In this document: positions 1-64,000 of the stretch, piece by piece
How the letters are laid out: the number at the start of each line of letters is the position of its first letter
Numbering within the stretch: the stretch's first letter is position 1
From: a virus
Reading direction: 5' to 3' (one strand)
IMG/VR virus record: IMGVR_UViG_3300035150_000015
Location: 1-64,000 of that record
DNA: 64,000 nt
The notes under the pieces: model-generated
What the model was told of the DNA's origin: nothing
The model's database searches: none
What the model saw: the letters and a program-made list of their open reading frames with translations, nothing else
Made by a program: the position numbers and the translations under genes

Positions 1-2845
1 CGGGGGCAGAGGCGGGGGCAGGACTGGCTACAGCGGCCGCCCCACCTCCGGGACTAGCTGTGGCCCCACTTTTGGCGGCTGCTTCTTGCTGTACTGACGG
101 CTTAGGTTCTATAGGAGAGGGGGCTCCAGTTGCTTCGCCGAAGTCCTTCAAAATTCCCGCAAATTGCTCGTTGCTCAGTTTGAAGTTGAAGGCCTTCTCG
201 AAAACTTTGGTTATTTCAGCCTCATTGAAACCAGCGCCTTCCAAAGCTGACTGCAGGTCTTGGCCCTGTCCCAAATTTGTGTGTAAAGACGCCCTCTGTG
301 CCTCTGTGCCGATCTTCTCCCCCTTGAGCAAGTCCGTGACATTCTTGTCTCCGCCCTTCGTCAAGTTCAGACCAATAGCGCCCCGGAGCTTCCTCTGGTT
401 GTCTTGCAAAGCCTCCTGTTCCATCTCTATGCTACGAACTCGCTTTACGGCAGCCTTCCTCTCCTCTTCCGTATTGGCCTCATAAGACAGCTTGGCTTGC
501 TTGGCCTTTTCCTGCTCGAGCTTCTGGAACTGCTCCCCAAAGTGAGTGATTTGCGCAGTGACTCCCTTAGCCGTCTTAGACCCTATGGCTTCTTTACGGA
601 AAGCCCCCAAGTTGTCCCCAGTCTTCCGAAGAATCTTGATCAACTCCATGTTGCCCTTGATTTGCCGGGTGACGTTCAGTTTCTCTCTAGCTTTCCCTCC
701 CCCAAAGAAGTCGAAGCTCTGAATCGTATCAAGGATGTCAGCCATGACATTGTAGAGCTCGTTCATGACGAACTGGACAAGCATTTCAAAACTCTTCATC
801 CAGCTTCGGGTCAGTCGGGTTTGTTCCTTAGCGTAGTTTCTCTCCTTGTTTGAGTTCTTGAGCTGTTCTTGCATGTCTTCTGACATAGTATCCATGATGT
901 CCGCCGCAGAGAGTTTCTCGGCCTGCTTACGGGTCATCTTGTTTTCGGCCACAAGAGCGTCCCTCTGGTCCTCTATCGCACCCTCGAGCAACATCATATT
1001 ACGAAGCTGTTCGGTACCGATCCCCAAGTTTTCGGCCATCTTAGTCATGCCAATGGTTCCAGCCCCCTCAGTGAGGCTCTTCCCACCTCCCCACTTCACT
1101 AGAGCCGCCGAGACGGCGTCTAGAGCGGCTCCTGGCGAGAGATTTTCCATAGCGAAAGCTTGCCCGTAGACTCCCCGCTTAGCCGCTGTACGGTCGATTC
1201 TGAGCTGCCCAGCGGCCTCTCTAAGAGCACCAGCTCTCTCCGGGGTAGCTGCCTGCAGACGCTTCCAGATATCCTTGGCTAGCTTGGGGTCAGACAGCTG
1301 CCTGGCCACCTGATCTCCCTGCATCCCCAGAGCCGCTCCAATCTCCCGATTGACGGTTGATTCCCGGCGTTTCAGGTCCTTCTCGAGAATCTTGGCACCC
1401 TTGGCCCCCGTCAGAAGGTTGAGCTTGAGGCGCTCGTCCTGACCCATGTTCTTGAGTCCCTGGACGGCCGTCTGAAAGAATTTCTGAGCATTCCTAGGAT
1501 TCATAACCCGGTTCATGAGCCCCAAGATTTTGACTGCATCCTCCATCCGAGTGTTGTAGAGGCTGAGATCCTGAGAAGCTCCCCGAATCATCGCGAAGAA
1601 CTTGTTGGCAGCTACCCCTGACTCAGAAGCTGTGCGACTGACCTGATGAAAAGCTAGTTGAGTGTCCTGCAGGCTCATCCCTAGGTCTCTCATCATCTCA
1701 GCCTGCATCTGGTTGATCTCACTCAAAGGGAGACCGAAAGATCTAGAAAAGGCCAGAGAAGTGGCTACTAGTTGGTGCTCGTAGTCCGCAACAGCCGCCT
1801 CGAACTCCTCCGCCGTGCGCACCCCTCTACCCATAGACTTCGCGGCTGCCTCAGCCTCTGTTTTGATACTATGCAGAGACACTCCCTCCTGGGTTAGGAC
1901 ATTGAGCATCTTGATATGATCTTCGGCCAGGACACCCCACTTGAAATTGAACCTGATGTCATGAGCTGCGTCACGAATCGCGTCTAGGGTATCACTCAAT
2001 TCCAATGCCGCCACATCGGCCTGTTGAAGATTGGCATAGAAGAACTCTGATGTGCTGGCCGAAGTCAGTACCTCCTGGTTAAACTCCTTTACCTTGGCAT
2101 CCAGATCAATGAACAGTTTTACGAGGCCCATGATAGCCCCGGTGGCCATTGAAAGCATTGGCCCAATTTTTGCGAAGGTTTGAGCCAGCTTTCCTACAGC
2201 CCCTGCCATGGCTCCAGCCCCCTTCAAAGCCAATCCCTGAGCCCCACCGGCTGCAGCCCCCCGGGCCCCCATACCAGCTCCTAGCATTCTGAGTTTACGG
2301 CCACCCCCCGTAAGAGCTGACTTCGTCGCCTTCCCGAACATCTCAGCCGACTCTTCCAAGGTACCCTTAAGATCTCGAGCGAAGAAACTTCGTAGAGGGG
2401 CCTTCAAAGCGGCTCCGATGCCAGCAGCAGCGGCCGCCGCCTTGCCTCCTTTGCCACCCCCGGTTTTTGCCACCGACTTAGCTACCTGACTCTGGACCTT
2501 CAGCTCCTTTTCTAGCAAAGAAATCTGAGCATTGATTCCAACCCGTTCATTTTTTCCGGCCTTAGCCGCCTTCTCCTTGAGCTTAGCAATGACGGCCCCA
2601 AGCTTGCTAACTTCCTGACTCTGCTCCTCGTAAGAATCTGTAACTTCTGAAACGGAGTCGCCCCACTCTCTCGTAGCCTTAGCACTCTCTCTGGCTACAC
2701 GAACTCCGGCCCCCGTAGACTGATCAATTGCAGAAGACAGCTTCTGCATCTGATCCATCATCTGGCGCTGGAATTTAGCAGACTCCTGAATAGCTTTCTT
2801 GGTATCAACATCGACTTCCAGAGTCAGGATATCGTCTTTGGCCAT
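1..2845 (-). CDS. tape measure protein (runs off the window, >940 aa)
   Basis: Absent from the ORF track because no stop falls in the window. ATG at 2845 (MAKDDILTLEVDVDTKKAIQESAKFQRQMM); frame checked at both ends. Ala/Gly/Lys/Glu-rich helical composition; follows tube and chaperone genes. Confidence 0.8.
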   Translation of the reverse strand, partial: MAKDDILTLEVDVDTKKAIQESAKFQRQMMDQMQKLSSAIDQSTGAGVRVARESAKATREWGDSVSEVTDSYEEQSQEVSKLGAVIAKLKEKAAKAGKNERVGINAQISLLEKELKVQSQVAKSVAKTGGGKGGKAAAAAAGIGAALKAPLRSFFARDLKGTLEESAEMFGKATKSALTGGGRKLRMLGAGMGARGAAAGGAQGLALKGAGAMAGAVGKLAQTFAKIGPMLSMATGAIMGLVKLFIDLDAKVKEFNQEVLTSASTSEFFYANLQQADVAALELSDTLDAIRDAAHDIRFNFKWGVLAEDHIKMLNVLTQEGVSLHSIKTEAEAAAKSMGRGVRTAEEFEAAVADYEHQLVATSLAFSRSFGLPLSEINQMQAEMMRDLGMSLQDTQLAFHQVSRTASESGVAANKFFAMIRGASQDLSLYNTRMEDAVKILGLMNRVMNPRNAQKFFQTAVQGLKNMGQDERLKLNLLTGAKGAKILEKDLKRRESTVNREIGAALGMQGDQVARQLSDPKLAKDIWKRLQAATPERAGALREAAGQLRIDRTAAKRGVYGQAFAMENLSPGAALDAVSAALVKWGGGKSLTEGAGTIGMTKMAENLGIGTEQLRNMMLLEGAIEDQRDALVAENKMTRKQAEKLSAADIMDTMSEDMQEQLKNSNKERNYAKEQTRLTRSWMKSFEMLVQFVMNELYNVMADILDTIQSFDFFGGGKAREKLNVTRQIKGNMELIKILRKTGDNLGAFRKEAIGSKTAKGVTAQITHFGEQFQKLEQEKAKQAKLSYEANTEEERKAAVKRVRSIEMEQEALQDNQRKLRGAIGLNLTKGGDKNVTDLLKGEKIGTEAQRASLHTNLGQGQDLQSALEGAGFNEAEITKVFEKAFNFKLSNEQFAGILKDFGEATGAPSPIEPKPSVQQEAAAKSGATASPGGGAAAVASPAPASAP

Positions 2846-2848
2846 TTC

Positions 2849-4084
2849 TTACCGGCCCTTTCCGAAGGGAGTGCCGCGAGGTCGATCTGAAACTACTACA
2901 GGAGAAGACTGTGTGCGGTCAGGACGCACATACTTGTCAACGAACGAGGACATCCTCGGGTCATGTAGTTCTGGGTAGGTCTGTTGAGAGGCCAAACGTT
3001 GAGCGGCCAACTGCCGTCTACGGGTAAGACGGAACTTGACTTCCTCGGGGGTAAGTCCCTTTGCATCGGTCTCAGACACCAAAGCACGATCCCCGTACTT
3101 GTCCTCGAAATCTTTCTGCAGCTCCAGGAGGTGTTCCTGACGAGCCTGGAACTGTGCCCTGACTCTATTTTCATGAGCCTCCACAACCTCATCGTGCCAG
3201 TCTTTCTCTCCACGGAGGTCTCGTTCTAGCTGGTCTTGGAGTTCTTCCACCGTTCTAGCCACTTTGATTGGGGTTGATCCTTTGGATTTGTCTAAGGGTT
3301 CACCCAAGACGGCGAAACGAAGGATTTTGTCCTTCCGCTCCAAACGCTCTTCAGTCTCCTTTTTCCGACGCTGTTTGTCTTGGGTATGAACTTTGGACAT
3401 CCCTTTTCCAGCCATAGCGGAAGCAATGAACTTTGCGTTCTCCCACTCACGTTCTGCCTGGTCTTTGATGTCCTCGTAGTGATTCAGAGCTCTCCAGGTA
3501 AGCTGTCCCCAATTCATCCCAATGGCCGAAGAGCCTTCGATTCCAGTGACAGAAGTACTAGTCAGGTCGGACCCCTTCAACTGAGCCCATCGCAATCTGC
3601 TGGTACCCTCCATAGAGTAGGCTTCTGAGAGGATAACGGCTCGATTGGCCCTCCGGTTGACTTCACTCATGTGACGAACAATTTTGGCTCTGATTCCTTC
3701 CTCGAATTTATCAAAGGTCTCAACCAAGGCAGGCAAGTACTGATTCCGGTCGGCCAGTACATTAACCCCGTCGAGCATGAAAACCCCGTAAGCCAGGAAC
3801 AAACTGTAGTATCTTCGCAACCCTTTCTTGGTGTCAGTAGTTGTATACAGATTCAAGAGCTCAAACTCATGATGATTCAAGCTCTTGAACACAAATGGGA
3901 CCCCGTTGATTTCAGCTCCCACGTGAAGGAACCCACGAAAAAGAATGGGTTCCACGTCCCGGTAGACCTCAGGATTTACCTCTGGGGCACGAGGGATCTC
4001 AATATGCAAGTCATCCTCAGCCTCTCCGTCATACTGCTGTTGAAGCTTGCGTTGCTCGACCTCATAGTTTGCCTCAGAGGGCAT
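2849..4084 (-). CDS. putative tail assembly chaperone / pre-tape-measure protein
   Basis: Directly upstream of tape measure. N-domain (EINGVPFVFKSLNHHEFE...LAYGVFMLDGVNV) resembles the neighbouring paralogue. Confidence 0.5.
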   Translation of the reverse strand: MPSEANYEVEQRKLQQQYDGEAEDDLHIEIPRAPEVNPEVYRDVEPILFRGFLHVGAEINGVPFVFKSLNHHEFELLNLYTTTDTKKGLRRYYSLFLAYGVFMLDGVNVLADRNQYLPALVETFDKFEEGIRAKIVRHMSEVNRRANRAVILSEAYSMEGTSRLRWAQLKGSDLTSTSVTGIEGSSAIGMNWGQLTWRALNHYEDIKDQAEREWENAKFIASAMAGKGMSKVHTQDKQRRKKETEERLERKDKILRFAVLGEPLDKSKGSTPIKVARTVEELQDQLERDLRGEKDWHDEVVEAHENRVRAQFQARQEHLLELQKDFEDKYGDRALVSETDAKGLTPEEVKFRLTRRRQLAAQRLASQQTYPELHDPRMSSFVDKYVRPDRTQSSPVVVSDRPRGTPFGKGR

Positions 4085-4089
4085 CAAAT

Positions 4090-5277
4090 TTACCTATTGT
4101 GGGGACGATATCTGGGGTTTATCCCTGCCTTTGGAGGAGCGTCTACCAGTTTAGTGATAGCCTTGGGGTCGATTTTCTCCAATGGCCGGATCTCAGCGAC
4201 TTCTTCAGGTGCCACGGGTGCCACAGGCAAGTCTTCTGAATTCACTTCAGTAGGGACGAGGCCTAACTGACCCTCCAACTGAGCAATCTGTTCCGACCTA
4301 GAAGACCGCATGTTTATCGCGGTCCTCTTTATCTCAGGGTCTACGGGCTGCCTGGCCATCCGGGGCACTGATTCCTGAGGGACTTTGGGGGCCACCGCCA
4401 CCCGATTCAGAGGCTGACGCTTTTGCATCCTTTGAGCCGGTAGAGACGGGTCTGAAGCTGGTTTCTCTTCAGAGGCACTCTGCTCCACCGAGGGGAGAGA
4501 AACCTCCTCCTGAGGCTCCTCAGGGACGGCAGCCGCTTGGTTATGCGATTGCTCCTCAGCAAACTTTCTAGCCCGTTCCTTGATGGCTTCCTTCTCTTGG
4601 GCCGAAGTTCCTTTTAGGTACCCCTGAGACTCCAGAACGCTGGCTACGAGCTCATCTGGCATCTCATCCTCGATCTCCTGCAACTCTCCCAAAAGCCTAC
4701 GATACTTGTCTTCTGGAGACTCATCTGGAATCCTAAACTGAACGCCCTCCTTGGCCTTCTGCTCAGATTCAACCATTAGCTCGGCTAACTTCCTCCAGGC
4801 TACGTTCAGAGCCTCTCTTCCCCAATTCTTCAGGACATACTCTTTGAGCCAGACGTGCCTCTCGAGACGTACAGTTTGGGGCTCCTCATTCTCGACAGAA
4901 GACACCAAGGGCTGCAAGCCAGACTCCTCTAGAGCTTTCACAACCTGTTGGGCCATATCAGCAGAAACTACCACTGAAACTACCCGATGGTCTTCAGGAA
5001 CCTCGGCTTCGATGAAGTCCGTGTCCCGTAGGTCGACACCATTGATCTCAATTATGGAGCGACTGATACCCCCCAGCTGGTAGGCATTGTAGTACTCTAC
5101 GTCATCCAGGCCCTTCGTGTCCTCAAATACCCCTTCATGGTCTTCTGGGTTCAGGGTCTGAATCACCAGGTCACACCCAAGGATCGAAAAAGAGTCCGTT
5201 AGGCGACCTACCTGCCTAGCTTTGGCCAGGGCTTCTTGAATTCGTGCTAGTTGTAATACTGCCATCCTCATCCTCAT
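4090..5277 (-). CDS. putative tail assembly chaperone
   Basis: Between tube and tape measure; FSILGCDLVIQTLNPEDHE...ISRSIIEINGVDL pattern shared with 2849..4084. Confidence 0.5.
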   Translation of the reverse strand: MRMRMAVLQLARIQEALAKARQVGRLTDSFSILGCDLVIQTLNPEDHEGVFEDTKGLDDVEYYNAYQLGGISRSIIEINGVDLRDTDFIEAEVPEDHRVVSVVVSADMAQQVVKALEESGLQPLVSSVENEEPQTVRLERHVWLKEYVLKNWGREALNVAWRKLAELMVESEQKAKEGVQFRIPDESPEDKYRRLLGELQEIEDEMPDELVASVLESQGYLKGTSAQEKEAIKERARKFAEEQSHNQAAAVPEEPQEEVSLPSVEQSASEEKPASDPSLPAQRMQKRQPLNRVAVAPKVPQESVPRMARQPVDPEIKRTAINMRSSRSEQIAQLEGQLGLVPTEVNSEDLPVAPVAPEEVAEIRPLEKIDPKAITKLVDAPPKAGINPRYRPHNR

Positions 5278-5412
5278 CTAGTTGAGCCCGAGGACAGCGA
5301 TGTCCCACCCCAGACGATGGGCCGTCTGACTTGGTTATACGATTTCTGTTGACACAAAAGTCCCCAAGTCCAAAATTCTATATCTCAATCTACATCACTG
5401 TCAGCGGGAATT

Positions 5413-5430
5413 GGAGCCCCAAAGGGCCCC
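5413..5430 (-). terminator. GC-rich hairpin after tail tube gene
   Basis: Minus strand GGGGCCC-TTTG-GGGCTCC just after the stop; weak U-tract. Confidence 0.4.
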
Positions 5431-5438
5431 TCATTTCA

Positions 5439-6164
5439 TCACGGGATAAGACCCGTAGCTACTCCGGCTCCTCCAGAGAACCTCAAGGAGTACCCGGTTC
5501 CAGCAGCACCGTTCGTCGTAATCGGAGCAAGACCAGAATCAATGTACTCGCCATACTGGCTCGTGCCATCGATAATATCAGTTACCGTGACACTGGAGTT
5601 TTCTGCTACAATTGCTGCATCCGATGTGTAGCTGGCCGAGTAGCTGTTCAGCCAGCATCCCTCGAAGAAGGTGAAGAGTGCCTTGACAGCAGTCGTCACA
5701 TAACCTTCTCCGGTCGGCCGGGTGCCAGCATCCTTGGTGGGGGCATTAGCAACATCATACTGAGAAGCGATTTCAGAGAAAACCAGCTCCTGCTTGATGT
5801 CAAAAGGCCACCTGTGATGCTTCAGGCTCCGAACTAACCCTTCCACTCCGCCCTTGTACCCCAAGGTCTGGAACAGATTGACAGCATACAGAAGAGTCTT
5901 GTTGATCGTCAAGGTCATCGGCTCAGTGACACCCGGAACCAGCTCAGCAACCTGATCACCGTAGCCAACGCCACGAATCGGCTCGATGGTCCGAGACTCA
6001 TCATGTCCGAACTCGCTCACGACCCCGATCTGCCGGAACCCCTGAGCGCCGTACATGTACCCGTAAACTTTATTCTTTTGTGAGATCGCCGCACGAGTAT
6101 TGGGGGCTGTTCCCATGCGGTAGATGTAGTTAGTGGCTTCAGACGGCCTGGATGTTTGCGGCAT
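5439..6164 (-). CDS. tail tube protein
   Basis: 241 aa; IGVVSEFGHDESRTIEPIRGVG...ELVPG, WPFDIKQE, FEGCWLNSYSASY...IVAENSSVTVTDI fit contractile-tail tube proteins; position. Confidence 0.8.
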   Translation of the reverse strand: MPQTSRPSEATNYIYRMGTAPNTRAAISQKNKVYGYMYGAQGFRQIGVVSEFGHDESRTIEPIRGVGYGDQVAELVPGVTEPMTLTINKTLLYAVNLFQTLGYKGGVEGLVRSLKHHRWPFDIKQELVFSEIASQYDVANAPTKDAGTRPTGEGYVTTAVKALFTFFEGCWLNSYSASYTSDAAIVAENSSVTVTDIIDGTSQYGEYIDSGLAPITTNGAAGTGYSLRFSGGAGVATGLIP

Positions 6165-6207
6165 GGTGATTTTCTCCTACGATCTGGGTCTCTTTCTGAT
6201 TGGGGGT

Positions 6208-6933
6208 TCAGTCCTTGGGGGTGAACAATTGATGGATCTTAAGAGCTCTCTTCTCTAGAACTCTCAAATCCTCCTGGACCCAAGAAGCGATCACTTCCGA
6301 GCCCACAATACTAGCTACCTTAGTGCTTACTTCGTAGAGGTCCTGCCTCGCACGAGCAGCATTGAACTTCTTCCCCTCTTCAACCAACTGGTCAATTCTA
6401 TCGGCTGTGGAAGCCACCAGATCCAGGACCTTCTCAGCCAATTCGGAATTGTCTCGGTAAGTCTCCGCCAAGTCCAGATTCTCAGAAGCTGTCCTGCCAG
6501 AGGAAAGGCCATAGAACTCCGGATACTTTGCAGGGGAGGGCAAAGTAGCCAACCGTTTGAGCATAGCAATGTCTTGGGGTTCGGGACTACCGTCTTTTTG
6601 CCCCAAAGAATGCAAATGGCCCTTCAGTGCGTCCAATTGCTGATGGATACCACTCATTGTGTCTCTGCGATCATGGTATATAAAAGGACCCTCAGTGGCT
6701 AATCTGGGCGGCCGGGGGGCCAACATATCCCACATCTTCTCCTCGTCCACTGAAATGAGGGCTTCTCCAGAAGAAGTGAACTGTTGGAGGGCCTTCTTGG
6801 CCGTCGAGCCTGAAGATAGTTGGGTAGCAAAGCTCAAAATAGAAATGGGGCCCAGGTTAAACCTTTGGCCATCCGGCAGCTTCACCCAGTTTGTAGCCCC
6901 GTCAGATCCGATAGTAACAAGGAGGCGTCTCAC
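6208..6933 (-). CDS. hypothetical protein
   Basis: 241-aa ORF; possible internal start at 6657. Confidence 0.6.
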   Translation of the reverse strand: MRRLLVTIGSDGATNWVKLPDGQRFNLGPISILSFATQLSSGSTAKKALQQFTSSGEALISVDEEKMWDMLAPRPPRLATEGPFIYHDRRDTMSGIHQQLDALKGHLHSLGQKDGSPEPQDIAMLKRLATLPSPAKYPEFYGLSSGRTASENLDLAETYRDNSELAEKVLDLVASTADRIDQLVEEGKKFNAARARQDLYEVSTKVASIVGSEVIASWVQEDLRVLEKRALKIHQLFTPKD

Positions 6934-6964
6934 GCCTTAGATAAGTCACGAATACTCTATTGAC

Positions 6965-7774
6965 CTACACCCGCAACAAAAGTTCCACAAGGTGAGACAC
7001 CAAGATCAGGGTCCCTTTTTCTGGACTCTCCACCCAATTAGTCCCCACTCTCCATCCAGGGGGCTCCCCCATTGCCCTCTCAGCTTCGTTCAAAGCTGCA
7101 CCGGCCTTGGGTAGGTCCATCTGGAGAAATGCGCTCTTTCGGCCGATCAGAACCCTTCTGCGGTCATCTTTAGGCGGTCCGAAAACCATCCCTCGTAGGA
7201 ACCCTTGACGGAAAAGCTCAACCCAAGCTGTCTCCAGCAGCCCTATAGCGGAAGCTACCACAAAACCATTGGTCCCAGTGTTCAGGATTCTAGGGGGGTC
7301 CTCCTCAGGAGGGAGAGACGGAAATCCCCCTTCCAAAGCATACTCCCTGATCCACCGTATTGCCACAGGAAGTCTCTCTTGGAGGATAGCCTTCTTCAAC
7401 CCCGAAGGCAGAAAACTGCTCAACAACATCAGAAACCGTGCTAAGTCCCTATCTACATGAGCTAGACCAGCAATCCCCCACCTATCGGCCAGGTCTACAG
7501 CAGAAATCAAACCCACCATAGCTGGCTGGATCACCAGGTCTCTATGCAAAAATAGGGCCACCGTCAAAAGATGACTCACACTCTCCAAGTCTCTCAGAAC
7601 CAGGACGAGAGGAAGCGGCCTCCCTAACGCCAACTCAGAGAAAAAGACGGGTAGTGAAGTGTAGACAGGAAACTCCTCCTCGGCATCGAAGTCGCCAAAA
7701 CCCATTGCTCCGGGAAGACTGCGAGGAAGGTCCTTGTCAATGAGCAACCGAAATTGGAGCTCCTCAGAATCCAT
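6965..7774 (-). CDS. hypothetical protein (possibly degenerate DHH-like fold)
   Basis: 269-aa ORF; C-terminus loosely resembles DHH-associated domains, no DHH motif. Confidence 0.5.
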   Translation of the reverse strand: MDSEELQFRLLIDKDLPRSLPGAMGFGDFDAEEEFPVYTSLPVFFSELALGRPLPLVLVLRDLESVSHLLTVALFLHRDLVIQPAMVGLISAVDLADRWGIAGLAHVDRDLARFLMLLSSFLPSGLKKAILQERLPVAIRWIREYALEGGFPSLPPEEDPPRILNTGTNGFVVASAIGLLETAWVELFRQGFLRGMVFGPPKDDRRRVLIGRKSAFLQMDLPKAGAALNEAERAMGEPPGWRVGTNWVESPEKGTLILVSHLVELLLRV

Positions 7775-7796
7775 AAGGAGCTATTACACCGTTCCG

Positions 7797-8465
7797 TTAC
7801 TGAGTGTAATCATAGTCGGGTACTTCGAGACCTTCTTCGGTGGCCCACCGACGGTACCCACTAGACCTGCCGTACCCAGCTCCCTTCAGAGCATCAATGA
7901 GCCTACTGACCATCCAGGCGGGCATATTCCGGATCTCTTCCTGGCTGGGTACATGATTTATCTTGAACCGCCGATCCCAACCATTACCTTCCCAAGCCAT
8001 ATCATCGACCCCGCTTAGGAGGAACATAACATAACGAACTTGCTTTTCCGTGGGTCCGGGGGCAGCAGATCCCGGGGACTTCCTCTCTTCAGGCTCTCGA
8101 CCACCTGCCCCCTCCCAATACTCGTCCTTGTCTTCGTACTCCTCGATGAGGTCCTCAATCCGACCCTGGAGAGAGTTCCTCCAATTTTGGGTCCTCTTGA
8201 CGATAGGAGACTTCCCCTTCTTCAGAGGTCGACGGCTCTTGACCCCCCAAAGTTGGACACGAATGGCATCCTGGCCCACATCTGCTCCCATTCCGGAATG
8301 AGGCTTCACCGAAGTCCAAATTCTAACGGCCACATTGGGACTCAAGGACAGATCGTAGTAGATCTCCCCCCGGACCTCACCCTTCTTTGGTCTCATAGAC
8401 CTAAAGCCACGCTTCAAGAAGCGTTCCATGTCCTCGAGAGAAATTTCCGTGAACTGTGCAGCCAT
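7797..8465 (-). CDS. hypothetical protein
   Basis: Likely ATG at 8465 (MAAQFTE) with GAGGG RBS, just after the helicase stop. Confidence 0.65.
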   Translation of the reverse strand: MAAQFTEISLEDMERFLKRGFRSMRPKKGEVRGEIYYDLSLSPNVAVRIWTSVKPHSGMGADVGQDAIRVQLWGVKSRRPLKKGKSPIVKRTQNWRNSLQGRIEDLIEEYEDKDEYWEGAGGREPEERKSPGSAAPGPTEKQVRYVMFLLSGVDDMAWEGNGWDRRFKINHVPSQEEIRNMPAWMVSRLIDALKGAGYGRSSGYRRWATEEGLEVPDYDYTQ

Positions 8466-8472
8466 AATACCC

Positions 8473-11400
8473 TCAAAAATCCTCGGCCCATCTTGCCGTC
8501 TTCTCAATGGGTTCAGGGGCTTCAGGGGCTTTAGTTACATTCTGACCAGTCACTAGCCCGGCCTCATCGACGAACGGGCTTACCCCTGCAGCCCTACCTC
8601 CAACTACCTTGGGGCACAGAATAGTCAAATTCTGAACAGCTCTAGTGAGAGCAACGTATGCCAGTCTTCGCTCAATCTGCAAATCCTTCTCCAATTTGTC
8701 AGGATCAGGAGGAGGTTCCCCAGGCTTCGGAGGGGGAATCAGTGGAAACTTCCCGTTTGGCATTTGAACGAAGCAATTCTTCCACTGTGCCCCTTTGGTC
8801 GAGTGACAAGTTCCTAGATAGACCCCAGGAGGTGGCTGCCGCTGATCTGGAGGCAGGTCAGCTTGCGCTCTCTCCCACTTATCAGTATCCGTACGAAGAT
8901 CTCGTACTCTAGAGGCATACCTCTCCATTTTAGCTTTAAAGCCAAAAGGAGTACTCGGAGGATTCTCGAGGTCCCCAGAATCCGTGGGGTCAGTTTCAGC
9001 CAACTTGAACAAAAATGAGACATTCCCCAACCCCTCATCGTCATCCCCCTCATCTTCGTCTTTGGTGTCATCATCATCAGAAGAGAAGTCCCGGACACCC
9101 ACCTGAAGAGATTCCCGAAAACTCTGCTCAATCCTAACTAGCTTCCCATTAGGACCGGTGCTTAGCTTGATCCCTTTCACGTTGAGAATGGAATCGAAGA
9201 GGTCTTGAGTTGTGTAGCCTGGATCAGAAGCACTGGCTTGCATGTCGGCCAGAGAGTCGGCCAGATCTTGCACCAATTCAACAGCCTTATTGAATTTAAA
9301 GGCTGCTTTATTGTCTAGAGACTGTCCCCTACTGTACCCCAAGATCTTAGAGACTAAAAGCTCGGCGAAATCCTCATCCTGCAAGGCTACAACTGGATTG
9401 ATACTCTTGATATCTTGACGAGTGAACCTAGCATACGACTCGAAAGCCATTTGCACTGCCACTGGACCTTTCTTCGGATCAATGAAAAACCGATTGGGGT
9501 TGTTTAATACCATCCCCAAGGATTTCTGCATCTTGGAAAAATCCGTGCCAGTAGCCAACTGAACGTAACTCAAAAAAGCGGTGGTCTCCGGAGACCCCAA
9601 GAAGCTCGAAGCCCCTTTTCGGGCATAGGGAACCCCTCGAATGATACAGGCCGTCTCGTAGGCGTGCATCTCCTTGTTCGTCCGGAACAGAATGGCGTGG
9701 TCAGTAACAGCTTCTCCTGCCTCTATATCCGATTTGATGCCCTCCACTACAGTCAGAGCGGAAGTCACCTCGTCCTCTGGGGAGAAAACTTCAATACTGG
9801 CTGTACCACGTGCCTTAGTGGGACTCGGGAGAGACAACTGAGACTGCCCAGGATTGTGACCAATCAATCGATTGGCTGCCTCCACAATCTCCGGCTGACA
9901 ACGATAGTTGGTACGAATTGTGCGTGTAGTCCAACCTTCCTCATCATAAAGATCTGTGAACAGATCCGGCCGGGCTCCGCGAAACGAATAAATCGATTGT
10001 TTCTCGTCCCCAACCATCCACAAGGACTTACCATCCGAGCCATCCGTGATATGCTCGGTCATCATCTCAAAGACACCATGCTGAACCTGATTCAAGTCCT
10101 GGCACTCATCAATCAAAATGTGGTCAAAAGCCTTGTGAAACTGAGCTTTTACAGCAGGGTTGTTAGCCATCAGGTCGTGGAAGATTTTTAGCATATCGTC
10201 AAAGTCACCCAGACGCCGAATTCCTTTCCTGACCTTACCCATGAAGGAATTGTAGGCAAAAGTCTCACCACACGGAGGCTTCCATCCAGGGATAGACCCC
10301 TTAAGGCCCTCGTATATCTCGTACCATTGAGCAGCATCCAGGTCTTCTGGAGTAGCTTGAGCTCGAGCCATCGCCGGGGTCACATTATTTCCAGCCCACT
10401 GAGTCTTTTGGAGCATCATATTCTTCAGCTTGGGCACTGGCCGGTCTGTCTTACTAAAGCATTCCTCCCAAATTCTCTGGACTGCAGAAGCTACGATGTT
10501 GCCTTTGTTAACTAGACCGTTGGGAGCTCCTTTTCCAGCTGCCCCTACTGCAACCTTCTCCTCGGTTGTACCATAGTCCTTGATGAATCTCTTGAACAAT
10601 GAGTGCATGGTACCCACACTCATCTGTTGCAGAGCCTCCGCACCGGCAGACTTACCAATCTTTTCCTTGAGCTCACTAGCCGCTTTCTTGTTGAAAGATG
10701 TGACCAGAATTCGACTCGGATCTACCCGGCGGTCTCTGATCAAGTAATTTACCCGAGCAATCAAGGTTGTTGACTTCCCCGATCCGGCACCCGCTGATAC
10801 AAGAACCTTACCATCGGTCAAAGCAGCGGATCGCTGCTCGTCATCCAGTCGACGGAGAGGTTCCGGAATGTTCTGAGGGCGAGAAGGGTCACTCAGAGCC
10901 TTTTCCACTGCCGCCGCAACTGTCCCGATTACCTCAGACTTCTTGGGGGGAGCATCCTCCTCACCCTTGGCCTTGATGGCCTCCTTAGCCGCCTCAGAGG
11001 CCCCCTCTTCAACTTTCTGGAGTTGCTCCTTACGTACTGCCTGGGCTTGCTGAAAGCCCTCTGCGCCTGGAGCAGCAAGCTCCTCGACCTGAGCCTTGAG
11101 CAGAGTCTGAGAAGTCTCCTCTTCAACTGCATCGGAAGCCGACTCTGTTATCGTCTTGGGGGGTTCACCCGAACCAGCCGTATCGGCAGCCTTCTTGATC
11201 CAAGACCGGAACCTCATGTTCTTCATGGGGATAGCCACGAATCGGTCGAGAGCAGCATCCGCGTCATCCAGCATCGAAGAAGATACAGCTTCCCGCACCA
11301 TCTTGATAGTCTTGTTTTTCTCGAACACCGCTCTCATAGTGGCCGTGTTCCGAAGCAAGGTCCGGAGCTTTAGAGACCTATCCCCAATCCCACTGACCTG

Positions 11401-11688
11401 AGAGACCCTACGCAAAAAGGCCCTCTTGGCCATTTTTTTATGGGTTTCCGAGGGCAGGTGCTCCTGAAGGAAACCCATCATGGCCTCAGCCCTGGGTTCA
11501 GCTATCTTCAGAAGCCTGAGCCCCTGACTAATAACGTCGTCGGTGGGGTCTTCCTCCCCCGTCTCTTCCTCGACGTATCGGATGTAGGTGTCCATTGCCA
11601 AGAGGAAGACGATGTACTCGGCTACCACAAATTCGCCGATTTCCTCTTCCGTTTCAGCTGTTACGACTTTTAAGCTTGAACTTGCCAT
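8473..11688 (-). CDS. UvrD/PcrA-family SF1A DNA helicase with ~280-aa N-terminal extension
   Basis: AGAGSGKS (Walker A), SFNKKAA, TMHS, DECQD (Walker B), VGDEKQSIYSFRGA, NYR, TCHSTKG, ERRLAYVALTRA. Confidence 0.93.
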   Translation of the reverse strand: MASSSLKVVTAETEEEIGEFVVAEYIVFLLAMDTYIRYVEEETGEEDPTDDVISQGLRLLKIAEPRAEAMMGFLQEHLPSETHKKMAKRAFLRRVSQVSGIGDRSLKLRTLLRNTATMRAVFEKNKTIKMVREAVSSSMLDDADAALDRFVAIPMKNMRFRSWIKKAADTAGSGEPPKTITESASDAVEEETSQTLLKAQVEELAAPGAEGFQQAQAVRKEQLQKVEEGASEAAKEAIKAKGEEDAPPKKSEVIGTVAAAVEKALSDPSRPQNIPEPLRRLDDEQRSAALTDGKVLVSAGAGSGKSTTLIARVNYLIRDRRVDPSRILVTSFNKKAASELKEKIGKSAGAEALQQMSVGTMHSLFKRFIKDYGTTEEKVAVGAAGKGAPNGLVNKGNIVASAVQRIWEECFSKTDRPVPKLKNMMLQKTQWAGNNVTPAMARAQATPEDLDAAQWYEIYEGLKGSIPGWKPPCGETFAYNSFMGKVRKGIRRLGDFDDMLKIFHDLMANNPAVKAQFHKAFDHILIDECQDLNQVQHGVFEMMTEHITDGSDGKSLWMVGDEKQSIYSFRGARPDLFTDLYDEEGWTTRTIRTNYRCQPEIVEAANRLIGHNPGQSQLSLPSPTKARGTASIEVFSPEDEVTSALTVVEGIKSDIEAGEAVTDHAILFRTNKEMHAYETACIIRGVPYARKGASSFLGSPETTAFLSYVQLATGTDFSKMQKSLGMVLNNPNRFFIDPKKGPVAVQMAFESYARFTRQDIKSINPVVALQDEDFAELLVSKILGYSRGQSLDNKAAFKFNKAVELVQDLADSLADMQASASDPGYTTQDLFDSILNVKGIKLSTGPNGKLVRIEQSFRESLQVGVRDFSSDDDDTKDEDEGDDDEGLGNVSFLFKLAETDPTDSGDLENPPSTPFGFKAKMERYASRVRDLRTDTDKWERAQADLPPDQRQPPPGVYLGTCHSTKGAQWKNCFVQMPNGKFPLIPPPKPGEPPPDPDKLEKDLQIERRLAYVALTRAVQNLTILCPKVVGGRAAGVSPFVDEAGLVTGQNVTKAPEAPEPIEKTARWAEDF

Positions 11689-11706
11689 CCTGTTACCGCT
11701 GAACAA

Positions 11707-13242
11707 TCAAAGAGTTAGGTATCCGTCTTGTTCTAAACGATGCCTCAAGTAGTTCACATCTCGATAGGGCTCCGTCTCATATACCACAAAAAGACTTAGC
11801 GTAGGATGATTTTTCACCAAGTGAGCCTTGATCTTGTCATACTTCTGCGTACTCTTGAAGCTACGTTCCCCACCATAGAACCCAATAGGCTCCAGATGCT
11901 GGCGACCATGAAATTCCACCAGAAGTTGATGCTCGACAAAAAACCCATCATATCTGAATCTTCGGCCGGTTTCAGGATTCACAAAGTCAGGGGAACTCCA
12001 CTCCGAAATGTATGATTCCCCTAGTATACCGGCCAGCAGTTCTAAAACGAAGTGCTCAGCCACATTAGTATGAGATGTGAGTAAACCTAGCCTATCACAT
12101 TCACTACGAATGGTCACAAAAGGATGCCCCAAAGCAGCCATTGCTTTGCCCACAGAAACCTTGCCGTTCTTTAGCTTAAATGGTTCCAGCTGTTCCTCAG
12201 TCAAAGTGACTTTTAGGCCATTGGACCAAGTCCTCTTAGGACCCACCCAGGTCTTCAATTTCTCTGAAGTGTTCAGCAAACTGGGATGCTTCTCTTTGGT
12301 CAAACCCTTCGACCAAGAAGGTCTCCCTTTGCAGCTCTCTGACAATTGAGCCAATCGAGAGTCCGTTTCCTTCGTTAGTCCTTTGTTCCACCGGCCGGCA
12401 TTGGCAGCCATTTTAGCTTTGGTCTCTTCGGACAATGTCTTATCTTTGAGTGCAGTTTTGTCTCGAACAGCGGAGCAGAGAGCCACTACTCGACCAGGGT
12501 AACTCCCGACCAACTCAGGATGCCTGTTCTGTATGTGGCTGGTCAGATTCTCGGCCCTATGGCCGCACAAGATACACACCACATAGTCAGTCCCCTCCTC
12601 TTTCCCCTCCCATTTAGCCGATTCTCGGCATCGAAGGCACCTAGGATTGTGTGTCGAAGGGGCAAAGCTCCAACCCACCTCTCGGGATTCTCCACAGTCG
12701 GGGCAAACTATGATTTTCTTCCTCCCTGCTGTCGACTTAGCAGGTTGAGCTCTCTTGGCAGCCTCTTTTTGATGATTTTCACAACTCGTTGACCGAAGTC
12801 GGTGGCCCGGGTAAAGCTCGTAGTAGGTCTCTGCAGTAAGGCCATGGGTCCTAATATGACCGGTGAGGCCCTTCCCACGAGCTCCGCATACTTGACACAC
12901 CACGTAATCCTGTCCCTCAACCTGTCCTTCCCATTCATCAAAGTTTTGAACATAGGTCTGGTGTTCAGCGTCCTTAGCCCACCTAAGAAGATGGTTGGAT
13001 AGGCCCTTTTTGCCCTTGCACAATAGCCCACAAACAGGACACTTGGTATCCTTTCCCCGACAAGCAGGGCACAAAACTTCCTTAAACTTGGCTAACTGCC
13101 CCTTGGTTAGCTCTAAGGAAATTCCACATTTATCGCAGTGGGTCTCAACGAACGTCTTTTTCTTTGGCACCCCTTTAGTCCTACCCCCAAAATTGATGGC
13201 ACCCTCCTCCCTCATTCGTAGAGTGCGATCCCGAGGACCCAT
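11707..13242 (-). CDS. free-standing putative homing endonuclease (Zn fingers, NUMOD3-like repeats, C-terminal PD-(D/E)XK-like domain)
   Basis: Many CxxC pairs; two YVVCxxCG..LTxHI units; WNKGLTKE and WSKGLTKE repeats; FRYDGFF..LLVEFHGRQH; inserted after the sheath gene. Confidence 0.72.
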   Translation of the reverse strand: MGPRDRTLRMREEGAINFGGRTKGVPKKKTFVETHCDKCGISLELTKGQLAKFKEVLCPACRGKDTKCPVCGLLCKGKKGLSNHLLRWAKDAEHQTYVQNFDEWEGQVEGQDYVVCQVCGARGKGLTGHIRTHGLTAETYYELYPGHRLRSTSCENHQKEAAKRAQPAKSTAGRKKIIVCPDCGESREVGWSFAPSTHNPRCLRCRESAKWEGKEEGTDYVVCILCGHRAENLTSHIQNRHPELVGSYPGRVVALCSAVRDKTALKDKTLSEETKAKMAANAGRWNKGLTKETDSRLAQLSESCKGRPSWSKGLTKEKHPSLLNTSEKLKTWVGPKRTWSNGLKVTLTEEQLEPFKLKNGKVSVGKAMAALGHPFVTIRSECDRLGLLTSHTNVAEHFVLELLAGILGESYISEWSSPDFVNPETGRRFRYDGFFVEHQLLVEFHGRQHLEPIGFYGGERSFKSTQKYDKIKAHLVKNHPTLSLFVVYETEPYRDVNYLRHRLEQDGYLTL

Positions 13243-13269
13243 GGTGATCACTATACACCACCATGGGTC
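13236..13269 (-). promoter_or_regulatory. 11-bp hairpin covering the endonuclease start codon
   Basis: Perfect inverted repeat GACCCATGGTG (13236-13246) / CACCATGGGTC (13259-13269) containing ATG 13242. Confidence 0.6.
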
Positions 13270-13285
13270 TCCTCTAGGAAGGACC

Positions 13286-16200
13286 TTATACCTGGGCTCG
13301 AAGATTGAACGTCAAGACCAAATATAGTAACGGGAAGATAGGTGCGTAAAAGCTTTCCACACGCATTATTGTGGGGTCGGTGTCATCCACGTCAGCACTG
13401 ATTCCAGTGTAGGCACCCACAATCTCAGCCTGGACGAGGGATTTGAAGAGGTTGGACAAGCTAACCTCTACCTCGTTGACCCGAGTAGCCAGGAACTTGG
13501 TGCCCACGAAGGCATCCAAAACCACCCGGCTCTGCTGCTGCACGAAGTCAGAAATCTGGGTCACCGTGGGCAGACGTGTCATCACCGTACTCATGTCGGT
13601 CGTCAAGCCTTGGCGTATTCGGATGATCGGATCCAGATCTTCCAGAACCGAGATCCCCGCCACCGCTGTCTGGTTGGCCTCGACAGGGTCCAGAACTCGG
13701 ACGAGTCTGGTGAACCCGTTGACCCGCCTACGAGTATAGGGGGTGGCCACGTCGACTGCAGGGCTGACCACCGCACCAACCAGGGCAGCAGCCAAGAAGG
13801 TCCCGTCCACTAGCACCTCGAAGGACTCTCCGAGCTCGTTGGTCAAGGTCACGACCGCCGAATCCGGGTAAACAGCTACGATACGATTGGAGAGAAGACC
13901 TCGAGCAACCGCCTGAGCCGAAGTGGGACTGGTCCCACTGGCAAAGCCAATGAAGCCCATGCGCTCACTCTGGTTGCGGATGTTGCTCATCACCTCACAG
14001 TGTTGGAGCAAGTAGGTATAGACCGTGGTGTCCGTCGAAAGCGGGCATATAATGTCCGGCCGGATGTTACCAGGTAGAGGAGTGCCCAATTCCTGAATGG
14101 CCGTTATGAAGGACTGAGCAGTCGCCTGGTTAGTGTTGGGCGCCTTCAGTACCTGCTTGATACCCACGAGGACCGCACCATTTTGGATGGCCAGATAGGC
14201 TGCCAGAGAGACGCGATTTTCACTGCTGATAGAACCGAAGTTGGCTTCGATTGTCTTCAGCTGTTGGTACAAGCGGGTAGAAAAGTCCTGCTTTGTGTAC
14301 TGATACGTAATGTAGTAGTAGTCACCTACTGCAGGCTCCTGACCACCAGGGTTGAATACCTGGACAGTGGCGGTGTCATCCACTCCTACTCCCACCGTGT
14401 CGGTCACGATGAGCTCTAGGCCACCAAGCTGGAGGGACGGTACCGCAGGGTTGACGTGCCATCGCTTAGTAACCAGTAGAGTGAAGCTTCCAGCACTGTA
14501 GGTCGAACTTGCGCTTGGTAGAACCGTGAACCGGAGGCCCGTCTTAGCATCTGTGTAGGTTTGACCAGGTGTTCCAGTACCCCCTGATCCGTTCGTGAAA
14601 TCCGAGGAGGTTACCGTGAACATATCATGGGCAGCCTCCCCCACATCACCACTCGTACCAGCCACAATTTCAGTACCCGCTGTGGTATTGAAAGCCGTTC
14701 CTGCTGCTCCAAAGGCAACTGACGAACCTGTACCAGTAGTCAAGGACTCGATGGTGACGTAGTCAGCACTCTGGATAGTAGTTGGGTAGGCTATACCCTC
14801 GGTAGTGAAGCTGGAGGTACTGAGCAACGCATTGACTACATCCTGAGCACTCACCTGGGTCATGCTTGCCGAGTCTCCAGTGGTGAGACCCAGAGCAGTA
14901 TTAGCAGTCCCAGTAAGGATTACCACACTGGACGAGGGGTCAATAGTAGTACTAGTCAACCGAAGCTTGTTAAGGTTATCCCCCGTTCCCACAGAAGCGA
15001 CCGAAGCTACGACCGCGTTAATATCAGCCTTGACATCCGCCGTGGTGGGAGTAGGAAGATTTGTGGTCAAGGTTACTGAGTAGTCGACCCCATCCACCTG
15101 GAAGTTGAGCTCGTCGTTAACTCCAGTTGTAATGGCGAACGGTCCAGTAGACGTGCCAAGGATCGTAGCCGGCTTATTGAGGGCCGTCGGAGATCCGTAG
15201 ACTGTCTCGAGAGCCGTGAATCCAAGGGTAGATTCAGCGGTTCCCTGACGGATGGCAACCGAGGATTCCTGGTCAAAGCCATCCGGAAGACTCGATGGGG
15301 AGACCAGGCTATTGAGAATGAAGATCACATCTCCGGTTGATCCGCCAATCTGGACGTACTGAGCAATCGGAGTCCCGTCCACACCGCCCAAAAGGGTGCC
15401 AGCCGCCCAGCTAGCACCTGTTACGTTGGTCGTGGAAGCAATCGAGTTCCCGGCTGTACCGGCCACCTTGGCCGTAACATCCATGGTATCCCCGGCACCA
15501 GCCACGGCCGTCACCAAGGTATGCTCAGTAGTGGAAGTGGCGTAAGTCGTACCAGCACCAGCACCCAGGGTAATGGCTGCAATCAGGTTGTCCAGAGAGT
15601 CAGAAGCCGTACCACCGATCAATACATGGCCGTCAACATCCGTCAAAATCGTCTCAAAGGTGTAAACCTTCGTTCCGATAGTGACGATTTCACCATTCAA
15701 TGCATTTCCGGTAAAGGTCAACGTCCCAGTAGCGGACACTGCACCAGTGATCGAGGTAGCAGCAAGGTTGATATCCGAGCAAATCTGGGCAGGAGTACGG
15801 TTTCCGTCCACCAGAGTAACATCGAAGTCGGTGCCATCAATGGTAATCTTAAAGGAATCATTGACCCCCGTTGTAATGGTGACTACGTCCGACGGAGCCG
15901 CCACATGAGCACCCACCATGTAGGCTGATGCTGCTGAGGCAAGGTTAGTGGTGTAGGTCGAGCCATCCAAAAGGGTGACCCACGAAGCACTGTAGGTCGC
16001 ATAGAAGTCGTATGGAGCGGCTCCTTCGTTGGTGTAAGCAGCGTTAGTGGCAGCCTCCGTCGAGAACGTTACAGTAACAGTCTCTGCCACCGCGGTTCCA
16101 TCACCAGTATGGAAGGCATCAGGCACATTTTCTACGCCCCGAGGCCACTGTATGGCCTGGGACCCAGATCGAGTACCGAAGCGAACCTGGTATAGGTTGT

Positions 16201-17887
16201 CCTGATTGAGAACCGAGTAAACCTCGTACTGCCCGGTCCCGAAGCCACCGGCTACCTTGTTAGTCAAGATGTAGGTGTCATCGGTAAGCCGGCTGTACCA
16301 GAAGGTGCAGTAGGCGTTGTAGTCCGGAGGAACCTCGTCCTTGAGGGTGACCACGCGGGTATCGGCGTCCACCGAAATAACGGTAGCGGGGTTGCGACCG
16401 AGGGCATCCTGCAGGGTCCGGCCCGTATAGACAACAACCAGGTCAGGTCGGTCCGTGCTCAACCCAATACGGTCATTGGACACAGAATTGTACAGGGTAC
16501 TTCCAAGCGGGGTGTCTCGGCCGTTACCGGTCGTGGGCACCTCAGGCAGGGTGAACGAGTTCGGGCTCAAAAGAGCAGGAACCACCGTAGTATCCACCAC
16601 TCTAGTGGCCTCTCCCAAGTACATGCGATCGTCGACCAGAGTCGGAAGAATCTGGGTGTCGTCAAATGACGTGGCACCGGCAGTCCGAGAGGTAGAAGCT
16701 ACCTGATAGCTGGCGCCCCAGTGAACCATGGAGACATCAAGGCTAGGATTCGAAATGACGAAGTCCGTATTCTCGATATAGTCCGACCGTCCAGGAGCAA
16801 AACCACAACGAGTGACGTTGCTGACGCTGGTATTGGGCAAGTAATCAAAAGTGTCCTGCCAAGTGTTGGCCCAATACTGGATGGTGACAGTCGAGCCGGC
16901 AGCTGGAGCCGAAGGGAGAGTCACAACACCGTTGGTACCATCCACTGCCGTGGCAACCACCTGGGAACCGTTAACCAAAACCGTGACCTTAGAAGGGTCG
17001 GTCGTGGTAACACCGCCACCAGTTCCGTCCACAACTGGATGCTGGAAGACACGGAACAGGGTATTTCGTGAAGTGGAAGTCCCCGAAGTAAACCCTAGGG
17101 CCCCATTGGCATTCCCACTACCGACCACCAAGCTCTGAGCAGCCTCAAACTTGAGATGCTCCTTGCCCTGGTTGTCCGTGAAAACGGACACTGCCAGACC
17201 AGTAATGCTTTGAGCGGAGATGAGGGCATCGAGAGCCGAAGCCGAGTAAGATCCGGCGGCCATAACAATGGTATTCTCAGTCCCATCAACCGTCAGAACG
17301 AGAGTATCCGTGGTAGAAGCTACAATCGTGAAAGGTCCGTACGCAGGAGTCGTCAGAGCGGCCGTCCCTGCAGTAATCTGGTCGGACACATCATCCGTGA
17401 ACGAAGTATCGCCACGGTGGAAGTAATAGGTGATCCGAATGTCGTCCCCAACCTGAGGGGGGACCTGGAGCGTCACATAACCAGTCGCTCCTGCAACGGA
17501 TCCTACCGCAACTGGGTCACCATTCACGGTAACGCTGACAGATGAAGGCTTATTGGCTGTTTGGCCGAAACCCTGGCCATCCACAATCGGATAATTCCTG
17601 ACCCGAAACTTGGCCACAATGCCATTAGCAGCCCCAAGAATAGGGTTGCTCGGATTGGTGTCATCCAGCACTAACCTCTGGCTGACATCCTCAGCCACGA
17701 TCTGCTGGTCGAGAGTTGCGCTAGAACCACGAACCAACTCAAAGTCAGTCTGGTCCAGATCTTCTTGCCCCACGCCCACGAGGACAGGGATTCGGAGACC
17801 GGCCACCAAATTGGCAGCGTTAGTTTCAGAAAGGGTTCGAGAGTAGACTCCCGGTGGAACATAAGTCACAAACGGGCCCAATGCCAT
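13286..17887 (-). CDS. tail sheath protein (1533 aa, large inserted domains)
   Basis: N-terminal YVPPGVYSRT; C-terminal core with HCEVMSNIRNQSERMG, IRIRQGLTT, YAPIFPLLYLVLTFNL. Confidence 0.9.
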   Translation of the reverse strand: MALGPFVTYVPPGVYSRTLSETNAANLVAGLRIPVLVGVGQEDLDQTDFELVRGSSATLDQQIVAEDVSQRLVLDDTNPSNPILGAANGIVAKFRVRNYPIVDGQGFGQTANKPSSVSVTVNGDPVAVGSVAGATGYVTLQVPPQVGDDIRITYYFHRGDTSFTDDVSDQITAGTAALTTPAYGPFTIVASTTDTLVLTVDGTENTIVMAAGSYSASALDALISAQSITGLAVSVFTDNQGKEHLKFEAAQSLVVGSGNANGALGFTSGTSTSRNTLFRVFQHPVVDGTGGGVTTTDPSKVTVLVNGSQVVATAVDGTNGVVTLPSAPAAGSTVTIQYWANTWQDTFDYLPNTSVSNVTRCGFAPGRSDYIENTDFVISNPSLDVSMVHWGASYQVASTSRTAGATSFDDTQILPTLVDDRMYLGEATRVVDTTVVPALLSPNSFTLPEVPTTGNGRDTPLGSTLYNSVSNDRIGLSTDRPDLVVVYTGRTLQDALGRNPATVISVDADTRVVTLKDEVPPDYNAYCTFWYSRLTDDTYILTNKVAGGFGTGQYEVYSVLNQDNLYQVRFGTRSGSQAIQWPRGVENVPDAFHTGDGTAVAETVTVTFSTEAATNAAYTNEGAAPYDFYATYSASWVTLLDGSTYTTNLASAASAYMVGAHVAAPSDVVTITTGVNDSFKITIDGTDFDVTLVDGNRTPAQICSDINLAATSITGAVSATGTLTFTGNALNGEIVTIGTKVYTFETILTDVDGHVLIGGTASDSLDNLIAAITLGAGAGTTYATSTTEHTLVTAVAGAGDTMDVTAKVAGTAGNSIASTTNVTGASWAAGTLLGGVDGTPIAQYVQIGGSTGDVIFILNSLVSPSSLPDGFDQESSVAIRQGTAESTLGFTALETVYGSPTALNKPATILGTSTGPFAITTGVNDELNFQVDGVDYSVTLTTNLPTPTTADVKADINAVVASVASVGTGDNLNKLRLTSTTIDPSSSVVILTGTANTALGLTTGDSASMTQVSAQDVVNALLSTSSFTTEGIAYPTTIQSADYVTIESLTTGTGSSVAFGAAGTAFNTTAGTEIVAGTSGDVGEAAHDMFTVTSSDFTNGSGGTGTPGQTYTDAKTGLRFTVLPSASSTYSAGSFTLLVTKRWHVNPAVPSLQLGGLELIVTDTVGVGVDDTATVQVFNPGGQEPAVGDYYYITYQYTKQDFSTRLYQQLKTIEANFGSISSENRVSLAAYLAIQNGAVLVGIKQVLKAPNTNQATAQSFITAIQELGTPLPGNIRPDIICPLSTDTTVYTYLLQHCEVMSNIRNQSERMGFIGFASGTSPTSAQAVARGLLSNRIVAVYPDSAVVTLTNELGESFEVLVDGTFLAAALVGAVVSPAVDVATPYTRRRVNGFTRLVRVLDPVEANQTAVAGISVLEDLDPIIRIRQGLTTDMSTVMTRLPTVTQISDFVQQQSRVVLDAFVGTKFLATRVNEVEVSLSNLFKSLVQAEIVGAYTGISADVDDTDPTIMRVESFYAPIFPLLYLVLTFNLRAQV

Positions 17888-18019
17888 GGCGTTTTCTCCA
17901 GTGATTTCAGGTTGTTAGGTGCACATCTTGGGGAACGAGGTCTACATCTGAATCTCTAATCTGGTTCTATCTTGAAAAGCGCACAAAAAGAAAAGCGTAC
18001 CCATATACTAAGACGCCGC

Positions 18020-18442
18020 TCAAAGCTTCCCGCTCTTCACAGCAGTCTCTACCGACTTAACGACCTTTTTTCGATGGTTAATGAGCTCAGAACCGGCACC
18101 ACTATATTCAATGTACTTTCCGTCCGGACCATGTTCACGTCTCAAAGCCCTATTTCCGGTGACCTTCCTAACTTTGTCCTTGACCTCATCTCTAGCGTGT
18201 ATCTCTTCCCATCGCGCATCAGCACTCCGGCCAACTGTCTGGTCAGCCGTCGGATAATCATGCTTGTTGACCCCAGAATTTCCAGGGGGTCCCTTCCCCA
18301 ACGCAAAACTGAAGCCAAACTTTGGCATCACTTGCTTGGCCATTCCCGAACACGATGGGCAGACATGTGTCTTGTGCTCCCCAATCTTTAAGGTCTTGAC
18401 GAACTTGGCCCCGCAATCACACAAAAAAGTATACTTGGGCAT
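18020..18442 (-). CDS. FmdB-like zinc-ribbon protein
   Basis: MPKYTFLCDCG...CPSC. Confidence 0.7.
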   Translation of the reverse strand: MPKYTFLCDCGAKFVKTLKIGEHKTHVCPSCSGMAKQVMPKFGFSFALGKGPPGNSGVNKHDYPTADQTVGRSADARWEEIHARDEVKDKVRKVTGNRALRREHGPDGKYIEYSGAGSELINHRKKVVKSVETAVKSGKL

Positions 18443-18444
18443 CT

Positions 18445-19608
18445 TTACTTTATCCTCTCGAAATCTGAATCTGAATCTTGTGTTCGGTAGAATAGCTGGC
18501 TCCCCACCAGCACCATCCCAGAAGCGGCCGATGGGTCGATATCGCCACTCGGGGTGTTGGGGGTAACCCTGCTAATCGTAAGTGGGAGTGGGATATGAAC
18601 TTCCCAGTCCGCTTGAAGTTGCACTGACATTGAACTCGTGTAGAAGTACAGATCTCCCGTCTCGTCATACAGGTCCTCGGCCTCTCCGCCCTGGGAGACA
18701 TCGACTATCTCAATACCTTCAAAGGCAAGTTTGCTCCTTTTCTGGCTCCAAAGGTACATGAAAATCAAGTCCGCGATTTCCTCCGTCTGAACTGTATCTC
18801 GAGTGATCACGTCCGTGTCAAAGGAACCCTCCCACTTCCCGCCGTAAACCTTAGCGGTTTCCACCCTATCTTGGTAGACTACTATAGCCACGGTATCCCC
18901 AACCTTGGCCCGTTTGCCGAAAGCCAGCACTACCCCCGGGAGAGTGTTGAAGTCAGCGGTATTCCAGTAGAACTCCACGGGGCCTACCGATGCGACAGCG
19001 TATCGATAATCGGCTGTTACCTCTGACCCCCCAGAGAATCTCTCAAGGAAGGTGATAGCCCCCGTCTCATAATCCACCTGGTAGTCGTAACCCTCCTTCA
19101 TAAGATAGCGGTGCCCCTCCCAGAGCCGAAGGGTTCCGGAAACTGGGACATTCTGTAACTGGGCCTCCCTCTCGATGCCGGACTGGAACAAGAGAACTGC
19201 CTCACCCGTCACAGTCAAAAGGGGATCCATAGCAAAGGTCCCAGAAGTCTCTGGGGTAGTAGGGGCCGTCAAAATCTCCAGGAAATAGACCCCAGGAGGG
19301 GTGGGCATGCCACCCCCCTCACTAACACACTTGAGGTCTTCTCTGACCCACTCCAGAGGATTAGCTGGCGCCCCGAACTGGGCCAGCATCACATAGGAGG
19401 AGAGGGTCCCCATGTAATTATCAGCACTCAGCTGAATCTTGTTGCCCGAAGCACCCTTTACTACAATACCAGCTTGAGGCCGCTCTGAAAAAGCAAACTT
19501 GTTCTGGATGTAGGGGACTATCTTCTCGTAGAGAGGGTGATCGGCGAAACTATCCTGAAGCTCTAGGATTAGGCGTCTCTTCAGGACACCGGTTAGGTTG
19601 TAGTACAT
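18445..19608 (-). CDS. putative neck / tail-terminator protein
   Basis: 387 aa, upstream of sheath; ATG overlaps the IsrB stop (TGATG); beta-rich insert DYQVDYETGAITF. Confidence 0.5.
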   Translation of the reverse strand: MYYNLTGVLKRRLILELQDSFADHPLYEKIVPYIQNKFAFSERPQAGIVVKGASGNKIQLSADNYMGTLSSYVMLAQFGAPANPLEWVREDLKCVSEGGGMPTPPGVYFLEILTAPTTPETSGTFAMDPLLTVTGEAVLLFQSGIEREAQLQNVPVSGTLRLWEGHRYLMKEGYDYQVDYETGAITFLERFSGGSEVTADYRYAVASVGPVEFYWNTADFNTLPGVVLAFGKRAKVGDTVAIVVYQDRVETAKVYGGKWEGSFDTDVITRDTVQTEEIADLIFMYLWSQKRSKLAFEGIEIVDVSQGGEAEDLYDETGDLYFYTSSMSVQLQADWEVHIPLPLTISRVTPNTPSGDIDPSAASGMVLVGSQLFYRTQDSDSDFERIK

Positions 19609-20277
19609 CAGGCTACCTTCCAACTACTATAAGATAGAAACTTACAATCTTCAGGCTTGGCATTCTGGCACAATCTTTTTCCAGTCTTCACAGAGTGTAG
19701 ACTTATTCTATCGTTACTGGTACCACCTACATAAACCACACCCCGCTTACGATGTGTCACCAGAGATCCTCTCTTGAACCCTAGGCTCCGAGTTCCCCCA
19801 TAAGGCCTCCGGTCCCCTCCTTTTGAAGGCTTCATAGCATGGAGCTGCCTCCTATGTAGCCTAATAGGACTAACACAGAGAAGACTAGTATTGTCAGGCT
19901 TCGTATGACCTCCGACTGACCAGTTGGCCAGAACCCAGGAATCCACGCAATGAGCCTCAAAGACTTCAGCAAGCTTCCTTGAGGTCTTCTTCAACCCCAA
20001 CTGATCTCGAAGTTCTTTGGTCTCCCATCCTTGCTTAAGATCCACTAGAGCGATCCTGGAGAGCTCCCTATAGAACCAGTTTTTCCCAAATTCCAAAGGA
20101 GTGAAAGACCGGTCCCATCCCCTCTGGCCCTTGGTCCTAGCCTTTATATCCTCCACCACGAATTGAAAAATAGGAAACATCTTAGTTACCCACCAAGCGA
20201 TACGTATTTTCCACTGCCATCTGGTTTTCACCGACGGTGAGAGGAATTTGGTTACTATCCACTACAGGGACATACAT
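19608..20277 (-). pseudogene. isrB: IsrB-like (HNH-less IscB family) OMEGA nuclease, internally deleted
   Basis: N-terminal MYVPVVDSNQIPL (start of PLMP domain) joined out of frame to LSPSVKTRWQWK. RuvC-II VVEDI, RuvC-III AHCVDS and HRRQLH retained with no HNH between them; RuvC-I and RRXRR helix missing. Confidence 0.85.
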
Positions 20278-20478
20278 TGGAACGGTAAGTCTCCTTGCGG
20301 AGTGTGTACAACCCTTCGACACTGACCAACCAAGGGAAGAGAGACTAGGGTGGCATCCCTCATGTTGCTCGACCTGCCATGGTCAGTTGGTTCAGTTGGG
20401 AAGCCTAGCTTCCCTTGTCTAATCAACCGTTTCTGCCCTCAAGTTTGGCCTTGGTTGATACTCCTCCATTGCAAAAAC
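20278..20478 (-). ncRNA. omegaRNA (guide ~20478-20460; scaffold ~20459-20278)
   Basis: Non-coding gap directly upstream of isrB. 5' stem ATCAACC/GGTTGAT, hairpin GGGAAGC-TAG-GCTTCCC, ACCCT/AGGGT pseudoknot-like pairing, terminal CTCC-GCAA-GGAG hairpin. Confidence 0.8.
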
Positions 20479-21516
20479 TTACTCCTCCTCTTCATACTCT
20501 TCCATAGCCAATACCAGCAAACCGGACGATACGGCAGTCAACGGATTAGTGGCGTGACGTACCTCAGAAATATCAATAGGGAAGTCCTTCTTGATACTTT
20601 CAAACTGGGCCTTGAATACATCCATGAACCCAGTGGCCAAACTCGTGCCCCCACTGACCACGAAGGGGATGGGGTCAGGGAGAGTAACATTCCCCGAGAC
20701 CTTCTTGAACTCAGACATGATTGCTTCCAAACAATAGTCAATGAGATTCGAGAGATAAAAGCCAATAGCCTCTTGCTCCCGAGAAGTGGGGTGGCCAAGG
20801 TCAGCTTCCTTCTCCTTGATGGCACAAATTTGGCTGGCCGTCTTGCCAGTAGCCTTGGCAGCACTCTTGTCCACCCAGTCTCCACCCCTAGCCACCGAAA
20901 AGCTCATGGCAATGCTAGCCTGGTAAAGTAGAGCAATGTTGCACATACCACTACCAAAACTCACAGCCAGACCCGAGAAATTGTCCTCGGCGCATTGGCT
21001 ATATACGATGGCCGAAGCCTCGTTCGTGGGATGCGGCGTATACCCATGAGTCTGGATGATTTTCCGGAAAACTTCCGTGTGATAAATGATATCCTGGTCT
21101 GGGTCATCCAACGGAGCTGCAGGTACACTGTAAAAACAGTGCTCATTGGAAATAGTTGGAGGCCCTAGAACCTTCTTGACCAGCAAACTCAAGATGCGCT
21201 GAGCATCGAGCTCCCCGGCGGAAATGACGCCCCGTTGGAGAGGCCTGCGAGCCTCACGACGGAAGAGATTGGCCATGGTCAGGGCGCTATCCCCAACGAC
21301 TACCAGGTTGTTTCCCTCCTGCACATAGTCCACCTTGGACAGCCTGAGGGATCGCTTGGCCGCCATGTCCAAATCCAAAAATGCGTCTCGAATCGGCGTA
21401 TGCTGCGGACCTTCGCTCTCGCTGCGGCGAGAGGAAATGATATTCATTGTTCCCACATCGAGCCCTACGCCGGGCAAATAATCGGATGGCCCCTTAGGAG
21501 CAGTTTTCTTACTCAT
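20479..21516 (-). CDS. actin-fold ATPase (MreB/MamK/ParM-like)
   Basis: GLDVGT (phosphate-1), NEA (connect-1), VSFGSG (phosphate-2), VVSGGTS (adenosine), AVSSG (connect-2). Confidence 0.85.
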   Translation of the reverse strand: MSKKTAPKGPSDYLPGVGLDVGTMNIISSRRSESEGPQHTPIRDAFLDLDMAAKRSLRLSKVDYVQEGNNLVVVGDSALTMANLFRREARRPLQRGVISAGELDAQRILSLLVKKVLGPPTISNEHCFYSVPAAPLDDPDQDIIYHTEVFRKIIQTHGYTPHPTNEASAIVYSQCAEDNFSGLAVSFGSGMCNIALLYQASIAMSFSVARGGDWVDKSAAKATGKTASQICAIKEKEADLGHPTSREQEAIGFYLSNLIDYCLEAIMSEFKKVSGNVTLPDPIPFVVSGGTSLATGFMDVFKAQFESIKKDFPIDISEVRHATNPLTAVSSGLLVLAMEEYEEEE

Positions 21517-21555
21517 TTTTCATCCTCTTTGTGTGTGTGTGTCTTGAAAGGTAAT

Positions 21556-22239
21556 TCAGCTCATGTAGTTATAGGCGTCTACCCGAGTTCTCTGTTGGAG
21601 AAGGTAGACGAAAGTCTCATGCAGGTCAGCCAACCCCTCAAGAAGATTGGAAATTCCGGGGGAAAGGGTGCTGTCCGATTCCATCACCTGGATAACCGAT
21701 TTGATCAGTCGTAAGCAGTTGAGCTCTCCTTGAAGGCTGCTTTCAACGTAGTTCAGGGTCGTGCCTTCCTCGTCGTTTTTGGACAGACCCAAAAGAATAC
21801 TGTGAATGATCTGGCCCTGAACCGCCGGCTCAATAGCCGCCACAGACTTTGACCCAACAGCCCTTTCGGCCACCTGGTCAATAAAGTCCTGGGACTGTTC
21901 GTAGAGCCGCTGGAACAAGAGGTGATCTCCGTAGTCCCCCATGGTATTCCAGTGGTGAATCTGATGGAGATGAGATAGAGCCTGAAGTAAACCTAGAAGG
22001 ATCGTGAGAGGGGATCTACCTCTGCCCTCAAGAGCTCGCCCCAAAGACTGAGTGTCATAATAGGCGGCCTTCTTGAGAAGGGGCTCAATTTCTTTCCGCT
22101 GAACGCTGGAGAGCTTCAGATAAGGAGGGCCGTCCTGAACTGCACTGTAGTCAGTGGGATCCTGCCAGACCTTATTGTCATCACCATGATGGTGGCAAGT
22201 ACCACCACAAGAACACTGTCCTTCACACGCACTCTTCAT
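21556..22239 (-). CDS. ferritin/Dps-like protein
   Basis: HQIHHW...GDHLLFQRLYE...DQVAER; Cys/His-rich N-terminus. Confidence 0.7.
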   Translation of the reverse strand: MKSACEGQCSCGGTCHHHGDDNKVWQDPTDYSAVQDGPPYLKLSSVQRKEIEPLLKKAAYYDTQSLGRALEGRGRSPLTILLGLLQALSHLHQIHHWNTMGDYGDHLLFQRLYEQSQDFIDQVAERAVGSKSVAAIEPAVQGQIIHSILLGLSKNDEEGTTLNYVESSLQGELNCLRLIKSVIQVMESDSTLSPGISNLLEGLADLHETFVYLLQQRTRVDAYNYMS

Positions 22240-22487
22240 TGCACTTTCCCGGGGGCATCAAAAGAAAGCTCAGGTTCAGGGATTGGAAAACCCTGATCAA
22301 GACACGCTAGCAGCCAGCTTTCAGCGGCAGACTCCAAATTTTGGAGGGCTTCATCAGCTGTTTCCCCTTCAGCAAAGCATCCAGGGAATTCCAACATCCT
22401 AGCAGAATACCCTCCGGTCTCATCCGGAACCAAAACTCTAGAATATGGCCGGGCTAGAATCCCAGAGACTCGCTCAGAATCGGTCAT
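22236..22487 (-). CDS. orphan HicB-like antitoxin
   Basis: GGYSARMLEFPGCFAEGETADEALQNL...PIPEP; no DNA-binding tail, no adjacent hicA. Confidence 0.85.
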   Translation of the reverse strand: MTDSERVSGILARPYSRVLVPDETGGYSARMLEFPGCFAEGETADEALQNLESAAESWLLACLDQGFPIPEPELSFDAPGKVQ

Positions 22488-23152
22488 TTTCCCCTCTTTT
22501 CCCGAAGGCTCTTCAGTTTCTTGGCCGCACCCAAAATGTCCTTATCCCCACCTGACCGACTCTCAAGCTCTATACTCACATCATCCGGCTGGACGTCCAT
22601 ACTCTGAATGAAGGCAGGCGTGTCATCGGCCACTCTAGAAGGGGCTTGGGGGGCTGCTGCCTGTTGGAAAGCTTCTGGAGCCATTACCACCGTATTGCTG
22701 GCTGGTCGACTCTCCAACCTTCTCAGAGTAGCTGTAATCTCATCCAATTGCTTCTGGACCCCATCACTCCTATCTCTCTCGAGCTCACGCTCTTTTTTCT
22801 GCTGCAAGCTCTCCTCTTGCTCTCTCCTCTTCTGCAGACGCCTCTTAGCCTCCACCAACTGCAACCTGAGACGCCGGTTCTCTTCTTCCAAAGCCACAGA
22901 CTTCTCAATCTGCGCTGACGGAACTACTGCGAACTTTTGAGCCTTTTTCACCACTGGAGCTCCTGCCTCTCTAGGGGCTCGACGAACAAACTTTCTCTGG
23001 AGGGCTATCTGCAGGTCTCTGGACTTAAGCACCTTTTCAACCGGAATGTTCACTGCTACATTGCAAGGTACCCCAACCTTGATGTCCTCCAAAAGATGAA
23101 TTCCACTGACATTTCCAATTACAGTAATGTCCCCTTGATTCTTGTTACTCAT
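22484..23152 (-). CDS. hypothetical coiled-coil protein
   Basis: 222-aa ORF coupled to neighbours by ATGA overlaps. Confidence 0.65.
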   Translation of the reverse strand: MSNKNQGDITVIGNVSGIHLLEDIKVGVPCNVAVNIPVEKVLKSRDLQIALQRKFVRRAPREAGAPVVKKAQKFAVVPSAQIEKSVALEEENRRLRLQLVEAKRRLQKRREQEESLQQKKERELERDRSDGVQKQLDEITATLRRLESRPASNTVVMAPEAFQQAAAPQAPSRVADDTPAFIQSMDVQPDDVSIELESRSGGDKDILGAAKKLKSLREKRGK

Positions 23153-23658
23153 CGTCCCCTGAATCCTGCTTTGAGTTGCTCTCGAATCATTGACTTGATT
23201 CGCTTCCGAATCTCCTTCCGAGCCTCTTTCCTGGCCCGATCAATGACTTTCGTCTTCGGCCTACCAGGATGGACCCAGCTCCCGTTAGCCATTGACTTAG
23301 GAGTAGCTGAACGGAAGATCAGTTCCCCGTCATCCGTCACAATTGGAATGGGGGCTCTAGCCTTGGTCAGCCACCGCATCTGCCCCTTCCTCTGCCCCTC
23401 AATTAAAGGACGGAAGGCCGGATGTTTGGCCTCCACAGTTACACTCTTGGGCCCCAGTCTAGCCTCGATCCCCTCAGACAAAGCCTTCTTAGCCTTGTCC
23501 GAAAAGGTTTCCTGGAGAATATTGGCCCGCAACCTCTTGAGAATTAGCTTCTTCAACGACTGGAGAACCCTCTCGGGCTTTAGCCTTTCCGCCTGGTCAG
23601 GCGAAAGAATGGGCTTGAGATTCACCCTTAAGATTTTAACATTAGGTGGCTTGAACAT
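23149..23658 (-). CDS. putative tail-completion / neck protein
   Basis: Basic 169-aa protein with FRSATPKS..WVHPG, in the neck cluster. Confidence 0.5.
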   Translation of the reverse strand: MFKPPNVKILRVNLKPILSPDQAERLKPERVLQSLKKLILKRLRANILQETFSDKAKKALSEGIEARLGPKSVTVEAKHPAFRPLIEGQRKGQMRWLTKARAPIPIVTDDGELIFRSATPKSMANGSWVHPGRPKTKVIDRARKEARKEIRKRIKSMIREQLKAGFRGR

Positions 23659-26274
23659 TCAGAAGGTGATATTCTCCCAGACCACAGTTCGGCCTCTGCG
23701 CTCCCTTTCATCGGGGATCCCGGACTTGTCTGTGATTTGGGCCGGAGCAGTGTCCGGTGGAATCATAGGCGCCAGCTGGTCTGCCACATAACGGGCTACA
23801 TCGTCGAGGGGGACTCGATACCGGATGTCCTGTTCATCCAAATGCCCGATATTGAAATGCTGCTGTAAAATCATTCCCCGATTCGTGGGCATCCTCACGG
23901 CCCCGATCGAGTAACGCTCCCCGTTGATCTTCACAATGAAGTCCCGCTGGCTCACCAAAGGCCTGGGACCCATCCAAACTTCGTAGCTATGCTCAACAGT
24001 CCTGCCGGAATCTCTCTGTGTGATTCGACGCTCTCCGTCATCCGGAGCAATGATGATATCGTACGGGCCCTCAAATCCACCAAGTATCCCAGTGCCGAAG
24101 CAGTTATGTACCACTACTCCTTGAACAACATAAGTATGGTCACCTTCAACCTCAAGATTGTACACCAAGCCTTCGTAGGGGACTGTATCGATGGAACGAA
24201 TTTTAGTCAGCTGTTTACCCCCGTAGGCCCATCGACCTTTTCGATTGCTCTTCTGAAATCCAGTACCAGCCCAATTCACACAATAAGCCAACTTTCTAGG
24301 ATTTCCACTTGGTGCTGCAGGCCCCTTCTGTCTTCGAATCAAAGGCTGCTCACCCATTCGATGCAAAATCTCAGAGATCTGCAAAGACAGAATTTCTGAA
24401 GTCTGGGTAATTTCCGACCCGCCCTTCCATCCATCCCCATCGTAAATTCCTTGGAGAAGGAATCTCTGCTTATCAGGAGGAAGCCTCATAAACTCCTCAG
24501 GAATGTGCTTATTTTCACACCCACGCCCCAACCAAGTAGGAAACCAATCCGACAGATTCGAGCCATTCACATGAACCTGAACACCGTTTTCCCCACTTGG
24601 ACTGATGGATGAAGAATACCCATGATTCTTAAAGTAGGACGTTATCCTACTCTGGAAGTCTTTCTCTTCAGCATGAAGGGAAAAAGTCAGTGATCGAGAG
24701 CTAGAACTCCCTTCTGCCAGATACATACCCACGACCCAAAGGAAATCCTCCCCTACCGTGAAGCTAGTGGCACCTTGTCTCTCAGGCCCAAACTTAGATT
24801 GCTTGCGGAATTTCGAAGGAACTCCAATAGTATCCAGGTCCTCCACCACCGAAGGCCACTGAGAAACCAACCACCCACCTTTATTTAGTTCCTCTGCAGG
24901 TAACCATTCAAAAGAATGACACTTCTTGTGTTCTAGCCTATACGTACAAATAGCCTCTTCAGCTTCCTCTTTAGTGCGATAAGTGCCCAGACTTACCCTC
25001 ATCCCTCTGGTGCCACCCCCAACTCTAGCCCACCATCTACCACTCGGTAAAAGACGAACACTCGGGGGTCCTGAACGAAGGGTATCCTTCATTTCACCAC
25101 ATACTTTAGGCCCACAACCTAGAGCATTGTGATGATGCCCCACCAAAGAATAAAAGGGATGCTCTGGGGTCGCCAGAACAGGGTTGGCCGATACTGTCGG
25201 AAGAACTTTGATCAAATTACCCTTGAAGACTCTCTCGAATAGCTTCGTCACTCTCCGAAAGTCCCCCTTCGATGTCAGAACCTTTTCCCCCACTCGAATC
25301 TGATCAATAGGCTGATACCCAGATTCCGTTCTAACCAGAGACCCAGGAGGAAAACACAAAGTGCAGTCACTCTGGGGTTGCTTGTAGGAAACCTTTTGGA
25401 TGCAGTGACATTGCTGTCCTACGGCCTTCCGAAGAAAAGCTTTGACCCGCTCCCCGCCTTGAGCCAGAATCCACTGGTTTCTCCGAACCGCCTCACGCCA
25501 AATGTAGTCAAGCTTCTCGATCTCGAAATTACTGGTGGCTGCCGCGTACTCGAGAGGGGTCTCTACTAGGTCCTCCGGCTGAACTTCCGAGAGGGGGAGG
25601 TTGATTGGGACCCCGACCGTGGTGACACGGTAGAAAACCCGCTGAGACAAGTCCGTTCGAAGTAAAGAACGATTGTAGCGGTAAGTTACTGTTACCACAC
25701 TGTTTTCTTGTGGGACCACTGGAGTACTTAAAGACTGAGTGGCCACTTCTGGATACCAGTTGGGATCCAGCTCAATCTCCCCCGAAGGCCCATCGACACG
25801 AAGAACTCGAGCCTGCACCCCATCCACCTTGACAATGACCTCAGAAGCCCTGTGCTCCGGGACCGCTTGCGAGCCCGACTGCACAATGGGCCTTTGCTCG
25901 GTCCTGAAGACGTACCTGGGGGCGTCTAACTCACTGGCGGAGCACACCCCCCAGAGCACCCAACGGTCATCAGAGACGACCTCATCGACCACTACAACAT
26001 TGTCCGTTTGGTCCCTCCAGAAGATAGCTCCCACCGGAAGGTCTGTGATCCTCTCAAAGGGGCCGTACTCTGAATCGAAAGACCGATAAATATTGACCCC
26101 GTAGATAGAGAACCGTGAATTCAGAGCCAAAGAGGAGGGGTCATCCCACACCAAATCATACACCCCCGCCAAATACCCACTCGTTAGGAACAGATTGAGA
26201 GGGGGAACAGGCCATGTGACTTTCTCAAGCTCGAGTTGGTCAATTGGCCGGTCTCGATTCGTAGCGTATGGCAT
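23659..26274 (-). CDS. virion neck/head-closure-like protein containing an intein
   Basis: 871-aa precursor, 453 aa after splicing; splicing restores CHC...CTLCFGTG. Confidence 0.65.
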   Translation of the reverse strand: MPYATNRDRPIDQLELEKVTWPVPPLNLFLTSGYLAGVYDLVWDDPSSLALNSRFSIYGVNIYRSFDSEYGPFERITDLPVGAIFWRDQTDNVVVVDEVVSDDRWVLWGVCSASELDAPRYVFRTEQRPIVQSGSQAVPEHRASEVIVKVDGVQARVLRVDGPSGEIELDPNWYPEVATQSLSTPVVPQENSVVTVTYRYNRSLLRTDLSQRVFYRVTTVGVPINLPLSEVQPEDLVETPLEYAAATSNFEIEKLDYIWREAVRRNQWILAQGGERVKAFLRKAVGQQCHCIQKVSYKQPQSDCTLCFPPGSLVRTESGYQPIDQIRVGEKVLTSKGDFRRVTKLFERVFKGNLIKVLPTVSANPVLATPEHPFYSLVGHHHNALGCGPKVCGEMKDTLRSGPPSVRLLPSGRWWARVGGGTRGMRVSLGTYRTKEEAEEAICTYRLEHKKCHSFEWLPAEELNKGGWLVSQWPSVVEDLDTIGVPSKFRKQSKFGPERQGATSFTVGEDFLWVVGMYLAEGSSSSRSLTFSLHAEEKDFQSRITSYFKNHGYSSSISPSGENGVQVHVNGSNLSDWFPTWLGRGCENKHIPEEFMRLPPDKQRFLLQGIYDGDGWKGGSEITQTSEILSLQISEILHRMGEQPLIRRQKGPAAPSGNPRKLAYCVNWAGTGFQKSNRKGRWAYGGKQLTKIRSIDTVPYEGLVYNLEVEGDHTYVVQGVVVHNCFGTGILGGFEGPYDIIIAPDDGERRITQRDSGRTVEHSYEVWMGPRPLVSQRDFIVKINGERYSIGAVRMPTNRGMILQQHFNIGHLDEQDIRYRVPLDDVARYVADQLAPMIPPDTAPAQITDKSGIPDERERRGRTVVWENITF
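24103..25356 (-). mobile_element. cis intein (418 aa) with LAGLIDADG endonuclease and AP2-like insert
   Basis: CFPPGS start, ATPEHPF, VGMYLAEGS, LQGIYDGDG, VYNLEVEGDHTY, VVHN|C. Confidence 0.95.
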
Positions 26275-26307
26275 GGCTCTCTATAGAGGGAGAACCATAA
26301 GGGGAAA

Positions 26308-26640
26308 TCACTCCTCTTCTGGTTTCTCCGGGACCTCAGGTTTTGGTGGGGCCTCCTCAGGTTTTGGGGTGACAACATCCTCTTTTGGGACCAATTGCCG
26401 AGTATTGGCGTCGATGAACGCCTCCGCCGTAGGCTCCAATCCCCTCTCAACGAGGATTTGCTCGAACAGACGCTTGGACTGCTGATCTACTCTCTTGGAA
26501 GATGCCAAGATTTGAATCTTCTCGTGCTCCAGTTCCAGCAATTTCAGAGCCATCTGTTGTTTGGCGTCTCTCAGATTCACCAGCTGCTCAAAGAGCTCCT
26601 CAGAAACCGGATCGTTCACGGTAAGTTGTTTTTCAGCCAT
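26308..26640 (-). CDS. hypothetical coiled-coil protein
   Basis: 110-aa ORF. Confidence 0.6.
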   Translation of the reverse strand: MAEKQLTVNDPVSEELFEQLVNLRDAKQQMALKLLELEHEKIQILASSKRVDQQSKRLFEQILVERGLEPTAEAFIDANTRQLVPKEDVVTPKPEEAPPKPEVPEKPEEE

Positions 26641-26701
26641 GCCCCCCTATACACCAACTGGACTGAATGTCGCGACACAAACGCCCTAGAGCGGCTCAGT
26701 C

Positions 26702-26902
26702 TCACTCGGCTTGATCATCAACACTCAGAGCCTCCAGGCCCCCAGAAACGGTCAACTGTCGGACAATCTGTTCGCTGAGCTCCACTTCCTTATGCACCAC
26801 AGGAGAGTCCTCGGGGGAAACTACTCGAATTCGGAAAAGAGGCTCAACGATCTTCATCACAACCCAACAAACTTTCTGGGGCAAAATCCCCTCACTCATC
26901 AT
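26702..26902 (-). CDS. small hypothetical protein
   Basis: Short ORF overlapping the upstream stop; start uncertain. Confidence 0.35.
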   Translation of the reverse strand: MMSEGILPQKVCWVVMKIVEPLFRIRVVSPEDSPVVHKEVELSEQIVRQLTVSGGLEALSVDDQAE

Positions 26903-27062
26903 CAGCATATTGAGCAAAAGACCCTAGAAACACCACGGGTTTTTCCTTAGCACTCCGAATAGCCTCCCTAAGGTGTTGGAGACTCGAAGGAGAAAGAGGC
27001 TCACAAAAAACTTCCTCTTCCACAGAGTCTTGCTCTGAGTTCCTGTGGTGCTGGGCCTCCAT
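26892..27062 (-). CDS. small hypothetical protein (56 aa, not in ORF track)
   Basis: AAGGTGA RBS then MEAQHHRNSEQ...FLGSFAQYADDE*. Confidence 0.5.
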   Translation of the reverse strand: MEAQHHRNSEQDSVEEEVFCEPLSPSSLQHLREAIRSAKEKPVVFLGSFAQYADDE

Positions 27063-27077
27063 CAGTTCACCTTTTCC

Positions 27078-27707
27078 TTAGAACCCAATGAATTTACGGG
27101 GGGTCAGGACCCCAGATCCGGTGTGCGGCCCAAAGGCCGAACGTATCCCGATCCCATATCTAGGCTGCTGGAGCCCTTTGACAATCTTGACCGTCTGCTT
27201 GGCCCGCTCAAGCTGCTTGTCGAACTGGTCACTCATAGCCTGATACAGACTCTCGTACTTCGAGCTCTTGTCGATATCCAGTGAAACCCCTCCAATGGAG
27301 TACGAATTATGAGCTACAATGCCATTGGAAAGCACAAAGTTTTCCGGCCCAGGTACAGAAAGGTCATAGGAATTCTCTAAAGGATCGAGCTCCTCGGTGA
27401 GCAAAACTGGCTGAGAAGTCAATTCACCATCCAACACCACCGCCAATGAATCCCCAACTTTGAACTCATCAGTCAGAGTCTCCTCCAAAGTCCCATCTTC
27501 AGTCACTCTAAAAAGACTGTGATCTTCTGTGGCCACTACTTCCCCGGATTCAACAGTTACCCGGAAAGCCTTTTTGTGGGGGGTGCGATGTTTGAGCACA
27601 TCTCGTACCTTATGCCAATTAACCTTTCCATCAATTTCTACGGACTGGACTTCCAAATGTCCACACTTAAAGGCCTTTTTTATAGCACTTTTAGTCTCTT
27701 GATCCAT
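27078..27707 (-). CDS. split gene piece 3: C-intein 2 (134 aa) + C-extein (75 aa)
   Basis: VATEDHSLF (block B), SYDLSVPGPENF (block F), IVAHN|SYSIGG; no block A. Confidence 0.9.
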   Translation of the reverse strand: MDQETKSAIKKAFKCGHLEVQSVEIDGKVNWHKVRDVLKHRTPHKKAFRVTVESGEVVATEDHSLFRVTEDGTLEETLTDEFKVGDSLAVVLDGELTSQPVLLTEELDPLENSYDLSVPGPENFVLSNGIVAHNSYSIGGVSLDIDKSSKYESLYQAMSDQFDKQLERAKQTVKIVKGLQQPRYGIGIRSAFGPHTGSGVLTPRKFIGF

Positions 27708-28626
27708 GACAGGCCTCCTGAACTTGGCTTATACAGCCTTCTAAGTCTCCCCTAATAGAACACTCCTTCAACCGAACGACCTTCCAGCCCCTTTTCTCAA
27801 GGTAAGTCTGTTTCCTGATGTCCAAAGAGGCCATCTTAGGCTGAGGGGCATACCCACATTCAGTACACCCGTGCCAATAACAACCATCGACCTCTACCGC
27901 CACACGAAGTTCTGGATTAGCTTCATCTATCTCATAATATCCTACACGATGCTCTGTGAGGAAATCTCTTACCCCAGCTAAGTCTAGAGCCGATTTGAAT
28001 TCCAGGTGAAGTTTTGATGTCTTGGAATGATGTCTCCGAGCGTGGGCTGCCGAATCCAAAACGTGCTTCCGATTGTTCTCGACCCACTGCCTCTGCTTCT
28101 TTCTGAATGCAGGGTCTTCCCACATACGTCTGCTGCGCATTGAAGCAGCTTTTTTGAACTCTGGGTCCTGATTCAGAGACCTGAGGTGGGCAGCGGCCCT
28201 CCTCCCATACTCCCCAGCCTGCATTCTTTTAGAAGCCTCAGATATCTGCTTTTTGGTCTTCTGGCCAGCCTCTGTCTGAAACCTAGCCCTTAAGACCTCC
28301 GATTGATGCTCCTTCTGATCTTGGGTTTTGGCTATCCGCCTAGAGCAGAAATTAGATACATAAGTAGCATCGGGGTGTCGCATCTTATAGGCAGCAAGAG
28401 AATAACCACTACACATTTTCAAGTGTTTAGTGGTCAAGATAGAGCAAAAAGCTCCACACTCTACACACCGAACGTAATGCTCGCCCTCCACCATACAATG
28501 TGAGATAACGTCTACCTTATTCCTGAGACCAGAAGTCACCCTCACTGAAATCGCCCCCTCACCCACTAAGGAGTCGAAGGTCCTACTATTTAGGCCAAAC
28601 TTCAGCAGAAATTGACGTTTAGTCAT
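27691..28626 (-). CDS. Vsr/DUF559-like free-standing endonuclease within split intein 2
   Basis: YEIDEA..VAVEVDGCYWHGC..D.RKQTYLEKRGWKVVRLKEC; N-terminal zinc finger and helical repeats. Confidence 0.85.
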   Translation of the reverse strand: MTKRQFLLKFGLNSRTFDSLVGEGAISVRVTSGLRNKVDVISHCMVEGEHYVRCVECGAFCSILTTKHLKMCSGYSLAAYKMRHPDATYVSNFCSRRIAKTQDQKEHQSEVLRARFQTEAGQKTKKQISEASKRMQAGEYGRRAAAHLRSLNQDPEFKKAASMRSRRMWEDPAFRKKQRQWVENNRKHVLDSAAHARRHHSKTSKLHLEFKSALDLAGVRDFLTEHRVGYYEIDEANPELRVAVEVDGCYWHGCTECGYAPQPKMASLDIRKQTYLEKRGWKVVRLKECSIRGDLEGCISQVQEACHGSRD

Positions 28627-29359
28627 TGCAGATAGAATGTAGGTCCTGAAGGCTGATGTCAATCTCCCCCAGGTCTGGAGTCCGAACTCTCACTACAGAA
28701 TCCCCGGAAAGTGAAAACTCATCGGCTACCCAGTTCATCATCAAGGCAAAGATAGCGTGAAGCATGGCCCCATTCAGCAAGAGGGTCCTCCAGTCTGGAT
28801 AGCATCTAATCATAGACTGACAATTCGTGAAGACCGTCCGAGGGGGAGCCGCAGAAATCATGTCCAGAGACCTCAAGAGATACTCTTGGAGCTCGGCATC
28901 CTCCCAGATGTAACCAAATACCCGATTGAACTGCGAAACAGTGGTTTCGTGGGCAGGTGGCCTGAAGTGGTAGTTTCTATCGGGGGAATTTGATACAAGC
29001 ATCCCAGATTTCACCAGGAAAAAATTGTGCCAATCCTCAGCGGTAAGGTCATACATATACTGACGGGAAGGCAATCTCCTGACAGACACCACCGAAACCC
29101 CAGAAACCGAATCCCCCGAACAAAGCTTCTCCGCCTCAATCTTACTTGTAGGGGTGAGGAATACTCGGTGTCCTCCCGTGAGTACAGAAACTCCCTTAGA
29201 AGTAGCAACTTCTACTATGGTTTCAGGGCCTACTTCCGACCGACTGACTTCAAGAACCTTCTTCCAATCCAACTGTCCATCAGGCCCACAAGACTTCACC
29301 CTAAGCTTACCAGAAGCATAGGCAGCTCGAATTCTATCTCGTTGTACTTCGTTCAACAT
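28619..29359 (-). CDS. split gene piece 2: C-intein 1 + middle extein (91 aa) + N-intein 2 (31 aa)
   Basis: LTGGHRVF, MYDLTAEDWHNF, LVSN|SPDRNY (junction 28988/28987); WVADEF|SLSGDSVVRV (junction 28715/28714). Confidence 0.88.
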   Translation of the reverse strand: MLNEVQRDRIRAAYASGKLRVKSCGPDGQLDWKKVLEVSRSEVGPETIVEVATSKGVSVLTGGHRVFLTPTSKIEAEKLCSGDSVSGVSVVSVRRLPSRQYMYDLTAEDWHNFFLVKSGMLVSNSPDRNYHFRPPAHETTVSQFNRVFGYIWEDAELQEYLLRSLDMISAAPPRTVFTNCQSMIRCYPDWRTLLLNGAMLHAIFALMMNWVADEFSLSGDSVVRVRTPDLGEIDISLQDLHSICND

Positions 29360-30272
29360 TTCCAAAATCTTTCTCGGTCAGAATTCGGAAGTCCCACCCT
29401 TGATCAAAAGCAAAAGAAGAAGCTTGACGAAGACGCTTCCGAATCTTGTGTTCTTCAGGCAGCTCCAGCACCCAACTGGCCTTCACCTCTATCAAAACCA
29501 CTCCACTTCCATACCGAACCACAAAGTCTGGGAGAATCCACCGGCCACCCGGAAGTTCCAGTCTGGGTTCAAAATGATACTCCAGAACCGAAGTGTCTGA
29601 GTCTAATATCTTGACCACGACCCTTTCGTAGCTACTGCGGGTCCAGATTGGAGACCGAGAACACTTCTCGGGGGTCACCCAGGCTCCTCTTCCACGACAC
29701 CATTTCTCAGGGGTCTTCAGCATCCTTTTAGTTTGAGCCTCAGAGCGTTCTCTTCTGGTTTCCTCAGAACGATGATAATCCAGGAGGGCTTTCCGGAACT
29801 CCGGATTCTGCCATCTCCGAAGAGCCGACTGATGTCTCCTCTCCTTCACCTCCGGACGAAGAGAAGCCAACCGAAGGGTTTCTCGTTCTTGTTCGGAACG
29901 AATACGACCTCGGTGAAAGTCGAAGGAACCTGATGCCCATTGCAACTTCAACTGGCCAGACAGCCAAGGTTTTTTCTCTCCTTTTCTAGCTCTACCAACC
30001 TTCGCTGCACTCTCTCGACGATTTCTCCGAGAAGCCTCATTCCACATCGCACGAGTGCCCCTTTGAATAGCCCCTAAAGAGAGGCCAGTCACTGCGATCA
30101 TATGGTTCCAACTCATACCCGAAAGATGAAGTTCGGTGATGATATCTCGACGCTTCTCAGTTACCCAATGTAGGTCTTTGGGCAAGCGACCTTTTCGAGA
30201 GAACAACTCCCAAGACAACCCATGCTTCTCAAGAAGGGGTATCAGTTCCGTGGATGGTTTCGAAGAGCTCAC
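29334..30272 (-). CDS. TnsA-like PD-(D/E)XK free-standing endonuclease within split intein 1
   Basis: RSSYE...YHFEP...ILPDFVV...LIEVKA...FRILTE; HTH and helical repeats N-terminally; start uncertain. Confidence 0.8.
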   Translation of the reverse strand: MSSSKPSTELIPLLEKHGLSWELFSRKGRLPKDLHWVTEKRRDIITELHLSGMSWNHMIAVTGLSLGAIQRGTRAMWNEASRRNRRESAAKVGRARKGEKKPWLSGQLKLQWASGSFDFHRGRIRSEQERETLRLASLRPEVKERRHQSALRRWQNPEFRKALLDYHRSEETRRERSEAQTKRMLKTPEKWCRGRGAWVTPEKCSRSPIWTRSSYERVVVKILDSDTSVLEYHFEPRLELPGGRWILPDFVVRYGSGVVLIEVKASWVLELPEEHKIRKRLRQASSFAFDQGWDFRILTEKDFGNVERSTTR

Positions 30273-30726
30273 GGAGGGATACTATCATTTTTCCCCCATC
30301 CACATCAAGCTCAATCTCCTCTTCTCCCCCAAGGCAATTGTCTCTCAGGAGGATCCTGAGCCTCCGCATCATATCCGTTTCACAGTCACTGTAAAGAGTC
30401 ACCAAGTTTGTGGCTTTGTCGATGACCTCGAACTCCTGGACCACCTGATGCACGGGTCCGCCAACCAACTCCCGGAAAGTCCAACGAACCCGGTAGGATC
30501 CAATATTGGCATCCAGAGGGATGATGATCGAGGCGTAGTAGTGCCCAACCGAGGGGTTGACAGGTGTGCGATGAGGGACTCCCAAAAGAACCTCTAACCC
30601 GGTCGTGAAATCGTAGAGGGCATAGGTAATTTCGGCCGCATTGGTAGGGTGTCCTGAACTGTTGTCCAAGTAAATGTTCAGGTCCTCGGCGCCTAGTTGC
30701 TGACCTCGGTAAAACGCTACGGACAT
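30229..30726 (-). CDS. split gene piece 1: N-extein (130 aa) + N-intein 1 (35 aa); putative neck/adaptor protein
   Basis: RRLRILLRDN|CLGGEEEIEL...IVSLRELFE (block A from 30336). Confidence 0.85.
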   Translation of the reverse strand: MSVAFYRGQQLGAEDLNIYLDNSSGHPTNAAEITYALYDFTTGLEVLLGVPHRTPVNPSVGHYYASIIIPLDANIGSYRVRWTFRELVGGPVHQVVQEFEVIDKATNLVTLYSDCETDMMRRLRILLRDNCLGGEEEIELDVDGGKMIVSLRELFETIHGTDTPS

Positions 30727-30914
30727 GTTGCCTCCAATTGCTCGCGCTCAAGGGCTTTTCCTTGACGTTTTGCCCTTGCTCTAGCAGACCAAACCCGATC
30801 ACCACACAAGGGGCAACAGCACCCTCCGGACTTTCCGAGAAATGACAACCAGCCATAGGGGTTCATGCGACGAGCCCCACGGCCGTTCGAAAGCTTGAGC
30901 TTGATACGCTTCAT
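30717..30914 (-). CDS. small basic Cys-containing hypothetical protein
   Basis: 65 aa filling the intergenic gap; CCCPLC. Confidence 0.45.
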   Translation of the reverse strand: MKRIKLKLSNGRGARRMNPYGWLSFLGKSGGCCCPLCGDRVWSARARAKRQGKALEREQLEATCP

Positions 30915-30916
30915 CC

Positions 30917-31300
30917 CTACCTATCGGACCGCCAACCAGCCTCAAATTTGTCAGCTAGCGATGCACACATGGCGCCAGGATCATCGATGCCCTCTTTTCC
31001 CTGAAGTCTCTTGATGCAAGCTGTCACCTTGTGTTTCCGGTCTCCTGTCAAGCTCTCCCAAAAGCTCTTGAGAGACTTCTGAGTCCAGCCCTTGGGGAGG
31101 TTCTTCCAAGCTGCTGTCATGATCCGAGTATCACTAAAAAGAGCATAGGCCCGAACCTTGGATATACCCATAGAAGCCATCTTGGTGGCGCACTGGGGGC
31201 ACAACGCAGCAATCTGCTCTCGGGTCACCCAGACATCGTCTTGGGAAGAATCTACTCTCGAAGCTAGGAAATCACTAACAACACGATCTGAAAGGGTCAT
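30917..31300 (-). CDS. hypothetical protein
   Basis: MTLSDRVVSDFLASR; CPQC; LPKGWTQKSLKSFW module. Confidence 0.6.
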   Translation of the reverse strand: MTLSDRVVSDFLASRVDSSQDDVWVTREQIAALCPQCATKMASMGISKVRAYALFSDTRIMTAAWKNLPKGWTQKSLKSFWESLTGDRKHKVTACIKRLQGKEGIDDPGAMCASLADKFEAGWRSDR

Positions 31301-31301
31301 T

Positions 31302-32054
31302 TCAATTCCACCCATACTTTCTGCACCGAACCGTCGCATCCATTGGGTCATTGGCCATGACTGCGTCCAAAACCCTGAAAGTCATCTCTTTGGTCTGAGC
31401 CTTGAACTGAGGGCTCTCCTGGTATTCCCAGACTATAACCCAATCACCGGGCTGCCCGAGCTCCCCGGCCCGGCCCGTTGCATAGTACTCCCCCACGTCT
31501 CCCTTCACCGGGAGTCTAGACGGACCCACTTGAAAACGTGTGCCATTAGGCCTTTTTTGGTAGAGGGTATAGACCACCCTCACCGGTGATACAGGTCCAG
31601 CTGCGTCCCTGATGTAGATTGCCAGGTCACCCCTTTGAAAAAACTCCATGTACCGGAAACACTTCGAGGGACATGTGGTAGCCCCATATACCGTGTGGGT
31701 GTAAACACCCAAAGAGCCATATAGCCAGGAATCCCCCACAAGAGGTAACGGGTACCACCAAAGTAGCTCGCTGCCCCCTGACAATCTTCCGGAGAGACGG
31801 ACTATTCGATCCAGACTACCAGAAACCTCACCTACCCCGTCCAGGATCCCTGCGAGGTTTTCCGGGAGAACGGGAGGATCCGCCTCTATGCCACCGATTC
31901 CTTGAAAGGTGCCAAATAACGGTTGGATCAGACCAACGGTTCCTTGTTCTGCTCCGATGGTCCCCGATCCCTCAAAGAAAACTTGGAACAGACTGAGAGT
32001 ACCCTCTAGACTAGAGGTCCCTTCTAGACCACCCTGGAACGGAATTAGAGCCAA
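31302..32054 (-). CDS. putative virion structural protein
   Basis: Gly-periodic N-half; C-domain resembles the N-extein of 30229..30726. Confidence 0.5.
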   Translation of the reverse strand: MALIPFQGGLEGTSSLEGTLSLFQVFFEGSGTIGAEQGTVGLIQPLFGTFQGIGGIEADPPVLPENLAGILDGVGEVSGSLDRIVRLSGRLSGGSELLWWYPLPLVGDSWLYGSLGVYTHTVYGATTCPSKCFRYMEFFQRGDLAIYIRDAAGPVSPVRVVYTLYQKRPNGTRFQVGPSRLPVKGDVGEYYATGRAGELGQPGDWVIVWEYQESPQFKAQTKEMTFRVLDAVMANDPMDATVRCRKYGWN

Positions 32055-32447
32055 TTATGACTCCGAGGCAAATAGCTGCCCTATAGCGAAAACAGCTTGG
32101 TTTCCCAAAGAAATGGTTCTAGGCACGGAAAGAGCAGTCCAGTAGAGCATATTCCCTGCCGTCACAGCATCGAAGGCGGCGAATGCTACTACTGTGCCCC
32201 AGTCCGCTGTAGCTGTCCCAAAATCCACTGCTGCTGTATTGCTGATCTGCACTGGAGGGGTTTCGGTAGCGTCTTCAAACGTGACCGCCTTACGGATATA
32301 CCCTCCACCAGTGACCTCGGTACCACCTCCAGCGTCCGTAGGGGCTACTGTAAAGAGAGCGATGTAAACAGCAGCCGGGGAAGTGTAGGTGGTAGCCCGG
32401 AAAACATGGTTGAGAAGGGCAGCCTTCAAATAGTTTGACTTAGCCAT
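32055..32447 (-). CDS. small phage virion structural protein
   Basis: SNYLKAALLNHVF..VYIALFTVAPTDAGGGTEVTGGGY, a widespread phage structural family. Confidence 0.7.
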   Translation of the reverse strand: MAKSNYLKAALLNHVFRATTYTSPAAVYIALFTVAPTDAGGGTEVTGGGYIRKAVTFEDATETPPVQISNTAAVDFGTATADWGTVVAFAAFDAVTAGNMLYWTALSVPRTISLGNQAVFAIGQLFASES

Positions 32448-32510
32448 AATCCTAGTATCCTAGCGAAGGGTTCTGATAAAAAGCTTCGGACCTAGGACCC
32501 TTGGCCAAAC

Positions 32511-32906
32511 TCAAGAGCTGGGTTTGGTGAACGAGGCTCTCAAGCCCGAATCCGTGATAGGGTACTGGACCACATCGAAATCTTGAGCCATGATCTGGGC
32601 TCCGGCCGGATAGTTAACCAAAAGACGCCAATACCCAGCGGAACTGGGGCGGAACCTCATGTTGTAGATGCCGGGGGAGCCGGGAACTTCGTGCCAGTAC
32701 ACATTCCCAGAATGGACTTGGAGGTCGGTCGTAGTGGACCCGTCAATAAGAGTCCAAGGCTGTAGAGAGTTGTTGAAATAGAGCTCACATTTCAAGTCCG
32801 CTGGAGTCAACCCAGTGACTCGAGTGTAGCCGTCCCCCTCGAAGAAATCCGCCTGGTCTAGGATTACTTGATTAACCGGGACTAGTCTGCCTCGGATGGT
32901 TACCAT
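32511..32906 (-). CDS. putative virion protein (beta-sandwich)
   Basis: 131 aa with GAGG RBS. Confidence 0.5.
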   Translation of the reverse strand: MVTIRGRLVPVNQVILDQADFFEGDGYTRVTGLTPADLKCELYFNNSLQPWTLIDGSTTTDLQVHSGNVYWHEVPGSPGIYNMRFRPSSAGYWRLLVNYPAGAQIMAQDFDVVQYPITDSGLRASFTKPSS

Positions 32907-32918
32907 TTATTCCTCACT

Positions 32919-33179
32919 TCACGGCATATGAACGACACTCTTGAGCATCTTGATGGCATTGGCGTACAACTGCGCTGGAACTCTCCCCGTCTGGCTGACC
33001 CACCCATTCTTCAATTCGGCCATGTTGCACACTGAAGTGTCGAAAATGAAAGTGACTTTTCCCATGTTCCGGGAAGTCCTAATCATCTGAACTCCAGCTA
33101 CTTGCAAGTATGCGGCATAGTATAGGTCAGAGGTGGAGTATTCAGGGGTCTTCCCCTGGTTAGGGTTTTGCGTCATCAT
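32919..33179 (-). CDS. DUF5659-like small protein
   Basis: YSTSDLYYAAYL...KVTFIF. Confidence 0.55.
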   Translation of the reverse strand: MMTQNPNQGKTPEYSTSDLYYAAYLQVAGVQMIRTSRNMGKVTFIFDTSVCNMAELKNGWVSQTGRVPAQLYANAIKMLKSVVHMP

Positions 33180-33240
33180 CTAATATCCCAATCTCGGCGC
33201 GCAGCACCGTAAAAAGAGTCCAAATCTGAATCTAAATCTT

Positions 33241-33258
33241 GGGGGCCCGAAGGCCCCC
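33241..33258 (-). terminator. cUUCGg hairpin after 33273..34382
   Basis: GGGGGCC-TTCG-GGCCCCC; no U-tract. Confidence 0.55.
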
Positions 33259-33272
33259 GATAGTCAAAGTGA

Positions 33273-34382
33273 TTAGGCTAGAGCTTCCGCAGCCGAGACC
33301 CGATTACGAACTCGGACCTTCACGGAAGTGGTAGTGGTAGCCGCACCCGGAATAAGGGAAGCCGGAACAACCACAGAGGTGGCAGAAATAGACCCGCCAG
33401 CTGCCACAATCTGAGACTGATTCAAAGATTTGGCCACATCACCAGTGAATTGGACAACGGTATCCAGGAGCTCGCTGTTTCCGAGACCTGTGCCAGCAAT
33501 GGTGACATCCCCAGTCGTTGGGGAGTCCAAAGTAGCTGAAGAAATGGTCGGCAAAGTCACGGACATGGCAGAAGCGCCATCGTCCTGAACCACTTGAATG
33601 GCCGCCCCGGCAACTAGACCCTGACGGGAGTCAGGGTTGAAGGTAGCAGAACGAAGAGAAGCGATGTATCCCACGAGGTAGCTATCCAGAGCCACGGTAG
33701 TCTCGAGGAATTGCGGGGCAATGGCATCGGCTAAAGCTTCGTGAGTTCCACGTGTCGAGGGGATAAAGGCAAAAGCTGTGGAGCTCGTTCCAGACCCGAC
33801 TGTGTTCATCGTGGTGACAGAGACATCTAGTGTTCCGCCAACAGGATTCAAGTCAGTGATGATGGTCGTGGCCGAGGGCATGGCCCGAACGATAGCCGCC
33901 GTACCAAGGCCCAAATCAGGTAATGCCGTAGAACCCCCAACCTCACTATCGATACCCACATAAGAATTCACTCCGTGAGGACCTTCAAGGGCCAAGGTGT
34001 CACTGGTAGTGCCTTCACGCGCAGTGATGCCGGTGCCTACCAAAGCCGCGTTAACGGCCGCTGCCAGGTCAATGATGTTGGTATAGGTGGCGGCTGCAAT
34101 CGTCACCGAAGTATAGCTAGCTGCTGCCGATGTCCGCACCTTCAGGACATCGTTTGAGCTACCCGTGATAGTGATATTGAAGGTCAGGGCACTACCCTGA
34201 GCCACAGCACCTGCCCCAACTGAGGAATCGGACAAAACCATCTCGATTTCAGTAGTGGTGGGACGGGAAATGTAAACTTCCTGGCCAGGAGGTTCTGTCG
34301 AGAAGTTTCTCCGAGAGACAGGCTCCAAGTCGGCCAGGAGGACTGGTCCGGGAAGGTCGGCTCGAATAATTCCAACACGCAT
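33273..34382 (-). CDS. virion structural protein with C-terminal Ig/IPT-like domain
   Basis: Thr/Ser/Gly-rich; last ~90 aa match the repeats of 34775..36763. Confidence 0.65.
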   Translation of the reverse strand: MRVGIIRADLPGPVLLADLEPVSRRNFSTEPPGQEVYISRPTTTEIEMVLSDSSVGAGAVAQGSALTFNITITGSSNDVLKVRTSAAASYTSVTIAAATYTNIIDLAAAVNAALVGTGITAREGTTSDTLALEGPHGVNSYVGIDSEVGGSTALPDLGLGTAAIVRAMPSATTIITDLNPVGGTLDVSVTTMNTVGSGTSSTAFAFIPSTRGTHEALADAIAPQFLETTVALDSYLVGYIASLRSATFNPDSRQGLVAGAAIQVVQDDGASAMSVTLPTISSATLDSPTTGDVTIAGTGLGNSELLDTVVQFTGDVAKSLNQSQIVAAGGSISATSVVVPASLIPGAATTTTSVKVRVRNRVSAAEALA

Positions 34383-34398
34383 TGGTTTTTGCTCCTAG

Positions 34399-34767
34399 TC
34401 AGTTCTCTGGTTGAGAGTTGAAACGTCCCCTGGCCTGCTCAATCTTGAGGTTGCGGAGAATCGTTCCGTAGTCAGTGTAAAAATTGCTAATCGATTCGAT
34501 GAATTTGAGGTCATCCGTCCTCCAAGCGAACTTGGCGTCCCGAACGGTAAGCCGCATTCGCCTGAGGACAGTGAGAAAGAAAGTGGCTCGGTCCAACGTT
34601 TGGAACTCGGATTCCGCCTCTTCAAGGCGAGTGAATCTCGCCTGAACGTCCTTGAGCATGCTCCGGCGAAAAGGCTCCGGAATGAGGTCCTTGGGGCGCC
34701 ACCGACGTTCCAGCCGGTAGAACTGAGAACCTTCATGCTCAAGGATCGTGGGTAGGAGGAGGTACAC
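34399..34767 (-). CDS. hypothetical protein
   Basis: 122-aa GTG ORF filling the gap between two structural genes. Confidence 0.5.
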   Translation of the reverse strand: MYLLLPTILEHEGSQFYRLERRWRPKDLIPEPFRRSMLKDVQARFTRLEEAESEFQTLDRATFFLTVLRRMRLTVRDAKFAWRTDDLKFIESISNFYTDYGTILRNLKIEQARGRFNSQPEN

Positions 34768-34774
34768 AGGTTCA

Positions 34775-36763
34775 TTACGTCGTCACGGTGAAGGGGTCAC
34801 TGGTTGTGCTGTCTGCAGAGACGGTTACCTCATCACCAGCAGCCAGGAATGGCACAAGTGCAGCCGGAATGATGACCTGGGCGTCCCCGTAAGCAGCAAC
34901 GCCACCAGCCCCGAGAATTTGGGCTTTGGTCCTGGTCACATCGCCAACCCCGGAGCCAAACAAACGAACCGAAGAGCCAGCACCGTCAAGGCCAGCACCG
35001 TCAATGGTGATGTCCCCACCGCCTGGGGAACCAACAACAGCAGCCGTGACTACCGGAGCCAGATTCCAAGTATTGCTGTCTTGTCCACCCGCAGAGACCA
35101 CTACCGTATCGCCACCAGCCAGACCAGTCAGGTCGCTGGAGTCGATCACAATCTGAGTGTCCGAAACCGACCCGCCTCCGCTGATGATAGCAGCTGACGT
35201 CAGGGTAACCGGAGAACCAGCGATGGCTCCTGTCAGCACAACACTAACTGGAGTCGTACTGAACCCGATACCGTCAATCGTCAAATCTCCAGCACCCGGA
35301 GAATCCATAGCAGCAGCTGTGATTTCAGGTAGCGTGTACTCGAGACTGTCCACCCCATCCGCTGTCACTACGAAACTGTCCCCGGCTCCCATAGCTGGGA
35401 TCAGGGTCGCATCGATGATGATCTGGGTGTTGCTCACTGCTCCAGGAGGCGTTCCAGTGATGGTGGCTTCGCTTAGAGTCGTGGGTACCCCACCAATCGT
35501 GACTGTAACCGACGTAGTAGCCGGACCAGTTGAAGCGAGCCCTACACCGTCAATGGTAAGGTCTCCACCCGCAAGAGCAGCTCCAGTGATCACAGCAGCC
35601 AGGTTGTAAGTGTTACTATTCTGGCTGTCTGAAATGACCACAATTGTGTCTCCACCACCAAGGCTAGAGACTAGAGCCGCCGGGATCACAATTTGAGTAT
35701 CCGAAACCGTTCCGCCACCACCCGTGATGGCCGTCTCGGTAAGAGTCAAAGGTGAACCGGCCACTGCACCAGTGAGAAGTACAGAGGTACCACCGGGAGT
35801 CGTAGAAGCAAACCCAATACCGTCGATGGTGACGTCTCCGGCTGTCGGGGAATCCAACGTAGCCGAAGTGATAACCGCCGGCAGGTAGTAAGTGTTGCTC
35901 GGAGTGCCATCGGAGGTAACCACCACCGTGTCACCACCAGTGAGGCCTGGGATCAAGGTCGAGTCAATAACAATTGAGGTATCACCCACCGCTCCAGGAG
36001 GAACAGCAGTGATCTGAGATTCCGTGAGGGTAACGTCCCCCACACCAGAACCAACCAGGTGAACTGAAGTGACCGCTGGAGAGGTCGAAACGAAACCCAG
36101 ACCAGCAATCGTAATGTCCCCAGAAGAAGGACTGTTCTGAGTGATTCCAGAGATAGCTGCTGGAACGTAGGCAGTGTTGCTGTCTTGGCTGTCAGCGTGG
36201 ACAATCACCGTGTCCCCGGCCTGAAGACCAGCGATCAGGGTCGCATCGATGACAATCGAGGTGTTGCTCACTGAACCAGGGGAAGCCGCCTCAATTTGAG
36301 TCTTGGTCAAGGTAACCGAGCCAACGCCAGCACCAGCCAAGGTAACCGAGGTAACGTCCGGGAGCACCGATAGGAAGTTGGACCCAGCGATGGTGACGTC
36401 TCCAGCTGTCGGGGAATCCAAGGTCACTGTGGAAACCACTGGGGCAAGCTTGTCAGACGCCGACAGAGAGACCACCGAAATGAGCCCCGCCGCCAAAAAA
36501 CCAGCAATCTTCCCTGAGCCGGCCGAACGAACAACACTGTTCGTTTCATCCAAATCTATATAGCCAGCTTGAGCTGTGTTGGCTGGATTGCTGTAGGGAA
36601 TGTAGCAAGGCTGCTTCCGCCTATTCGCATACCCGTCGCGCTGGTAAGAATCAGGGTCAGCCGTAGATCCCATCCTGTGAACTGCTTTATTGGGTAGGCC
36701 ATCGTCGATATCGTCGATAAGGATACCGCCAAGACCGGTCTGAGAGTGAATTAGTCTCAACAT
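34775..36763 (-). CDS. virion surface protein with about six tandem Ig/IPT-like repeats
   Basis: ~90-aa units ATLDSPTAGDVTIxGxGF...VSDTQIVI...GGDTVVV...SNT. Confidence 0.75.
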   Translation of the reverse strand: MLRLIHSQTGLGGILIDDIDDGLPNKAVHRMGSTADPDSYQRDGYANRRKQPCYIPYSNPANTAQAGYIDLDETNSVVRSAGSGKIAGFLAAGLISVVSLSASDKLAPVVSTVTLDSPTAGDVTIAGSNFLSVLPDVTSVTLAGAGVGSVTLTKTQIEAASPGSVSNTSIVIDATLIAGLQAGDTVIVHADSQDSNTAYVPAAISGITQNSPSSGDITIAGLGFVSTSPAVTSVHLVGSGVGDVTLTESQITAVPPGAVGDTSIVIDSTLIPGLTGGDTVVVTSDGTPSNTYYLPAVITSATLDSPTAGDVTIDGIGFASTTPGGTSVLLTGAVAGSPLTLTETAITGGGGTVSDTQIVIPAALVSSLGGGDTIVVISDSQNSNTYNLAAVITGAALAGGDLTIDGVGLASTGPATTSVTVTIGGVPTTLSEATITGTPPGAVSNTQIIIDATLIPAMGAGDSFVVTADGVDSLEYTLPEITAAAMDSPGAGDLTIDGIGFSTTPVSVVLTGAIAGSPVTLTSAAIISGGGSVSDTQIVIDSSDLTGLAGGDTVVVSAGGQDSNTWNLAPVVTAAVVGSPGGGDITIDGAGLDGAGSSVRLFGSGVGDVTRTKAQILGAGGVAAYGDAQVIIPAALVPFLAAGDEVTVSADSTTSDPFTVTT

Positions 36764-36818
36764 CCTATGTTTCTCCGTACGGGACCTTTAAGGCCTCTGG
36801 TTACCTGCCGGATCCGGG

Positions 36819-37671
36819 TCATAAAAGGAAACTGGCATCCTCGTACCCCTTCCGTCGCATCTCCTTCACCTTAGAAGGAGAGAAGTCCAATGAATCTTCA
36901 ATTAAAACGCAATTCGGCCGCTGGACCCGAATTTTCACGTTCTTGTAGGAACCGTTCAATACGGCCAAATCATTCTTCAATCCGGCCTCCCGAAGGTCTC
37001 CTCGAATAATCTCATCCCCCATTAAGTCCACAGCCCTCATGGCTCGTGATAAAGCATTTTTCTTTTTTGAGTCCCAGACCCTACGGAGGTCAGGGTTTGA
37101 ACACAAGATCACATCAATTTCCGTAGCCCCGGCTCGGATGGCCGCTCCCAAGGGAGCTACATTCCGAATACCGCCGTCAGTCCACTCTTCCCCATCCAAC
37201 TTGATGGGGTTAAGAAAGGCCGGAAAGCTAGACGAAGCAAGGACCCAATCGGCCAACCTCTCAGAATTCTCGGTGGCCAAACAATAGTCGCCAGTGTTCC
37301 AGCTAACCGCCCCAATTCTTACAGATCTACCCGAATTCCTAATTTTGGAAACATCGAGCTCAGACTTGACCCATTTTTCAAGAGGAGCAGAATTGTAGAC
37401 TGAGGGCTTCCAGAGAGCGGCCAAATACCACCCAAACCACCACTTACGAATTTTCCTGTTCTCAACCCGATTCCAGATTCTATCTAGGTACTCGTAGGCC
37501 CTCTCAGGGTCCCCAAGCGGAGCTTGAGAAAGGGCCGCCGAATTGAGAGCCCCGACCGAAACACCGCAGACAATATCATAGTCCCGCTTATCCTCTAGGA
37601 GCCACTTCTGAAGAACCCCGACTTCATACGCACCTTTGCTTCCCCCCGCCTCCAAGGACCAACGCTCTCAT
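36819..37671 (-). pseudogene. patatin-like phospholipase, one extra G in a G6 tract near the start
   Basis: GGSKG, GVSVG and DGG motifs intact. RBS-led ATG 37671 (MRALVLGGG) is out of frame with the body. Confidence 0.8.
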
Positions 37672-37705
37672 AACACACCTTTTTCTACTTTGGCTACCAT
37701 GTAGC

Positions 37706-38479
37706 TTAATCTCCAGAATCTCGGTTTAGGAGCCACCAACGTAGGTTCCCCCTAACCTTTATAGGGGTACTAGGAGAAACTTCGTGGGAAAAGTAGCTAA
37801 TACGGACAAGTAAAGGTGGGGACACCGTTTTCGAACCATTGGCCATCACCTGAATGACTTGGCCATCATTGGGCAGGTAGACCCCCACCCCATACTTCAA
37901 GAGTTCCACTTCCCCGGGAGCTTCCGTAGCAGGAGAAAAAGGCCAGTCCCCCAAACCTAAAGCCGCCCAAGAAGTTTCCGACTCCCCTTCAGGAAAAATG
38001 ATGGTGAAATCCAAATAGTCGTCCTCATGTCCGGACTTGTTTTCCATCCATATGGAATGAACCCCCTGAATATCTAACGGAGACGGAAGAGAAAAGTCGT
38101 AGTTGGTTTTCTTCGGGATCTCTTCTTCGTTAGTAGGGGATTCCGGGGACATCTTGAACCCGACAATCTGCATCAAGCTCGTCGAACCTGAAGGCTCCTG
38201 TACGACCCTAAGACAGCCATCTGAACTGCGAGTGGCTAAAACCGGCGTCACTGGAAGTGGTACCCCGTCATGTGCCCCTATCACAGCTCCCAGTTCTGTC
38301 GTTTGCTCAGAATTCAGGTCTGCTTGAAAGTCAACTGTGAGTACGTCCCCAGAAGTAGAAACCCCCTCCAACTCTACAGGTATGTCAGTGTCCGACCGGA
38401 TCTCATAGTCTAGTTTGGAGCAAGACACAGCACCATTCTGGGTGTCATCGGCTACACTGAAAACGAATTGAGTCGTCAT
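37706..38479 (-). CDS. hypothetical acidic, structural-like protein
   Basis: AGGAG RBS, MTTQFVFSVADD. Confidence 0.55.
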   Translation of the reverse strand: MTTQFVFSVADDTQNGAVSCSKLDYEIRSDTDIPVELEGVSTSGDVLTVDFQADLNSEQTTELGAVIGAHDGVPLPVTPVLATRSSDGCLRVVQEPSGSTSLMQIVGFKMSPESPTNEEEIPKKTNYDFSLPSPLDIQGVHSIWMENKSGHEDDYLDFTIIFPEGESETSWAALGLGDWPFSPATEAPGEVELLKYGVGVYLPNDGQVIQVMANGSKTVSPPLLVRISYFSHEVSPSTPIKVRGNLRWWLLNRDSGD

Positions 38480-38490
38480 TCCATAGTCTC

Positions 38491-39499
38491 CTAAGCAACA
38501 GCCTCTACACACAGATAGACATCCCACACGGAAGCCTCTATACTAGGCGGCGTCTTCTTCTTCTGATACTCGGACTCCGAAATAGACATCCCACCGGTAG
38601 ACCTCCACTGAAGTCTCCACTGATAGGTCCCTGTAGTCAAATGTTTTTCAACAATCCTGGCTAAGTAATGACGTTGGTCACTACCAGTGTCTCCAAACAC
38701 CCCAGACGCATCCGACGGCTCCTGAAGATGCGTTTCCCCAATATCAACGAAACCCCCTCCGGAATCTTCTTGGAGCCTAACCTCAATATCCTGACTCACA
38801 GAATCACAATTCCAGCCATAGGAAGTTATACGATAAGTACCCTCCACCAGATCCACAGGAGACGTGACCACCTTTGTACGGAAAAAGGAAGAGGTCGTGG
38901 TGCTCACAGAAGGGTCGTGGGCGCCGACCACTCTTCCCAGAACAGGGCCGGGCTCCGCACACAAGATGCAATTCAGTATGATACCTGGGTCTGAATCTAC
39001 GAAAGGGCTATAGTCCATCACCAATGACAATACAGCTGGAATACTAGTAGCCTCATCGATTTGGCCGAAAAGTCCAACTTGCGCAGAATACAGACTGTTT
39101 ACCCAGCCAAAGTACTGGTCCAATAGCGCCCTCTGCCCATTAGTAGCTGTAGAGTACAGAACCAAGAATTCATCCTAAGTATCCTGGGAATACCTAGACA
39201 ACAGAAAAGCACTCGTGGCCGCACCCACTGCGGATTTATGCGCTGCTCTGACCTCAGCTAAAGTAGCCGAATCCTGATCGACAATGTCTTTCTCAGGCTG
39301 AGTCATTTCCCTCAAGTTCTGAGACTCTGGGGGGTCCACCACCCAATACATTTTAGGGACTTCGGGGTTACTGTCGGTACCAGAACCCACCAAACTAGGT
39401 AACGCTGGGGGATTGTGAACCCAGTCCTCTGGAAGGTAGTCGGGGGTGTGTGCCGACCGAATCACTTGAAAGGTGGATTTTTTTGACAACATCCGACAT
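38491..39499 (-). pseudogene. disrupted structural-like gene (A7 frameshift and in-frame TAG)
   Basis: AGGGG RBS and ATG 39499 (MSDVVKK) joins STFQVIRSAHTPDY if one A of the A7 tract is removed; SQDT*DEFLVLYS reads in frame across TAG 39175-39177. Confidence 0.7.
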
Positions 39500-39671
39500 G
39501 ATATACCCCTAGCAACTACGACGTCGGGTACGAGAGACCACAAGAGAGTTTGCATAAGATCCTGAAGAGGGGTTTGCGACAGGGGTCCCGTGGATCCCCG
39601 AAACCCCACAATCTCGTATAGATCCAGATCCTGACAATGAGATCCCAGGAGCTCGCTCGTTAAGTTTCCAC

Positions 39672-39899
39672 CTACTCAAGAGCCCGTAAACGTTGCGATC
39701 TTTCCCTCTGGCCGCGTAAAGACCAGCAATTTCCGACGGAGTCGGCCCACAGCCAACGCTTAACCTGAGAACGAAGATTATTTAGGTCGTCTTCGACGTT
39801 AGTCGGAGACGATTCCATCGTAGAACCAACAGCCACGGTATCATCGTAAGTAGTTGACTGCCTAATTTGAGAAACTTGGCGGATGAAGGTTCTGCCCAT
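39672..39899 (-). pseudogene. probably truncated structural gene
   Basis: GGAG RBS and a protein-like N-terminus (MGRTFIRQVSQIRQ...EDDLNNLRSQV) that degenerates after ~57 aa; ~170 nt without a convincing ORF follow. Confidence 0.45.
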
Positions 39900-39972
39900 T
39901 TTGTCGCTCCGTGGGTAAAGGGGGAATGCTTTTCACTATTTGATAGGCAACAAGAGTTCTATCATAAAAGAC

Positions 39973-40353
39973 TCAAGTGTTAACGGCCACGTAATCGACA
40001 AGCAACTGGTCGTCAGCCTCTGGAGGAATCTCCAACAACACAGTGTCATATCCAGTCCCGGGACCCCCACTCTCCGAGATGACATAGTCCTCTATAAGTG
40101 TAAGGCGGACACCGTTACAGTATATGTGTATCGAAAGGAAAGGGAGGTTGTGGGTGAATTTGTCCCCGACAGGGACAGTGAAGGTGATATTTACTCCGTC
40201 TTTTGGCCCTACCGGTTGCTGTCCCGTGCGGAACCTAGCTGTTTGAATGAACAGCTGGCTGGCCGCTTGGAGGGAGAGAAAGTTGATGAGGTACACACTG
40301 AATTTCTCTAAGAAACGAACGAACGGCTCGGCTCGGCTCGGTCTACTTGGCAT
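39973..40353 (-). CDS. small beta-rich virion-type domain protein
   Basis: PVGPKDGVNITFT...IYCNGVRL..DY...PPEADDQLLVDY. Confidence 0.55.
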   Translation of the reverse strand: MPSRPSRAEPFVRFLEKFSVYLINFLSLQAASQLFIQTARFRTGQQPVGPKDGVNITFTVPVGDKFTHNLPFLSIHIYCNGVRLTLIEDYVISESGGPGTGYDTVLLEIPPEADDQLLVDYVAVNT

Positions 40354-40576
40354 CCACCCGGTAATGGCCCACCACTTTTTCCGGATCGAATGGCTCGGCC
40401 TCTAGCGCTATGGCAGCGGGGTCTGTTTCAGCAAGCCACTTGCGCAACCCACCGATTTCCCAATCACGCTCCTCGGAACACTTCGCGCATAGCCGCCAGG
40501 ATCGCTTCTGTGTGGCCGTGGTAGAACCCACCGTACGATCATCCAGTTCTACCTCGCAGATACAGCAGGTCAGCAT
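40343..40576 (-). CDS. small zinc-finger hypothetical protein
   Basis: CCIC...CAKC; probable ATG (MLTCCIC) overlapping the LRR gene stop. Confidence 0.45.
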   Translation of the reverse strand: MLTCCICEVELDDRTVGSTTATQKRSWRLCAKCSEERDWEIGGLRKWLAETDPAAIALEAEPFDPEKVVGHYRVDAK

Positions 40577-41301
40577 GAGCAACTCCCAGTGATGGTGCAG
40601 GTCCAACTATGTGCATTGACAAGCGAGCAGTACGCAGGACATCCTGTCCCAACACTCGGAGCGGCATTCGTCCCATGAATCTGCAGCGTGCCGGCGCGCG
40701 GGTTGGCGGTCACCGTCGCAAGCAGGTCTACCAACACATCGTCAACGACGGATTCCGACCAGCCATTGTTGTAGCAATACAAATTCTGTAGCTCCGTCCA
40801 CGTCGACGGAATCGTCAGCGACGCAAGCGCGTTGTCGTAGCAGTACAGTGTTTTCATCGCCGTCCACTCAGGTGGTAACGTCAGCGACGTGAGCGCGTTG
40901 CCTACACACGACAGATTTGTCATCGCCGTCCACTCAGGTGGTAACGTCAGCGACGTGAGCGCGTTGTAGTAGCAACGCAGAACCTTCATCGCAGTCCATT
41001 CCGGCGGGAGCGTCAGTGATGTGAGCAAGCACGAATAGCAAAACAAGACTGTCAGCGTCTCGCCGCCCTCGATCCAAATCGAGTGCCCCGCGACGCCGTC
41101 CGTGTACGTGTGTGCTGAGACTTGGAGCGCCCCGGTCTTGTCCGTAGTCAATCCGTCCCCCCAGTGAATCGTGATCTGCGCGGAACTACTGGTGGTCAGC
41201 GTAACGGTGTTGTTCGTGCCGCTGGTACGCATCGTCTCGGGCACAGTGACAGCTAGGATCCTTCGAGCTTGGACTCCGAGCCGTCTATAAATCCCAGGCA
41301 T
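40570..41301 (-). CDS. leucine-rich repeat protein with PKD-like N-domain
   Basis: ITIHWGDG..HTY, then four to five 22-aa units LxCxxNALTSLTLPPEWTAM. Confidence 0.85.
   Translation of the reverse strand: MPGIYRRLGVQARRILAVTVPETMRTSGTNNTVTLTTSSSAQITIHWGDGLTTDKTGALQVSAHTYTDGVAGHSIWIEGGETLTVLFCYSCLLTSLTLPPEWTAMKVLRCYYNALTSLTLPPEWTAMTNLSCVGNALTSLTLPPEWTAMKTLYCYDNALASLTIPSTWTELQNLYCYNNGWSESVVDDVLVDLLATVTANPRAGTLQIHGTNAAPSVGTGCPAYCSLVNAHSWTCTITGSCSC
40854..40966. repeat. 47-nt identical direct repeat, 66-nt period
   Basis: 40854-40900 equals 40920-40966. Confidence 0.9.
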
Positions 41302-41313
41302 ATCAGACTTTTT

Positions 41314-41586
41314 TCAGTAGAGAACCACTACCCCAGTAGCACTCGAACCGGCCCCAATTGACTTAGCTTGAATATCCCAAATGAAGCCATCTGGACAGGC
41401 AGGAAGCGTAACTGAAGAATCGTCATACCGAACTACATCCAGTGTGCCCCCACCCATTACAGCGATGGCCCGACTCAAACGAGACTTGTCTTGAGGGTCT
41501 GACGTCTGGATGTTCAGGGCTACACCATCTGCCTTAAGGATATAGTCGAGAGCACTGTAGATGTGTGGGGAGCCAGGGATTCCCAT
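41314..41586 (-). CDS. small structural-like protein
   Basis: GAGG RBS; MGIPGSPH...SRAIAVMGGGTL...ATGVVVLY. Confidence 0.55.
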   Translation of the reverse strand: MGIPGSPHIYSALDYILKADGVALNIQTSDPQDKSRLSRAIAVMGGGTLDVVRYDDSSVTLPACPDGFIWDIQAKSIGAGSSATGVVVLY

Positions 41587-41593
41587 GATGACC

Positions 41594-42256
41594 TCAAAGT
41601 GGTAGGTAGGAAGTGAAACTTGCTGAGAAAGTAGCAGTGCTGCTATCCCCTCGAACCAGGAAACTGTCAATAGCACCATCAACAAACTGCATCTGAGACA
41701 GAGTGCTGGACCCGGCATCCAAAAGGACCTCCGCCCCACCCTCATCCAATGCCACATACAAGTCCGTAATGGGCTCGTGGTTGTGGATGGTCAAATCCTG
41801 GGTGCGGAACGGCAGCAAGAGTTGCAAAGAGTTACCCACCGTGGTCCCAGAAGGGGCAGTTCCCCCAATTAAAACTCGGCTGTCCCCTCGGAGAGCACTC
41901 TCCGGGAGAATCAGACAAGGGGAGCTGGCGGTACCAGGTGTACCCGAATAGTCTACCGGCACGAACTTTAGCCAGAACTGCTTGCTGTCTTCGATTCCAG
42001 TGGGGGTGAAAAACGTCTGAGGGTTGAATACCACTCGAATATGATTGGGGTTGTTGAGAGCATTGAGCTTGTTCCGGTCAACAGCGGGGTCCAAGTAGCC
42101 AGATGAAATGTCCGCTGTCAAAATTGTAGTGAAAGTGGCATCAAAATTCGTTGCCGCCTGGAGTCGATACCCCTTCACGCTCACTTGCTTGGGGATCAAA
42201 AGGTCTATGATATTCGGCCTGCGCCGAACAACATTGAATGGTCTAGTAGTACTCAT
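41594..42256 (-). CDS. putative virion protein
   Basis: 220-aa beta-rich ORF, ATGA-coupled. Confidence 0.55.
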   Translation of the reverse strand: MSTTRPFNVVRRRPNIIDLLIPKQVSVKGYRLQAATNFDATFTTILTADISSGYLDPAVDRNKLNALNNPNHIRVVFNPQTFFTPTGIEDSKQFWLKFVPVDYSGTPGTASSPCLILPESALRGDSRVLIGGTAPSGTTVGNSLQLLLPFRTQDLTIHNHEPITDLYVALDEGGAEVLLDAGSSTLSQMQFVDGAIDSFLVRGDSSTATFSASFTSYLPL

Positions 42257-42675
42257 GACGCAGCTCCCTGACGCTTCTCCTTAGTCACAAGAGGATCATA
42301 GGTACGGGCCGAAGCCTCACCCTTGGTGCTTCGGACGTGCTCCTGGACTTCTCTCCAATTATCGGCCTCCTGGCCTCCGTAGTTAGGCACCAATTTGTTC
42401 TTCTGGACGTGGTCCCTTTCCCGTTGAGCCATTTGTTCAGACCGCGCCCTACGATACTTGTTTTCCCGCATGGCCTTTGTCGCCCACCCCCCAGAAGGTC
42501 CGTCCTTAAGCACGAAACCTATCTGTCCCGCGTCAAAAATCAACTCCAATACAGTCCCGTCGTCGGCCTTGACTTCTTGTTCGCCCGACCGGACGGCCTC
42601 ATACTCAGCAAACTTCAACCGCTTGGTCAAAATGTCTCCTGATTTTGAGTTACGAAAAGTGTAGGTAGGCATCAT
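42253..42675 (-). CDS. FmdB-like protein lacking the Cys ligands
   Basis: MPTYTFRNSKSG start parallels 18020..18442. Confidence 0.5.
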   Translation of the reverse strand: MMPTYTFRNSKSGDILTKRLKFAEYEAVRSGEQEVKADDGTVLELIFDAGQIGFVLKDGPSGGWATKAMRENKYRRARSEQMAQRERDHVQKNKLVPNYGGQEADNWREVQEHVRSTKGEASARTYDPLVTKEKRQGAAS

Positions 42676-43505
42676 TTCCTCTTTGTTTTCATCTTTTTCT
42701 TGGGGATGGTCCAAGATCTAGTGGTAGCCAAAACGGCGGCCACATGCTTACAGACCGGATGGATCCTCTCGGGATCTCGAATGTCTGGGGGAGAGGCTGT
42801 CCCTCTCGGCTTCCCCAGCTGATAGCTTTTTTCCTTGGCATGGTATTCGGGCCCCTGCCATCTCCAGGCCGGACAAGAACAACTAAGCTCCAAATCCAAT
42901 TTGGAGAATTTGGTCACATTGCCAGACCTACGTGCCTTGATACTCACTACCTTAGGGCCGTTCCCACAGTCTACACTGAATAGCCACCTGAGATTCTTGA
43001 TATCCGCTCTCTTGAGAGTAGCCTGGCATTTCTTGGCCCTCTGCTGGAACTTGTGACTCAGGTTCTTCAGAATCTCCTCTGCCGTGGCCGCTACCCTAAC
43101 ACCGTCCGTGGGTCGAATAAGCCTCACAGGAGCGTCCTTGAGCTCCCAGATAGCCGCTACAACGAAAGCAATGTTGCTGGGTCGACGGTAAGGAAGATTG
43201 TCTGTAGGCTTACCCAAACCGAAGTAACTGGGGTTTGCATCGGAGTGGTCGATCTGATCCGGAATGGACTGGTCCTTGGGCATGTCTCTAGGGTTCCGAA
43301 TCCGGTAGATTGACTCATCTCGAGCCGGGGAACGAGAGGTACCATTGTCATCCAGAGGCTTGACAAAGGTCTTTTCTCCAGGGATAGATTCGCCAAGAGG
43401 GAGACCTTTGCCCGCAGGAGGCCCTTCGGGGAGCTCCGCTACAGCCACGGGGGCCCTCGCTCTGCCCTCTCCATAGGGCGGACGAGACACAAGAGGCTCC
43501 CTCAC
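42672..43505 (-). CDS. SWIM-type zinc-finger protein
   Basis: LSCSCPAWRWQG...VCKH. Confidence 0.7.
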   Translation of the reverse strand: MREPLVSRPPYGEGRARAPVAVAELPEGPPAGKGLPLGESIPGEKTFVKPLDDNGTSRSPARDESIYRIRNPRDMPKDQSIPDQIDHSDANPSYFGLGKPTDNLPYRRPSNIAFVVAAIWELKDAPVRLIRPTDGVRVAATAEEILKNLSHKFQQRAKKCQATLKRADIKNLRWLFSVDCGNGPKVVSIKARRSGNVTKFSKLDLELSCSCPAWRWQGPEYHAKEKSYQLGKPRGTASPPDIRDPERIHPVCKHVAAVLATTRSWTIPKKKMKTKRK

Positions 43506-45559
43506 GCCTTCCAGGAAGCCTCTCGAAGCTGATCTTTCACGGAATACGGAAGGCCATATGTCCCGAAGTCAGTTTCTGCTACCAGGTCCTTGTTATCCAC
43601 GAATGCCTTAATGGCCTTCTTCTTATCCACTACCACAGCACCACCACGGTTTTTCACGATTCCTCGCTTAATCAGAGCCGCAATGTGGATGTTGTGGACC
43701 CCGTATTCCCCGAGACCGGCTCTCTGGAAGTACTGGCCTCGAGCCACGGGCTTGAGAGTCATCATGATGGCCAGAGCTCGAAGCTCATCCTTGGAGATCT
43801 TGGCCGAAGGGGTGATGTTCTTGACTTTCTCAAGCTTCTCAGCCGTCTCGGCCTCTTCCTTTTGCTTCCTCTCCACGTACTTCTTGGCCTCAGGGAGCAC
43901 CTTACTGGTGACCTTGGATGGCACCTCCGACTCTCTAACCGCCTCGAAGTTGCGGAGGTCATAGGAGTTCAAAGAGGTAAGCTTGGGCTTGCCTCGAGTC
44001 CGGCCAGAGGAGCCAACCTCCATGCTCATACACCGATAACCACCATTCTTCAAGGTTTCGAACGGGTAGTAATAGATAGTGCTAGGGTCATAACTTAAGC
44101 TGGACTGCCACCTGTACCAAGCCCCAACCCCAAAAGCCTTCTTGATGTTGCTTCCGTCTTCGTCAACATGGTCCTTCCATTTCTTGGCGTCCTCGGGACT
44201 CATGTTGCGAGTTGGGTCGGCCGGTTTTCCCTTCTCGAACTTGGATTCCTTGACTTCCTCTTCCTCAGAGGCGCCCTTGAACTTGTCCTCGTACTTGTCA
44301 GTATTGGACTTCCACTTCTTGGCGTCCTCGGGACTCATGTTGCGAGTTGGATCAGCTGGTTTACCCTCCTCGAAACGAGACTCCTTGGTTTCCTCTTCCT
44401 CAGAAGCCATCTTGCCAAGATTTCTCTGGAACATCCGACCAGCTGACATGAGAAAATTGACTGCTGAAACGAAGTTATCCTTCTGAGGGGCATTCTTTCC
44501 AGGATCTCTCTCTAGAAGCTTGAAAGAATGCTCCATCTCCTTTAGCTGGTCCTTAGTGGTATCCAACATGCGTTCCATAGCCCGCATGGGGTCCACTGCA
44601 ATCTTGTCCCCAGCCATCACCGGAACCATGTCCTCCGGGCTCATACGCTGGGCCATGCGGGCCGCCTGCATGACATCACGAACCAGAGCCCGGGTCTTCT
44701 GCAAGGCCCCCTCATCACCCATCTGAGCCAAGAGATTGCCAATGCCGTCCACAATCCCAGTTAGCTGTAAAAGAGCCGCCCTCCAACGGCCTACCCCGGC
44801 ACTCCGAGCTACCATCTTCATAGCAGACAGCATCTCTTCCACCAAGATGTCCGGAGAAACAACCTCTTCAGCCGCCTCTTTTAGAGACCCCTCAGACAAC
44901 AACTCCTGAACCATCGAATCCGCAACCAACCTCCTCAAAAGACCAGCCAAACGAACCCGACTGAGCTTCTGCTCGGGGGTAGCCGAAGCCAGGGCCGACG
45001 CAATCCGATCCAACATATCTGATGGGTCAAAATCGTCAGAAGCCGTCTTCACACCGGCCTCCAGTTCGGTAATGAGGCCTAGAACCTCCGTTGTTGGGAG
45101 AGACCCGGCCTCACGAGTCTTCTTGGCCAGTTCCTGGATGGCTTCGGTTGCTTTCTTAGGATTCATGGTAATAGGCTCCGTCCCAGAGCAAGCTGGGCCT
45201 TGTGGTTCTGAACGGCGGTGGACTGGTCGAATACGGACCTCTTCGAGGACCTTCTCGAGCTGTTGGACTTTTTCCGGCCTGAGTTCCTGCTTAAGCTCTT
45301 CGTAATCCAACTTCCCAGCAGCCAAAGCCACTGCCTGCAGAGACTTCTCAAGCTTAAAAGCAGCGGCTGGGATACCCTTGATGAGATGCCCGGCTTCCTC
45401 AAAGAAGTGGTCCTTCTTGGGGGACTTGTCGATGAGCTTCACAGCATCGTTGATATAGCGGACCAGCTGATCACACCGAAGTCGAGCATCTCCGAGCTCC
45501 TCGATCAGGTACAGGGTAACACTAGCAGACTTTTGGGCAGAGCTAGAGGGTTTGGCCAT
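43502..45559 (-). CDS. modular hypothetical protein, probable internal head protein
   Basis: 685 aa; duplicated FEEGKPADPTRNMSPEDAKKWK; many K-x-A motifs. Confidence 0.6.
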   Translation of the reverse strand: MAKPSSSAQKSASVTLYLIEELGDARLRCDQLVRYINDAVKLIDKSPKKDHFFEEAGHLIKGIPAAAFKLEKSLQAVALAAGKLDYEELKQELRPEKVQQLEKVLEEVRIRPVHRRSEPQGPACSGTEPITMNPKKATEAIQELAKKTREAGSLPTTEVLGLITELEAGVKTASDDFDPSDMLDRIASALASATPEQKLSRVRLAGLLRRLVADSMVQELLSEGSLKEAAEEVVSPDILVEEMLSAMKMVARSAGVGRWRAALLQLTGIVDGIGNLLAQMGDEGALQKTRALVRDVMQAARMAQRMSPEDMVPVMAGDKIAVDPMRAMERMLDTTKDQLKEMEHSFKLLERDPGKNAPQKDNFVSAVNFLMSAGRMFQRNLGKMASEEEETKESRFEEGKPADPTRNMSPEDAKKWKSNTDKYEDKFKGASEEEEVKESKFEKGKPADPTRNMSPEDAKKWKDHVDEDGSNIKKAFGVGAWYRWQSSLSYDPSTIYYYPFETLKNGGYRCMSMEVGSSGRTRGKPKLTSLNSYDLRNFEAVRESEVPSKVTSKVLPEAKKYVERKQKEEAETAEKLEKVKNITPSAKISKDELRALAIMMTLKPVARGQYFQRAGLGEYGVHNIHIAALIKRGIVKNRGGAVVVDKKKAIKAFVDNKDLVAETDFGTYGLPYSVKDQLREASWKA
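44175..44405. repeat. 135-nt-period intragenic duplication
   Basis: TTCTTGGCGTCCTCGGGACTCATGTTGCGAGTTGG at 44181 and 44316. Confidence 0.9.
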
Positions 45560-45610
45560 GTGTGCCTTTTCCGTTTCACCGAAGAAGGCACACAAGAAGA
45601 AGCGCCAAAC

Positions 45611-46687
45611 TCATCCAGAAAAGGCTTCCGGGTATTCGGCTACCAACTGAGACTTGATAGTGGCATCAGTCTCGGCTGCTGCCACCGCCCGGATTACGTC
45701 CGGCCGGTCGTCATAGTCCGCAGCGATCCTAGCCATTTTCTTCTTAGGGGTGTCCGTGAACACATAATTTTCAGGGAAATCAGGACAGATGGCCTTTGCA
45801 ATCGTACGACATGCCTCATCGGCTGCCTCAGAATCCTTAGCCTCGGGCACCAAAAGCCTCTGGCCCTTTTTCGGCCCATTGGTAGTATTGAAGCGGATGC
45901 CCTCGCTCTCAATGACTGACTGAGCAGCTTCTCCCTCTCCTTCGGGGACCGAAACCTCAGTTCCAGCCACAACGGAAGGCTTCAGCATAACCCCTTCGGT
46001 CTCCTTGACTGAAGAAGGCTTCACCCGGCCAACAACTACAGGCGCATCCTCAGAAACATGGGTTGCCCTGACTGCCTCGATTCTAGCTAGATAGGTTTCC
46101 CTTTCCTCGGGGCCCAAGGTAGCCAAAAACTCCTCCCGGCTCATCCCCGCTCCAGCGTCAATACTAACATTTTCTGCCTTAGAAATGGCTGCTTGGGGGG
46201 TGACCTCTCCCAAGTCTGTCTTCTGCTTGGACGGAGTCTTGAGCTTGCGAACAACGGTGCCCTCCTGATCTTCAGCCTTAATGATTCGGCGCCCTCGAGC
46301 ATTCTGTTCTGCAGCAAACTTGTTACGGTCAGCAACGGTACTCACTTCCCGTTCCTCGTCCGCCACTGTCACAGATCCCACTTCCTCACGAGGCTCCATC
46401 GGATCGCCGCCAACAGCTTTCCGAATCTTGATAGGAGCTTGTGTTGGGACATGGGTGCTATTATCCTCAGGATCGTACAGGTCCGACAAAACCAGCCATC
46501 CCATCCGCACGGCTCCTCGAACCGTAGGGACGGAAAAAGGCTCGTATCCGTCGTAATACACCTTTTGTCCGTCAAACTCGATTTCCGCACCAACTGGAAT
46601 CTTGATTCCAGTTGACCCCAAGGTGAACTCTTTCGTGGCAGTGAACTTCTGAGGGTGGCCAGGCTTATACTGAATCTGAGTACTCAT
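45611..46687 (-). CDS. hypothetical protein
   Basis: 358-aa ORF, AAGGA RBS. Confidence 0.7.
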   Translation of the reverse strand: MSTQIQYKPGHPQKFTATKEFTLGSTGIKIPVGAEIEFDGQKVYYDGYEPFSVPTVRGAVRMGWLVLSDLYDPEDNSTHVPTQAPIKIRKAVGGDPMEPREEVGSVTVADEEREVSTVADRNKFAAEQNARGRRIIKAEDQEGTVVRKLKTPSKQKTDLGEVTPQAAISKAENVSIDAGAGMSREEFLATLGPEERETYLARIEAVRATHVSEDAPVVVGRVKPSSVKETEGVMLKPSVVAGTEVSVPEGEGEAAQSVIESEGIRFNTTNGPKKGQRLLVPEAKDSEAADEACRTIAKAICPDFPENYVFTDTPKKKMARIAADYDDRPDVIRAVAAAETDATIKSQLVAEYPEAFSG

Positions 46688-46763
46688 TGTGTATACATCC
46701 TTGTGGTAATCTCAGGGGAAAGTATTCCCCTACAATAGATGAAAACACAAATAGAGTATGACC

Positions 46764-47489
46764 TCAGAATCTAACAAGCCGGGAAATCGCTCGAAGCAAA
46801 TCTCGCAAGACTTTGATGGTCTTATTAGCAGTAACACTCAAGCTAGTCTTCAAAAGGTCTACTTCTTGCCCGATAACAGTTTTAATGTCAACGTAATCAG
46901 AGAAGGTCACTCCCTCCTTAAGCTTCTTGTCGAATTTCCCCAGAGCCTCTGCGAGATCAATATCGAAGTCCAAGCGACCGGCATCCCATGCCCTAATAGC
47001 ACGTTTAATAGCCCTGGAAACATCATCTACTGTTCGAGGTTTTCCGATAAACTCTGCGTGTTTCTCGAACTTACTCTCCATCTCTTCGAGGTAGTCGTAG
47101 TATTTGGGGTCCTCGGTCAAGTGATCCATGGCAATCTCTAGAGCCAAATCTGGATCGTCCGTGTGCTCCATCTCGACCTTCTTACCCTTGGCCAGTTGTT
47201 CAGGGTCGAAGTCCTTGGGCTGCTTTTTATCGGCTTGGCCTCCAGGAACCTTATCCTTTCGGGCTTCCTTGGTCTCGAAATATTCTACCTCATGAAGGCG
47301 CTTTTCCGCCTTCCCCTTCTCAGAGAAGCACCCGCCGCTCCAATCAGGGTTGTCCGGGGAACGCACACAGTACTCCCCCTTCTCTTTGCGGATTACCGAG
47401 TTCTTCTCTTCCTCCGCCTTCAGATACCGGGCTACAACCCTACGAGAAAGCAAAGCCGCCTGAAAGTTTCCCAAAGTTTCCATGACCAA
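46764..47489 (-). CDS. modular protein with DUF5661-like domain
   Basis: GGQADKKQPKDFDPEQLAKGKKVEMEHTDD..ALEIAMDHLTEDPKYY. Confidence 0.65.
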   Translation of the reverse strand: MVMETLGNFQAALLSRRVVARYLKAEEEKNSVIRKEKGEYCVRSPDNPDWSGGCFSEKGKAEKRLHEVEYFETKEARKDKVPGGQADKKQPKDFDPEQLAKGKKVEMEHTDDPDLALEIAMDHLTEDPKYYDYLEEMESKFEKHAEFIGKPRTVDDVSRAIKRAIRAWDAGRLDFDIDLAEALGKFDKKLKEGVTFSDYVDIKTVIGQEVDLLKTSLSVTANKTIKVLRDLLRAISRLVRF

Positions 47490-47506
47490 GATTGGACATA
47501 GAAAAA

Positions 47507-48166
47507 CTAGGAGGGAAGACTCCAGTCCAAGGGTTCCTTGCCCATTGCCTTCAAAGCTTCGTTGGTGACCGAAAATGGCCTAGACCCGAAAAAACCACGG
47601 TGGGCCGAAAGTGGAGACGGGTGTGCACTCTCCACTACCATGTGTCGTTGACTGTCCACCAAAGAGGACTTCTTGCGAGCATCTGCCCCCCAAAGAATGA
47701 ACACCAGTGGGTCTTCTCTAGCACTCAAGACCTCGATTACCCGATTCGTGAATATCTCCCACCCCTTATCCTCATGGGACTTGGGTTCATGGGCTCTAAC
47801 CGTGAGGATGGAGTTCAGAAGGAAGACCCCCTTCTCAGCCCAAGCCTCCAAACATCCGTGTTTTGGGGGCTTGACTCCCACGTCGTCCTCCAGCTCCCTG
47901 TAAATGTTCTTCAGACTCCTGGGGATGGGTACCCCCGGGAGCACCGAAAAGCACAAGCCATGGGCCTGTCCAGCGCCAGGATAAGGGTCCTGACCCAACA
48001 CCACAACCTTTACCTGGTCGTAGGGAACCTCAAAGGCCCGGAATACATTCCCAGCGGCCGGGAAAATGGCGTTGGCCTTCCGTTCTTCCCGAACAAACTC
48101 GGCCAACTGACGAAAGTAAGGCTTCTGGAACTCTTCAGCTAGAAGCCTTTTCCAAGACTCATGCAT
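47507..48166 (-). CDS. ung: uracil-DNA glycosylase, family 1
   Basis: GQDPY, QAHGLCFSV, GVFLLN, LWG, HPSPLS. Confidence 0.96.
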   Translation of the reverse strand: MHESWKRLLAEEFQKPYFRQLAEFVREERKANAIFPAAGNVFRAFEVPYDQVKVVVLGQDPYPGAGQAHGLCFSVLPGVPIPRSLKNIYRELEDDVGVKPPKHGCLEAWAEKGVFLLNSILTVRAHEPKSHEDKGWEIFTNRVIEVLSAREDPLVFILWGADARKKSSLVDSQRHMVVESAHPSPLSAHRGFFGSRPFSVTNEALKAMGKEPLDWSLPS

Positions 48167-48199
48167 ACTATAAGGTACACCAAACCCAATGGCATACAC

Positions 48200-48823
48200 T
48201 CACACACCCAGACGATACTTATTAGCAAATTTGTGGAACTCTTCGTTGAGACGCCAATTGTTGCCATTCAAGGCCCCAAAGGCAATGTGCCCCATCTCAT
48301 GAGCAAAAGCGGTGCTTTCAACAGGAGTGTCGGCTTTCTCAAAAGCCACCCGACTACTACGCCCACTGGTAAGGCCAGCAAACTTAACCTTAGCGCCACT
48401 CATCCTCTCATGATCCAAGTAAGGACCCTCTTCGAATCGAACAAAGTTGTAGTCCTCGCTCAGAGCGCGATAGGCCTTGACGTACTTGTGGTCTACACCA
48501 CCCTCAAGAACATTGGGCCACTTGGCCAACATATCCTCGATCACCTGCTCACATTCCTTCTTAGTGACATTGTAACCGTTCCGGAACACACAAATCCTGT
48601 GAGCGGTCACGAAATCAATGCCCTTGTTGAAATCCCACCTCATCCAGATACGAACCGGCCACAACATAGCTAGAAGGGCAGCTACAATCCACGTTATGAC
48701 GAAAGCTTCGGCCCTGGTCCCAGGGTCAGCCTTCAGCTGGATGTAAGTGGCAATCCCAATACCGACTAGGCCAAAAAGCCCAAGAATTGAGTCTCTGAGA
48801 CGAAAAATTGGGGGCTTGTTCAT
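48200..48823 (-). CDS. membrane protein with two TM helices and HEXXH motif
   Basis: Two hydrophobic segments; FAHEMGH. Confidence 0.6.
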   Translation of the reverse strand: MNKPPIFRLRDSILGLFGLVGIGIATYIQLKADPGTRAEAFVITWIVAALLAMLWPVRIWMRWDFNKGIDFVTAHRICVFRNGYNVTKKECEQVIEDMLAKWPNVLEGGVDHKYVKAYRALSEDYNFVRFEEGPYLDHERMSGAKVKFAGLTSGRSSRVAFEKADTPVESTAFAHEMGHIAFGALNGNNWRLNEEFHKFANKYRLGV

Positions 48824-48864
48824 CTGTAACCGCTCCTTACTACAGGGGTGGGATTACAAGAGGA

Positions 48865-49503
48865 CTAGATGAGCATCAAGTCCACATAGCCCTGACAATC
48901 AACCTCTACCAATGCCTCAGCTGTGTAAAAGGCCACCTGAAGAGTGGCAGTGGTTCCCCCCACGGAAAGGCGAAAGGCTGGGTTCCCTGCAGAGAAATCC
49001 CCCGAAAAGCAACTAGAGACGTTCGTGTATTGAGGCGTGGTCAAGACGCCCCCATTATTGGCTACTGTGAGTAAGCTCTCCTGAACGAAAACCCCTTGAA
49101 CTGAAGTGGGATCCCTGAAAACACCGTAGGAAGACACGAACAAAGCTGTATTCGAAGGTAACTCTATGGCGACACCGGTAGAAACGGCCGTCGGACCGGT
49201 AGTGCTGCAAGTCCAGGGAACCCTCTGAAGAACCTTGGACTGAGTATTAACTGACCCTACCCAAGCCCCCAAAGGCTGAGGAAGAGCAACAGGCTTCCAC
49301 GAAGACGAGGCACCTTCCCACGTCAAAACATCTCCATCAGCTGGGGCATCTGATGCCACAGTCCGACTCTGAAGAGTGGAAACTGCTTTCGGGGTCCACT
49401 TCAAACTGGCCTGGTCCCAAACCAGAACATACCCCTCTGAAGGAACACTTGTAGCAACTTCTCTGCCGCGTATCCCTGTAACAGTGCTGTCTGTGTCGCT
49501 CAT
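48865..49503 (-). CDS. short fibre-like virion protein
   Basis: Two PxxGxVLxW...W.P repeats plus a beta-rich tip. Confidence 0.6.
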   Translation of the reverse strand: MSDTDSTVTGIRGREVATSVPSEGYVLVWDQASLKWTPKAVSTLQSRTVASDAPADGDVLTWEGASSSWKPVALPQPLGAWVGSVNTQSKVLQRVPWTCSTTGPTAVSTGVAIELPSNTALFVSSYGVFRDPTSVQGVFVQESLLTVANNGGVLTTPQYTNVSSCFSGDFSAGNPAFRLSVGGTTATLQVAFYTAEALVEVDCQGYVDLMLI

Positions 49504-49526
49504 GCCAACGCAAATCTACAAGAGGA

Positions 49527-52013
49527 CTAGGTCTGCGATCTTTTCCGGAAATAGCTTTCGTCCTTAGCCAATCCAGACCTGAGTAGTTTTTCCCTCCTTC
49601 TGTGCTCCGGGCAACAGTACGTCATAGAATTCTTAGGAGAAGTGTCCGTAAAATCAACTCCACAGTAACGATACCCACACTTTTTGACCCTGCCCTCAAG
49701 ATCCTTAGCCTCCCTACAGGACGGACAATACTTGAAGTTGCCTAATTTCTCAGTTTCCCATTGAGACCCACACAGAAAACAGGTAAACTTTCTGACCCCA
49801 GAGACAGGGTGCTTTTCCCTTAAAACCCGTCGCCTATATCGAGCATAACAGGCAGCACTGTGAAAGTTAGCCGACTCAGTGGCCGACTTGAACTCAATCC
49901 CGCACCCCTTGCATACACGAAAACTTCCTTTCGGAGTCAAACAACCTTTACATAGCCCGGAAGTCAGTGACTTGAACGGGGCCACCTTTCCACAAGAAGA
50001 GCACGATGAGATCCTCTGGCTGCCCCCATAAGAGGTGTTTGGCAAAGAATAGCAGACACCTTTCACCCAGCACAGAACCGATTCAGAACGGGATTCTGTA
50101 CCAGGGCTAGGCAAGTAATAGAGTAACTTCTCCGCCCTCCCCAAACCCAACTCAGCCACCAGTCGAAGAGTATCCTCGACCAACGGGTAGTCACGATCCC
50201 AAAGTCTGAAATCGTCTACATTGACTACAAGCCATCCCCCGGACTTGAGAGCCAACACACTTTTCTCTAAGACCTTTCTCCAAAAGAGGTTCAACCAATC
50301 TTCGTAAGTACAGTACTCTTCCCGACACCAATAAGGAGGTGAGGTCAGGACCATGTCCACATTCTCAGGAAATGTGGCTTCCTCGGACATCTCACACCGA
50401 ATGTCAACAGTACCTTTCAAGTCTGGAAGGTACTGCCGGACCCAATCATTCAAACGAAGCAACCCAGCATGAGTCTCCGTAGAAGGGTCATACCCTACGT
50501 AGTTCGCTTGAGAGTTAGATAGCAATGTACCCAAAAGACGGCCACCATACCCAGCACAAGGGTCTAAGACTGTGCCCCCCGTACAACAGAACCTGTCCAC
50601 CAGAGCCTTTGCTGCCGAAGGCCTGAAATTGTATACCCCGGATCTTTTCCAAAGCCTTAGAGCAGCCCGCATTCTAGCAGGGTTAGGAACATCCCCAGAT
50701 TTCAGTATGAACCGAATCAGCTCTCTGAGTTGAAGGGGGTCCGAGAATAACTCTCGGGGGCTAGGGGCTCTGAAACTACTAGCCGACCAAATATGCTTCA
50801 TGATTCCCTGACAAATACCTTGGCCGGCCTGTCTGGCTTTGATTGCGCCATCTTGGATGACATGAGAAGGGTCAAGATTAAGTAGAACAGTGAGCTCTTC
50901 CGGACGGGGGACATGATAGGGAAATCCCGTTTCCGACCAAAACTTGAAGAATGCTTCCACGAGTACCTCTTTACCAGAGTCGTCTAATGTAGGCCATTGT
51001 TTCACTTCAGCTACCAAGCCACTAGGTACCAAGGACTCATTTGTACGCACTGGCTGACGAGCAATAGCCCCTCTCCAATACTTAGCCGGGAACTTGTAGA
51101 GCATGTCGGGAGGGGCGTGCTCCCGAATCATCTTGAAAAAGGCGTCGGCTGAACGGGCACGGATCCCTAGTCTCTGACAAGTAAGGCATACAGGACATTT
51201 GGAATAGACATCCAAATTGAATCGGTTTCCTACTATACTCAGTACAGACCTGAGTTCTTTTTCATCTACATTCCCCAAAGCTATTGTAGGCAAACCATCT
51301 CCCAAATGACCGTCGTCGAAGTACCAGTAAGCAAGGGACCTTGGAGTGAGCTCCTTCAGGATGGACTCCGGAAAGATCCGAACCCCCTCAGGATAAAAAA
51401 TGGATCGCATCTTACGCAACCACTCATGCTGAATTGTCTGAAAGCCAAACCCAAACGTCAGACGACCGTTCTTCATCTCCTTCTCCGCATACCGAATGGG
51501 GAGAGCGTGAGGAGAAAGAAGCTTATGTAGATGCCTGAGGTAGTCTATCTGCTCCTGGTAATGAGACACCTTGAAGACCCCCCTCTCCAATAAATGACCA
51601 TCCCCAAGAAGGACCCCTATGAAAGCCTCTTTCTGCTCCTCAGTCACCTCCTCATGAGAAGTTGACCGGTCACTCTTAGTCAAGGCAGGAATCCCGAATT
51701 CTTTCAGCTTAACTGAAATCGTTGGTTTGCTCACCCCGTAAAGAGCCCCTATCTCCCTCTGACCGAGAGAAGAGTACAAATCAGCCAACTTAGCAGGGGT
51801 TAGATCATCCAGGACTGGTTGACCCGGACGTTTGGCATCCCTTCTCTGTCTCAAAGAAATCGAAGGAATCCCGTACTTCCTTCGAAAGTAAGAAACGGCC
51901 ACATCGGACATACCCAAAAGGACTCCTATCTCAGCATCCGTATGCTCACGATACAGCTCTTCCAGGCGCTCTTTGGTCAGCCCTACTTCTTTAGCTCTGT
52001 TCCTACGTGCCAT
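49527..52013 (-). CDS. HTH + LAGLIDADG endonuclease + amino-DNA methyltransferase + zinc-finger fusion
   Basis: FIGVLLGDGHL and LAYWYFDDGHL; VLDPCAGYGG (SAM binding) and TSPPY; C-terminal CxxC array. Confidence 0.85.
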   Translation of the reverse strand: MARRNRAKEVGLTKERLEELYREHTDAEIGVLLGMSDVAVSYFRRKYGIPSISLRQRRDAKRPGQPVLDDLTPAKLADLYSSLGQREIGALYGVSKPTISVKLKEFGIPALTKSDRSTSHEEVTEEQKEAFIGVLLGDGHLLERGVFKVSHYQEQIDYLRHLHKLLSPHALPIRYAEKEMKNGRLTFGFGFQTIQHEWLRKMRSIFYPEGVRIFPESILKELTPRSLAYWYFDDGHLGDGLPTIALGNVDEKELRSVLSIVGNRFNLDVYSKCPVCLTCQRLGIRARSADAFFKMIREHAPPDMLYKFPAKYWRGAIARQPVRTNESLVPSGLVAEVKQWPTLDDSGKEVLVEAFFKFWSETGFPYHVPRPEELTVLLNLDPSHVIQDGAIKARQAGQGICQGIMKHIWSASSFRAPSPRELFSDPLQLRELIRFILKSGDVPNPARMRAALRLWKRSGVYNFRPSAAKALVDRFCCTGGTVLDPCAGYGGRLLGTLLSNSQANYVGYDPSTETHAGLLRLNDWVRQYLPDLKGTVDIRCEMSEEATFPENVDMVLTSPPYWCREEYCTYEDWLNLFWRKVLEKSVLALKSGGWLVVNVDDFRLWDRDYPLVEDTLRLVAELGLGRAEKLLYYLPSPGTESRSESVLCWVKGVCYSLPNTSYGGSQRISSCSSCGKVAPFKSLTSGLCKGCLTPKGSFRVCKGCGIEFKSATESANFHSAACYARYRRRVLREKHPVSGVRKFTCFLCGSQWETEKLGNFKYCPSCREAKDLEGRVKKCGYRYCGVDFTDTSPKNSMTYCCPEHRRREKLLRSGLAKDESYFRKRSQT

Positions 52014-52099
52014 AGTAAGGGAACCCTACTACAGCCCTAACATAAGATCAAGTGGTCTCTAGAACCACACCGGAGATAGGCCCCATAACCTAAATATAC

Positions 52100-52131
52100 A
52101 GAAGCCCCAGACAATTCTGTCTGAGGCTTCT
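52100..52131 (-). terminator. terminator-like hairpin after major capsid gene
   Basis: AGAAGCCTCAGACA-GAAT-TGTCTGGGGCTTCT followed by GTATATTT. Confidence 0.65.
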
Positions 52132-52161
52132 ATTTTACTCGAGAATTCCTGCTAGAATCTA

Positions 52162-53040
52162 TCAGGTGCGGGTGACCACGAGGCGCGTAAGACCACGGGG
52201 GTTGAAGGCCCCTATACCCAGATTCTCAAAGCAGCTGAAGCCAATCGTCCGAGCCTTGGGGTCATCGGCCGACAGGACGGTCAATTCCGTCCTTACGGGG
52301 ATGCGCCCAAAATTCTCGGGCTCACAGCAAACATACACGTAACCGGCTGGAACCAGACGGCTGGTGATGATCTGAGCGCCCCAGAGAGTGCTCTGGAGAC
52401 CGGTCTTGAGCAGGGTTGCCTGGGTCTCGATGTCCAGGATGTCCCGACCGAACTTACGGATGTCAGCGTAATCGGTCGCATTCATGTAAATGCGAGCAAC
52501 ACGCAGATCATGACGCTCGACCTCGGCGAAGGCGTCAGCAAGGACGCTCGGCGAAATCGGAGCCACAACGGCGATATCCGGATTGGTCTGGGCAGCCAGG
52601 GTGTCGAAACCAGAGACCGCGATCGAGTCGAGAACCGCGAAGACCCTCTCGTCCTCGGCCGCCTGAATCTGCGCACGGGCAAGATCCTGGGACCGCTCGA
52701 TGAGGTCAAAGCGCCGCTCCTTGATCTGCGTCAGAGGAATCTCGGGGTTCGAGGCAATCTCGAACAACGGGAAAATAACCCTGCGAGGCTTCTGGATAGC
52801 GACGATGTTCTCGCCCTCTTCGCCAACCACGTATGCAGTGACGTCGGGGTCCTTGTCGTAGATCGGAAGAGCGCCGTCGGGGAGCTCCTCAACGAGGAAG
52901 GTTTTACGTCCCACCGCAGTGTAGTCACGGCGAGAGCGGAGGGGCTGAACCATCGAAGCTGCGAGCTTGGCGCGACCGGCGGCGGTCTTGATATACTCAC
53001 TGATAATCCGTTGCTTTTGGGCGTTACTGACCTGATTCAT
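52162..53040 (-). CDS. major capsid protein (HK97 fold)
   Basis: 292 aa; GRAKLAASMVQPLR..DY..VGRKTFLVEELPDG..., strongly biased codons; follows protease, scaffold and decoration genes. Confidence 0.88.
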   Translation of the reverse strand: MNQVSNAQKQRIISEYIKTAAGRAKLAASMVQPLRSRRDYTAVGRKTFLVEELPDGALPIYDKDPDVTAYVVGEEGENIVAIQKPRRVIFPLFEIASNPEIPLTQIKERRFDLIERSQDLARAQIQAAEDERVFAVLDSIAVSGFDTLAAQTNPDIAVVAPISPSVLADAFAEVERHDLRVARIYMNATDYADIRKFGRDILDIETQATLLKTGLQSTLWGAQIITSRLVPAGYVYVCCEPENFGRIPVRTELTVLSADDPKARTIGFSCFENLGIGAFNPRGLTRLVVTRT

Positions 53041-53095
53041 GGCTTCTTCCTTAGGGAACTTTCTTTTCCAGGTTAGGGGTTTACGGCTCCCGGGC

Positions 53096-53695
53096 TCAGA
53101 TCCTCATGTCCAGTACCATTAGCGAGTTGTTCGCATCCGGTACGACCTTGAGAACGCCGACGATGGTGTAAGTGGTTTGCTCGAAGCAGTTGTTATCGTT
53201 ACCTGCATTGGTCAGAAGACCATTCGCCGAAGCGTACAGCGCGTCGCCAACTGCGTAGGTAAGAGCCGCAGCACTGTTGAGATCCTGAGTCTCATACAGA
53301 GTCACGCCCACAACGGACATGCCATTGAAGTACGGACCACGGTTCGAAGCCACACCAGGGGTGTTTTCGTAGGCATTGCCCACGGCGTCATTGATGAAAA
53401 GTCCGAGAGGCTTGCACGTAGCTGTACCAACGCCACCGGAGGTGTCAGGACCACCGATATAGCCGTTGCCAGCATCTCCACGGGTGAAAGCTACGCTGGC
53501 ACCCAAGACACCAGTCTTGGTGATACCAGATAGCGTAGTACTTACAGTAGTAGCCCCAGTGACCGTGGGAGGATTAGCCTGAGTGAAAGCGTCCGCCGCC
53601 ATGATACCGAGTGCATTTCGGTGTCCGACGTGGAAAATCTGGACTCGTCCACTAGTTTCCCGGTAGTCACCCGAGCTTTGACCATATGCTAGCAT
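53096..53695 (-). CDS. capsid decoration/cement protein
   Basis: PLGLF.ND..G..YEN, YAVGDALYASANGLLT; directly upstream of the capsid gene. Confidence 0.7.
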   Translation of the reverse strand: MLAYGQSSGDYRETSGRVQIFHVGHRNALGIMAADAFTQANPPTVTGATTVSTTLSGITKTGVLGASVAFTRGDAGNGYIGGPDTSGGVGTATCKPLGLFINDAVGNAYENTPGVASNRGPYFNGMSVVGVTLYETQDLNSAAALTYAVGDALYASANGLLTNAGNDNNCFEQTTYTIVGVLKVVPDANNSLMVLDMRI

Positions 53696-53757
53696 GTTTT
53701 CTTGCTCCTATTGGTTAGTTGCTTGCTGGGGTTGACCGATACTCATTCATATTTGGG

Positions 53758-54975
53758 TCAGCGACCAAAGGTCTGGGAGACGTCAGGGGACGTTGACCAA
53801 AGATTTGAAAGCTTATCAACATCGCTGTTGACATCGCTGGGGGAACTTCCACCTAACTTGGAAACGCCACCAGAGGGGCGAGTTCCAACGGTTCGGGTCG
53901 AAGCGGTTCGGACAGGAGTTTCCTTGGCAGGAGCCTCAAGATCCGTGGCGAACAGGGAACGAAGAACCTCATCCTCCTGGCCAGCAGTGACATCCAGACT
54001 CATCTCAGGGCTTTCGAGCTCAATCTCGAATTCACCTTCATTAGCCATCAGCATCTGCTCCTGGGACTGATCCATCTGGGGCTCTTGGGCCAACTGTGGA
54101 TCGAGCATCTGGCTTAGAAGCTGTTCGTCATCCACGGGCACCTGCTGCTGGACCTGAACCTCTTCCTGAACAGGCTGTTGCTGGGACATGAGCTGCTGCT
54201 GAAGCTGGGCCAGGAGCTGTTGCTGCTGCTCTTGGCTCATCTGGCACATAGCCTGGACAACCTTCTTCTGGACGTCTTCGTCCTCTTCGTCCTTCTTTTC
54301 CTGCTGATCAGCGGCCTGCTTCTCTTCCTGCTGCTCAGTTTCCTTCTTCTCTTCCTGCTGATCAGCGGCCTGCTTCTCTTGCTCAGCCTTATCTCCCTGC
54401 TCAGCTTCCTTCTTCTCTTCTTGCTGCTCGGTGGCTTGCTTATCTTGCTGGGCCTGAGCCTTCTCTTGCTGGGCCTGAGCCTTCTCTTCGTCAGCCTCAG
54501 CCTGCTCTTCGTCAGCTTCAGCCTCTTCCTCGTCGTCCTCGTCCTCGTCAGCGGCGGAAACTAGACGACTGGCAGTCTTAAGGAGCTCAGAATCAGAAAG
54601 GGTCATAAACGAAAGGGCCTGATCGACAAGAACATCGTCAGAAGCTGTCTTACCAAGCAAGGCGCGAGCGACATCAACACACAAATCGGCTTTTTTGATC
54701 AAAAACCCATGATCTTCGGCCGCTTTGAAGGTGTCGGACCTGAACTCGGGCATACCGATCTCGTTTCTACGAGTCTCATCACCCTCATACTCAGCCTTCC
54801 ACGTATCGCCAGACTCGTGTACATCCTCAGCAAACTCCGAAGGTCCACCAGTTTCGTACTCGGTGGCGGACGGCTGCTGCTGCAGGTGGTCCTGGTTCAT
54901 TGCCCGGGGATCTTCTGCCAATTTGGCAGCCAGGCTAGCAATCCGGTCTCGGTCCCATGTGGTGCGCTCGCGCAT
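53758..54975 (-). CDS. capsid scaffolding protein
   Basis: Acidic Gln/Glu-rich low-complexity protein with internal repeats, between protease and capsid genes. Confidence 0.7.
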   Translation of the reverse strand: MRERTTWDRDRIASLAAKLAEDPRAMNQDHLQQQPSATEYETGGPSEFAEDVHESGDTWKAEYEGDETRRNEIGMPEFRSDTFKAAEDHGFLIKKADLCVDVARALLGKTASDDVLVDQALSFMTLSDSELLKTASRLVSAADEDEDDEEEAEADEEQAEADEEKAQAQQEKAQAQQDKQATEQQEEKKEAEQGDKAEQEKQAADQQEEKKETEQQEEKQAADQQEKKDEEDEDVQKKVVQAMCQMSQEQQQQLLAQLQQQLMSQQQPVQEEVQVQQQVPVDDEQLLSQMLDPQLAQEPQMDQSQEQMLMANEGEFEIELESPEMSLDVTAGQEDEVLRSLFATDLEAPAKETPVRTASTRTVGTRPSGGVSKLGGSSPSDVNSDVDKLSNLWSTSPDVSQTFGR

Positions 54976-55020
54976 GGTTAATCACCTTTCCTGCCCAGAG
55001 AGGGCATATAAAGAGATTCT

Positions 55021-57984
55021 CTACGATCCTAGGTCGTAAAGTCTCCCTTTTGTAATTAGGGCGTCCCTCTCGGAGCCCTGCAGGTCTCTACCAATCACCC
55101 GCCGACAAGCGGCGAGATAGCTATTCAGATCCTCGTAAACAGAAAAACCGCCGACACTTACTACGGTTTTATATATTCTGGATTCACCTGCGATCCTCGG
55201 CGTATCCGTGAACTCATCAAGGAAACGAGATACAGCCAGAATCTCTGTTCCGTTTAACCGGCCAGAGGCTTGTACGGCCCTCCAGCCGCCATTCTTGTGG
55301 AGTAGAAGACCATACAATACCTTACGCGCCAATACACAATTAGGTATTCTAGACCCCACCTTCTCAGCAATCATTCTCCAAGAAGCATTCTTGGTGAAGG
55401 CCTCCTTGATGAGAGTCTCGTTAAGGTTCTCATCCAAAGTTGGGTTTTCCCCCTTCCCAATCTGCTCCCGAACCTTCTCCACAGCTTTTTCCCTGAGGAA
55501 CTCAGCTAGGTCCCCGACAGCCTGGTCCAAAGGATCGTCCTCGGTCTTCTTCTCTTCTTTGGGCTCACCACCAAATTCCCCACCCTCACCAAAGTCGAAG
55601 CCTTCCTCACCAGCCGCAGACAAAAGGCTGGCGGCCCTCTGGAAGGCTCCCAAGTCGGTCACTCGGGCAGCTTGTGAGAAGGCCACCTGAACCTTGTTCC
55701 GGATCTGTTTTATTTCAGAGGGGGTCAAAATATTGCGCAACACAGCCCCAGTGAAGGCTGGGTGAGCTACCCAACTAGCTTCGATGAACTTGACGCTATT
55801 TGGGTCAGATCGGTGACCACAAAGCTCAGCAATTTTACGTTTGTTGCCCAGGCCATCCAAGTAGGTCTGGCCCTTCATATAGCGAATATGTGGGCAATTA
55901 TGGACCGCCACCCCCTCTACAACATATGAATGGTCCTCTTCAACCCCAACATTATGCACTGGACCAGAATACAGCTCCGAGAATACCCCCCTGACTCTGT
56001 AGACAAACCAGTTTCCAACTCGCTTAAATCCACCATTAGTTAGCGAGGCCATTGTCACCCGAGCTGTTTCTCGATCTTCAAACCGAGCTTCTCCTGAGAA
56101 TCCAACAGGCTCTGGACAAGTTACAGAAAAACTTGGGAGCCATCCTCTTTGATCACGGATCGTTACTGACCCGTCCCCGTTCACAACCTCCTGAACAGTG
56201 GCGAGCTTACCTCCAAAGACGATAGCTCGACGAGCATACATCTCGCAACGAGCCGCAAGCACGTGCATTTGGCTACACAAGTTGAAAGAAGCCGTGTTTC
56301 CCCGAATACCATTAGCATTCTGGGTTCCATCTCCGCCAAGCCAACATTTGAGTACGTGTGCTTGAACACTAGAAGGCCACAACATCACCTCTCGAGAAAG
56401 TCGCTTAGCACTTGCATATTCCCCACAATGCCTGAAGAAAAACGCAGCTGCTTCCTGATCCATAAGTCGGACAGAACATGAGGACCCATTATCATAGATT
56501 CGAGGGAGGACATCGTGACAAGCCTCTTGAACCCAACAACGACCACACACCTTGCATTTATAGCAGTCGTCCCGACCAGGTTTGAATCTAGCGTTTAGGG
56601 CATATTCTGAAGGAGCCTCACATGAAGGACATGATACCTCTTCAGGTATTGAACGACTCGTTGACCGACGCTTAACTTGCTTGGTCCCTCGCTCCTGAAC
56701 GAGCTGTTTCCACTGCACCGACACTGGACGGCGTTTTCGTCCAAAGACTTCAGACAAGAGCCGAGAAGTTTCCTCTACCAAAGTAGTACGTTCATGAGAA
56801 CCAAAATCAAAACTCACCCCCACAAGCTCACCCTTACGCTTGATAAACGAGCCTTCAGCCGCGAAATAACCAATCAATCGGGCCTTTTCAATTGTAGCAT
56901 CAGTTGTCAACACCTCACCCTGAGGGATTGGGAACGCAAGGTAATCTCCAACTCGGATATCCTGAGCTTCCGTGAAATCAAACTTCACCTCGAACAAATT
57001 CCGCCACTCATCGAGGCTCACCACATCCCGAGAAGGGTTCGGATTTCGAAGTCTAGTGTTATGACCCGGTAGAAACCGACGCCTGAATGCCTTCTGACTC
57101 CCACGCTCATGTTCAACAGTTCTTTGTAGGGACTGACCACACCCGCAAGCACATTCGATCTCTGGACGAAGCACCCAGTAAGGGTGATCAGGAGTAGACA
57201 TCAACTTAGATGGAACCCCTTCGACATCCAAAACACTGAGTGAGCCTTCATGATGACTACTCATCACTTCCGTCACGGCACGAGCATTGCCCTTGTGGGT
57301 GATCAGCATATCGCCCACAACCACATCTTCAATCGGAACATATGTCCCATCTTGACGAAGCACTCTGGTGCCAGGAGGGAAGCAAAGTTGGGTTTCGTCC
57401 TCGGCCACATTCCCACACTTAGTGCAGGTCGTATGGCCGACCTGGCAGCCCATAGACATGGTCTGAACTTGTCTGGACTGAATCGCAGCCACCAAAGGCT
57501 TGTGTTTCAGAGCCGTGGCCACCAGGATATCAACATAGACAGAATCCCCAATATCCCTGGCCGCCGCATCAATGATTTTGCCCTTGGAGAGCTCGGGAAT
57601 TTGTAGATGCTCTACGTAGTTTTCACCCCCAATGAAAGTCTTGTAAGTAGCTAAAAGTAAACGCCTCTCCCACGCATCAAAATTGTTATTTATAAAACTC
57701 TGAGTTCCAGGGGTAATCAGAAAGTCCCCAAACTTCCGGTCAATCTCGAACCCGTCAATCATCTGCCGTCCCAGAGGGAGACCTGACTCCTCGGTATCTA
57801 CAGAAGCGATAATTGTAGCGTGGCTCAAAAGATATTCCTTGGGGTCATACTTCTGGATGACCTGAGAAGCCTTTTTACTGAAAAAGCCTTTTCCCGAAAG
57901 GGCTTTAGCCCTCACTTCATCCCACACCGGAAGTTTGACATCCGGTTGGATTACAGTGGCATTGGCATAACGCAAAAAGGCCAT
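55021..57984 (-). CDS. prohead protease containing an intein
   Basis: NYVEH, GKIIDA, TMSMGC, CTKCG, FIEASWVAHPAF; position between portal and scaffold. Confidence 0.8.
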   Translation of the reverse strand: MAFLRYANATVIQPDVKLPVWDEVRAKALSGKGFFSKKASQVIQKYDPKEYLLSHATIIASVDTEESGLPLGRQMIDGFEIDRKFGDFLITPGTQSFINNNFDAWERRLLLATYKTFIGGENYVEHLQIPELSKGKIIDAAARDIGDSVYVDILVATALKHKPLVAAIQSRQVQTMSMGCQVGHTTCTKCGNVAEDETQLCFPPGTRVLRQDGTYVPIEDVVVGDMLITHKGNARAVTEVMSSHHEGSLSVLDVEGVPSKLMSTPDHPYWVLRPEIECACGCGQSLQRTVEHERGSQKAFRRRFLPGHNTRLRNPNPSRDVVSLDEWRNLFEVKFDFTEAQDIRVGDYLAFPIPQGEVLTTDATIEKARLIGYFAAEGSFIKRKGELVGVSFDFGSHERTTLVEETSRLLSEVFGRKRRPVSVQWKQLVQERGTKQVKRRSTSRSIPEEVSCPSCEAPSEYALNARFKPGRDDCYKCKVCGRCWVQEACHDVLPRIYDNGSSCSVRLMDQEAAAFFFRHCGEYASAKRLSREVMLWPSSVQAHVLKCWLGGDGTQNANGIRGNTASFNLCSQMHVLAARCEMYARRAIVFGGKLATVQEVVNGDGSVTIRDQRGWLPSFSVTCPEPVGFSGEARFEDRETARVTMASLTNGGFKRVGNWFVYRVRGVFSELYSGPVHNVGVEEDHSYVVEGVAVHNCPHIRYMKGQTYLDGLGNKRKIAELCGHRSDPNSVKFIEASWVAHPAFTGAVLRNILTPSEIKQIRNKVQVAFSQAARVTDLGAFQRAASLLSAAGEEGFDFGEGGEFGGEPKEEKKTEDDPLDQAVGDLAEFLREKAVEKVREQIGKGENPTLDENLNETLIKEAFTKNASWRMIAEKVGSRIPNCVLARKVLYGLLLHKNGGWRAVQASGRLNGTEILAVSRFLDEFTDTPRIAGESRIYKTVVSVGGFSVYEDLNSYLAACRRVIGRDLQGSERDALITKGRLYDLGS
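55897..57384 (-). mobile_element. cis intein (496 aa) with LAGLIDADG endonuclease and two Cys-rich inserts
   Basis: TQL|CFPPGT, STPDHPY, IGYFAAEGS, KCWLGGDG, VHNVGVEEDHSY, AVHN|CPH. Confidence 0.95.
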
Positions 57985-57986
57985 TC

Positions 57987-58430
57987 TCACCCCATCTTCA
58001 GGAGTACTTGGTTGACCAGGTCCCTCTTGGCGGATGCCACCTTGAAAGCTTCAAGATGGGAGACCATGGACCTGTACTTCTTCAATTGTTTTCGAAGGCT
58101 CTGTAGTCCCCTTTTTTCGGAATCCTTGGCAGAAAATTCCGCTTGCTGCAGAGCCCTCTGAGCCTTTCCCAGAAGACCTAGACTGACTGACTTCCCCTCT
58201 TCGACCCTCTTCTTCAAGAGATCAACAGGGTTTCCAGCTGGTCTGTTCTTCCAGACTTCCCCGATGCTATCACTGACACCCTTGTCTACCCTAACCTTGA
58301 CATTGGTGCCTCCGGACGGTCCCTCAGTCTTGTCCCTTTTCACATGATGCTTACGAGGGTCAGCTTTGGGGTGCTCTCTCAAATAAGTTCTGAGGGCTTC
58401 AGGAGATTCGAATTCTTTGGAAGTTTTCAT
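57987..58430 (-). CDS. basic hypothetical protein
   Basis: GAGG RBS; YLREHPKADP motif. Confidence 0.6.
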   Translation of the reverse strand: MKTSKEFESPEALRTYLREHPKADPRKHHVKRDKTEGPSGGTNVKVRVDKGVSDSIGEVWKNRPAGNPVDLLKKRVEEGKSVSLGLLGKAQRALQQAEFSAKDSEKRGLQSLRKQLKKYRSMVSHLEAFKVASAKRDLVNQVLLKMG

Positions 58431-58432
58431 CC

Positions 58433-59149
58433 TCACCACTCCACTGGAGAGCCATCAGGACCAAGAATATCGGCTTGACGGATCAAGTACATATCCTGCG
58501 GGCAAGCAAACAATCGGATTTTCCGGCCCTCCGCCATCTTGTAAGTGGTCCTCCGCATCTGAGTCCCACACTTAGGGCAGTTCGGAAGACGAGCTGTGAC
58601 TTCAGCCCTTGTAGCCCGGTGCTGGCGATTCTGAGCGGCCCAATAGGTGGCAGTCTTCCTGGCGTGCTGTTCCAGCAACAGATCAAGAGATCTGGAAGCA
58701 AAGCGGTAGAACTTCTTTACCTCATCCAGAAGAACGTCGTCTTCTGTCGCGGCCCCGTACTTACGCCACAAGCTATCGTAAGCTAGAACCTCTCCCACAT
58801 TCGAGTGGAACAAACGGGCCATGTCCCGATGAAATCCAGGAGGGACCTGAGTGGTTCTCCATAGATTCTGAAGCCTCTCCCTGGCCTTCTTGGTCACCTC
58901 CATCCCAGGAAAGTAGGAAAATTCTACTGTGGGTGGGAGATAAGCTGCGAATTCCGGAGATGACTTTACAAGCCACTCCGGAGATACGCGCTCACTGCCA
59001 AACGGCCACTGGACATCGACAAAACCAATCCCCGGCAACACGGCCAAAACCCTCCCGGCATAAGGGGTAACCCCCTGCCCGGGAAGGATTTGCTGTACGG
59101 TATCACCAACAGAAAAGTCTTTGGTCAGAGTCCAGTAGTCAATCGCCAC
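58433..59149 (-). CDS. hypothetical protein with SH3-like N-terminus and C-terminal zinc ribbon
   Basis: FSVGDTV...VDVQWP; CPKCG...FACP. Confidence 0.65.
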   Translation of the reverse strand: MAIDYWTLTKDFSVGDTVQQILPGQGVTPYAGRVLAVLPGIGFVDVQWPFGSERVSPEWLVKSSPEFAAYLPPTVEFSYFPGMEVTKKARERLQNLWRTTQVPPGFHRDMARLFHSNVGEVLAYDSLWRKYGAATEDDVLLDEVKKFYRFASRSLDLLLEQHARKTATYWAAQNRQHRATRAEVTARLPNCPKCGTQMRRTTYKMAEGRKIRLFACPQDMYLIRQADILGPDGSPVEW

Positions 59150-59190
59150 GGCAGAACCCTCAAGAAAAAACGGGATGGTAGAAAAGAAGC

Positions 59191-59586
59191 TTACGGAGCG
59201 AGAGGGCGCCCGGTCTCAGACTTACCAGTCTCAACAGCCGAGGACTGATCGTCGGAATAAGCCTGCATGTAAGGCTCGTCAGCGTCGGTCTGAACAGGCT
59301 TCTGAGGGTTCTCAAAGGTAGCCATGTAAGGCTCGTCAGCGTCACGCTGGAGAACCTTGGCTTCCTTGAGCAGTTTCACCTGACGACGCTCCAAGGAATC
59401 CTGCCCATAGGCACGAACCTCGAGCTCATCAGCAGTTTTGTCCAAGTTGTTGACAATCTCTTTGGCGGTATCAAAAGAGATCCCCAAAGCTTCGTGGTTG
59501 GCCTGGATCTCTCCGGCAGCCACGTCCAAGTGAGCAAGAATGGTATTGACCGTCTTGATTTGTTCGGCGGATAGCTTGGTAGGCAT
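59191..59586 (-). CDS. hypothetical head-region protein
   Basis: AGGAG RBS, MPTKLSAEQ; DADEPYM twice. Confidence 0.65.
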   Translation of the reverse strand: MPTKLSAEQIKTVNTILAHLDVAAGEIQANHEALGISFDTAKEIVNNLDKTADELEVRAYGQDSLERRQVKLLKEAKVLQRDADEPYMATFENPQKPVQTDADEPYMQAYSDDQSSAVETGKSETGRPLAP

Positions 59587-59617
59587 TTCCGTTACTCCTG
59601 AGGGTTGCTTGTTACTT

Positions 59618-62600
59618 CTAGGCCCCCTTGAGGACCTGGAGAATTGGTAGAAGGACTTTCTTGGCCTCAGCGTCAGCTGCTGCCGTTCGGATAATGAGAG
59701 AACGCAATTTGGTGTACTTGTCGGAAGAAGCCTTCTTCGGTTCCTCCTCCTTAGGTTCCTCGGGCTCCTGTTGCTCTGCCAGCCTGGTTGACAAGTCAAA
59801 GAGCTCAAAAGCCATCTTGGGATTTTCGTTAGCCAGATGAACTGCCATCTTTCGGATCTGAGTCGATGCTTTCACGAGAGTAACCTTTTCTTTGGCTAGT
59901 TTCCCTGGGATAGTCCCAAATGCTTCTCCAGGACCTGGAGCCGGAACATTCCCCAAGCGAGCCAAGAGCATGTTATATGTGTTCGGGTCCACAGTTCTAT
60001 TGTATTTGCTGGTGTGTATTGCGAGATCCAAGGCGGCTCTCAACTGAGTGTCACGAAGGACTCCCTTGACATCGTCAGCCAAAACAGGGTTTTTTAACCA
60101 CTCTTGGGCAGAATCCAAAATAAACCTGTAGTCTGCCTCTCCCAGTTTCCCTTGCTGGGCTTGATTCCACTGAGGGTAGGACGTGGGACGTTCTTCTTCG
60201 GGGTCCACGCCGTGGTAGACTGCAGTCCGGCGATGTTGATCCATCGATAATCTAGAAAGATAAGTAGAATTTCGGTATCGCTCCAAAACCGCAGCCACTT
60301 TAGACCGGTTGGCCAAATCTTCAAAAAGATCTGGCACCTCTTCTTTCTTACCTCTGACCACATCATACCGGACAGGTTTTACGGGCTTAGGGGGCTCGGG
60401 CTCAGAGAAAGGTTCGGGACGTTTCTTGCCCGGAGCCTGATAGCTCGTATCCCATTTCCACATGGCCTTTTCAGCCTTGGCCTTCCTCTTCTCCCACTCC
60501 CTGTAAAGAGCTAGCTGCTGGTCATACTCGTCAGCATCCAACCTGTCCATAGCGGCCCTAACAACAGGAACCTTCTGGGGGGCCAAAGCCCGTAAACGAG
60601 ACAGGATCCTAACCTTGAAAGCCACTCCTCCTGGGTGACGAGACGTCCCATAAAGCTTTGACTTCTTCCGGAAGAAATCCGATGCCTTCCTCATTCCCTG
60701 AGCAATATTATTGGCGTCGTCCAGTTCCGAGAAAGACTCCTCAGATTCAAAGGGGGTCCTATTCAAAAACTTCGCCTTAGCCTCCTGGTAATCATTGGCC
60801 TCCAGGAACCCTCGAGCAATCCTCCGAGTGGCCGGGTCAAGCTGAGAAAGGAGTTTCTTGGCCACACCCTCACGAATTGGGATGTGTTGCCCCGAATCCA
60901 AATGTTCCTCGAAAGCCTTCTCGGCCTGTTTCTTGGCCTGCTTCTCTGAGCCCCCCCGAAGCATGAAGTCCGCAAGTGTTGAAGCCAACTCTGGGGGTAC
61001 CCTTGGTCGGTTCGTCATCGACGGGAGGCTCAACTCGTAGGACAGCCTGTCCTTAGCGGCCAAACTAGCTGCCAAGACCTGCATCTGGTGTTTACGCATA
61101 GCTTCAGCCTGCTCATCCAACGGCAGGGAGGCGAACACCCTCTTCTTCCCACCCTGCATCACCGTTCTAGGGGGCTTCACATCAGCAGGGTCAGTAGCAA
61201 AGAATTGCTGGGTTTTGGCCACAAGGTCTCTGACATTCTTAGGCTTCTGTCTACGAGCCACAGAATAATTCCGGACCAATTCCCTAGCATCCGTAGGATG
61301 TAGGTTCTTGGAAATAATGTCGACAACAAGTTCCGGGGGGAAAGTGTCGACGATTTCAGCCAACACCTCCCGACGTTCTGCCTCAGAAGGCTCTGGGCGT
61401 TCTGGCTCTGGGATACCGGCCCTCTCGAACTCGGACAATGAATCGTAGGAACGCTTCGCGTCCAAAGCTTTCTTCAGAGCCCGGAGATTATCACTCAGAC
61501 CGTCAGGCAAGGCCCCCTTCAACTCAGGGAAGGCCTTCTCGGGCCTCACAAACTCCAAGTCGTGTTCCTCCGCCAACTTGTTCAATCTCTCGGAGGGTTC
61601 GCTGGTGGGGTCAGAAAGTTGTTGAACCAGATCCCAGGCCGGCCCATTCTTCACGTCCAAAAGCAACTTGGACGCCTCGGCCCCATCCTTGATCAGCTTT
61701 TTCCGAGCCCTCTTGTCTTTTTCGATCTTCTTCTTTTCTCCCTCCTCTTGCTCGAAGCTTTCTATCAGAACGGACTGCTTCTCCGGGGGGAGCTCCTCAA
61801 AAGGGACTCTCTTCTTGGAGTCCAGAACCATCACCTGTCCGTTCTCCAACTCACTGGTAGGGATGGCTTCTAGAAACCGTTGGAACTGGGGTTCTTTGTG
61901 CCTTCCAGAAGCTACCCACTCCTGAACCTTGGGATGCTCAGGCTCCTCTGAGGCGTCCTCCTCAGGCTCCCCTTTTGCTGGCGGCTCCTTGCCCTCCTCA
62001 GGAGCTTTCTCAACCTCCTTGGGCTTGGGTGTCTTCCTACCCTTGGGCTTAGCCTTGGACTTCGAGGGCTTCGTAGCGAAGGCCTTTTGAAGGTCACCGA
62101 GAGTAGTCAAGCCCTCGGGAAGCTCTATCCCACGGAAAACCTGCGAAACTGAGAACTCGGGATTGTTCTGAGCAAACCCGTGGAGCTCTTGCCCGGGGGT
62201 AATCAAACTCTGCAACTTAGACTTGAGGGCCGGATTGTCCTTCACGAGCTCTCGAAGTTGGTCACCGAATTGCTGCAGCTGAGCTCGATCGAGCTCCCCT
62301 TTCTTCTCCTCCCGCTTAATCTCCTCGTACTTGTGAGGCTCCTCCCTAAGAGTTCTAGGGGAGACCAGGACTGTTTTCCCTGTCTCCTTGCTTTTAGCCG
62401 GGACCCTATCCTCTTCAGCCAGAACCCGGCGTACAACCTGAGCCGATAGACTGCCGCCTATGTCCTTGTAATTCAAAGACTTATCTCGGTCTCTCGCTAC
62501 ATCCTGATCCCCCCCAACATCAGGATCTTCATCGACACGCATATGCTCTCGGCGGCGGTCATGACGAGGGGGCTTAAGCTTGGGAGCCGGGCGCACTAAG

Positions 62601-62656
62601 CGCTCGGCCTCAGCATCTTCGACCTCAGAACGGGTTTTGGTGGACCAAATATCCAT
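59618..62656 (-). CDS. large charged head-region protein
   Basis: 1012 aa directly after portal. Confidence 0.65.
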   Translation of the reverse strand: MDIWSTKTRSEVEDAEAERLVRPAPKLKPPRHDRRREHMRVDEDPDVGGDQDVARDRDKSLNYKDIGGSLSAQVVRRVLAEEDRVPAKSKETGKTVLVSPRTLREEPHKYEEIKREEKKGELDRAQLQQFGDQLRELVKDNPALKSKLQSLITPGQELHGFAQNNPEFSVSQVFRGIELPEGLTTLGDLQKAFATKPSKSKAKPKGRKTPKPKEVEKAPEEGKEPPAKGEPEEDASEEPEHPKVQEWVASGRHKEPQFQRFLEAIPTSELENGQVMVLDSKKRVPFEELPPEKQSVLIESFEQEEGEKKKIEKDKRARKKLIKDGAEASKLLLDVKNGPAWDLVQQLSDPTSEPSERLNKLAEEHDLEFVRPEKAFPELKGALPDGLSDNLRALKKALDAKRSYDSLSEFERAGIPEPERPEPSEAERREVLAEIVDTFPPELVVDIISKNLHPTDARELVRNYSVARRQKPKNVRDLVAKTQQFFATDPADVKPPRTVMQGGKKRVFASLPLDEQAEAMRKHQMQVLAASLAAKDRLSYELSLPSMTNRPRVPPELASTLADFMLRGGSEKQAKKQAEKAFEEHLDSGQHIPIREGVAKKLLSQLDPATRRIARGFLEANDYQEAKAKFLNRTPFESEESFSELDDANNIAQGMRKASDFFRKKSKLYGTSRHPGGVAFKVRILSRLRALAPQKVPVVRAAMDRLDADEYDQQLALYREWEKRKAKAEKAMWKWDTSYQAPGKKRPEPFSEPEPPKPVKPVRYDVVRGKKEEVPDLFEDLANRSKVAAVLERYRNSTYLSRLSMDQHRRTAVYHGVDPEEERPTSYPQWNQAQQGKLGEADYRFILDSAQEWLKNPVLADDVKGVLRDTQLRAALDLAIHTSKYNRTVDPNTYNMLLARLGNVPAPGPGEAFGTIPGKLAKEKVTLVKASTQIRKMAVHLANENPKMAFELFDLSTRLAEQQEPEEPKEEEPKKASSDKYTKLRSLIIRTAAADAEAKKVLLPILQVLKGA

Positions 62657-62680
62657 CGCCTTACCAAGGCGATAGCTAAA

Positions 62681-64000
62681 TTAGTAACGACCCTCGTCCT
62701 CTCCTCCGCTGGGTTTCATCTTCAGCTTCAGGTACTCAGCTATCTTAGTAACTATGTCCGTCTGTTCGGCCAGTAGACGCCCGACCTCACTGTAGACACC
62801 CCTCATAGCCTCGTTGAAGACTGCATCATTGACCGTGAACATGTCCTTCTCGATCTTTAGCTTCGTTTCCTCAGGATCGATGCCAAGAAGCTCAAGGATG
62901 AGGTCGATGCTGATACTCCCCTTCTGGTAGAGGTTCATCATCGCATCAAAAGTATCCTGTGAGTCTCGAAGAGGCAGTCGAGTGAAGCTCAAACGCGGGT
63001 ACAGAACCACTTCCTGGCCCCACTCATCCTCCTCCACGAATCCCATGCGACGAGCCACAGGTTCGAACAGGTAGGTATGGACGTAGTCCTGAACGATCTC
63101 ACGAAGATGAAGATACCTTGTATTGATGACCTCCAGCTTTAGCCGATCCCCAGAATAGAGAGTCTCACCACTCATGAGACTCTCGGTGACACCCAACCCG
63201 GAAAGTAGCCGACGTTCAGTCTGCTCATACTCCACAGACAGATCGAGGAGCCGGTCCCGAGCTCCCATCTCTTCCCACCGAATCTCGTAGTTTGCAACAA
63301 TACTGTAATCGGGGTCTACGAGAGCCAGATCCACTTCTGCCCGTAGTATGTCCACATCGTCATTGCTCAAGCCCTCAGCCCAGACAATTCTTTTGGGCGT
63401 CATGGCTCTAGAAGCGATGGACGTCTGGGCCTGGCGAAGCTTCTCTCGGTAGTAGAGCGTACGCAAGCATCTGTCCAAAATACTCTGTCCTAGAGGGCTG
63501 TTGTCCGATTTCCGGCCGGAAAGAAGGTGCACAAAGGAGCCTTCATCCGGGTCAGTCCCCAACGGAATCAGGTGCCCTTGCGAAATGTGCTCCCGAACCT
63601 CATGGGGGATATCCTGGGCCAGCTCTTCGTCAGCCGGATTGCCATTTTTAGCGCCTTCAACAAGGGCCCGATCTTTGTCGGAAGGGATTAGCTCCACCCG
63701 AACCCGGTCTGTGAACGAACCAGTGGTGACCTTGACCCTATCCAGAGGAAGAATGATAAGCCGGGCCCATCCGGCATAGTGCTTCTGGTAGTAAAGAAGT
63801 TCCTGGTCTTCCCTATCAGTATCTTCTACCCAATACTCCTCCTCTTCCTCTACAGCATCACCGTTATCCTTCAGCACAGCCTTCGGCCGCTTCTCCAGCT
63901 TATGCCCAACCTCTTGTGGGAGATCAACATCAGAATCCTCAGCGAAAATGACACTGGTGCCATTAAGCCAATAGTGTCGAACAATCGTCAGTAGATTCTG
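62681..64000 (-). CDS. portal protein (5' part outside window)
   Basis: Frame open to 64000 (QNLLTIVRHYWLNGTSVIFAE); HLLSGRKSDNSPLGQSILDRCLR, LLSGLGVTESLMSGE. Confidence 0.82.
   Translation of the reverse strand, partial: QNLLTIVRHYWLNGTSVIFAEDSDVDLPQEVGHKLEKRPKAVLKDNGDAVEEEEEYWVEDTDREDQELLYYQKHYAGWARLIILPLDRVKVTTGSFTDRVRVELIPSDKDRALVEGAKNGNPADEELAQDIPHEVREHISQGHLIPLGTDPDEGSFVHLLSGRKSDNSPLGQSILDRCLRTLYYREKLRQAQTSIASRAMTPKRIVWAEGLSNDDVDILRAEVDLALVDPDYSIVANYEIRWEEMGARDRLLDLSVEYEQTERRLLSGLGVTESLMSGETLYSGDRLKLEVINTRYLHLREIVQDYVHTYLFEPVARRMGFVEEDEWGQEVVLYPRLSFTRLPLRDSQDTFDAMMNLYQKGSISIDLILELLGIDPEETKLKIEKDMFTVNDAVFNEAMRGVYSEVGRLLAEQTDIVTKIAEYLKLKMKPSGGEDEGRY

Follow-up and report, generated by a model that had tools for sequence, protein, structure and literature searches.

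The locus studied here raises the question of why the guide position of an RNA-guided nuclease system should hold an imperfect copy of the gene beside it. The window, by which we mean the whole 64-kb stretch of DNA analysed, is the first part of a viral record of 104,443 bp, whose CheckV completeness of 22% marks it as a fragment of a giant phage. On the minus strand of the window, an intact actin-like gene of the volactin family (20479..21516, 345 aa; Pfam PF25216, Volactin, E 2.3e-69) is followed by a 19-nt spacer, GTTTTTGCAATGGAGGAGT (20460..20478), in the guide position of an omegaRNA scaffold (copy 1, 20278..20459). After the scaffold come the first 13 codons of isrB (20239..20277), the remnant of the rest of that gene (19608..20243) and a conserved gene of 387 aa whose product begins MYY (18445..19608). 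An earlier note on this DNA had interpreted the arrangement as an OMEGA nickase acting as a free-standing homing or phage-competition nuclease, with a guide recoded at wobble positions so that the resident actin allele escapes it. We favor, with moderate confidence, a different account, in which the guide is a relic of the end of another actin allele that was brought in with a decaying IsrB-omegaRNA insertion. The OMEGA element, the position of the guide and the TAM survive from the earlier interpretation; its active nuclease, its recoding and its gene coupling do not, and homing by an ancestor of the element is possible.

Read along the minus strand, the 3′ end of the actin gene runs GTATTGGCTATGGAAGAGT (20514-20496), then ATGA (20495-20492), then AGAGGAGGAGTAA, with the TAA stop at 20481-20479. 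The spacer begins at base +1 after this stop and is a diverged, truncated copy of the actin 3′ end. It is identical to the resident near-target (20496..20514) at 15 of 19 bases, and the mismatches, at guide positions 3, 6, 9 and 15, all fall on codon third positions. These observations had been made in the earlier note, as had the ATGA directly 3′ of the actin copy and the difference between the guide and the resident allele, and rereading the sequence bore them out. The two 19-mers lie exactly 36 nt (12 codons) apart, and their likeness extends to 19/24 (..TAT-AA). In translation, the spacer gives VFAMEE and the actin gene VLAMEE; the L-to-F change is TTG to TTT, which is a third-position change and yet non-synonymous. 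The actin 3′ end is the sole site within 5 mismatches of the guide on both strands of the 64-kb window and the sole site within 4 mismatches in the 104-kb record. Since the match between the spacer and the final 60 nt of the actin gene also had p ~0.001 in a shuffle test, it is unlikely to have arisen by chance. No sigma-70-like promoter was found upstream of the guide.

The protein gene identifies the element and shows its decay. A 207-codon ORF (20231-19608) matches the IsrB structure PDB 8DMB (E 6e-14) in its C-terminal part only, residues 8-189 of the ORF aligning with 290-476 of the tagged chain. Its match to phrog_32617 covers profile positions 159-363 of 382, and the ORF is 64-75% identical to IsrB proteins of ~340 aa that carry an RRXRR domain. 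The closest of these is P0122 (75% identical), and a search for it in viral contigs returned no match above 69%. These matches, alignment A2 and the homology of the scaffold agree with the assignment to IsrB/omegaRNA (OMEGA) that had been made from the sequence at first reading.

In A2, the first ~126 residues are absent from the window ORF. By tblastn, IsrB residues 2-14 (with P0148 as query) and 121-331 are present in the window, in different frames, and nothing between them is mapped, so ~106 codons have been deleted. The missing part holds the PLMP domain, RuvC-I (GIDPGSKKEG, with the catalytic Asp) and the arginine-rich bridge helix (RRXRR). Of PLMP only its start, MYVPVVDSNQIPL (20277-20239), is left; it is out of frame with the remaining isrB and absent from the ORF in A2. 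PF14239 (RRXRR) has no match in the window isrB and is carried by every full-length relative listed. The remnant amounts to approximately the C-terminal 60% of the protein and ends at a TGA stop (19610-19608). It keeps the RuvC-II Glu (VVEDIKA) and the RuvC-III HxxD (HCVDSW), both on invariant A2 columns, together with the TAM-interaction region, and it lacks an HNH insert, as IsrB requires. With PLMP, the RuvC-I aspartate and the bridge helix deleted, the window isrB is, judged by its sequence, a dead nickase that would be unable to nick DNA on its own. A second isrB or RRXRR domain (PF14239) was not detected in the 104-kb record. The homing or competition nuclease proposed earlier is therefore not at work in this genome fragment, its catalytic RuvC-I being deleted and no other isrB being present in the 104 kb.

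The RNA has decayed as well. By blastn, scaffold copy 1 is homologous to the sequence before intact isrB genes, with E as low as 1e-26, and scaffold homologues lie directly upstream of isrB in >25 viral loci, where they reach the isrB start. Copy 1 has kept its S1 stem, in which ATCAACC at the scaffold start (20459-20453) pairs with GGTTGAT (20428-20422) as first described, and its core from GGTTGAT to GACTTACCG. Relative to the family consensus and to a second copy described below, it has lost ~35 nt, including the SL1 (transposon-end) hairpin. In the family, the scaffold starts with GTCAAC(Y)ACC, which is followed by a conserved covarying hairpin; by its position, this hairpin would be the SL1 of the DtIsrB RNA. 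SL1 of the DtIsrB RNA is dispensable for nicking, and the SL2 adaptor pseudoknot is essential (PMC9581776). Whether copy 1 could still guide a nuclease is uncertain, and its single-sequence fold has z = −0.96. No Rfam omegaRNA family matched the window at the gathering threshold, and matches at E up to 10 were at chance level only; the HEARO family of Rfam was described for IscB-type RNAs.

Where the element begins decides whether the spacer belongs to it. A 135-kb viral contig holds two element copies (L219 and L231) that are 89% identical over 1281 nt. They become alike at GTCAAT precisely, with no relation between them in the 20-30 nt before it, and the stretch they share is followed by ATGA. 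As this boundary coincides with the scaffold start and the guides of the two copies bear no relation to each other, the guide is flank and not part of the element, directly 5′ of the scaffold, where the earlier note had put it. Guides taken from the flank are a published property of OMEGA elements. At eight loci (7 distinct contexts), the upstream ORF runs into the scaffold and finds its stop at +19 in the SL1 loop; elements of this IsrB family are often found within the final codons of genes.

The other boundary is less sharp. Published TAMs of IsrB are NTGA, NTG and NTGG (PMC9581776), and the NTGA-like TAM first suggested for this locus is in keeping with them and with the motifs after related elements, namely ATGA in L219/L231 and ATGG close downstream in L164, L187 and L204. 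If the window element starts at ATCAAC, the ATGA after the resident near-target is TAM-compatible. At L164, the flank is suggested to start at an NTGA (CTGA); when empty-site relatives of the L164/L200 element were sought in the collection, only identical copies were found. The right boundary and the TAM of the window element cannot be fixed to the base. We had also considered that isrB borrows its stop from the TAM, an idea weakened by L204 and L187, where isrB has a stop of its own (TAA) and ATGG comes after it. The 104-kb record has no PF01797 match, which would indicate a Y1 transposase, and the element has no left-end hairpin; the absence of tnpA and of an obvious IS end reported at first reading is thereby borne out. 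There is no room for a left end, since the isrB stop overlaps the next ATG. The right-end hairpin of IS200/IS605 elements (SL1) is deleted in copy 1.

That the whole cassette is an insertion follows from its neighbors. The 387-aa gene directly follows the actin gene in 78 of 80 related giant-phage loci (tblastn), most of the gaps between the actin stop and the start of the 387-aa gene measuring 0-20 nt; the 870 nt (20478-19609) that separate the two genes here are therefore inserted sequence. At L008 and L069, the junction reads TGATGTACTAC, and the same string stands in the window where the TGA of the isrB remnant overlaps the ATG of the 387-aa gene. The TGATG at 19610-19606 had been taken as a sign that isrB is coupled to the next gene. 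The string is indeed there, but, in the light of L008 and L069, it is more readily taken as the ancestral junction between the actin stop and the next start.

Other inserts occupy this junction in about 20 relatives; among them are Endonuclease VII and HTH genes in L051 and L025 and a weak PDDEXK-like ORF in L042. No omegaRNA relics were found in these inserts with nhmmer. With such contents, the actin junction is a hot spot for homing-type genes. The presence of protein homing-type endonuclease genes here (L051, L025; weak in L042) speaks for a rival reading, namely that the cassette homes, or did so until recently, as a free-standing ("intronless") element whose RNA guide is directed against the actin allele carried by rival phages. 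The resident copy, with its ATGA TAM retained, would be shielded by the four mismatches, and a co-infecting genome would be nicked and then repaired from the carrier, so that the cassette and adjacent markers would be copied in. A guide that differs from the resident sequence, which itself has a TAM-compatible ATGA (TAM data in PMC9581776), is what this reading would lead one to expect, as are the missing transposase and left end and the loss of SL1, without which DtIsrB still nicks. In theoretical terms, the homing of OMEGA elements from one co-infecting phage to another has already been considered (PMC13565253). We nevertheless consider the reading unlikely, given an isrB that lacks RuvC-I, the bridge helix and PLMP, the absence of another isrB from the 104 kb, and the comparison of actin alleles described below.

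The arrangement occurs a second time in the same genome. Scaffold copy 2 (record 80671-80910, minus strand) lies 60 kb from copy 1 and follows a primase-like gene (PF13155). It has SL1, is ~94% identical to copy 1 in the core and has no adjacent isrB; downstream of it come a hairpin and a T run with the look of a terminator. Its spacer is 34 nt long and begins at base +1 after the TAG stop of the primase-like gene. The start of this spacer, TCGGTGTATACT, is identical at 11 of 12 bases to TCGGTGTATTCT, which lies 32 nt upstream (p ~0.005). Beyond this start, the spacer (..FLVGENR.) bears no likeness to the resident tail, GVFWKQNTI*, which is normal for its clade, P0241-P0244 ending in close variants such as GVFWKQNAI. 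Both loci have the same layout: a complete native-like tail with a non-TGA stop, a diverged copy of that tail, and the scaffold. The two spacers are not significantly related to each other (p ~0.15), as they would be if the element carried them.

The locus thus belongs to a known family, in decayed form, and its unusual arrangement is found twice. An assembly chimera was considered and rejected, as no long sequence is common to both sides of the junction, two loci are involved, and the remnant protein is found on two contigs. A comparison of guides with upstream sequence across ~55 IsrB loci revealed no tail duplication, and neither did a spacer-versus-tail test at 13 other phage IsrB loci with a nearby upstream stop; an exact-pattern scan of viral contigs for the scaffold returned nothing relevant. 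The recurrence at a second conserved gene favors the homing reading, and the 13 loci without duplication count against it. A related phage of 485 kb (92% complete) has a single isrB and a single scaffold, which weighs both against homing and against the reading considered next.

Copy 2 allows the view that both scaffolds are standalone omegaRNA genes served in trans by an intact IsrB whose gene lies in the host or in the ~78% of the phage genome outside the record, the cis isrB copies being dispensable and decaying. Consistent with it, the cores have stayed ~94% identical while the cis isrB is broken at copy 1 and absent at copy 2, and copy 2 ends in the terminator-like hairpin and T run. Several differences between the copies, compared by eye, also keep base pairs, either as G-U or, in the last hairpin, as compensatory changes, and the RNAs could still be under selection. 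Standalone trans-acting omegaRNAs are known for IscB (cited in PMC9581776), and copy 2 resembles them in consisting of a scaffold and a guide-position spacer with no adjacent isrB. It is unlike the IscB cases in that no trans IsrB was found, nor any intact isrB, in the 104 kb, and copy 2 may itself be a relic. The ~35-nt loss in copy 1 may moreover take part of the next hairpin, which forms the adaptor pseudoknot that is essential in DtIsrB, and for neither guide does the 104-kb record offer another match within 4 mismatches. We regard service in trans as very improbable.

The two tail copies might instead have arisen without a foreign allele, by tandem duplication of the actin tail in place, as an insertion or repair scar or through slippage, followed by divergence of the copies. 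The tail copies adjoin each other directly and keep register at a spacing of exactly 36 nt, and the 32-nt offset at copy 2 is comparable. Entry of the element into the second tail copy at T|ATGA, however, predicts that the remainder of the tail, ATGAAGAGGAGGAGTAA, should follow isrB, where it is absent. IS200/IS605 elements make no target duplication. At copy 2, the sequence past the 12-nt match is unrelated to the resident tail, and at copy 1, a divergence of 21% confined to third positions fits two alleles under coding constraint. Duplication in place is the least probable of the readings weighed here.

The next question is which allele the guide represents. The tail of the resident gene, VLAMEEYEEEE*, is of the kind usual in its clade; among 23 aligned homologues, the closest tails are those of P0001 (..EESEEED) and P0002 (..EEYEEDDED), the latter a 90% actin relative. 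The F encoded by the guide copy occurs at its position in none of 118 homologues, 117 of which have L. To the homing reading this is an objection, for the F codon looks like drift and not like a guide matched to live targets. In a scan of genome contigs for close relatives of the actin gene, one match of 51% was obtained, and the phage collection gave only matches of 52% and 28%. The one close allele with readable DNA is L084, which has 91% amino-acid identity to the window actin. Its contig ends 9 nt past the stop with the SD-like TCTGGAGGT, so the allele is probably element-free. It reads GTTTTGGCCATGGAAGAAT-CCGA, with 4 mismatches to the guide and no ATGA. The earlier note had proposed that element-free alleles would be closer to the guide than the resident one; L084, a single close allele, has as many mismatches as the resident allele and has CCGA in place of ATGA. 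Among 67 more distant alleles, the mismatches number 3-10 and none matches exactly, the best having 3 and being followed by ACGC. These counts, too, stand against homing.

The same comparison accounts for the wobble pattern. At the DNA level, the actin genes of the window and of L084 share 78% identity, and 73% of their differences are at third positions. The guide and the resident copy are 79% identical, a divergence of 21%, next to 22% between the window and L084. At this divergence, ~4 mismatches are predicted in 19 nt. Because moderately diverged alleles show the same pattern, the four third-position mismatches are not evidence of recoding; the earlier suggestion of a recoded guide gives way to ordinary allelic divergence, which counts against homing.

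We return to the relic of a non-resident allele and to how it might have come to lie behind the resident one. IsrB elements would first have undergone ordinary insertion at the ends of actin and primase alleles that were diverged from the resident ones. The 19-nt guide would then be the old left flank of such an insertion, derived from a non-resident actin allele that was probably short-tailed. The elements, together with ~20-34 nt of donor flank, would have entered this lineage by recombination between phages, the left junction being non-homologous and falling at the resident stop codon. The same end state would be reached if the resident tail had been restored from another phage. Since then the element has decayed, losing the N-terminal third of isrB and the SL1 hairpin.

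Removal of the insertion gives an idea of the donor allele. If 20459-19610 is removed, the sequence reads ..GAG GAG TGA TG TAC.. (tail ..EE*), and if 20458-19612 is removed, it reads ..GAG GAG TAC TGA TG.. (tail ..EEY*). Either cut point would yield a short-tailed actin gene whose TGA overlaps the next ATG. Such forms exist in relatives: the tail VLASEE* in L029 and L030, the tail VLAEQEY* with ..TACTGAT in L042, and the TGATG in L008 and L069. One of the reconstructions needs the first A of the scaffold to come from the flank, and the other needs a non-canonical GATG TAM; a boundary of the L164 type (flank CTGA) combined with the left boundary of the family leaves no in-frame stop. An exact-pattern scan of viral contigs for the predicted empty site gave one match, in an unrelated AT-rich phage. 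No allele with the reconstructed empty site was found among the alleles and viral contigs examined, nor a relative with the same insertion, so that the foreign origin of the relic is inferred.

Two features sit uneasily with the relic account. A non-homologous junction placed exactly at the stop codon of two loci is more regular than would be expected of random illegitimate recombination, and we have no mechanism to offer for it. The cores, in addition, are ~94% identical with differences that preserve pairing, and the RNAs could be under selection. These stop-exact junctions and structure-preserving differences keep both the homing cassette and the trans guide in play. Homing by an intact ancestor of the element is plausible but unproven. 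A broader proposal would have IsrB-omegaRNA cassettes without transposon ends spread between diverged giant phages as RNA-guided homing elements at conserved gene junctions, each invasion leaving the end of the donor gene as a guide behind the intact but mismatched end of the recipient's gene, with both scaffolds possibly served by an IsrB in the unsampled genome. We find it distinctly unlikely; if true, it would place an RNA-guided process alongside intronless homing and the fungal hybrids with duplicated C-termini that are discussed below.

Several known systems help to place the locus. The nearest is the IsrB of Desulfovirgula thermocuniculi (DtIsrB; PDB 8DMB; Hirano et al. 2022, PMC9581776), to which the C-terminal 60% of the protein aligns (E 6e-14). 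As in DtIsrB, a large structured RNA closely precedes the gene, with the guide immediately on its 5′ side; NTGA/NTG TAMs are plausible, and the counterpart of the first embedded hairpin is SL1, the transposon-end hairpin. Unlike DtIsrB, the window system has a truncated protein and a scaffold without SL1 and adjacent bases, and it is phage-borne. With IsrB elements of the ISC1 and IS200/IS605 kind (e.g. L219/L231), it shares a scaffold starting with (G/A)TCAAC, a guide position occupied by flank and an insertion at a gene junction beside a TG-containing motif. It differs from them in lacking TnpA, a left-end hairpin and, in copy 1, SL1, and in having an uninterrupted, diverged copy of the target with its own stop directly upstream, which ordinary insertions do not leave behind.

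The role usually ascribed to OMEGA nucleases is to cut the empty donor site on behalf of their transposons. Their spread between co-infecting phages, in the manner of protein homing endonucleases, is still a proposal, and with its nuclease dead, the present locus is no proof of RNA-guided homing among phages. It would be a record of earlier movement from phage to phage and does not function as a weapon. It does offer a conserved giant-phage junction used by protein homing endonucleases and an IsrB element alike, and two loci at which the guide position holds a diverged version of the neighboring gene end and not a copy of the resident sequence. It also offers a target pair, the reconstructed short-tailed allele and the resident allele. 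Should intact relatives with the same layout be found, RNA-guided homing between phages would become directly testable.

In fungal mitochondria, mobile endonuclease ORFs arrive with a foreign copy of the C-terminus of the target gene, as in atp6 of Allomyces and atp6, atp9, cox2 and nad3 of Glomus (PMC3630166). As in those genes, a diverged foreign 3′ end would stand here beside a native-like tail. In the fungal cases, however, the foreign tail is translated and the native one is displaced downstream, whereas in the window it is the native-like tail that is translated, and the guide position before the element is taken by the foreign piece. The phage precedent is the intronless homing of the Seg and Mob endonucleases of T4, and non-restorative homing has been proposed for OMEGA elements (PMC13565253). 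The window differs from T-even homing endonucleases in its RNA-based recognition, in a nick in place of a double-strand cut and in an inactive nuclease, and no sensitive allele was found. It resembles SegF, SegB and Mob of the T-even phages (PMC13565253) in having a nuclease gene between two conserved genes with the putative target in a neighbor, in that self and target would differ by substitutions only, and in the Endonuclease VII-type genes that relatives carry at the same actin junction.

The last codons of phage genes are often the site of these IsrB elements, which provide the stop codon. At L165, L169, L172, L185/L186, L190, L211 and L229, all loci carrying such elements, the upstream ORF enters the omegaRNA scaffold and continues for exactly 19 nt before it terminates, its stop codon (TGA or TAA) lying within the loop of the first scaffold hairpin (SL1). 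The scaffold also contains the end of the upstream ORF in an intact IsrB element from a 485-kb phage (L164:2419-3640, LR745208.1; sequence identical to L200), where the ATG of a cold-shock-like ORF overlaps the isrB stop (GGAGGGTATGGTGA). This element may have split one gene by insertion, and may now provide that gene's Shine-Dalgarno sequence and start codon.

The boundaries of the element are set by a still-mobile relative, present as two 89% identical copies in one 135-kb viral contig (L219:2268-3548 and L231:2265-3544). In each copy a hairpin follows isrB, and the right end of the element has ATGA. Within the window, the isrB deletion joint lies at 20238-20243 (CTCTCA), where the PLMP start is fused to ..LSPSVKTRWQW.., and the 207 codons left in the remnant contain no stop codon.

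A second omegaRNA scaffold was found beyond the window on the minus strand of the same record (80671-80937, locus L003), with a core ~94% identical to that of the window scaffold. It retains an intact SL1, lacks isrB and is followed 3' by a hairpin and a T run. Its spacer is 34 nt long, and the start of this spacer copies the tail of the upstream primase-like gene (11/12).

Homing-type genes have landed repeatedly at the junction between the actin-like gene and the next gene. In related giant phages, this junction holds Endonuclease VII and HTH genes (L051:5007-5825 and L025:5013-5648), a PDDEXK-like ORF with a weak match (L042:1700-2506), or a 492-aa ORF with no family assigned (L065:5017-6495).

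Follow-up and report, generated by a model that had tools for sequence, protein, structure and literature searches.

A putative phage neck gene in three pieces, with two atypically split inteins and a different predicted nuclease in each gap

In the DNA analyzed here, a 64,000-nt stretch of a virus record (the window), the gene for a putative head-to-tail adaptor is broken into three pieces that end or begin in the halves of two split inteins. From the sequences, we consider it very likely that this is a neck gene of a huge phage in which two different mobile cassettes have inserted, each at a conserved motif of its own, and that two split inteins rejoin the three pieces. A fuller reading, which we hold to be probable though with clearly less assurance, is that of a natural three-fragment ligation, in which two orthogonal atypically split inteins (Cys1/Ser+1 without a penultimate His, and Ser1/Ser+1) build an essential neck protein, and in which this state arose repeatedly as two IntN-nuclease-IntC cassettes, each specific for its site, homed independently.

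In the proposed mechanism, each cassette would be a mini-intein with a free-standing homing-nuclease gene in a loop, at about intein residue 30-45. Since the nuclease gene has its own start and stop codons, the intein would be made in two separate parts, a short IntN of 35 or 31 aa and a long IntC of 124 or 134 aa, and the host gene is thereby divided in three. Together with the nuclease genes this makes five overlapping ORFs, which are probably co-transcribed. After translation, IntN1 would pair with IntC1 and IntN2 with IntC2, and each reconstituted HINT domain would perform class-1 protein splicing, through Cys1, the terminal Asn and Ser+1 in intein 1 and through Ser1, His-Asn and Ser+1 in intein 2. 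Splicing would yield a single adaptor of 296 aa, joined at LRDN-SPDRNY and VADEF-SYSIGG. Because the middle piece begins with IntC1 and ends with IntN2, inteins 1 and 2 must not cross-react, and their orthogonality is plausible from an identity of 25% and from the different charge patterns conserved in their IntN parts. When phages co-infect a cell, the TnsA-like nuclease at site 1 and the Vsr-like nuclease at site 2 presumably cleave alleles that lack the intein, and the cut allele would then presumably receive the whole IntN-nuclease-IntC cassette by copying.

Layout of the locus

Five overlapping ORFs occupy positions 27078-30726 of the minus strand, three of them pieces of the host gene and two of them nuclease genes (Table 1). 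All five were found as the sequence-only reading had claimed, with IntN1 on the first host-gene piece, IntC1, an extein and IntN2 on the second, and IntC2 on the third. The nuclease 1 ORF shares 44 nt with piece 1 and 26-32 nt with piece 2. The start of IntC1 was placed at ATG 29359 and not at TTG 29365 by the position where relatives of piece 2 begin, which gives 124 aa and not 126.

Table 1 Features of the three-piece gene and its two gaps in the window.
Feature	Position	Strand	Description
Piece 1	30229-30726	minus	165 aa; ends ...LRDN/CLGGEEE...
Extein 1	30337..30726	minus	130 aa; ends ...LRILLRDN; 69-81% identity to residues 1-130 of contiguous homologues
IntN1	30232..30336	minus	35 aa, net charge -7; putative catalytic Cys1 first (CLGGEEEIEL...); stop codon 30229-30231
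Nuclease 1	29334..30272	minus	312 aa; free-standing; N-terminal HTH-like domain and C-terminal TnsA-like PD-(D/E)xK nuclease (predicted)
Piece 2	28619-29365	minus	248 aa; TGGH, YDL, VSN/S; 91-aa extein; 31-aa IntN2 from SLSGDS
IntC1	28988..29359	minus	124 aa from ATG 29359; block B TGGH, block F YDL; C-terminal VSN, then Ser+1
Extein 2	28715..28987	minus	91 aa; SPDRNYHFRPP... to ...NWVADEF
IntN2	28622..28714	minus	31 aa, net charge -4; putative catalytic Ser1 first (SLSGDSVVRV...); stop codon 28619-28621
Nuclease 2	27691..28662	minus	323 aa from TTG 28662 or 311 aa from ATG 28626
Nuclease 2 motifs	27691..28662	minus	CxxC...H...C zinc motif and Vsr-like/DUF559 nuclease with DGCYWHGCTECG (predicted)
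Piece 3	27078-27707	minus	209 aa; TEDH, YDL, AHN/S; 75-aa extein
IntC2	27306..27707	minus	134 aa; block B TEDH, block F YDLSVPG; C-terminal AHN, then Ser+1
Extein 3	27081..27305	minus	75 aa; starts SYSIGGVSLDIDKSSKYE..., runs to the C-terminus; stop codon 27078-27080

The arrangement is that of a fractured gene, seen twice in one gene: all parts lie on the same strand, an IntN is in frame upstream, an IntC comes first downstream, and a nuclease ORF lies between. Dassa, London, Stoddard, Schueler-Furman and Pietrokovski, who in 2009 defined the Vsr-like nuclease family, described only loci "fractured in two" (PMC2677866). As in their fractured genes, same-strand pieces here end or start in split-intein halves, a free-standing homing-nuclease gene stands between them, and one nuclease comes from the Vsr-like family. 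The present locus differs from theirs in its two breaks per gene, with a middle piece that has an IntC head and an IntN tail, in an early, atypical split in place of the usual nuclease-domain site, and in a putative virion neck protein as host in place of a DNA-metabolism enzyme. Furthermore, the ORFs overlap here, whereas spacers of 27-51 nt separate them there, and one of the nucleases here is TnsA-like. A fractured gene with one break is already known, and the new element is the double split.

Intein domains and predicted splicing

The Pfam model Intein_splicing matches piece 3 above its cut-off (E 6.3e-12, 46 bits) and piece 2 below it (E 8.5e-7, 29.3 bits against 35.8). IntC2 covers residues 42-183 of a solved, 184-residue TFIIB mini-intein in the PDB (E 1e-6), lacking only the initial stretch of ~40 residues, while piece 2 gives weak matches to PDB sequences (E 0.15). 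These Pfam and TFIIB mini-intein matches, together with 260 relatives of extein 1 at E <= 0.001, indicate a signal at the locus beyond chance.

When compared with contiguous mini-inteins, IntN1 aligns with the N-terminus of those at site 1 and IntN2 with that of those at site 2, IntC2 is alignable with the contiguous site-2 inteins, and both breaks fall within a loop of variable length. Block B lies within IntC in both inteins (IntN/IntC 35/124 aa in intein 1 and 31/134 aa in intein 2), and the TFIIB and contiguous-intein alignments agree with the earlier claim that both are atypically split and place the breaks early. Their short IntN and long IntC with block B resemble those of the AceL-TerL and GOS-TerL types and of PolB16 OarG (PMC10189870; overview in PMC12707363), and intein 2 likewise combines Ser1 with Ser+1, as PolB16 OarG does (PMC10189870). 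The IntN parts are longer here (31-35 aa) than those of characterized atypically split inteins, for which 15-25 aa are quoted (PMC10189870, PMC12707363). The present inteins also differ in occurring two per gene and in belonging to large natural families of predicted inteins, among which contiguous, split and nuclease-bearing forms all occur.

The residues expected of class-1 inteins are present in both, namely C1, TGGH, the terminal N and S+1 in intein 1 and S1, TEDH, the terminal N and S+1 in intein 2. Cys1 of IntN1 is invariant across 16 relatives of piece 1, and 30 middle pieces (45-64% identity) show no variation at T63, H66 and N126 of IntC1 or at Ser1 of IntN2. A penultimate His is common in inteins and not universal, and inteins that lack it exist. 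Intein 2 has this His (AHN); intein 1 has Ser in its place (VSN), as does most of its family, which lowers our confidence in fast splicing and is compatible with membership among the inteins. Between two doubly split relatives (L093 and L094), dN/dS is 0.07 for IntN1, 0.27 for IntC1, 0.07 for IntN2 and 0.11 for IntC2, and 0.05-0.08 for exteins 1 and 3, all of them rough values with dS close to saturation for this pair. With dN/dS well below 1, purifying selection acts on each of the four intein parts.

An unlikely alternative is that the system works in part, with one intein inactive or the two cross-reacting, and that the neck is built from a mixture of two-piece ligations, cyclized or polymerized middle piece or cleavage products. 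The IntC-extein-IntN geometry of the middle piece is indeed the design that engineers use for cyclization, inteins 1 and 2 are homologous (a colinear alignment across their breaks, with 25% identity and E 3e-10), and the lack of a penultimate His in intein 1 points the same way. However, the double split persists in the 30 protein clusters of middle pieces with the catalytic residues of both inteins invariant, selection maintains all four intein parts, and the two IntN families retain different consensus sequences, an acidic CVGGEExVExDVDGE for IntN1 and SVxGxTxVxVxLPDG for IntN2.

We regard as very unlikely, and about half as probable as partial function, a non-covalent assembly of the pieces in which the intein halves serve as affinity tags only and do not splice. 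Intein-free phage genes that are split by nucleases can yield active multi-chain enzymes, as in the nrdA of an Aeromonas phage (PMC2677866), but residues that matter for catalysis only (Cys1 or Ser1, the block-B Thr/His, the terminal Asn and the +1 Ser/Cys) are invariant here. In addition, a dodecameric neck ring would be unlikely to tolerate some 160 extra residues in its most conserved motifs.

Joined product and host protein

The three exteins (130 + 91 + 75 aa) sum to 296 aa and contain no frameshift or stop, and the breaks sit within the most conserved motifs of the host protein. The sequence-only reading had proposed a joined product of this length, and a search for intein-free homologues spanning both junctions did find them, including one of exactly 296 aa (P0004, 69% identical to extein 1). 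The product joined in silico is gapless at both junctions against 28 contiguous homologues of 292-311 aa, in which the junctions read LRDN/NPDRNYHF and ADEF/xYSIGG. The closest extein relatives (L007, L009 and L108, 77-81% identity) have an intact gene between the same neighbors, and in L007 and L009 the tail of this contiguous gene shares 77-81% identity with extein 3.

We judge the host protein to be a probable head-to-tail adaptor (neck) from three moderate lines of evidence. First, residues 113-276 of the structural model match phage adaptor or neck proteins, including those of Pa223 (9nwi_A, Z 10.4), KHP30 (7wmp_m, Z 10.3) and T4 gp13/gp14 (9lu4_D, Z 10.0); these are helical matches, of Z 9.7-10.4, and their scores fall short of what the fold tool considers safe for a helical fold. 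Second, 6 of 30 homologues have a match to PHROG 17327 ("head-tail connector protein"). Third, a homologue in Tunturiibacter phage Tunturi_5 (gp319) is annotated in GenBank as a head-tail connector. For extein 1, an AF2 model and a fold search suggest an N-terminal Ig-like sandwich followed by the first adaptor helix, and a head protein (phrog_240) is encoded two genes upstream of the locus. With the fold, the PHROG family and the Tunturi_5 annotation, the earlier label of "virion gene" can be sharpened to a probable head-to-tail adaptor.

The 104-kb record is estimated to be ~22% complete, for a genome of roughly 475 kb, and a second intact adaptor gene is possible outside the record. This small share would leave room for a decaying pseudogene at the locus and a functional adaptor gene elsewhere, an explanation that we nonetheless find highly improbable. 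The open exteins, the full-length alignment of the product with intact genes and the synteny of the locus with the single intact gene of the relatives all speak against decay, as does the persistence of the layout in divergent phages under purifying selection. A second copy of extein 2 was also not found in the 104 kb.

Relatives, gap nucleases and mobility

Among relatives, every intermediate state is seen at sites 1 and 2: some lack an intein, others have a contiguous mini-intein, and others a split intein, which may or may not enclose a nuclease gene. Contiguous mini-inteins occur at site 1 alone, at site 2 alone or at both; a contiguous site-1 intein can also accompany a split site-2 intein, and splits are found at one site or at two. 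Among the best 120 protein clusters at 90% identity, 30 hold the IntC1-extein-IntN2 middle piece, and 5 further IMG/VR loci are doubly split. The five-gene layout of L092 and L093 is identical to that of the window, whereas L094 has three adjacent pieces without nuclease genes. The sequence-only reading had thought such a gene much rarer than a singly split one; the double split in fact recurs in metagenomes, while our search of the accessible literature turned up no published case of a natural gene interrupted by two split inteins.

The two gaps hold different predicted nucleases, as had been proposed. Nuclease 1 falls just below the cut-off of Pfam Tn7_TnsA-like_N (E 1.2e-5, 26.2 bits against 26.5), and its AF2 model (pLDDT 85) matches Tn7 TnsA (1t0f_A) with Z 12.2 and an rmsd of 2.4 Å over 108 residues, the next match having Z 8.0; Foldseek also returns TnsA (E 2e-5). 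The E...PD...ExK residues are kept across its family and in the window copy. Nuclease 2 scores above the cut-off for Pfam DUF559 (24.8 bits against 20.6) and below it for both Pfam Vsr (E 0.006, 16.9 bits against 27) and NCBIfam vsr (E 1.5e-4, 22 against 97.85), and it matches PHROG endonuclease and homing-endonuclease families. Its motifs, including DGCYWHxCxxCG, are conserved in 13 relatives, and the window copy retains the catalytic motifs. Site fidelity is strict, with kin of nuclease 1 in site-1 gaps only and kin of nuclease 2 in site-2 gaps only.

Near-identical phages differ by exact cassettes, which indicates recent mobility. At site 1, an exact 1361-nt cassette distinguishes L004 and L042, whose two flanks are 97% and 91% identical, and L003, with a contiguous intein 2, is 98% identical in the flanks to L014, with a split intein 2 and a nuclease gene; this last pair differs by a 954-nt nuclease gene against 13 nt in its place. 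Intein states are patchy on the extein tree, where the double split takes 5 changes, of which strongly supported branches impose at least 3.

Homing nucleases are often found in group I introns of phage genes, but the idea that the nuclease segments leave the mRNA as introns, or that the ribosome bypasses them to make a contiguous-intein or intein-free protein, is the least probable of all and can be set aside, as positions 26000-32000 give no Rfam match, intron or other, at E <= 1, the nuclease ORFs overlap both neighbors and leave no non-coding space for a ribozyme core, the pieces in the nuclease-free L094 are still separate ORFs, each with its own start and stop, and L064 has a permuted order, with the IntC2-extein-3 gene upstream of an extein-1-extein-2-IntN2 gene, that is beyond repair by cis RNA splicing.

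Ligation by two split inteins would resemble engineered tandem trans-splicing, which likewise uses three polypeptides, two non-cross-reacting split inteins and a middle fragment flanked by IntC and IntN (PMC7090010, PMC12707363, PMC11168065). Those systems are laboratory designs with inteins from unrelated sources, whereas this would be a naturally evolved pair in one operon. If splicing holds, tandem trans-splicing is also natural and not a laboratory design alone, and the two inteins were presumably selected against cross-reaction, which is what a one-pot three-segment ligation needs. The three-piece gene has apparently been kept functional in many phage lineages, including some that lost the nuclease genes. 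A way in which an atypical split can arise also becomes visible, as a free-standing nuclease gene that is present or absent in a tolerant mini-intein loop, with near-identical phages on both sides of that event. For protein engineering, the families offer hundreds of natural short-IntN variants of 31-35 aa, within reach of peptide synthesis, and one of the two families uses serine nucleophiles only. For phage biology, intein hot spots can include a structural neck protein, beyond replication enzymes.

Two further observations concern the distribution of inteins: the adaptor family has at least three intein insertion sites, and the 104-kb record holds at least five inteins.

The five-ORF locus and its predicted joined product

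The locus consists of five minus-strand ORFs that overlap one another by 17-44 nt, and the sequence-only reading of these ORFs and their motifs is right in every checkable detail. The window covers the opening 64 kb of an IMG/VR virus record of 104,443 bp. CheckV puts this record at 22% completeness, which makes the phage huge, and almost every long ORF is on the minus strand. Among the neighbouring genes that were tested, few have a PHROG family match, one being a head protein (phrog_240). A DNA similarity search against deposited phages returns only a 77-bp match, the source databases hold no informative name for these proteins, and promoter and terminator scans give no excess over the shuffled expectation.

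Features of the locus, its surroundings and its relatives (hyphens within motifs mark splice junctions)
Feature	Location (strand)	Length	Description
Three-piece locus	window 27078-30726 (-)		five ORFs
Piece 1	(-)	165 aa	extein 1 ending LRDN, then a 35-aa tail (IntN1) starting with Cys (CLGGEEE...)
Nuclease 1	(-)	312 aa	first gap ORF, between pieces 1 and 2
Piece 2	(-)	248 aa from TTG, 246 aa from ATG	IntC1 (TGGH, YDL, VSN-S), 91 residues of extein 2, 31-aa tail (IntN2) starting with Ser
Nuclease 2	(-)	323 aa	second gap ORF, between pieces 2 and 3
Piece 3	(-)	209 aa	IntC2 (TEDH, YDL, AHN-S), then 75 residues of extein 3
Ig-like paralogue	window 31302-32054 (-)	250 aa	two genes upstream
Head protein	window 32055-32447		phrog_240
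Gene with full-size intein	window 23659-26274 (-)	871 aa	two genes downstream; CFPPGS... to ...VVHN-C
Two intein-matching ORFs	same record beyond the window, about 67856-69187 and 97717-99012 (-)	about 1115 aa	match intein splicing model
Site-1 gap ORF	L005:3175-4011	278 aa	unrelated to TnsA-like family
Nuclease remnant	L084:3458-4774		fused in frame to middle piece
Nuclease-IntC2-extein 3	L073:3880-5451	523 aa	one ORF, no stop; Vsr-like nuclease
Permuted locus	L064:2955-4393		IntC2-extein 3 lies 41 nt upstream of extein 1-extein 2-IntN2; no nuclease gene; both intein halves look intact

The start of piece 2 that relatives use is the ATG, not the TTG. With the Pfam intein splicing model, piece 3 scores above the cut-off and piece 2 slightly under it, while piece 1 has only a non-significant Pfam match and none of the three pieces has an extein family match in PHROGs. 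The alignment of IntC2 to a solved mini-intein of 184 residues covers residues 42-183. The fold thus lacks just its initial ~40 residues, which places the predicted split of intein 2 at an atypical, early position. Pfam also bears out the nucleases first proposed for the gaps: the ORF in gap 1 matches a TnsA-like N-terminal nuclease domain, and the one in gap 2 matches DUF559/Vsr.

A search of 1.84 billion representative proteins with extein 1 returns 260 relatives, including P0004, which is exactly 296 aa long and 69% identical. The exteins joined in silico, which the sequence-only reading had predicted to give a 296-aa protein, align without gaps at both junctions to 28 contiguous, intein-free homologues (292-311 aa). 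At junction 1 the homologues read LRDN-NPDRNYHF and the window LRDN-[intein 1]-SPDRNYHF; at junction 2 they read ADEF-xYSIGG and ADEF-[intein 2]-SYSIGG. Both breaks fall inside the most conserved motifs of the host protein, which is where inteins are usually inserted. In the closest extein relatives (L007, L009 and L108; 77-81% identical), an intact gene sits between the same neighbours as the three pieces in the window, and the 104-kb record contains no second copy of extein 2. The three-piece gene is real and has good support, its pieces being predicted from sequence to be joined by trans-splicing.

Selection and alternative readings

All of 30 middle pieces that are 45-64% identical to that of the window keep the block-B Thr and His, the Asn that ends IntC1 and the Ser1 of IntN2, with Ser or Cys at position +1; Cys1 of IntN1 is likewise invariant in 16 first pieces. 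Intein 1 lacks a penultimate His. Between two close relatives that are both doubly split, L093 and L094, dN/dS is 0.07 for IntN1, 0.27 for IntC1, 0.07 for IntN2, 0.11 for IntC2 and 0.05-0.08 for exteins 1 and 3, values that are rough because dS is near saturation. The invariant catalytic residues and low dN/dS indicate purifying selection on the double-split arrangement, which persists even where the nuclease genes have decayed or gone.

The middle piece, which carries a half of each intein, could in principle cyclise through cross-reaction of the two; the conserved IntN patterns differ between IntN1 and IntN2, which is an argument against this, not a proof. That the gene is dead is unlikely given its conservation and synteny. 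It is very unlikely that the nuclease segments are removed at the RNA level as introns: Rfam at E <= 1 gives no match of any kind in 26000-32000, there is no non-coding space between the ORFs, forms without a nuclease gene still consist of separate ORFs, and one relative (L064) has its IntC2-extein 3 gene upstream of the extein 1-extein 2-IntN2 gene. Non-covalent assembly of the pieces without splicing is rejected, as it leaves the invariance of purely catalytic residues unexplained.

The combination of a single split intein with a nuclease gene is already known from fractured genes; PMC2677866 speaks only of genes "fractured in two", whereas the gene in the window is broken twice. A small number of atypically split inteins are known (PMC10189870, PMC12707363), and joining three segments through two orthogonal split inteins is a scheme used in engineering (PMC12707363, PMC7090010). 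A full-text literature search over a collection with few subscription-journal papers, including PMC2677866, PMC12707363, PMC6892783 and PMC10189870, yielded no example of a natural gene that two split inteins interrupt, which does not prove absence. The locus is clearly interesting for intein research and protein engineering.

States and mobility at the two insertion sites

Relatives represent every combination of states at the same two sites. Both are found intein-free, and contiguous mini-inteins of ~150-195 aa occur at site 1 (e.g. P0012), at site 2 (e.g. P0008, P0016) or at both (P0074); P0005 and P0015 combine a contiguous site 1 with a split site 2, and further relatives are split at one site only or at both. 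A middle-piece search returns 513 relatives, and among the best 120 clusters at 90% identity, 72 have the one-break form IntC1-extein 2-extein 3 and 30 the two-break form of the window. In a census of 124 IMG/VR loci, window included, 76 are intein-free, 15 are split at site 1 only, 10 at site 2 only and 6 at both; site 1 is split and site 2 contiguous in 4, an intein is contiguous at site 1 only in 4 and at site 2 only in 3, and the remaining 6 are incomplete, being either truncated at the end of a contig or unscored. L092 and L093 share the five-gene layout of the window, L094 has three adjoining pieces without nuclease genes, L115 has a nuclease gene in gap 2 only, and L084 retains nuclease remnants, one of them fused to the middle piece. 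The gaps of L006, L088, L091, L095 and L100, like those of L084, hold nuclease genes in various stages of decay, with N- or C-terminal remnants, and the split inteins are still present in all six. A third intein site in this family lies six residues downstream of site 1 (LRDNNPDRNY-S...; P0039, P0059, P0073, P0089), where the intein is split and starts with Ser1.

Both breaks lie in a loop whose length varies among contiguous mini-inteins; it follows the block-A strand and a short helix and precedes the conserved KxxFxxGxLxVxS strand. With 25% identity (E 3e-10) the two inteins are distantly homologous, and their alignment is continuous over both breaks, so they are split at an equivalent position. 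Two pairs of phages that are almost identical capture the events themselves. L004 and L042 have flanks 97% and 91% identical around an exact 1361-nt IntN1-nuclease-IntC1 cassette at site 1. L003 and L014 have 98% identical flanks; intein 2 is contiguous in L003, and the same intein (C-part 95% identical in DNA) is interrupted in L014, where a 954-nt nuclease gene takes the place of 13 nt. The states are scattered across a tree built from the exteins of 118 loci, which requires 17 changes for the site-1 split, 14 for the site-2 split and 5 for the double split, of which at least three are forced by well-supported branches. The double break thus arose several times through independent invasions. 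Co-conversion of flanks during homing may blur the tree.

All filled site-1 gaps except that of L005 hold a relative of nuclease 1, and all filled site-2 gaps a relative of nuclease 2. The L005 ORF may represent another kind of nuclease that occupies the same split intein. The nuclease 1 model (pLDDT 85) matches Tn7 TnsA over residues 194-307 (Z 12.2, rmsd 2.4 Å, 108 residues; Foldseek E 2e-5), the next match reaching only 8.0; its family conserves the E...PD...ExK residues, and its N-terminal part is similar to a helix-turn-helix of the DnaA-domain-IV type (Z 6.0). Nuclease 2 combines a CxxC...H...C motif with a Vsr-type DGCYWHxCxxCG core, and the proposal that its family are homing nucleases goes back to the paper on fractured genes (PMC2677866). 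PDB sequence searches with either nuclease gave nothing usable. Because of the strict site pairing and the cassette-type polymorphism, homing is the most likely role, in which nucleases 1 and 2 would each move into intein-free alleles at their own site. The L073 fusion may be a split intein with a nuclease domain in its C-half, or may have an internal start.

The host protein and other inteins of the record

An AlphaFold2 model of an intact homologue (pLDDT 79.8) shows a helical domain besides an Ig-like sandwich at the N-terminus (residues 1-108), and its residues 113-276 match phage head-to-tail adaptor or neck proteins: Pa223 (9nwi_A; Z 10.4, rmsd 3.9 Å, 109 residues), KHP30 (7wmp_m; Z 10.3) and T4 gp13/gp14 (9lu4_D; Z 10.0). 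Of 30 homologues, 6 match PHROG 17327 ("head-tail connector protein"), and Tunturiibacter phage Tunturi_5, which is cultured and 309 kb long, has a homologue that is likewise annotated as a head-tail connector. A Foldseek search of the model against the PDB gave no match at E <= 0.001, and the family profile nothing significant against PDB sequences. Combining the moderate lines of fold, PHROG family and Tunturi_5 annotation, a head-to-tail adaptor is the best reading of the host protein. The 250-aa ORF upstream contains a paralogue of its N-terminal Ig-like domain (30% identity, E 4e-5); such upstream paralogues occur in most related loci, and the domain is present twice in some relatives.

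The 871-aa gene downstream is interrupted by a full-size intein whose nuclease domain is of the LAGLIDADG type, and the homologues of this gene in L007, L009 and L108 are intein-free. With the two further ORFs that match the intein splicing model, the 104-kb record therefore holds at least five inteins.

Follow-up and report, generated by a model that had tools for sequence, protein, structure and literature searches.

The window, that is the whole stretch of 64,000 nucleotides analyzed here (positions 1 to 64,000 of IMG/VR record IMGVR_UViG_3300035150_000015), comes from a huge phage in which one virion neck (head-to-tail adaptor) protein is encoded as three genes. Each gap between these pieces holds a nuclease gene on the same strand, and nuclease gene 1 overlaps both adjoining ORFs; because the ORFs overlap, all five are probably expressed together. 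In the direction of translation, the parts of the locus are the following:

30229-30726, minus strand: piece 1, a 130-aa N-extein ending LRDN followed by the 35-aa IntN1
30337..30726, minus strand: N-extein, 130 aa, ending LRDN; tblastn with the intein-free P0117 aligns query residues 1-130 at 94% identity
30232..30336, minus strand: IntN1, 35 aa, CLGGEEE..., Cys1, net charge -6; N-half of intein 1, atypically split
29334..30272, minus strand: nuclease gene 1, 312 aa, free-standing, with a C-terminal TnsA-N-like PD-(D/E)xK domain
28619-29359, minus strand: piece 2, the middle piece, made of IntC1, a 91-aa extein and IntN2
28988..29359 (29365 with the TTG start), minus strand: IntC1, 124 aa; block B TGGH, block F YDLT...WHNF, end MLVSN, +1 Ser
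28715..28987, minus strand: middle extein, 91 aa, SPDRNYHF...NWVADEF; collinear with P0117 residues 131-221 at 88% identity (tblastn)
28622..28714, minus strand: IntN2, 31 aa, SLSGDS...ICND, Ser1, net charge -3; N-half of intein 2, atypically split
28619-28621, minus strand: stop codon after IntN2
27691..28626, minus strand: nuclease gene 2, Vsr-like/DUF559, free-standing, with the motif VEVDGCYWHGC
27078-27707, minus strand: piece 3, IntC2 followed by a 75-aa C-extein
27306..27707, minus strand: IntC2, 134 aa, net charge -10; block B TEDH, block F YDLSVPG, end AHN, +1 Ser
27081..27305, minus strand: C-extein, 75 aa, SYSIGGVSL...PRKFIGF; tblastn with P0117 aligns query residues 212-296 at 81% identity

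The middle piece lies in a minus-strand ORF, 28619-29365, that would give 248 aa if the TTG start is taken, while the ATG at 29359 gives 246 aa and agrees with the starts of the homologues (MLxxxQ...). The three exteins add up to 130 + 91 + 75 = 296 aa, which is the length of P0117. That IntC1, an extein and IntN2 lie in one chain had been proposed in the initial annotation, and it is confirmed by the ORF boundaries, Pfam, the AlphaFold model (Z 11) and the collinear intein-free homologues; the sizes given there, 91 aa for the middle extein and 130 + 75 = 205 aa for a form that skips it, were also correct.

The host protein is a probable portal adaptor or neck protein, encoded by an essential virion gene. 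Homologues of the N-extein include LR745208.1 and Tunturi_5 gp319, the latter annotated as 'head-tail connector protein', and a Foldseek search with the intein-free host protein returned weak matches, the most relevant being a siphophage portal-adaptor chain (8gtd_M, E 1e-3); because these matches are weak, the adaptor label rests mainly on the Tunturi_5 annotation. The exteins run uninterrupted in P0117, in Tunturi_5 gp319 at both sites and in about 58 of 80 IMG/VR loci, where both sites are empty, and the homologue in locus L001 is uninterrupted at site 2.

With regard to the two genes in the gaps, nuclease 1 falls slightly short of the cut-off in its match to Pfam PF08722 (1.2e-5), and ORFs homologous to it fill the same gap in L001, L003, L004, L008, L102, L103, L115 and L117. 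Nuclease 2 matches Pfam DUF559 at 2.1e-5 and Vsr at 0.006, as well as PHROG endonuclease and homing-endonuclease families; a sequence search of it against the PDB found no match. Its start is likely the ATG at 28626, which would give an 8-nt overlap with the end of piece 2 at its stop codon, as judged from homologues in L013, L044 and L102, whereas the mechanical ORF listing starts at the TTG at 28662.

Both inteins are predicted, from their sequences, to be class 1 inteins with a HINT splicing domain and splicing activity. The Pfam family Intein_splicing matches piece 2 at 8.5e-7, with IntC1 below the gathering cut-off, and piece 3 at 6.3e-12, above it. At both sites the position-1 nucleophile directly follows the N-extein (LRDN|C and ADEF|S). 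The AlphaFold model of IntC1 has pLDDT values of mostly 81-97 and a HINT fold, and it superimposes on the Mtu RecA mini-intein over 108 residues (VIA-align Z 11.4, rmsd 2.5), on VidaL with Z 10.0 and on Cat with Z 9.9 (VIA-align, 14-16% identity). These structure alignments covered IntC1, and the HINT assignment of IntC2 is its Pfam match. Among relatives, the IntN1 family (16 sequences) has an invariant Cys1 and the consensus CVGGEElVELDVdGERM.V.MdDLWEal, the IntN2 family (58 sequences, a set that excludes intein-free alleles with Ser at +1, SYSIGG) has an invariant Ser1, and the IntC2 family has 17 members.

It could be argued that the inteins no longer splice: either the intein halves would keep the pieces together without a covalent bond, or the gene would be in decay. 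In favor of this, intein 1 does not have the usual penultimate His of block G, which intein 2 has (AHN), and IntC1 scores below the Pfam cut-off. Inteins without the penultimate His are known to splice, so that this residue is common and not obligatory. In intein 1 a penultimate Ser is the norm of the family (103 of 116 sequences) and, across 30 diverged middle pieces, Cys1/Ser1, the T..H of block B, the Asp of block F, the terminal Asn and the +1 Ser/Cys are invariant (T63, H66, D106 and N126 among them). Moreover, all ORFs of the locus are intact, and the host gene, which encodes a virion protein, is conserved and present in single copy. We consider a loss of splicing very unlikely, and from anatomy, homology and catalytic residues we infer that both inteins splice.

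The split point is common to the two inteins and is early and atypical: the first hairpin and helix precede it, and block B follows. Their IntN halves of 35 and 31 aa are shorter than about 40 aa and block B lies on the IntC, as expected of an atypical split; the split point corresponds to a loop seen in the contiguous forms of each intein. IntC1 and IntC2 are homologous (E 1e-9). The combination of an IntN of 15-37 aa with a long IntC that bears block B is also found in AceL-TerL, GOS-TerL, Cat (PDB 6DSL), VidaL (6VGV) and PolB16 OarG (PMC10189870), and intein 2 shares its Ser1/Ser+1 chemistry with PolB16. Compared with these natural atypically split inteins, those described here differ in the host gene and the insertion sites, show low identity, and are two in tandem, and intein 1 has a penultimate Ser in addition to Cys1/Ser+1.

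The two pairs are clearly distinct, as the initial annotation had stated: sequence identity is 23% between the two IntN halves and 25% between the two IntC halves. The IntN1 HMM scores about 60 bits on its own set and about 7 on the other, the IntN2 HMM about 51 and about 11, and each IntC HMM gives 165 bits on its own family and 60 bits on the other. The residue differences listed in that annotation hold on recounting, with 9 acidic and 2 basic residues in IntN1 and 6 and 2 in IntN2, Cys at the start of IntN1 and Ser at that of IntN2, and VSN at the end of IntC1 and AHN at that of IntC2. The 296-aa protein can be made only through two cognate reactions, IntN1 with IntC1 and IntN2 with IntC2. 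Engineered IntN peptides of 11-12 aa cross-react at 40-50% identity (PMC3443213), so that orthogonality cannot be assumed from divergence alone. In the AlphaFold model of piece 2 the non-cognate IntN2 tail has pLDDT values of 93-94 which, together with its secondary structure, was used to place it on IntC1; this modeling suggests that IntN2 could sterically complete the IntC1 fold. The confident folding says nothing about the specificity of pairing. As for the charges in the window, pairing of IntN2 (-3) with IntC1 (+3) is not electrostatically disfavored, while IntN1 (-6) and IntC2 (-10) would repel each other. Orthogonality of the two pairs is presumed, the evidence being indirect: their identity of 23-25% and the fact that they recur together in nature.

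Both insertion sites are conserved among relatives, site 1 following LRDN and site 2 following ADEF. Either one may carry no intein, a contiguous intein or a split intein, the last of these accompanied by a nuclease gene in some relatives and lacking it in others. Split forms with a nuclease gene are present in L001, L004, L008, L010, L012-14, L033 and L044, with a different nuclease, of the HNH type, in L005, and without a nuclease gene in L006, L097, L118 and L124. A contiguous mini-intein occupies site 1 in P0013-P0106, where the IntN1 sequence is continuous with IntC1, and IntN2 is joined to IntC2 in a contiguous intein 2 in L003, L036, L065, P0043, P0054 and P0057. Near-identical alleles occur both split and contiguous (P0015/L003 for intein 1, L014/L003 for intein 2). 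The middle-piece layout recurs in 29 of 120 relatives among the matches listed (representatives of 90%-identity clusters), and the full five-ORF layout in four independent metagenome loci (L102, L103/104, L115/116 and L117).

The occupancy of site 2 is phylogenetically random on the intein-1/extein tree: it changes 31 times among 108 intein-1-bearing genes, compared to an average of 32.4 with shuffled labels, and at least 20 of the 31 changes are forced by well-supported branches. In P0002, the sister of the window sequence (80% identical), site 2 is empty. In the IMG/VR sample double occupancy was observed once, in agreement with the roughly one case expected if the two sites are filled independently (6 x 14 / 80); the samples behind such frequencies are small or biased.

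These data bear on the proposal of the initial annotation that the differences between the pairs reflect selection for orthogonality, that is, that co-residence drove the pairs apart and that the Cys/Ser, charge and VSN/AHN differences were selected against the reactions of IntC1 with IntN2 and of IntN1 with IntC2. The families do differ consistently at the listed positions, a strand position occupied by Glu in IntN1 (VELDV) frequently carries Arg or Lys in IntN2 (VRVxL), and the charges of IntN1 and IntC2 in the window would be repulsive. In published screens, atypically split inteins were the most prone to cross-interaction, which makes a selection pressure plausible, and an ancient divergence under such pressure is conceivable. 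However, the same residues are found whether the other site is occupied or empty: Cys1 in 16 of 16 and Ser1 in 58 of 58 sequences, and the penultimate Ser of intein 1 in 64 of 72 single-intein genes and 39 of 44 double-intein genes (89% each). Furthermore, the identity of IntN1 and IntN2 within the same genome (18-25%, n=5) is no lower than that between genomes (mean 21%, range 11-31), and site 2 gains and loses its intein too quickly to allow co-adaptation of pairs. What distinguishes the pairs (Cys/Ser, charge, VSN/AHN) is inherited within each lineage, invariant or nearly so, and not an adaptation to gene sharing, and divergence driven by co-residence appears unlikely. Since intein alleles are constantly reshuffled, any discrimination would have to be general to both lineages.

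The initial annotation had also considered alternative splicing at the protein level, in which IntC1 and IntN2 would give a functional cyclic 91-mer, or IntN1 and IntC2 a 205-aa skipped adaptor. As the +1 residue is Ser at both sites, both cross products are chemically possible; the intramolecular arrangement would provide a high effective concentration, and the AlphaFold model, in which IntN2 folds confidently and extein residues 128-153 and 211-216 are floppy, is compatible with ring closure. Against this, none of the 23 relatives found via the N-extein alone has lost the middle 91 aa, and in the model of the intein-free protein two long helices of the helical core (160-176 and 186-217) belong to this segment. 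In close relatives one gene (P0117) or two genes (P0002) suffice for the same protein, which means that an additional product is not required, and the layout comes and goes randomly on the tree. In addition, according to a review (PMC11766414), the N-extein must thread through the IntC in atypically split inteins, which would hinder a tethered intramolecular reaction. We found no support for this proposal and regard it as extremely improbable. That non-cognate halves react measurably in infected cells, giving a cyclic 91-mer or a 205-aa adaptor with a role of its own, is also highly improbable; if true, it would represent natural alternative splicing at the protein level, for instance to tune the amount of full-length adaptor.

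The layout is fully explained without such roles, because two independent mobile-element insertions suffice. In our view the middle piece most likely arose from two independent, related mobile inteins in one virion gene, and the segments of 130 + 91 + 75 residues would be trans-spliced to 296 aa. According to this model, related mobile inteins would have inserted independently at sites 1 and 2 of the adaptor gene, and a free-standing homing-nuclease gene would sit, or would once have sat, in the split loop of each. IntN1 would pair with IntC1 and IntN2 with IntC2, and two class-1 trans-splicing reactions would join the three segments into the full-length protein, with the cyclic 91-mer and the 205-aa skipped form as minor side products at most.

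Split-intein circular ligation of peptides and proteins (SICLOPPS) uses the order IntC-target-IntN, with the two halves coming from the same intein. The cyclization-type layout proposed in the initial annotation stands as far as this order goes, which is that of piece 2, but IntC1 and IntN2 are not halves of one intein: they come from different inteins, each with its own partner in the locus. The middle piece is therefore no cyclization device; it is the equivalent, found in nature, of the middle segment used for engineered tandem trans-splicing (Humberg et al., 2025; PMC12707363), where IntC(A)-segment-IntN(B) is likewise the center of three pieces joined in two cognate reactions, and for which orthogonality of the pairs is a stated design requirement. 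The engineered system relies on inteins that are unrelated and canonically split, whereas those described here are natural, related and atypically split.

The locus also resembles the fractured genes described by Dassa, London, Stoddard, Schueler-Furman and Pietrokovski (2009; PMC2677866), in which a split intein interrupts a phage gene and its halves flank the gene of a free-standing homing nuclease, all on one strand; nuclease 2 falls in the Vsr-like homing-nuclease family defined in that study. There, each gene has one fracture, in DNA-metabolism enzymes and terminase, while here two tandem fractures, both early atypical splits, interrupt a virion structural gene, and nuclease 1 is TnsA-N-like and not GIY-YIG or Vsr-like. 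A literature search, in which subscription journals were thinly covered so that the absence is a weak one, found no natural gene with two (tandem) split inteins.

At this locus a one-pot ligation of three pieces, by two related atypically split inteins with IntN halves of about 30 residues, appears to take place naturally. Engineers build the same scheme by hand and are short of well-behaved orthogonal pairs, especially of those with a short IntN and independent of cysteine, for which the Ser1/Ser+1 chemistry of intein 2 is relevant. The presence of empty, contiguous and split states, with and without a nuclease, at two sites makes a compact record of the origin and decay of split inteins. Given the free recombination of the alleles in wild phages, orthogonality, if there is any, would have to be robust at the level of the lineages, which makes these pairs attractive candidates.

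The middle piece of the split, probable neck protein (piece 2) lies within five ORFs of the window, all on the minus strand and each overlapping the next end to end. IntN1/IntC1 and IntN2/IntC2 denote the halves of split inteins 1 and 2.

Features of the five-ORF locus
30229-30726, minus strand, piece 1: 165 aa, a 130-aa N-extein ending LRDN, then the 35-aa IntN1 (CLGGEEE...)
29334-30272, minus strand, nuclease ORF 1: 312 aa, TnsA-N-like nuclease domain (Pfam 1.2e-5)
28619-29359 from ATG (28619-29365 from an upstream TTG), minus strand, piece 2: IntC1, extein and IntN2
27691-28626/28662, minus strand, nuclease ORF 2: Vsr-like/DUF559
27078-27707, minus strand, piece 3: 209 aa, the 134-aa IntC2 ending AHN, then a 75-aa C-extein (SYSIGG...)

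Analysis of the ORFs and their boundaries bore out the IntC-extein-IntN geometry that the initial annotation had assigned to piece 2, in which IntC1 (terminal residues VSN) precedes a 91-aa extein (SPDRNYHF...NWVADEF) and the 31-aa IntN2 (SLSGDS...ICND); every figure in that annotation was correct, and joining the three pieces requires two cognate reactions. Since block B (T-x-x-H) is located on the C-halves of both inteins, both are split at an early, atypical position.

With piece 2 as query we retrieved 513 relatives and sorted the layouts among the best 120 of them. About 70 carried IntC1, extein 2 and extein 3, fractured at site 1 only, 29 had IntC1-extein-IntN2 as in the window, 9 had a contiguous intein 1 (151-164 aa) followed by extein 2 and IntN2, and in 3 intein 2 was contiguous; P0117, which is free of inteins, was also among them. 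In the genomic context of relatives from IMG/VR and metagenome loci, the complete five-ORF arrangement was repeated in L102, L103/104, L115/116 and L117, while L097, L118 and L124 were split at both sites without a nuclease gene at site 2, L006 was split at site 1 without a nuclease gene, and in L003 and L149 intein 1 was split and intein 2 contiguous. Near-identical alleles occurred both split and contiguous (intein 1, P0015 and L003; intein 2, L014 and L003), so the forms are interconverted when that single loop gains or loses its nuclease gene. An HNH-type nuclease ORF at site 1 (L005 4175-5011) and an unrelated 433-aa ORF at site 2 (L115 5272-6570) point to nuclease replacement in the same intein loops. 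In L073 (3880-5451) a Vsr-like nuclease was fused in frame with IntC2 and the C-extein in one 523-aa ORF, IntN2 being on the preceding ORF. The order was permuted in L064 (3955-5393), with the IntC2 and C-extein piece upstream of the N-extein, extein 2 and IntN2 ORF and no intervening nuclease gene; the IntN2 of L064 starts with Ser yet resembles the IntN1 family (25.7 bits, IntN1 HMM).

The exteins matched a conserved virion protein, whose 283-aa, intein-free version in Tunturiibacter phage Tunturi_5 is annotated 'head-tail connector protein'; the sole suggestive structural match was a siphophage portal-adaptor chain. P0117, a close homologue from a metagenome, has 296 aa, exactly 130+91+75, with both sites uninterrupted (LRDN-NPDRNYHF and ADEF-DYSIGG), and the copy of the gene in LR745208.1 is broken only at site 1. 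As modelled by AlphaFold, P0117 comprises a beta domain (1-102), a helix ending at site 1 (114-129) and then a conserved loop, two helices (160-176 and 186-217, the latter ending near site 2), a hairpin and a helix at 231-258. On this model the middle extein is predicted to be part of the helical core rather than a separable module.

The same geometry had raised the possibility of protein-level alternative splicing, in which IntC1 and IntN2 would give a cyclic 91-mer and IntN1 and IntC2 a 205-aa skipped form. With Ser at both +1 positions, either cross reaction is chemically possible. An AlphaFold run on 30 aligned middle pieces modelled IntC1 confidently and IntN2 at pLDDT 93-94 as the hairpin and helix expected of it, and left extein residues 128-153 and 211-216 disordered; this suggests that the model completes the HINT fold with the non-cognate half, but AlphaFold does not predict specificity. 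From the net charges in the window (IntN1 -6, IntC1 +3, IntN2 -3, IntC2 -10) the skipping pair would repel, whereas the cyclising pair would not. A search by the N-extein alone gave 23 relatives, none of which lacked the middle segment, and in close relatives one or two genes suffice for this protein. Together with the predicted core position of the segment, this argues against a function for a cyclic or skipped product, and nothing supported alternative splicing.

Orthogonality was a fair question in view of published work: in a 24 x 24 intein screen most cross-interaction involved inteins split at atypical sites (PMC7090010), engineered 11-12-aa IntN peptides cross-reacted at 40-50% identity (PMC3443213), the IntN of GOS-TerL and AceL-TerL are interchangeable, and atypically split inteins reportedly require N-extein threading through IntC (review, PMC11766414). 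In the window, IntN1 and IntN2 were 23% identical and IntC1 and IntC2 25% (E 1e-9); family HMMs scored their own versus the other set at 60 and 51 versus 7 and 11 bits for IntN, and at 165 versus 60 bits for IntC. The two inteins are homologous, yet well separated.

The listed differences between the halves had been read as a sign of selection for strict orthogonality, but they are not evidence of it. IntN1 started with Cys in 16/16 cases, with 6-9 acidic residues each, and IntN2 with Ser in 58/58 (median 5.5 acidic residues), also at loci with a single site occupied. Intein 1 had a penultimate Ser in 64 of 72 genes with single occupancy and in 39 of 44 with double occupancy (89% each). In five genomes with both inteins split, IntN1 and IntN2 were 18-25% identical, and different-genome pairs averaged 21%. 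The differences are fixed traits of each intein lineage. For 108 genes carrying intein 1, a maximum-likelihood tree was built from extein 2 together with the final 100 residues of intein 1; on it, site-2 occupancy required 31 changes, at least 20 of them forced by well-supported branches, against 32.4 on average with shuffled labels; site 2 is empty in the window's sister P0002 (80% identical). Double occupancy was found at 1 locus of the IMG/VR sample, with about 1 expected under independence. The scatter and this agreement indicate that the two inteins come and go independently and that alleles are constantly re-paired. Alleles among P0002-P0121 with an empty site 2 had Asp (38), Ser (22), Asn (6), Thr (1) or Gly (1) at +1; Ser could be a footprint of precise intein loss or mark an allele already able to accept the intein. 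If the inteins are orthogonal, this would be a property of the lineages rather than an adaptation selected locally.

Fractured genes (PMC2677866) and inteins naturally split at atypical positions (AceL-TerL, GOS-TerL, Cat, VidaL, PolB16; PMC10189870) are established, and tandem trans-splicing through a middle piece of the form IntC-segment-IntN comes from protein engineering (PMC12707363). No description of a natural gene requiring two split inteins was found in the literature searched, which is weak evidence given its incomplete coverage. The main interest of the system is that its two short-IntN split inteins are a natural candidate for an orthogonal pair.

Immediately upstream of the adaptor gene, many relatives encode a paralogue of its N-terminal beta domain (e.g. 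L004 3165-3644, L003 2801-3049; 25-33% identity to residues 5-105). Directly downstream, many have a large ORF containing numerous 'NLERYG'-type repeats and, at its C-terminus, a Vsr/DUF559-like motif (VE.NG/FGD.WH; L004 5916-7340, L005 5898-7577, L006 5942-8272, L013 2252-3859, L044 6999-9317), which may be another free-standing nuclease and is absent from the corresponding position in the window. The window belongs to a 104-kb IMG/VR record with an estimated completeness of 22%, hence a huge phage, and the record carries at least three inteins besides inteins 1 and 2. The downstream neighbour gene (23659-26274, minus strand, 871 aa) carries a LAGLIDADG-type nuclease domain within a contiguous intein (CFPPGS...VVHN/C, the slash marking the junction; Pfam Intein_splicing, Hint_2 and LAGLIDADG_3), and two intein-bearing ORFs of ~1115 aa lie outside the window (G000:C1:67856-69187 and 97717-99012), giving at least five inteins in roughly one fifth of the genome.
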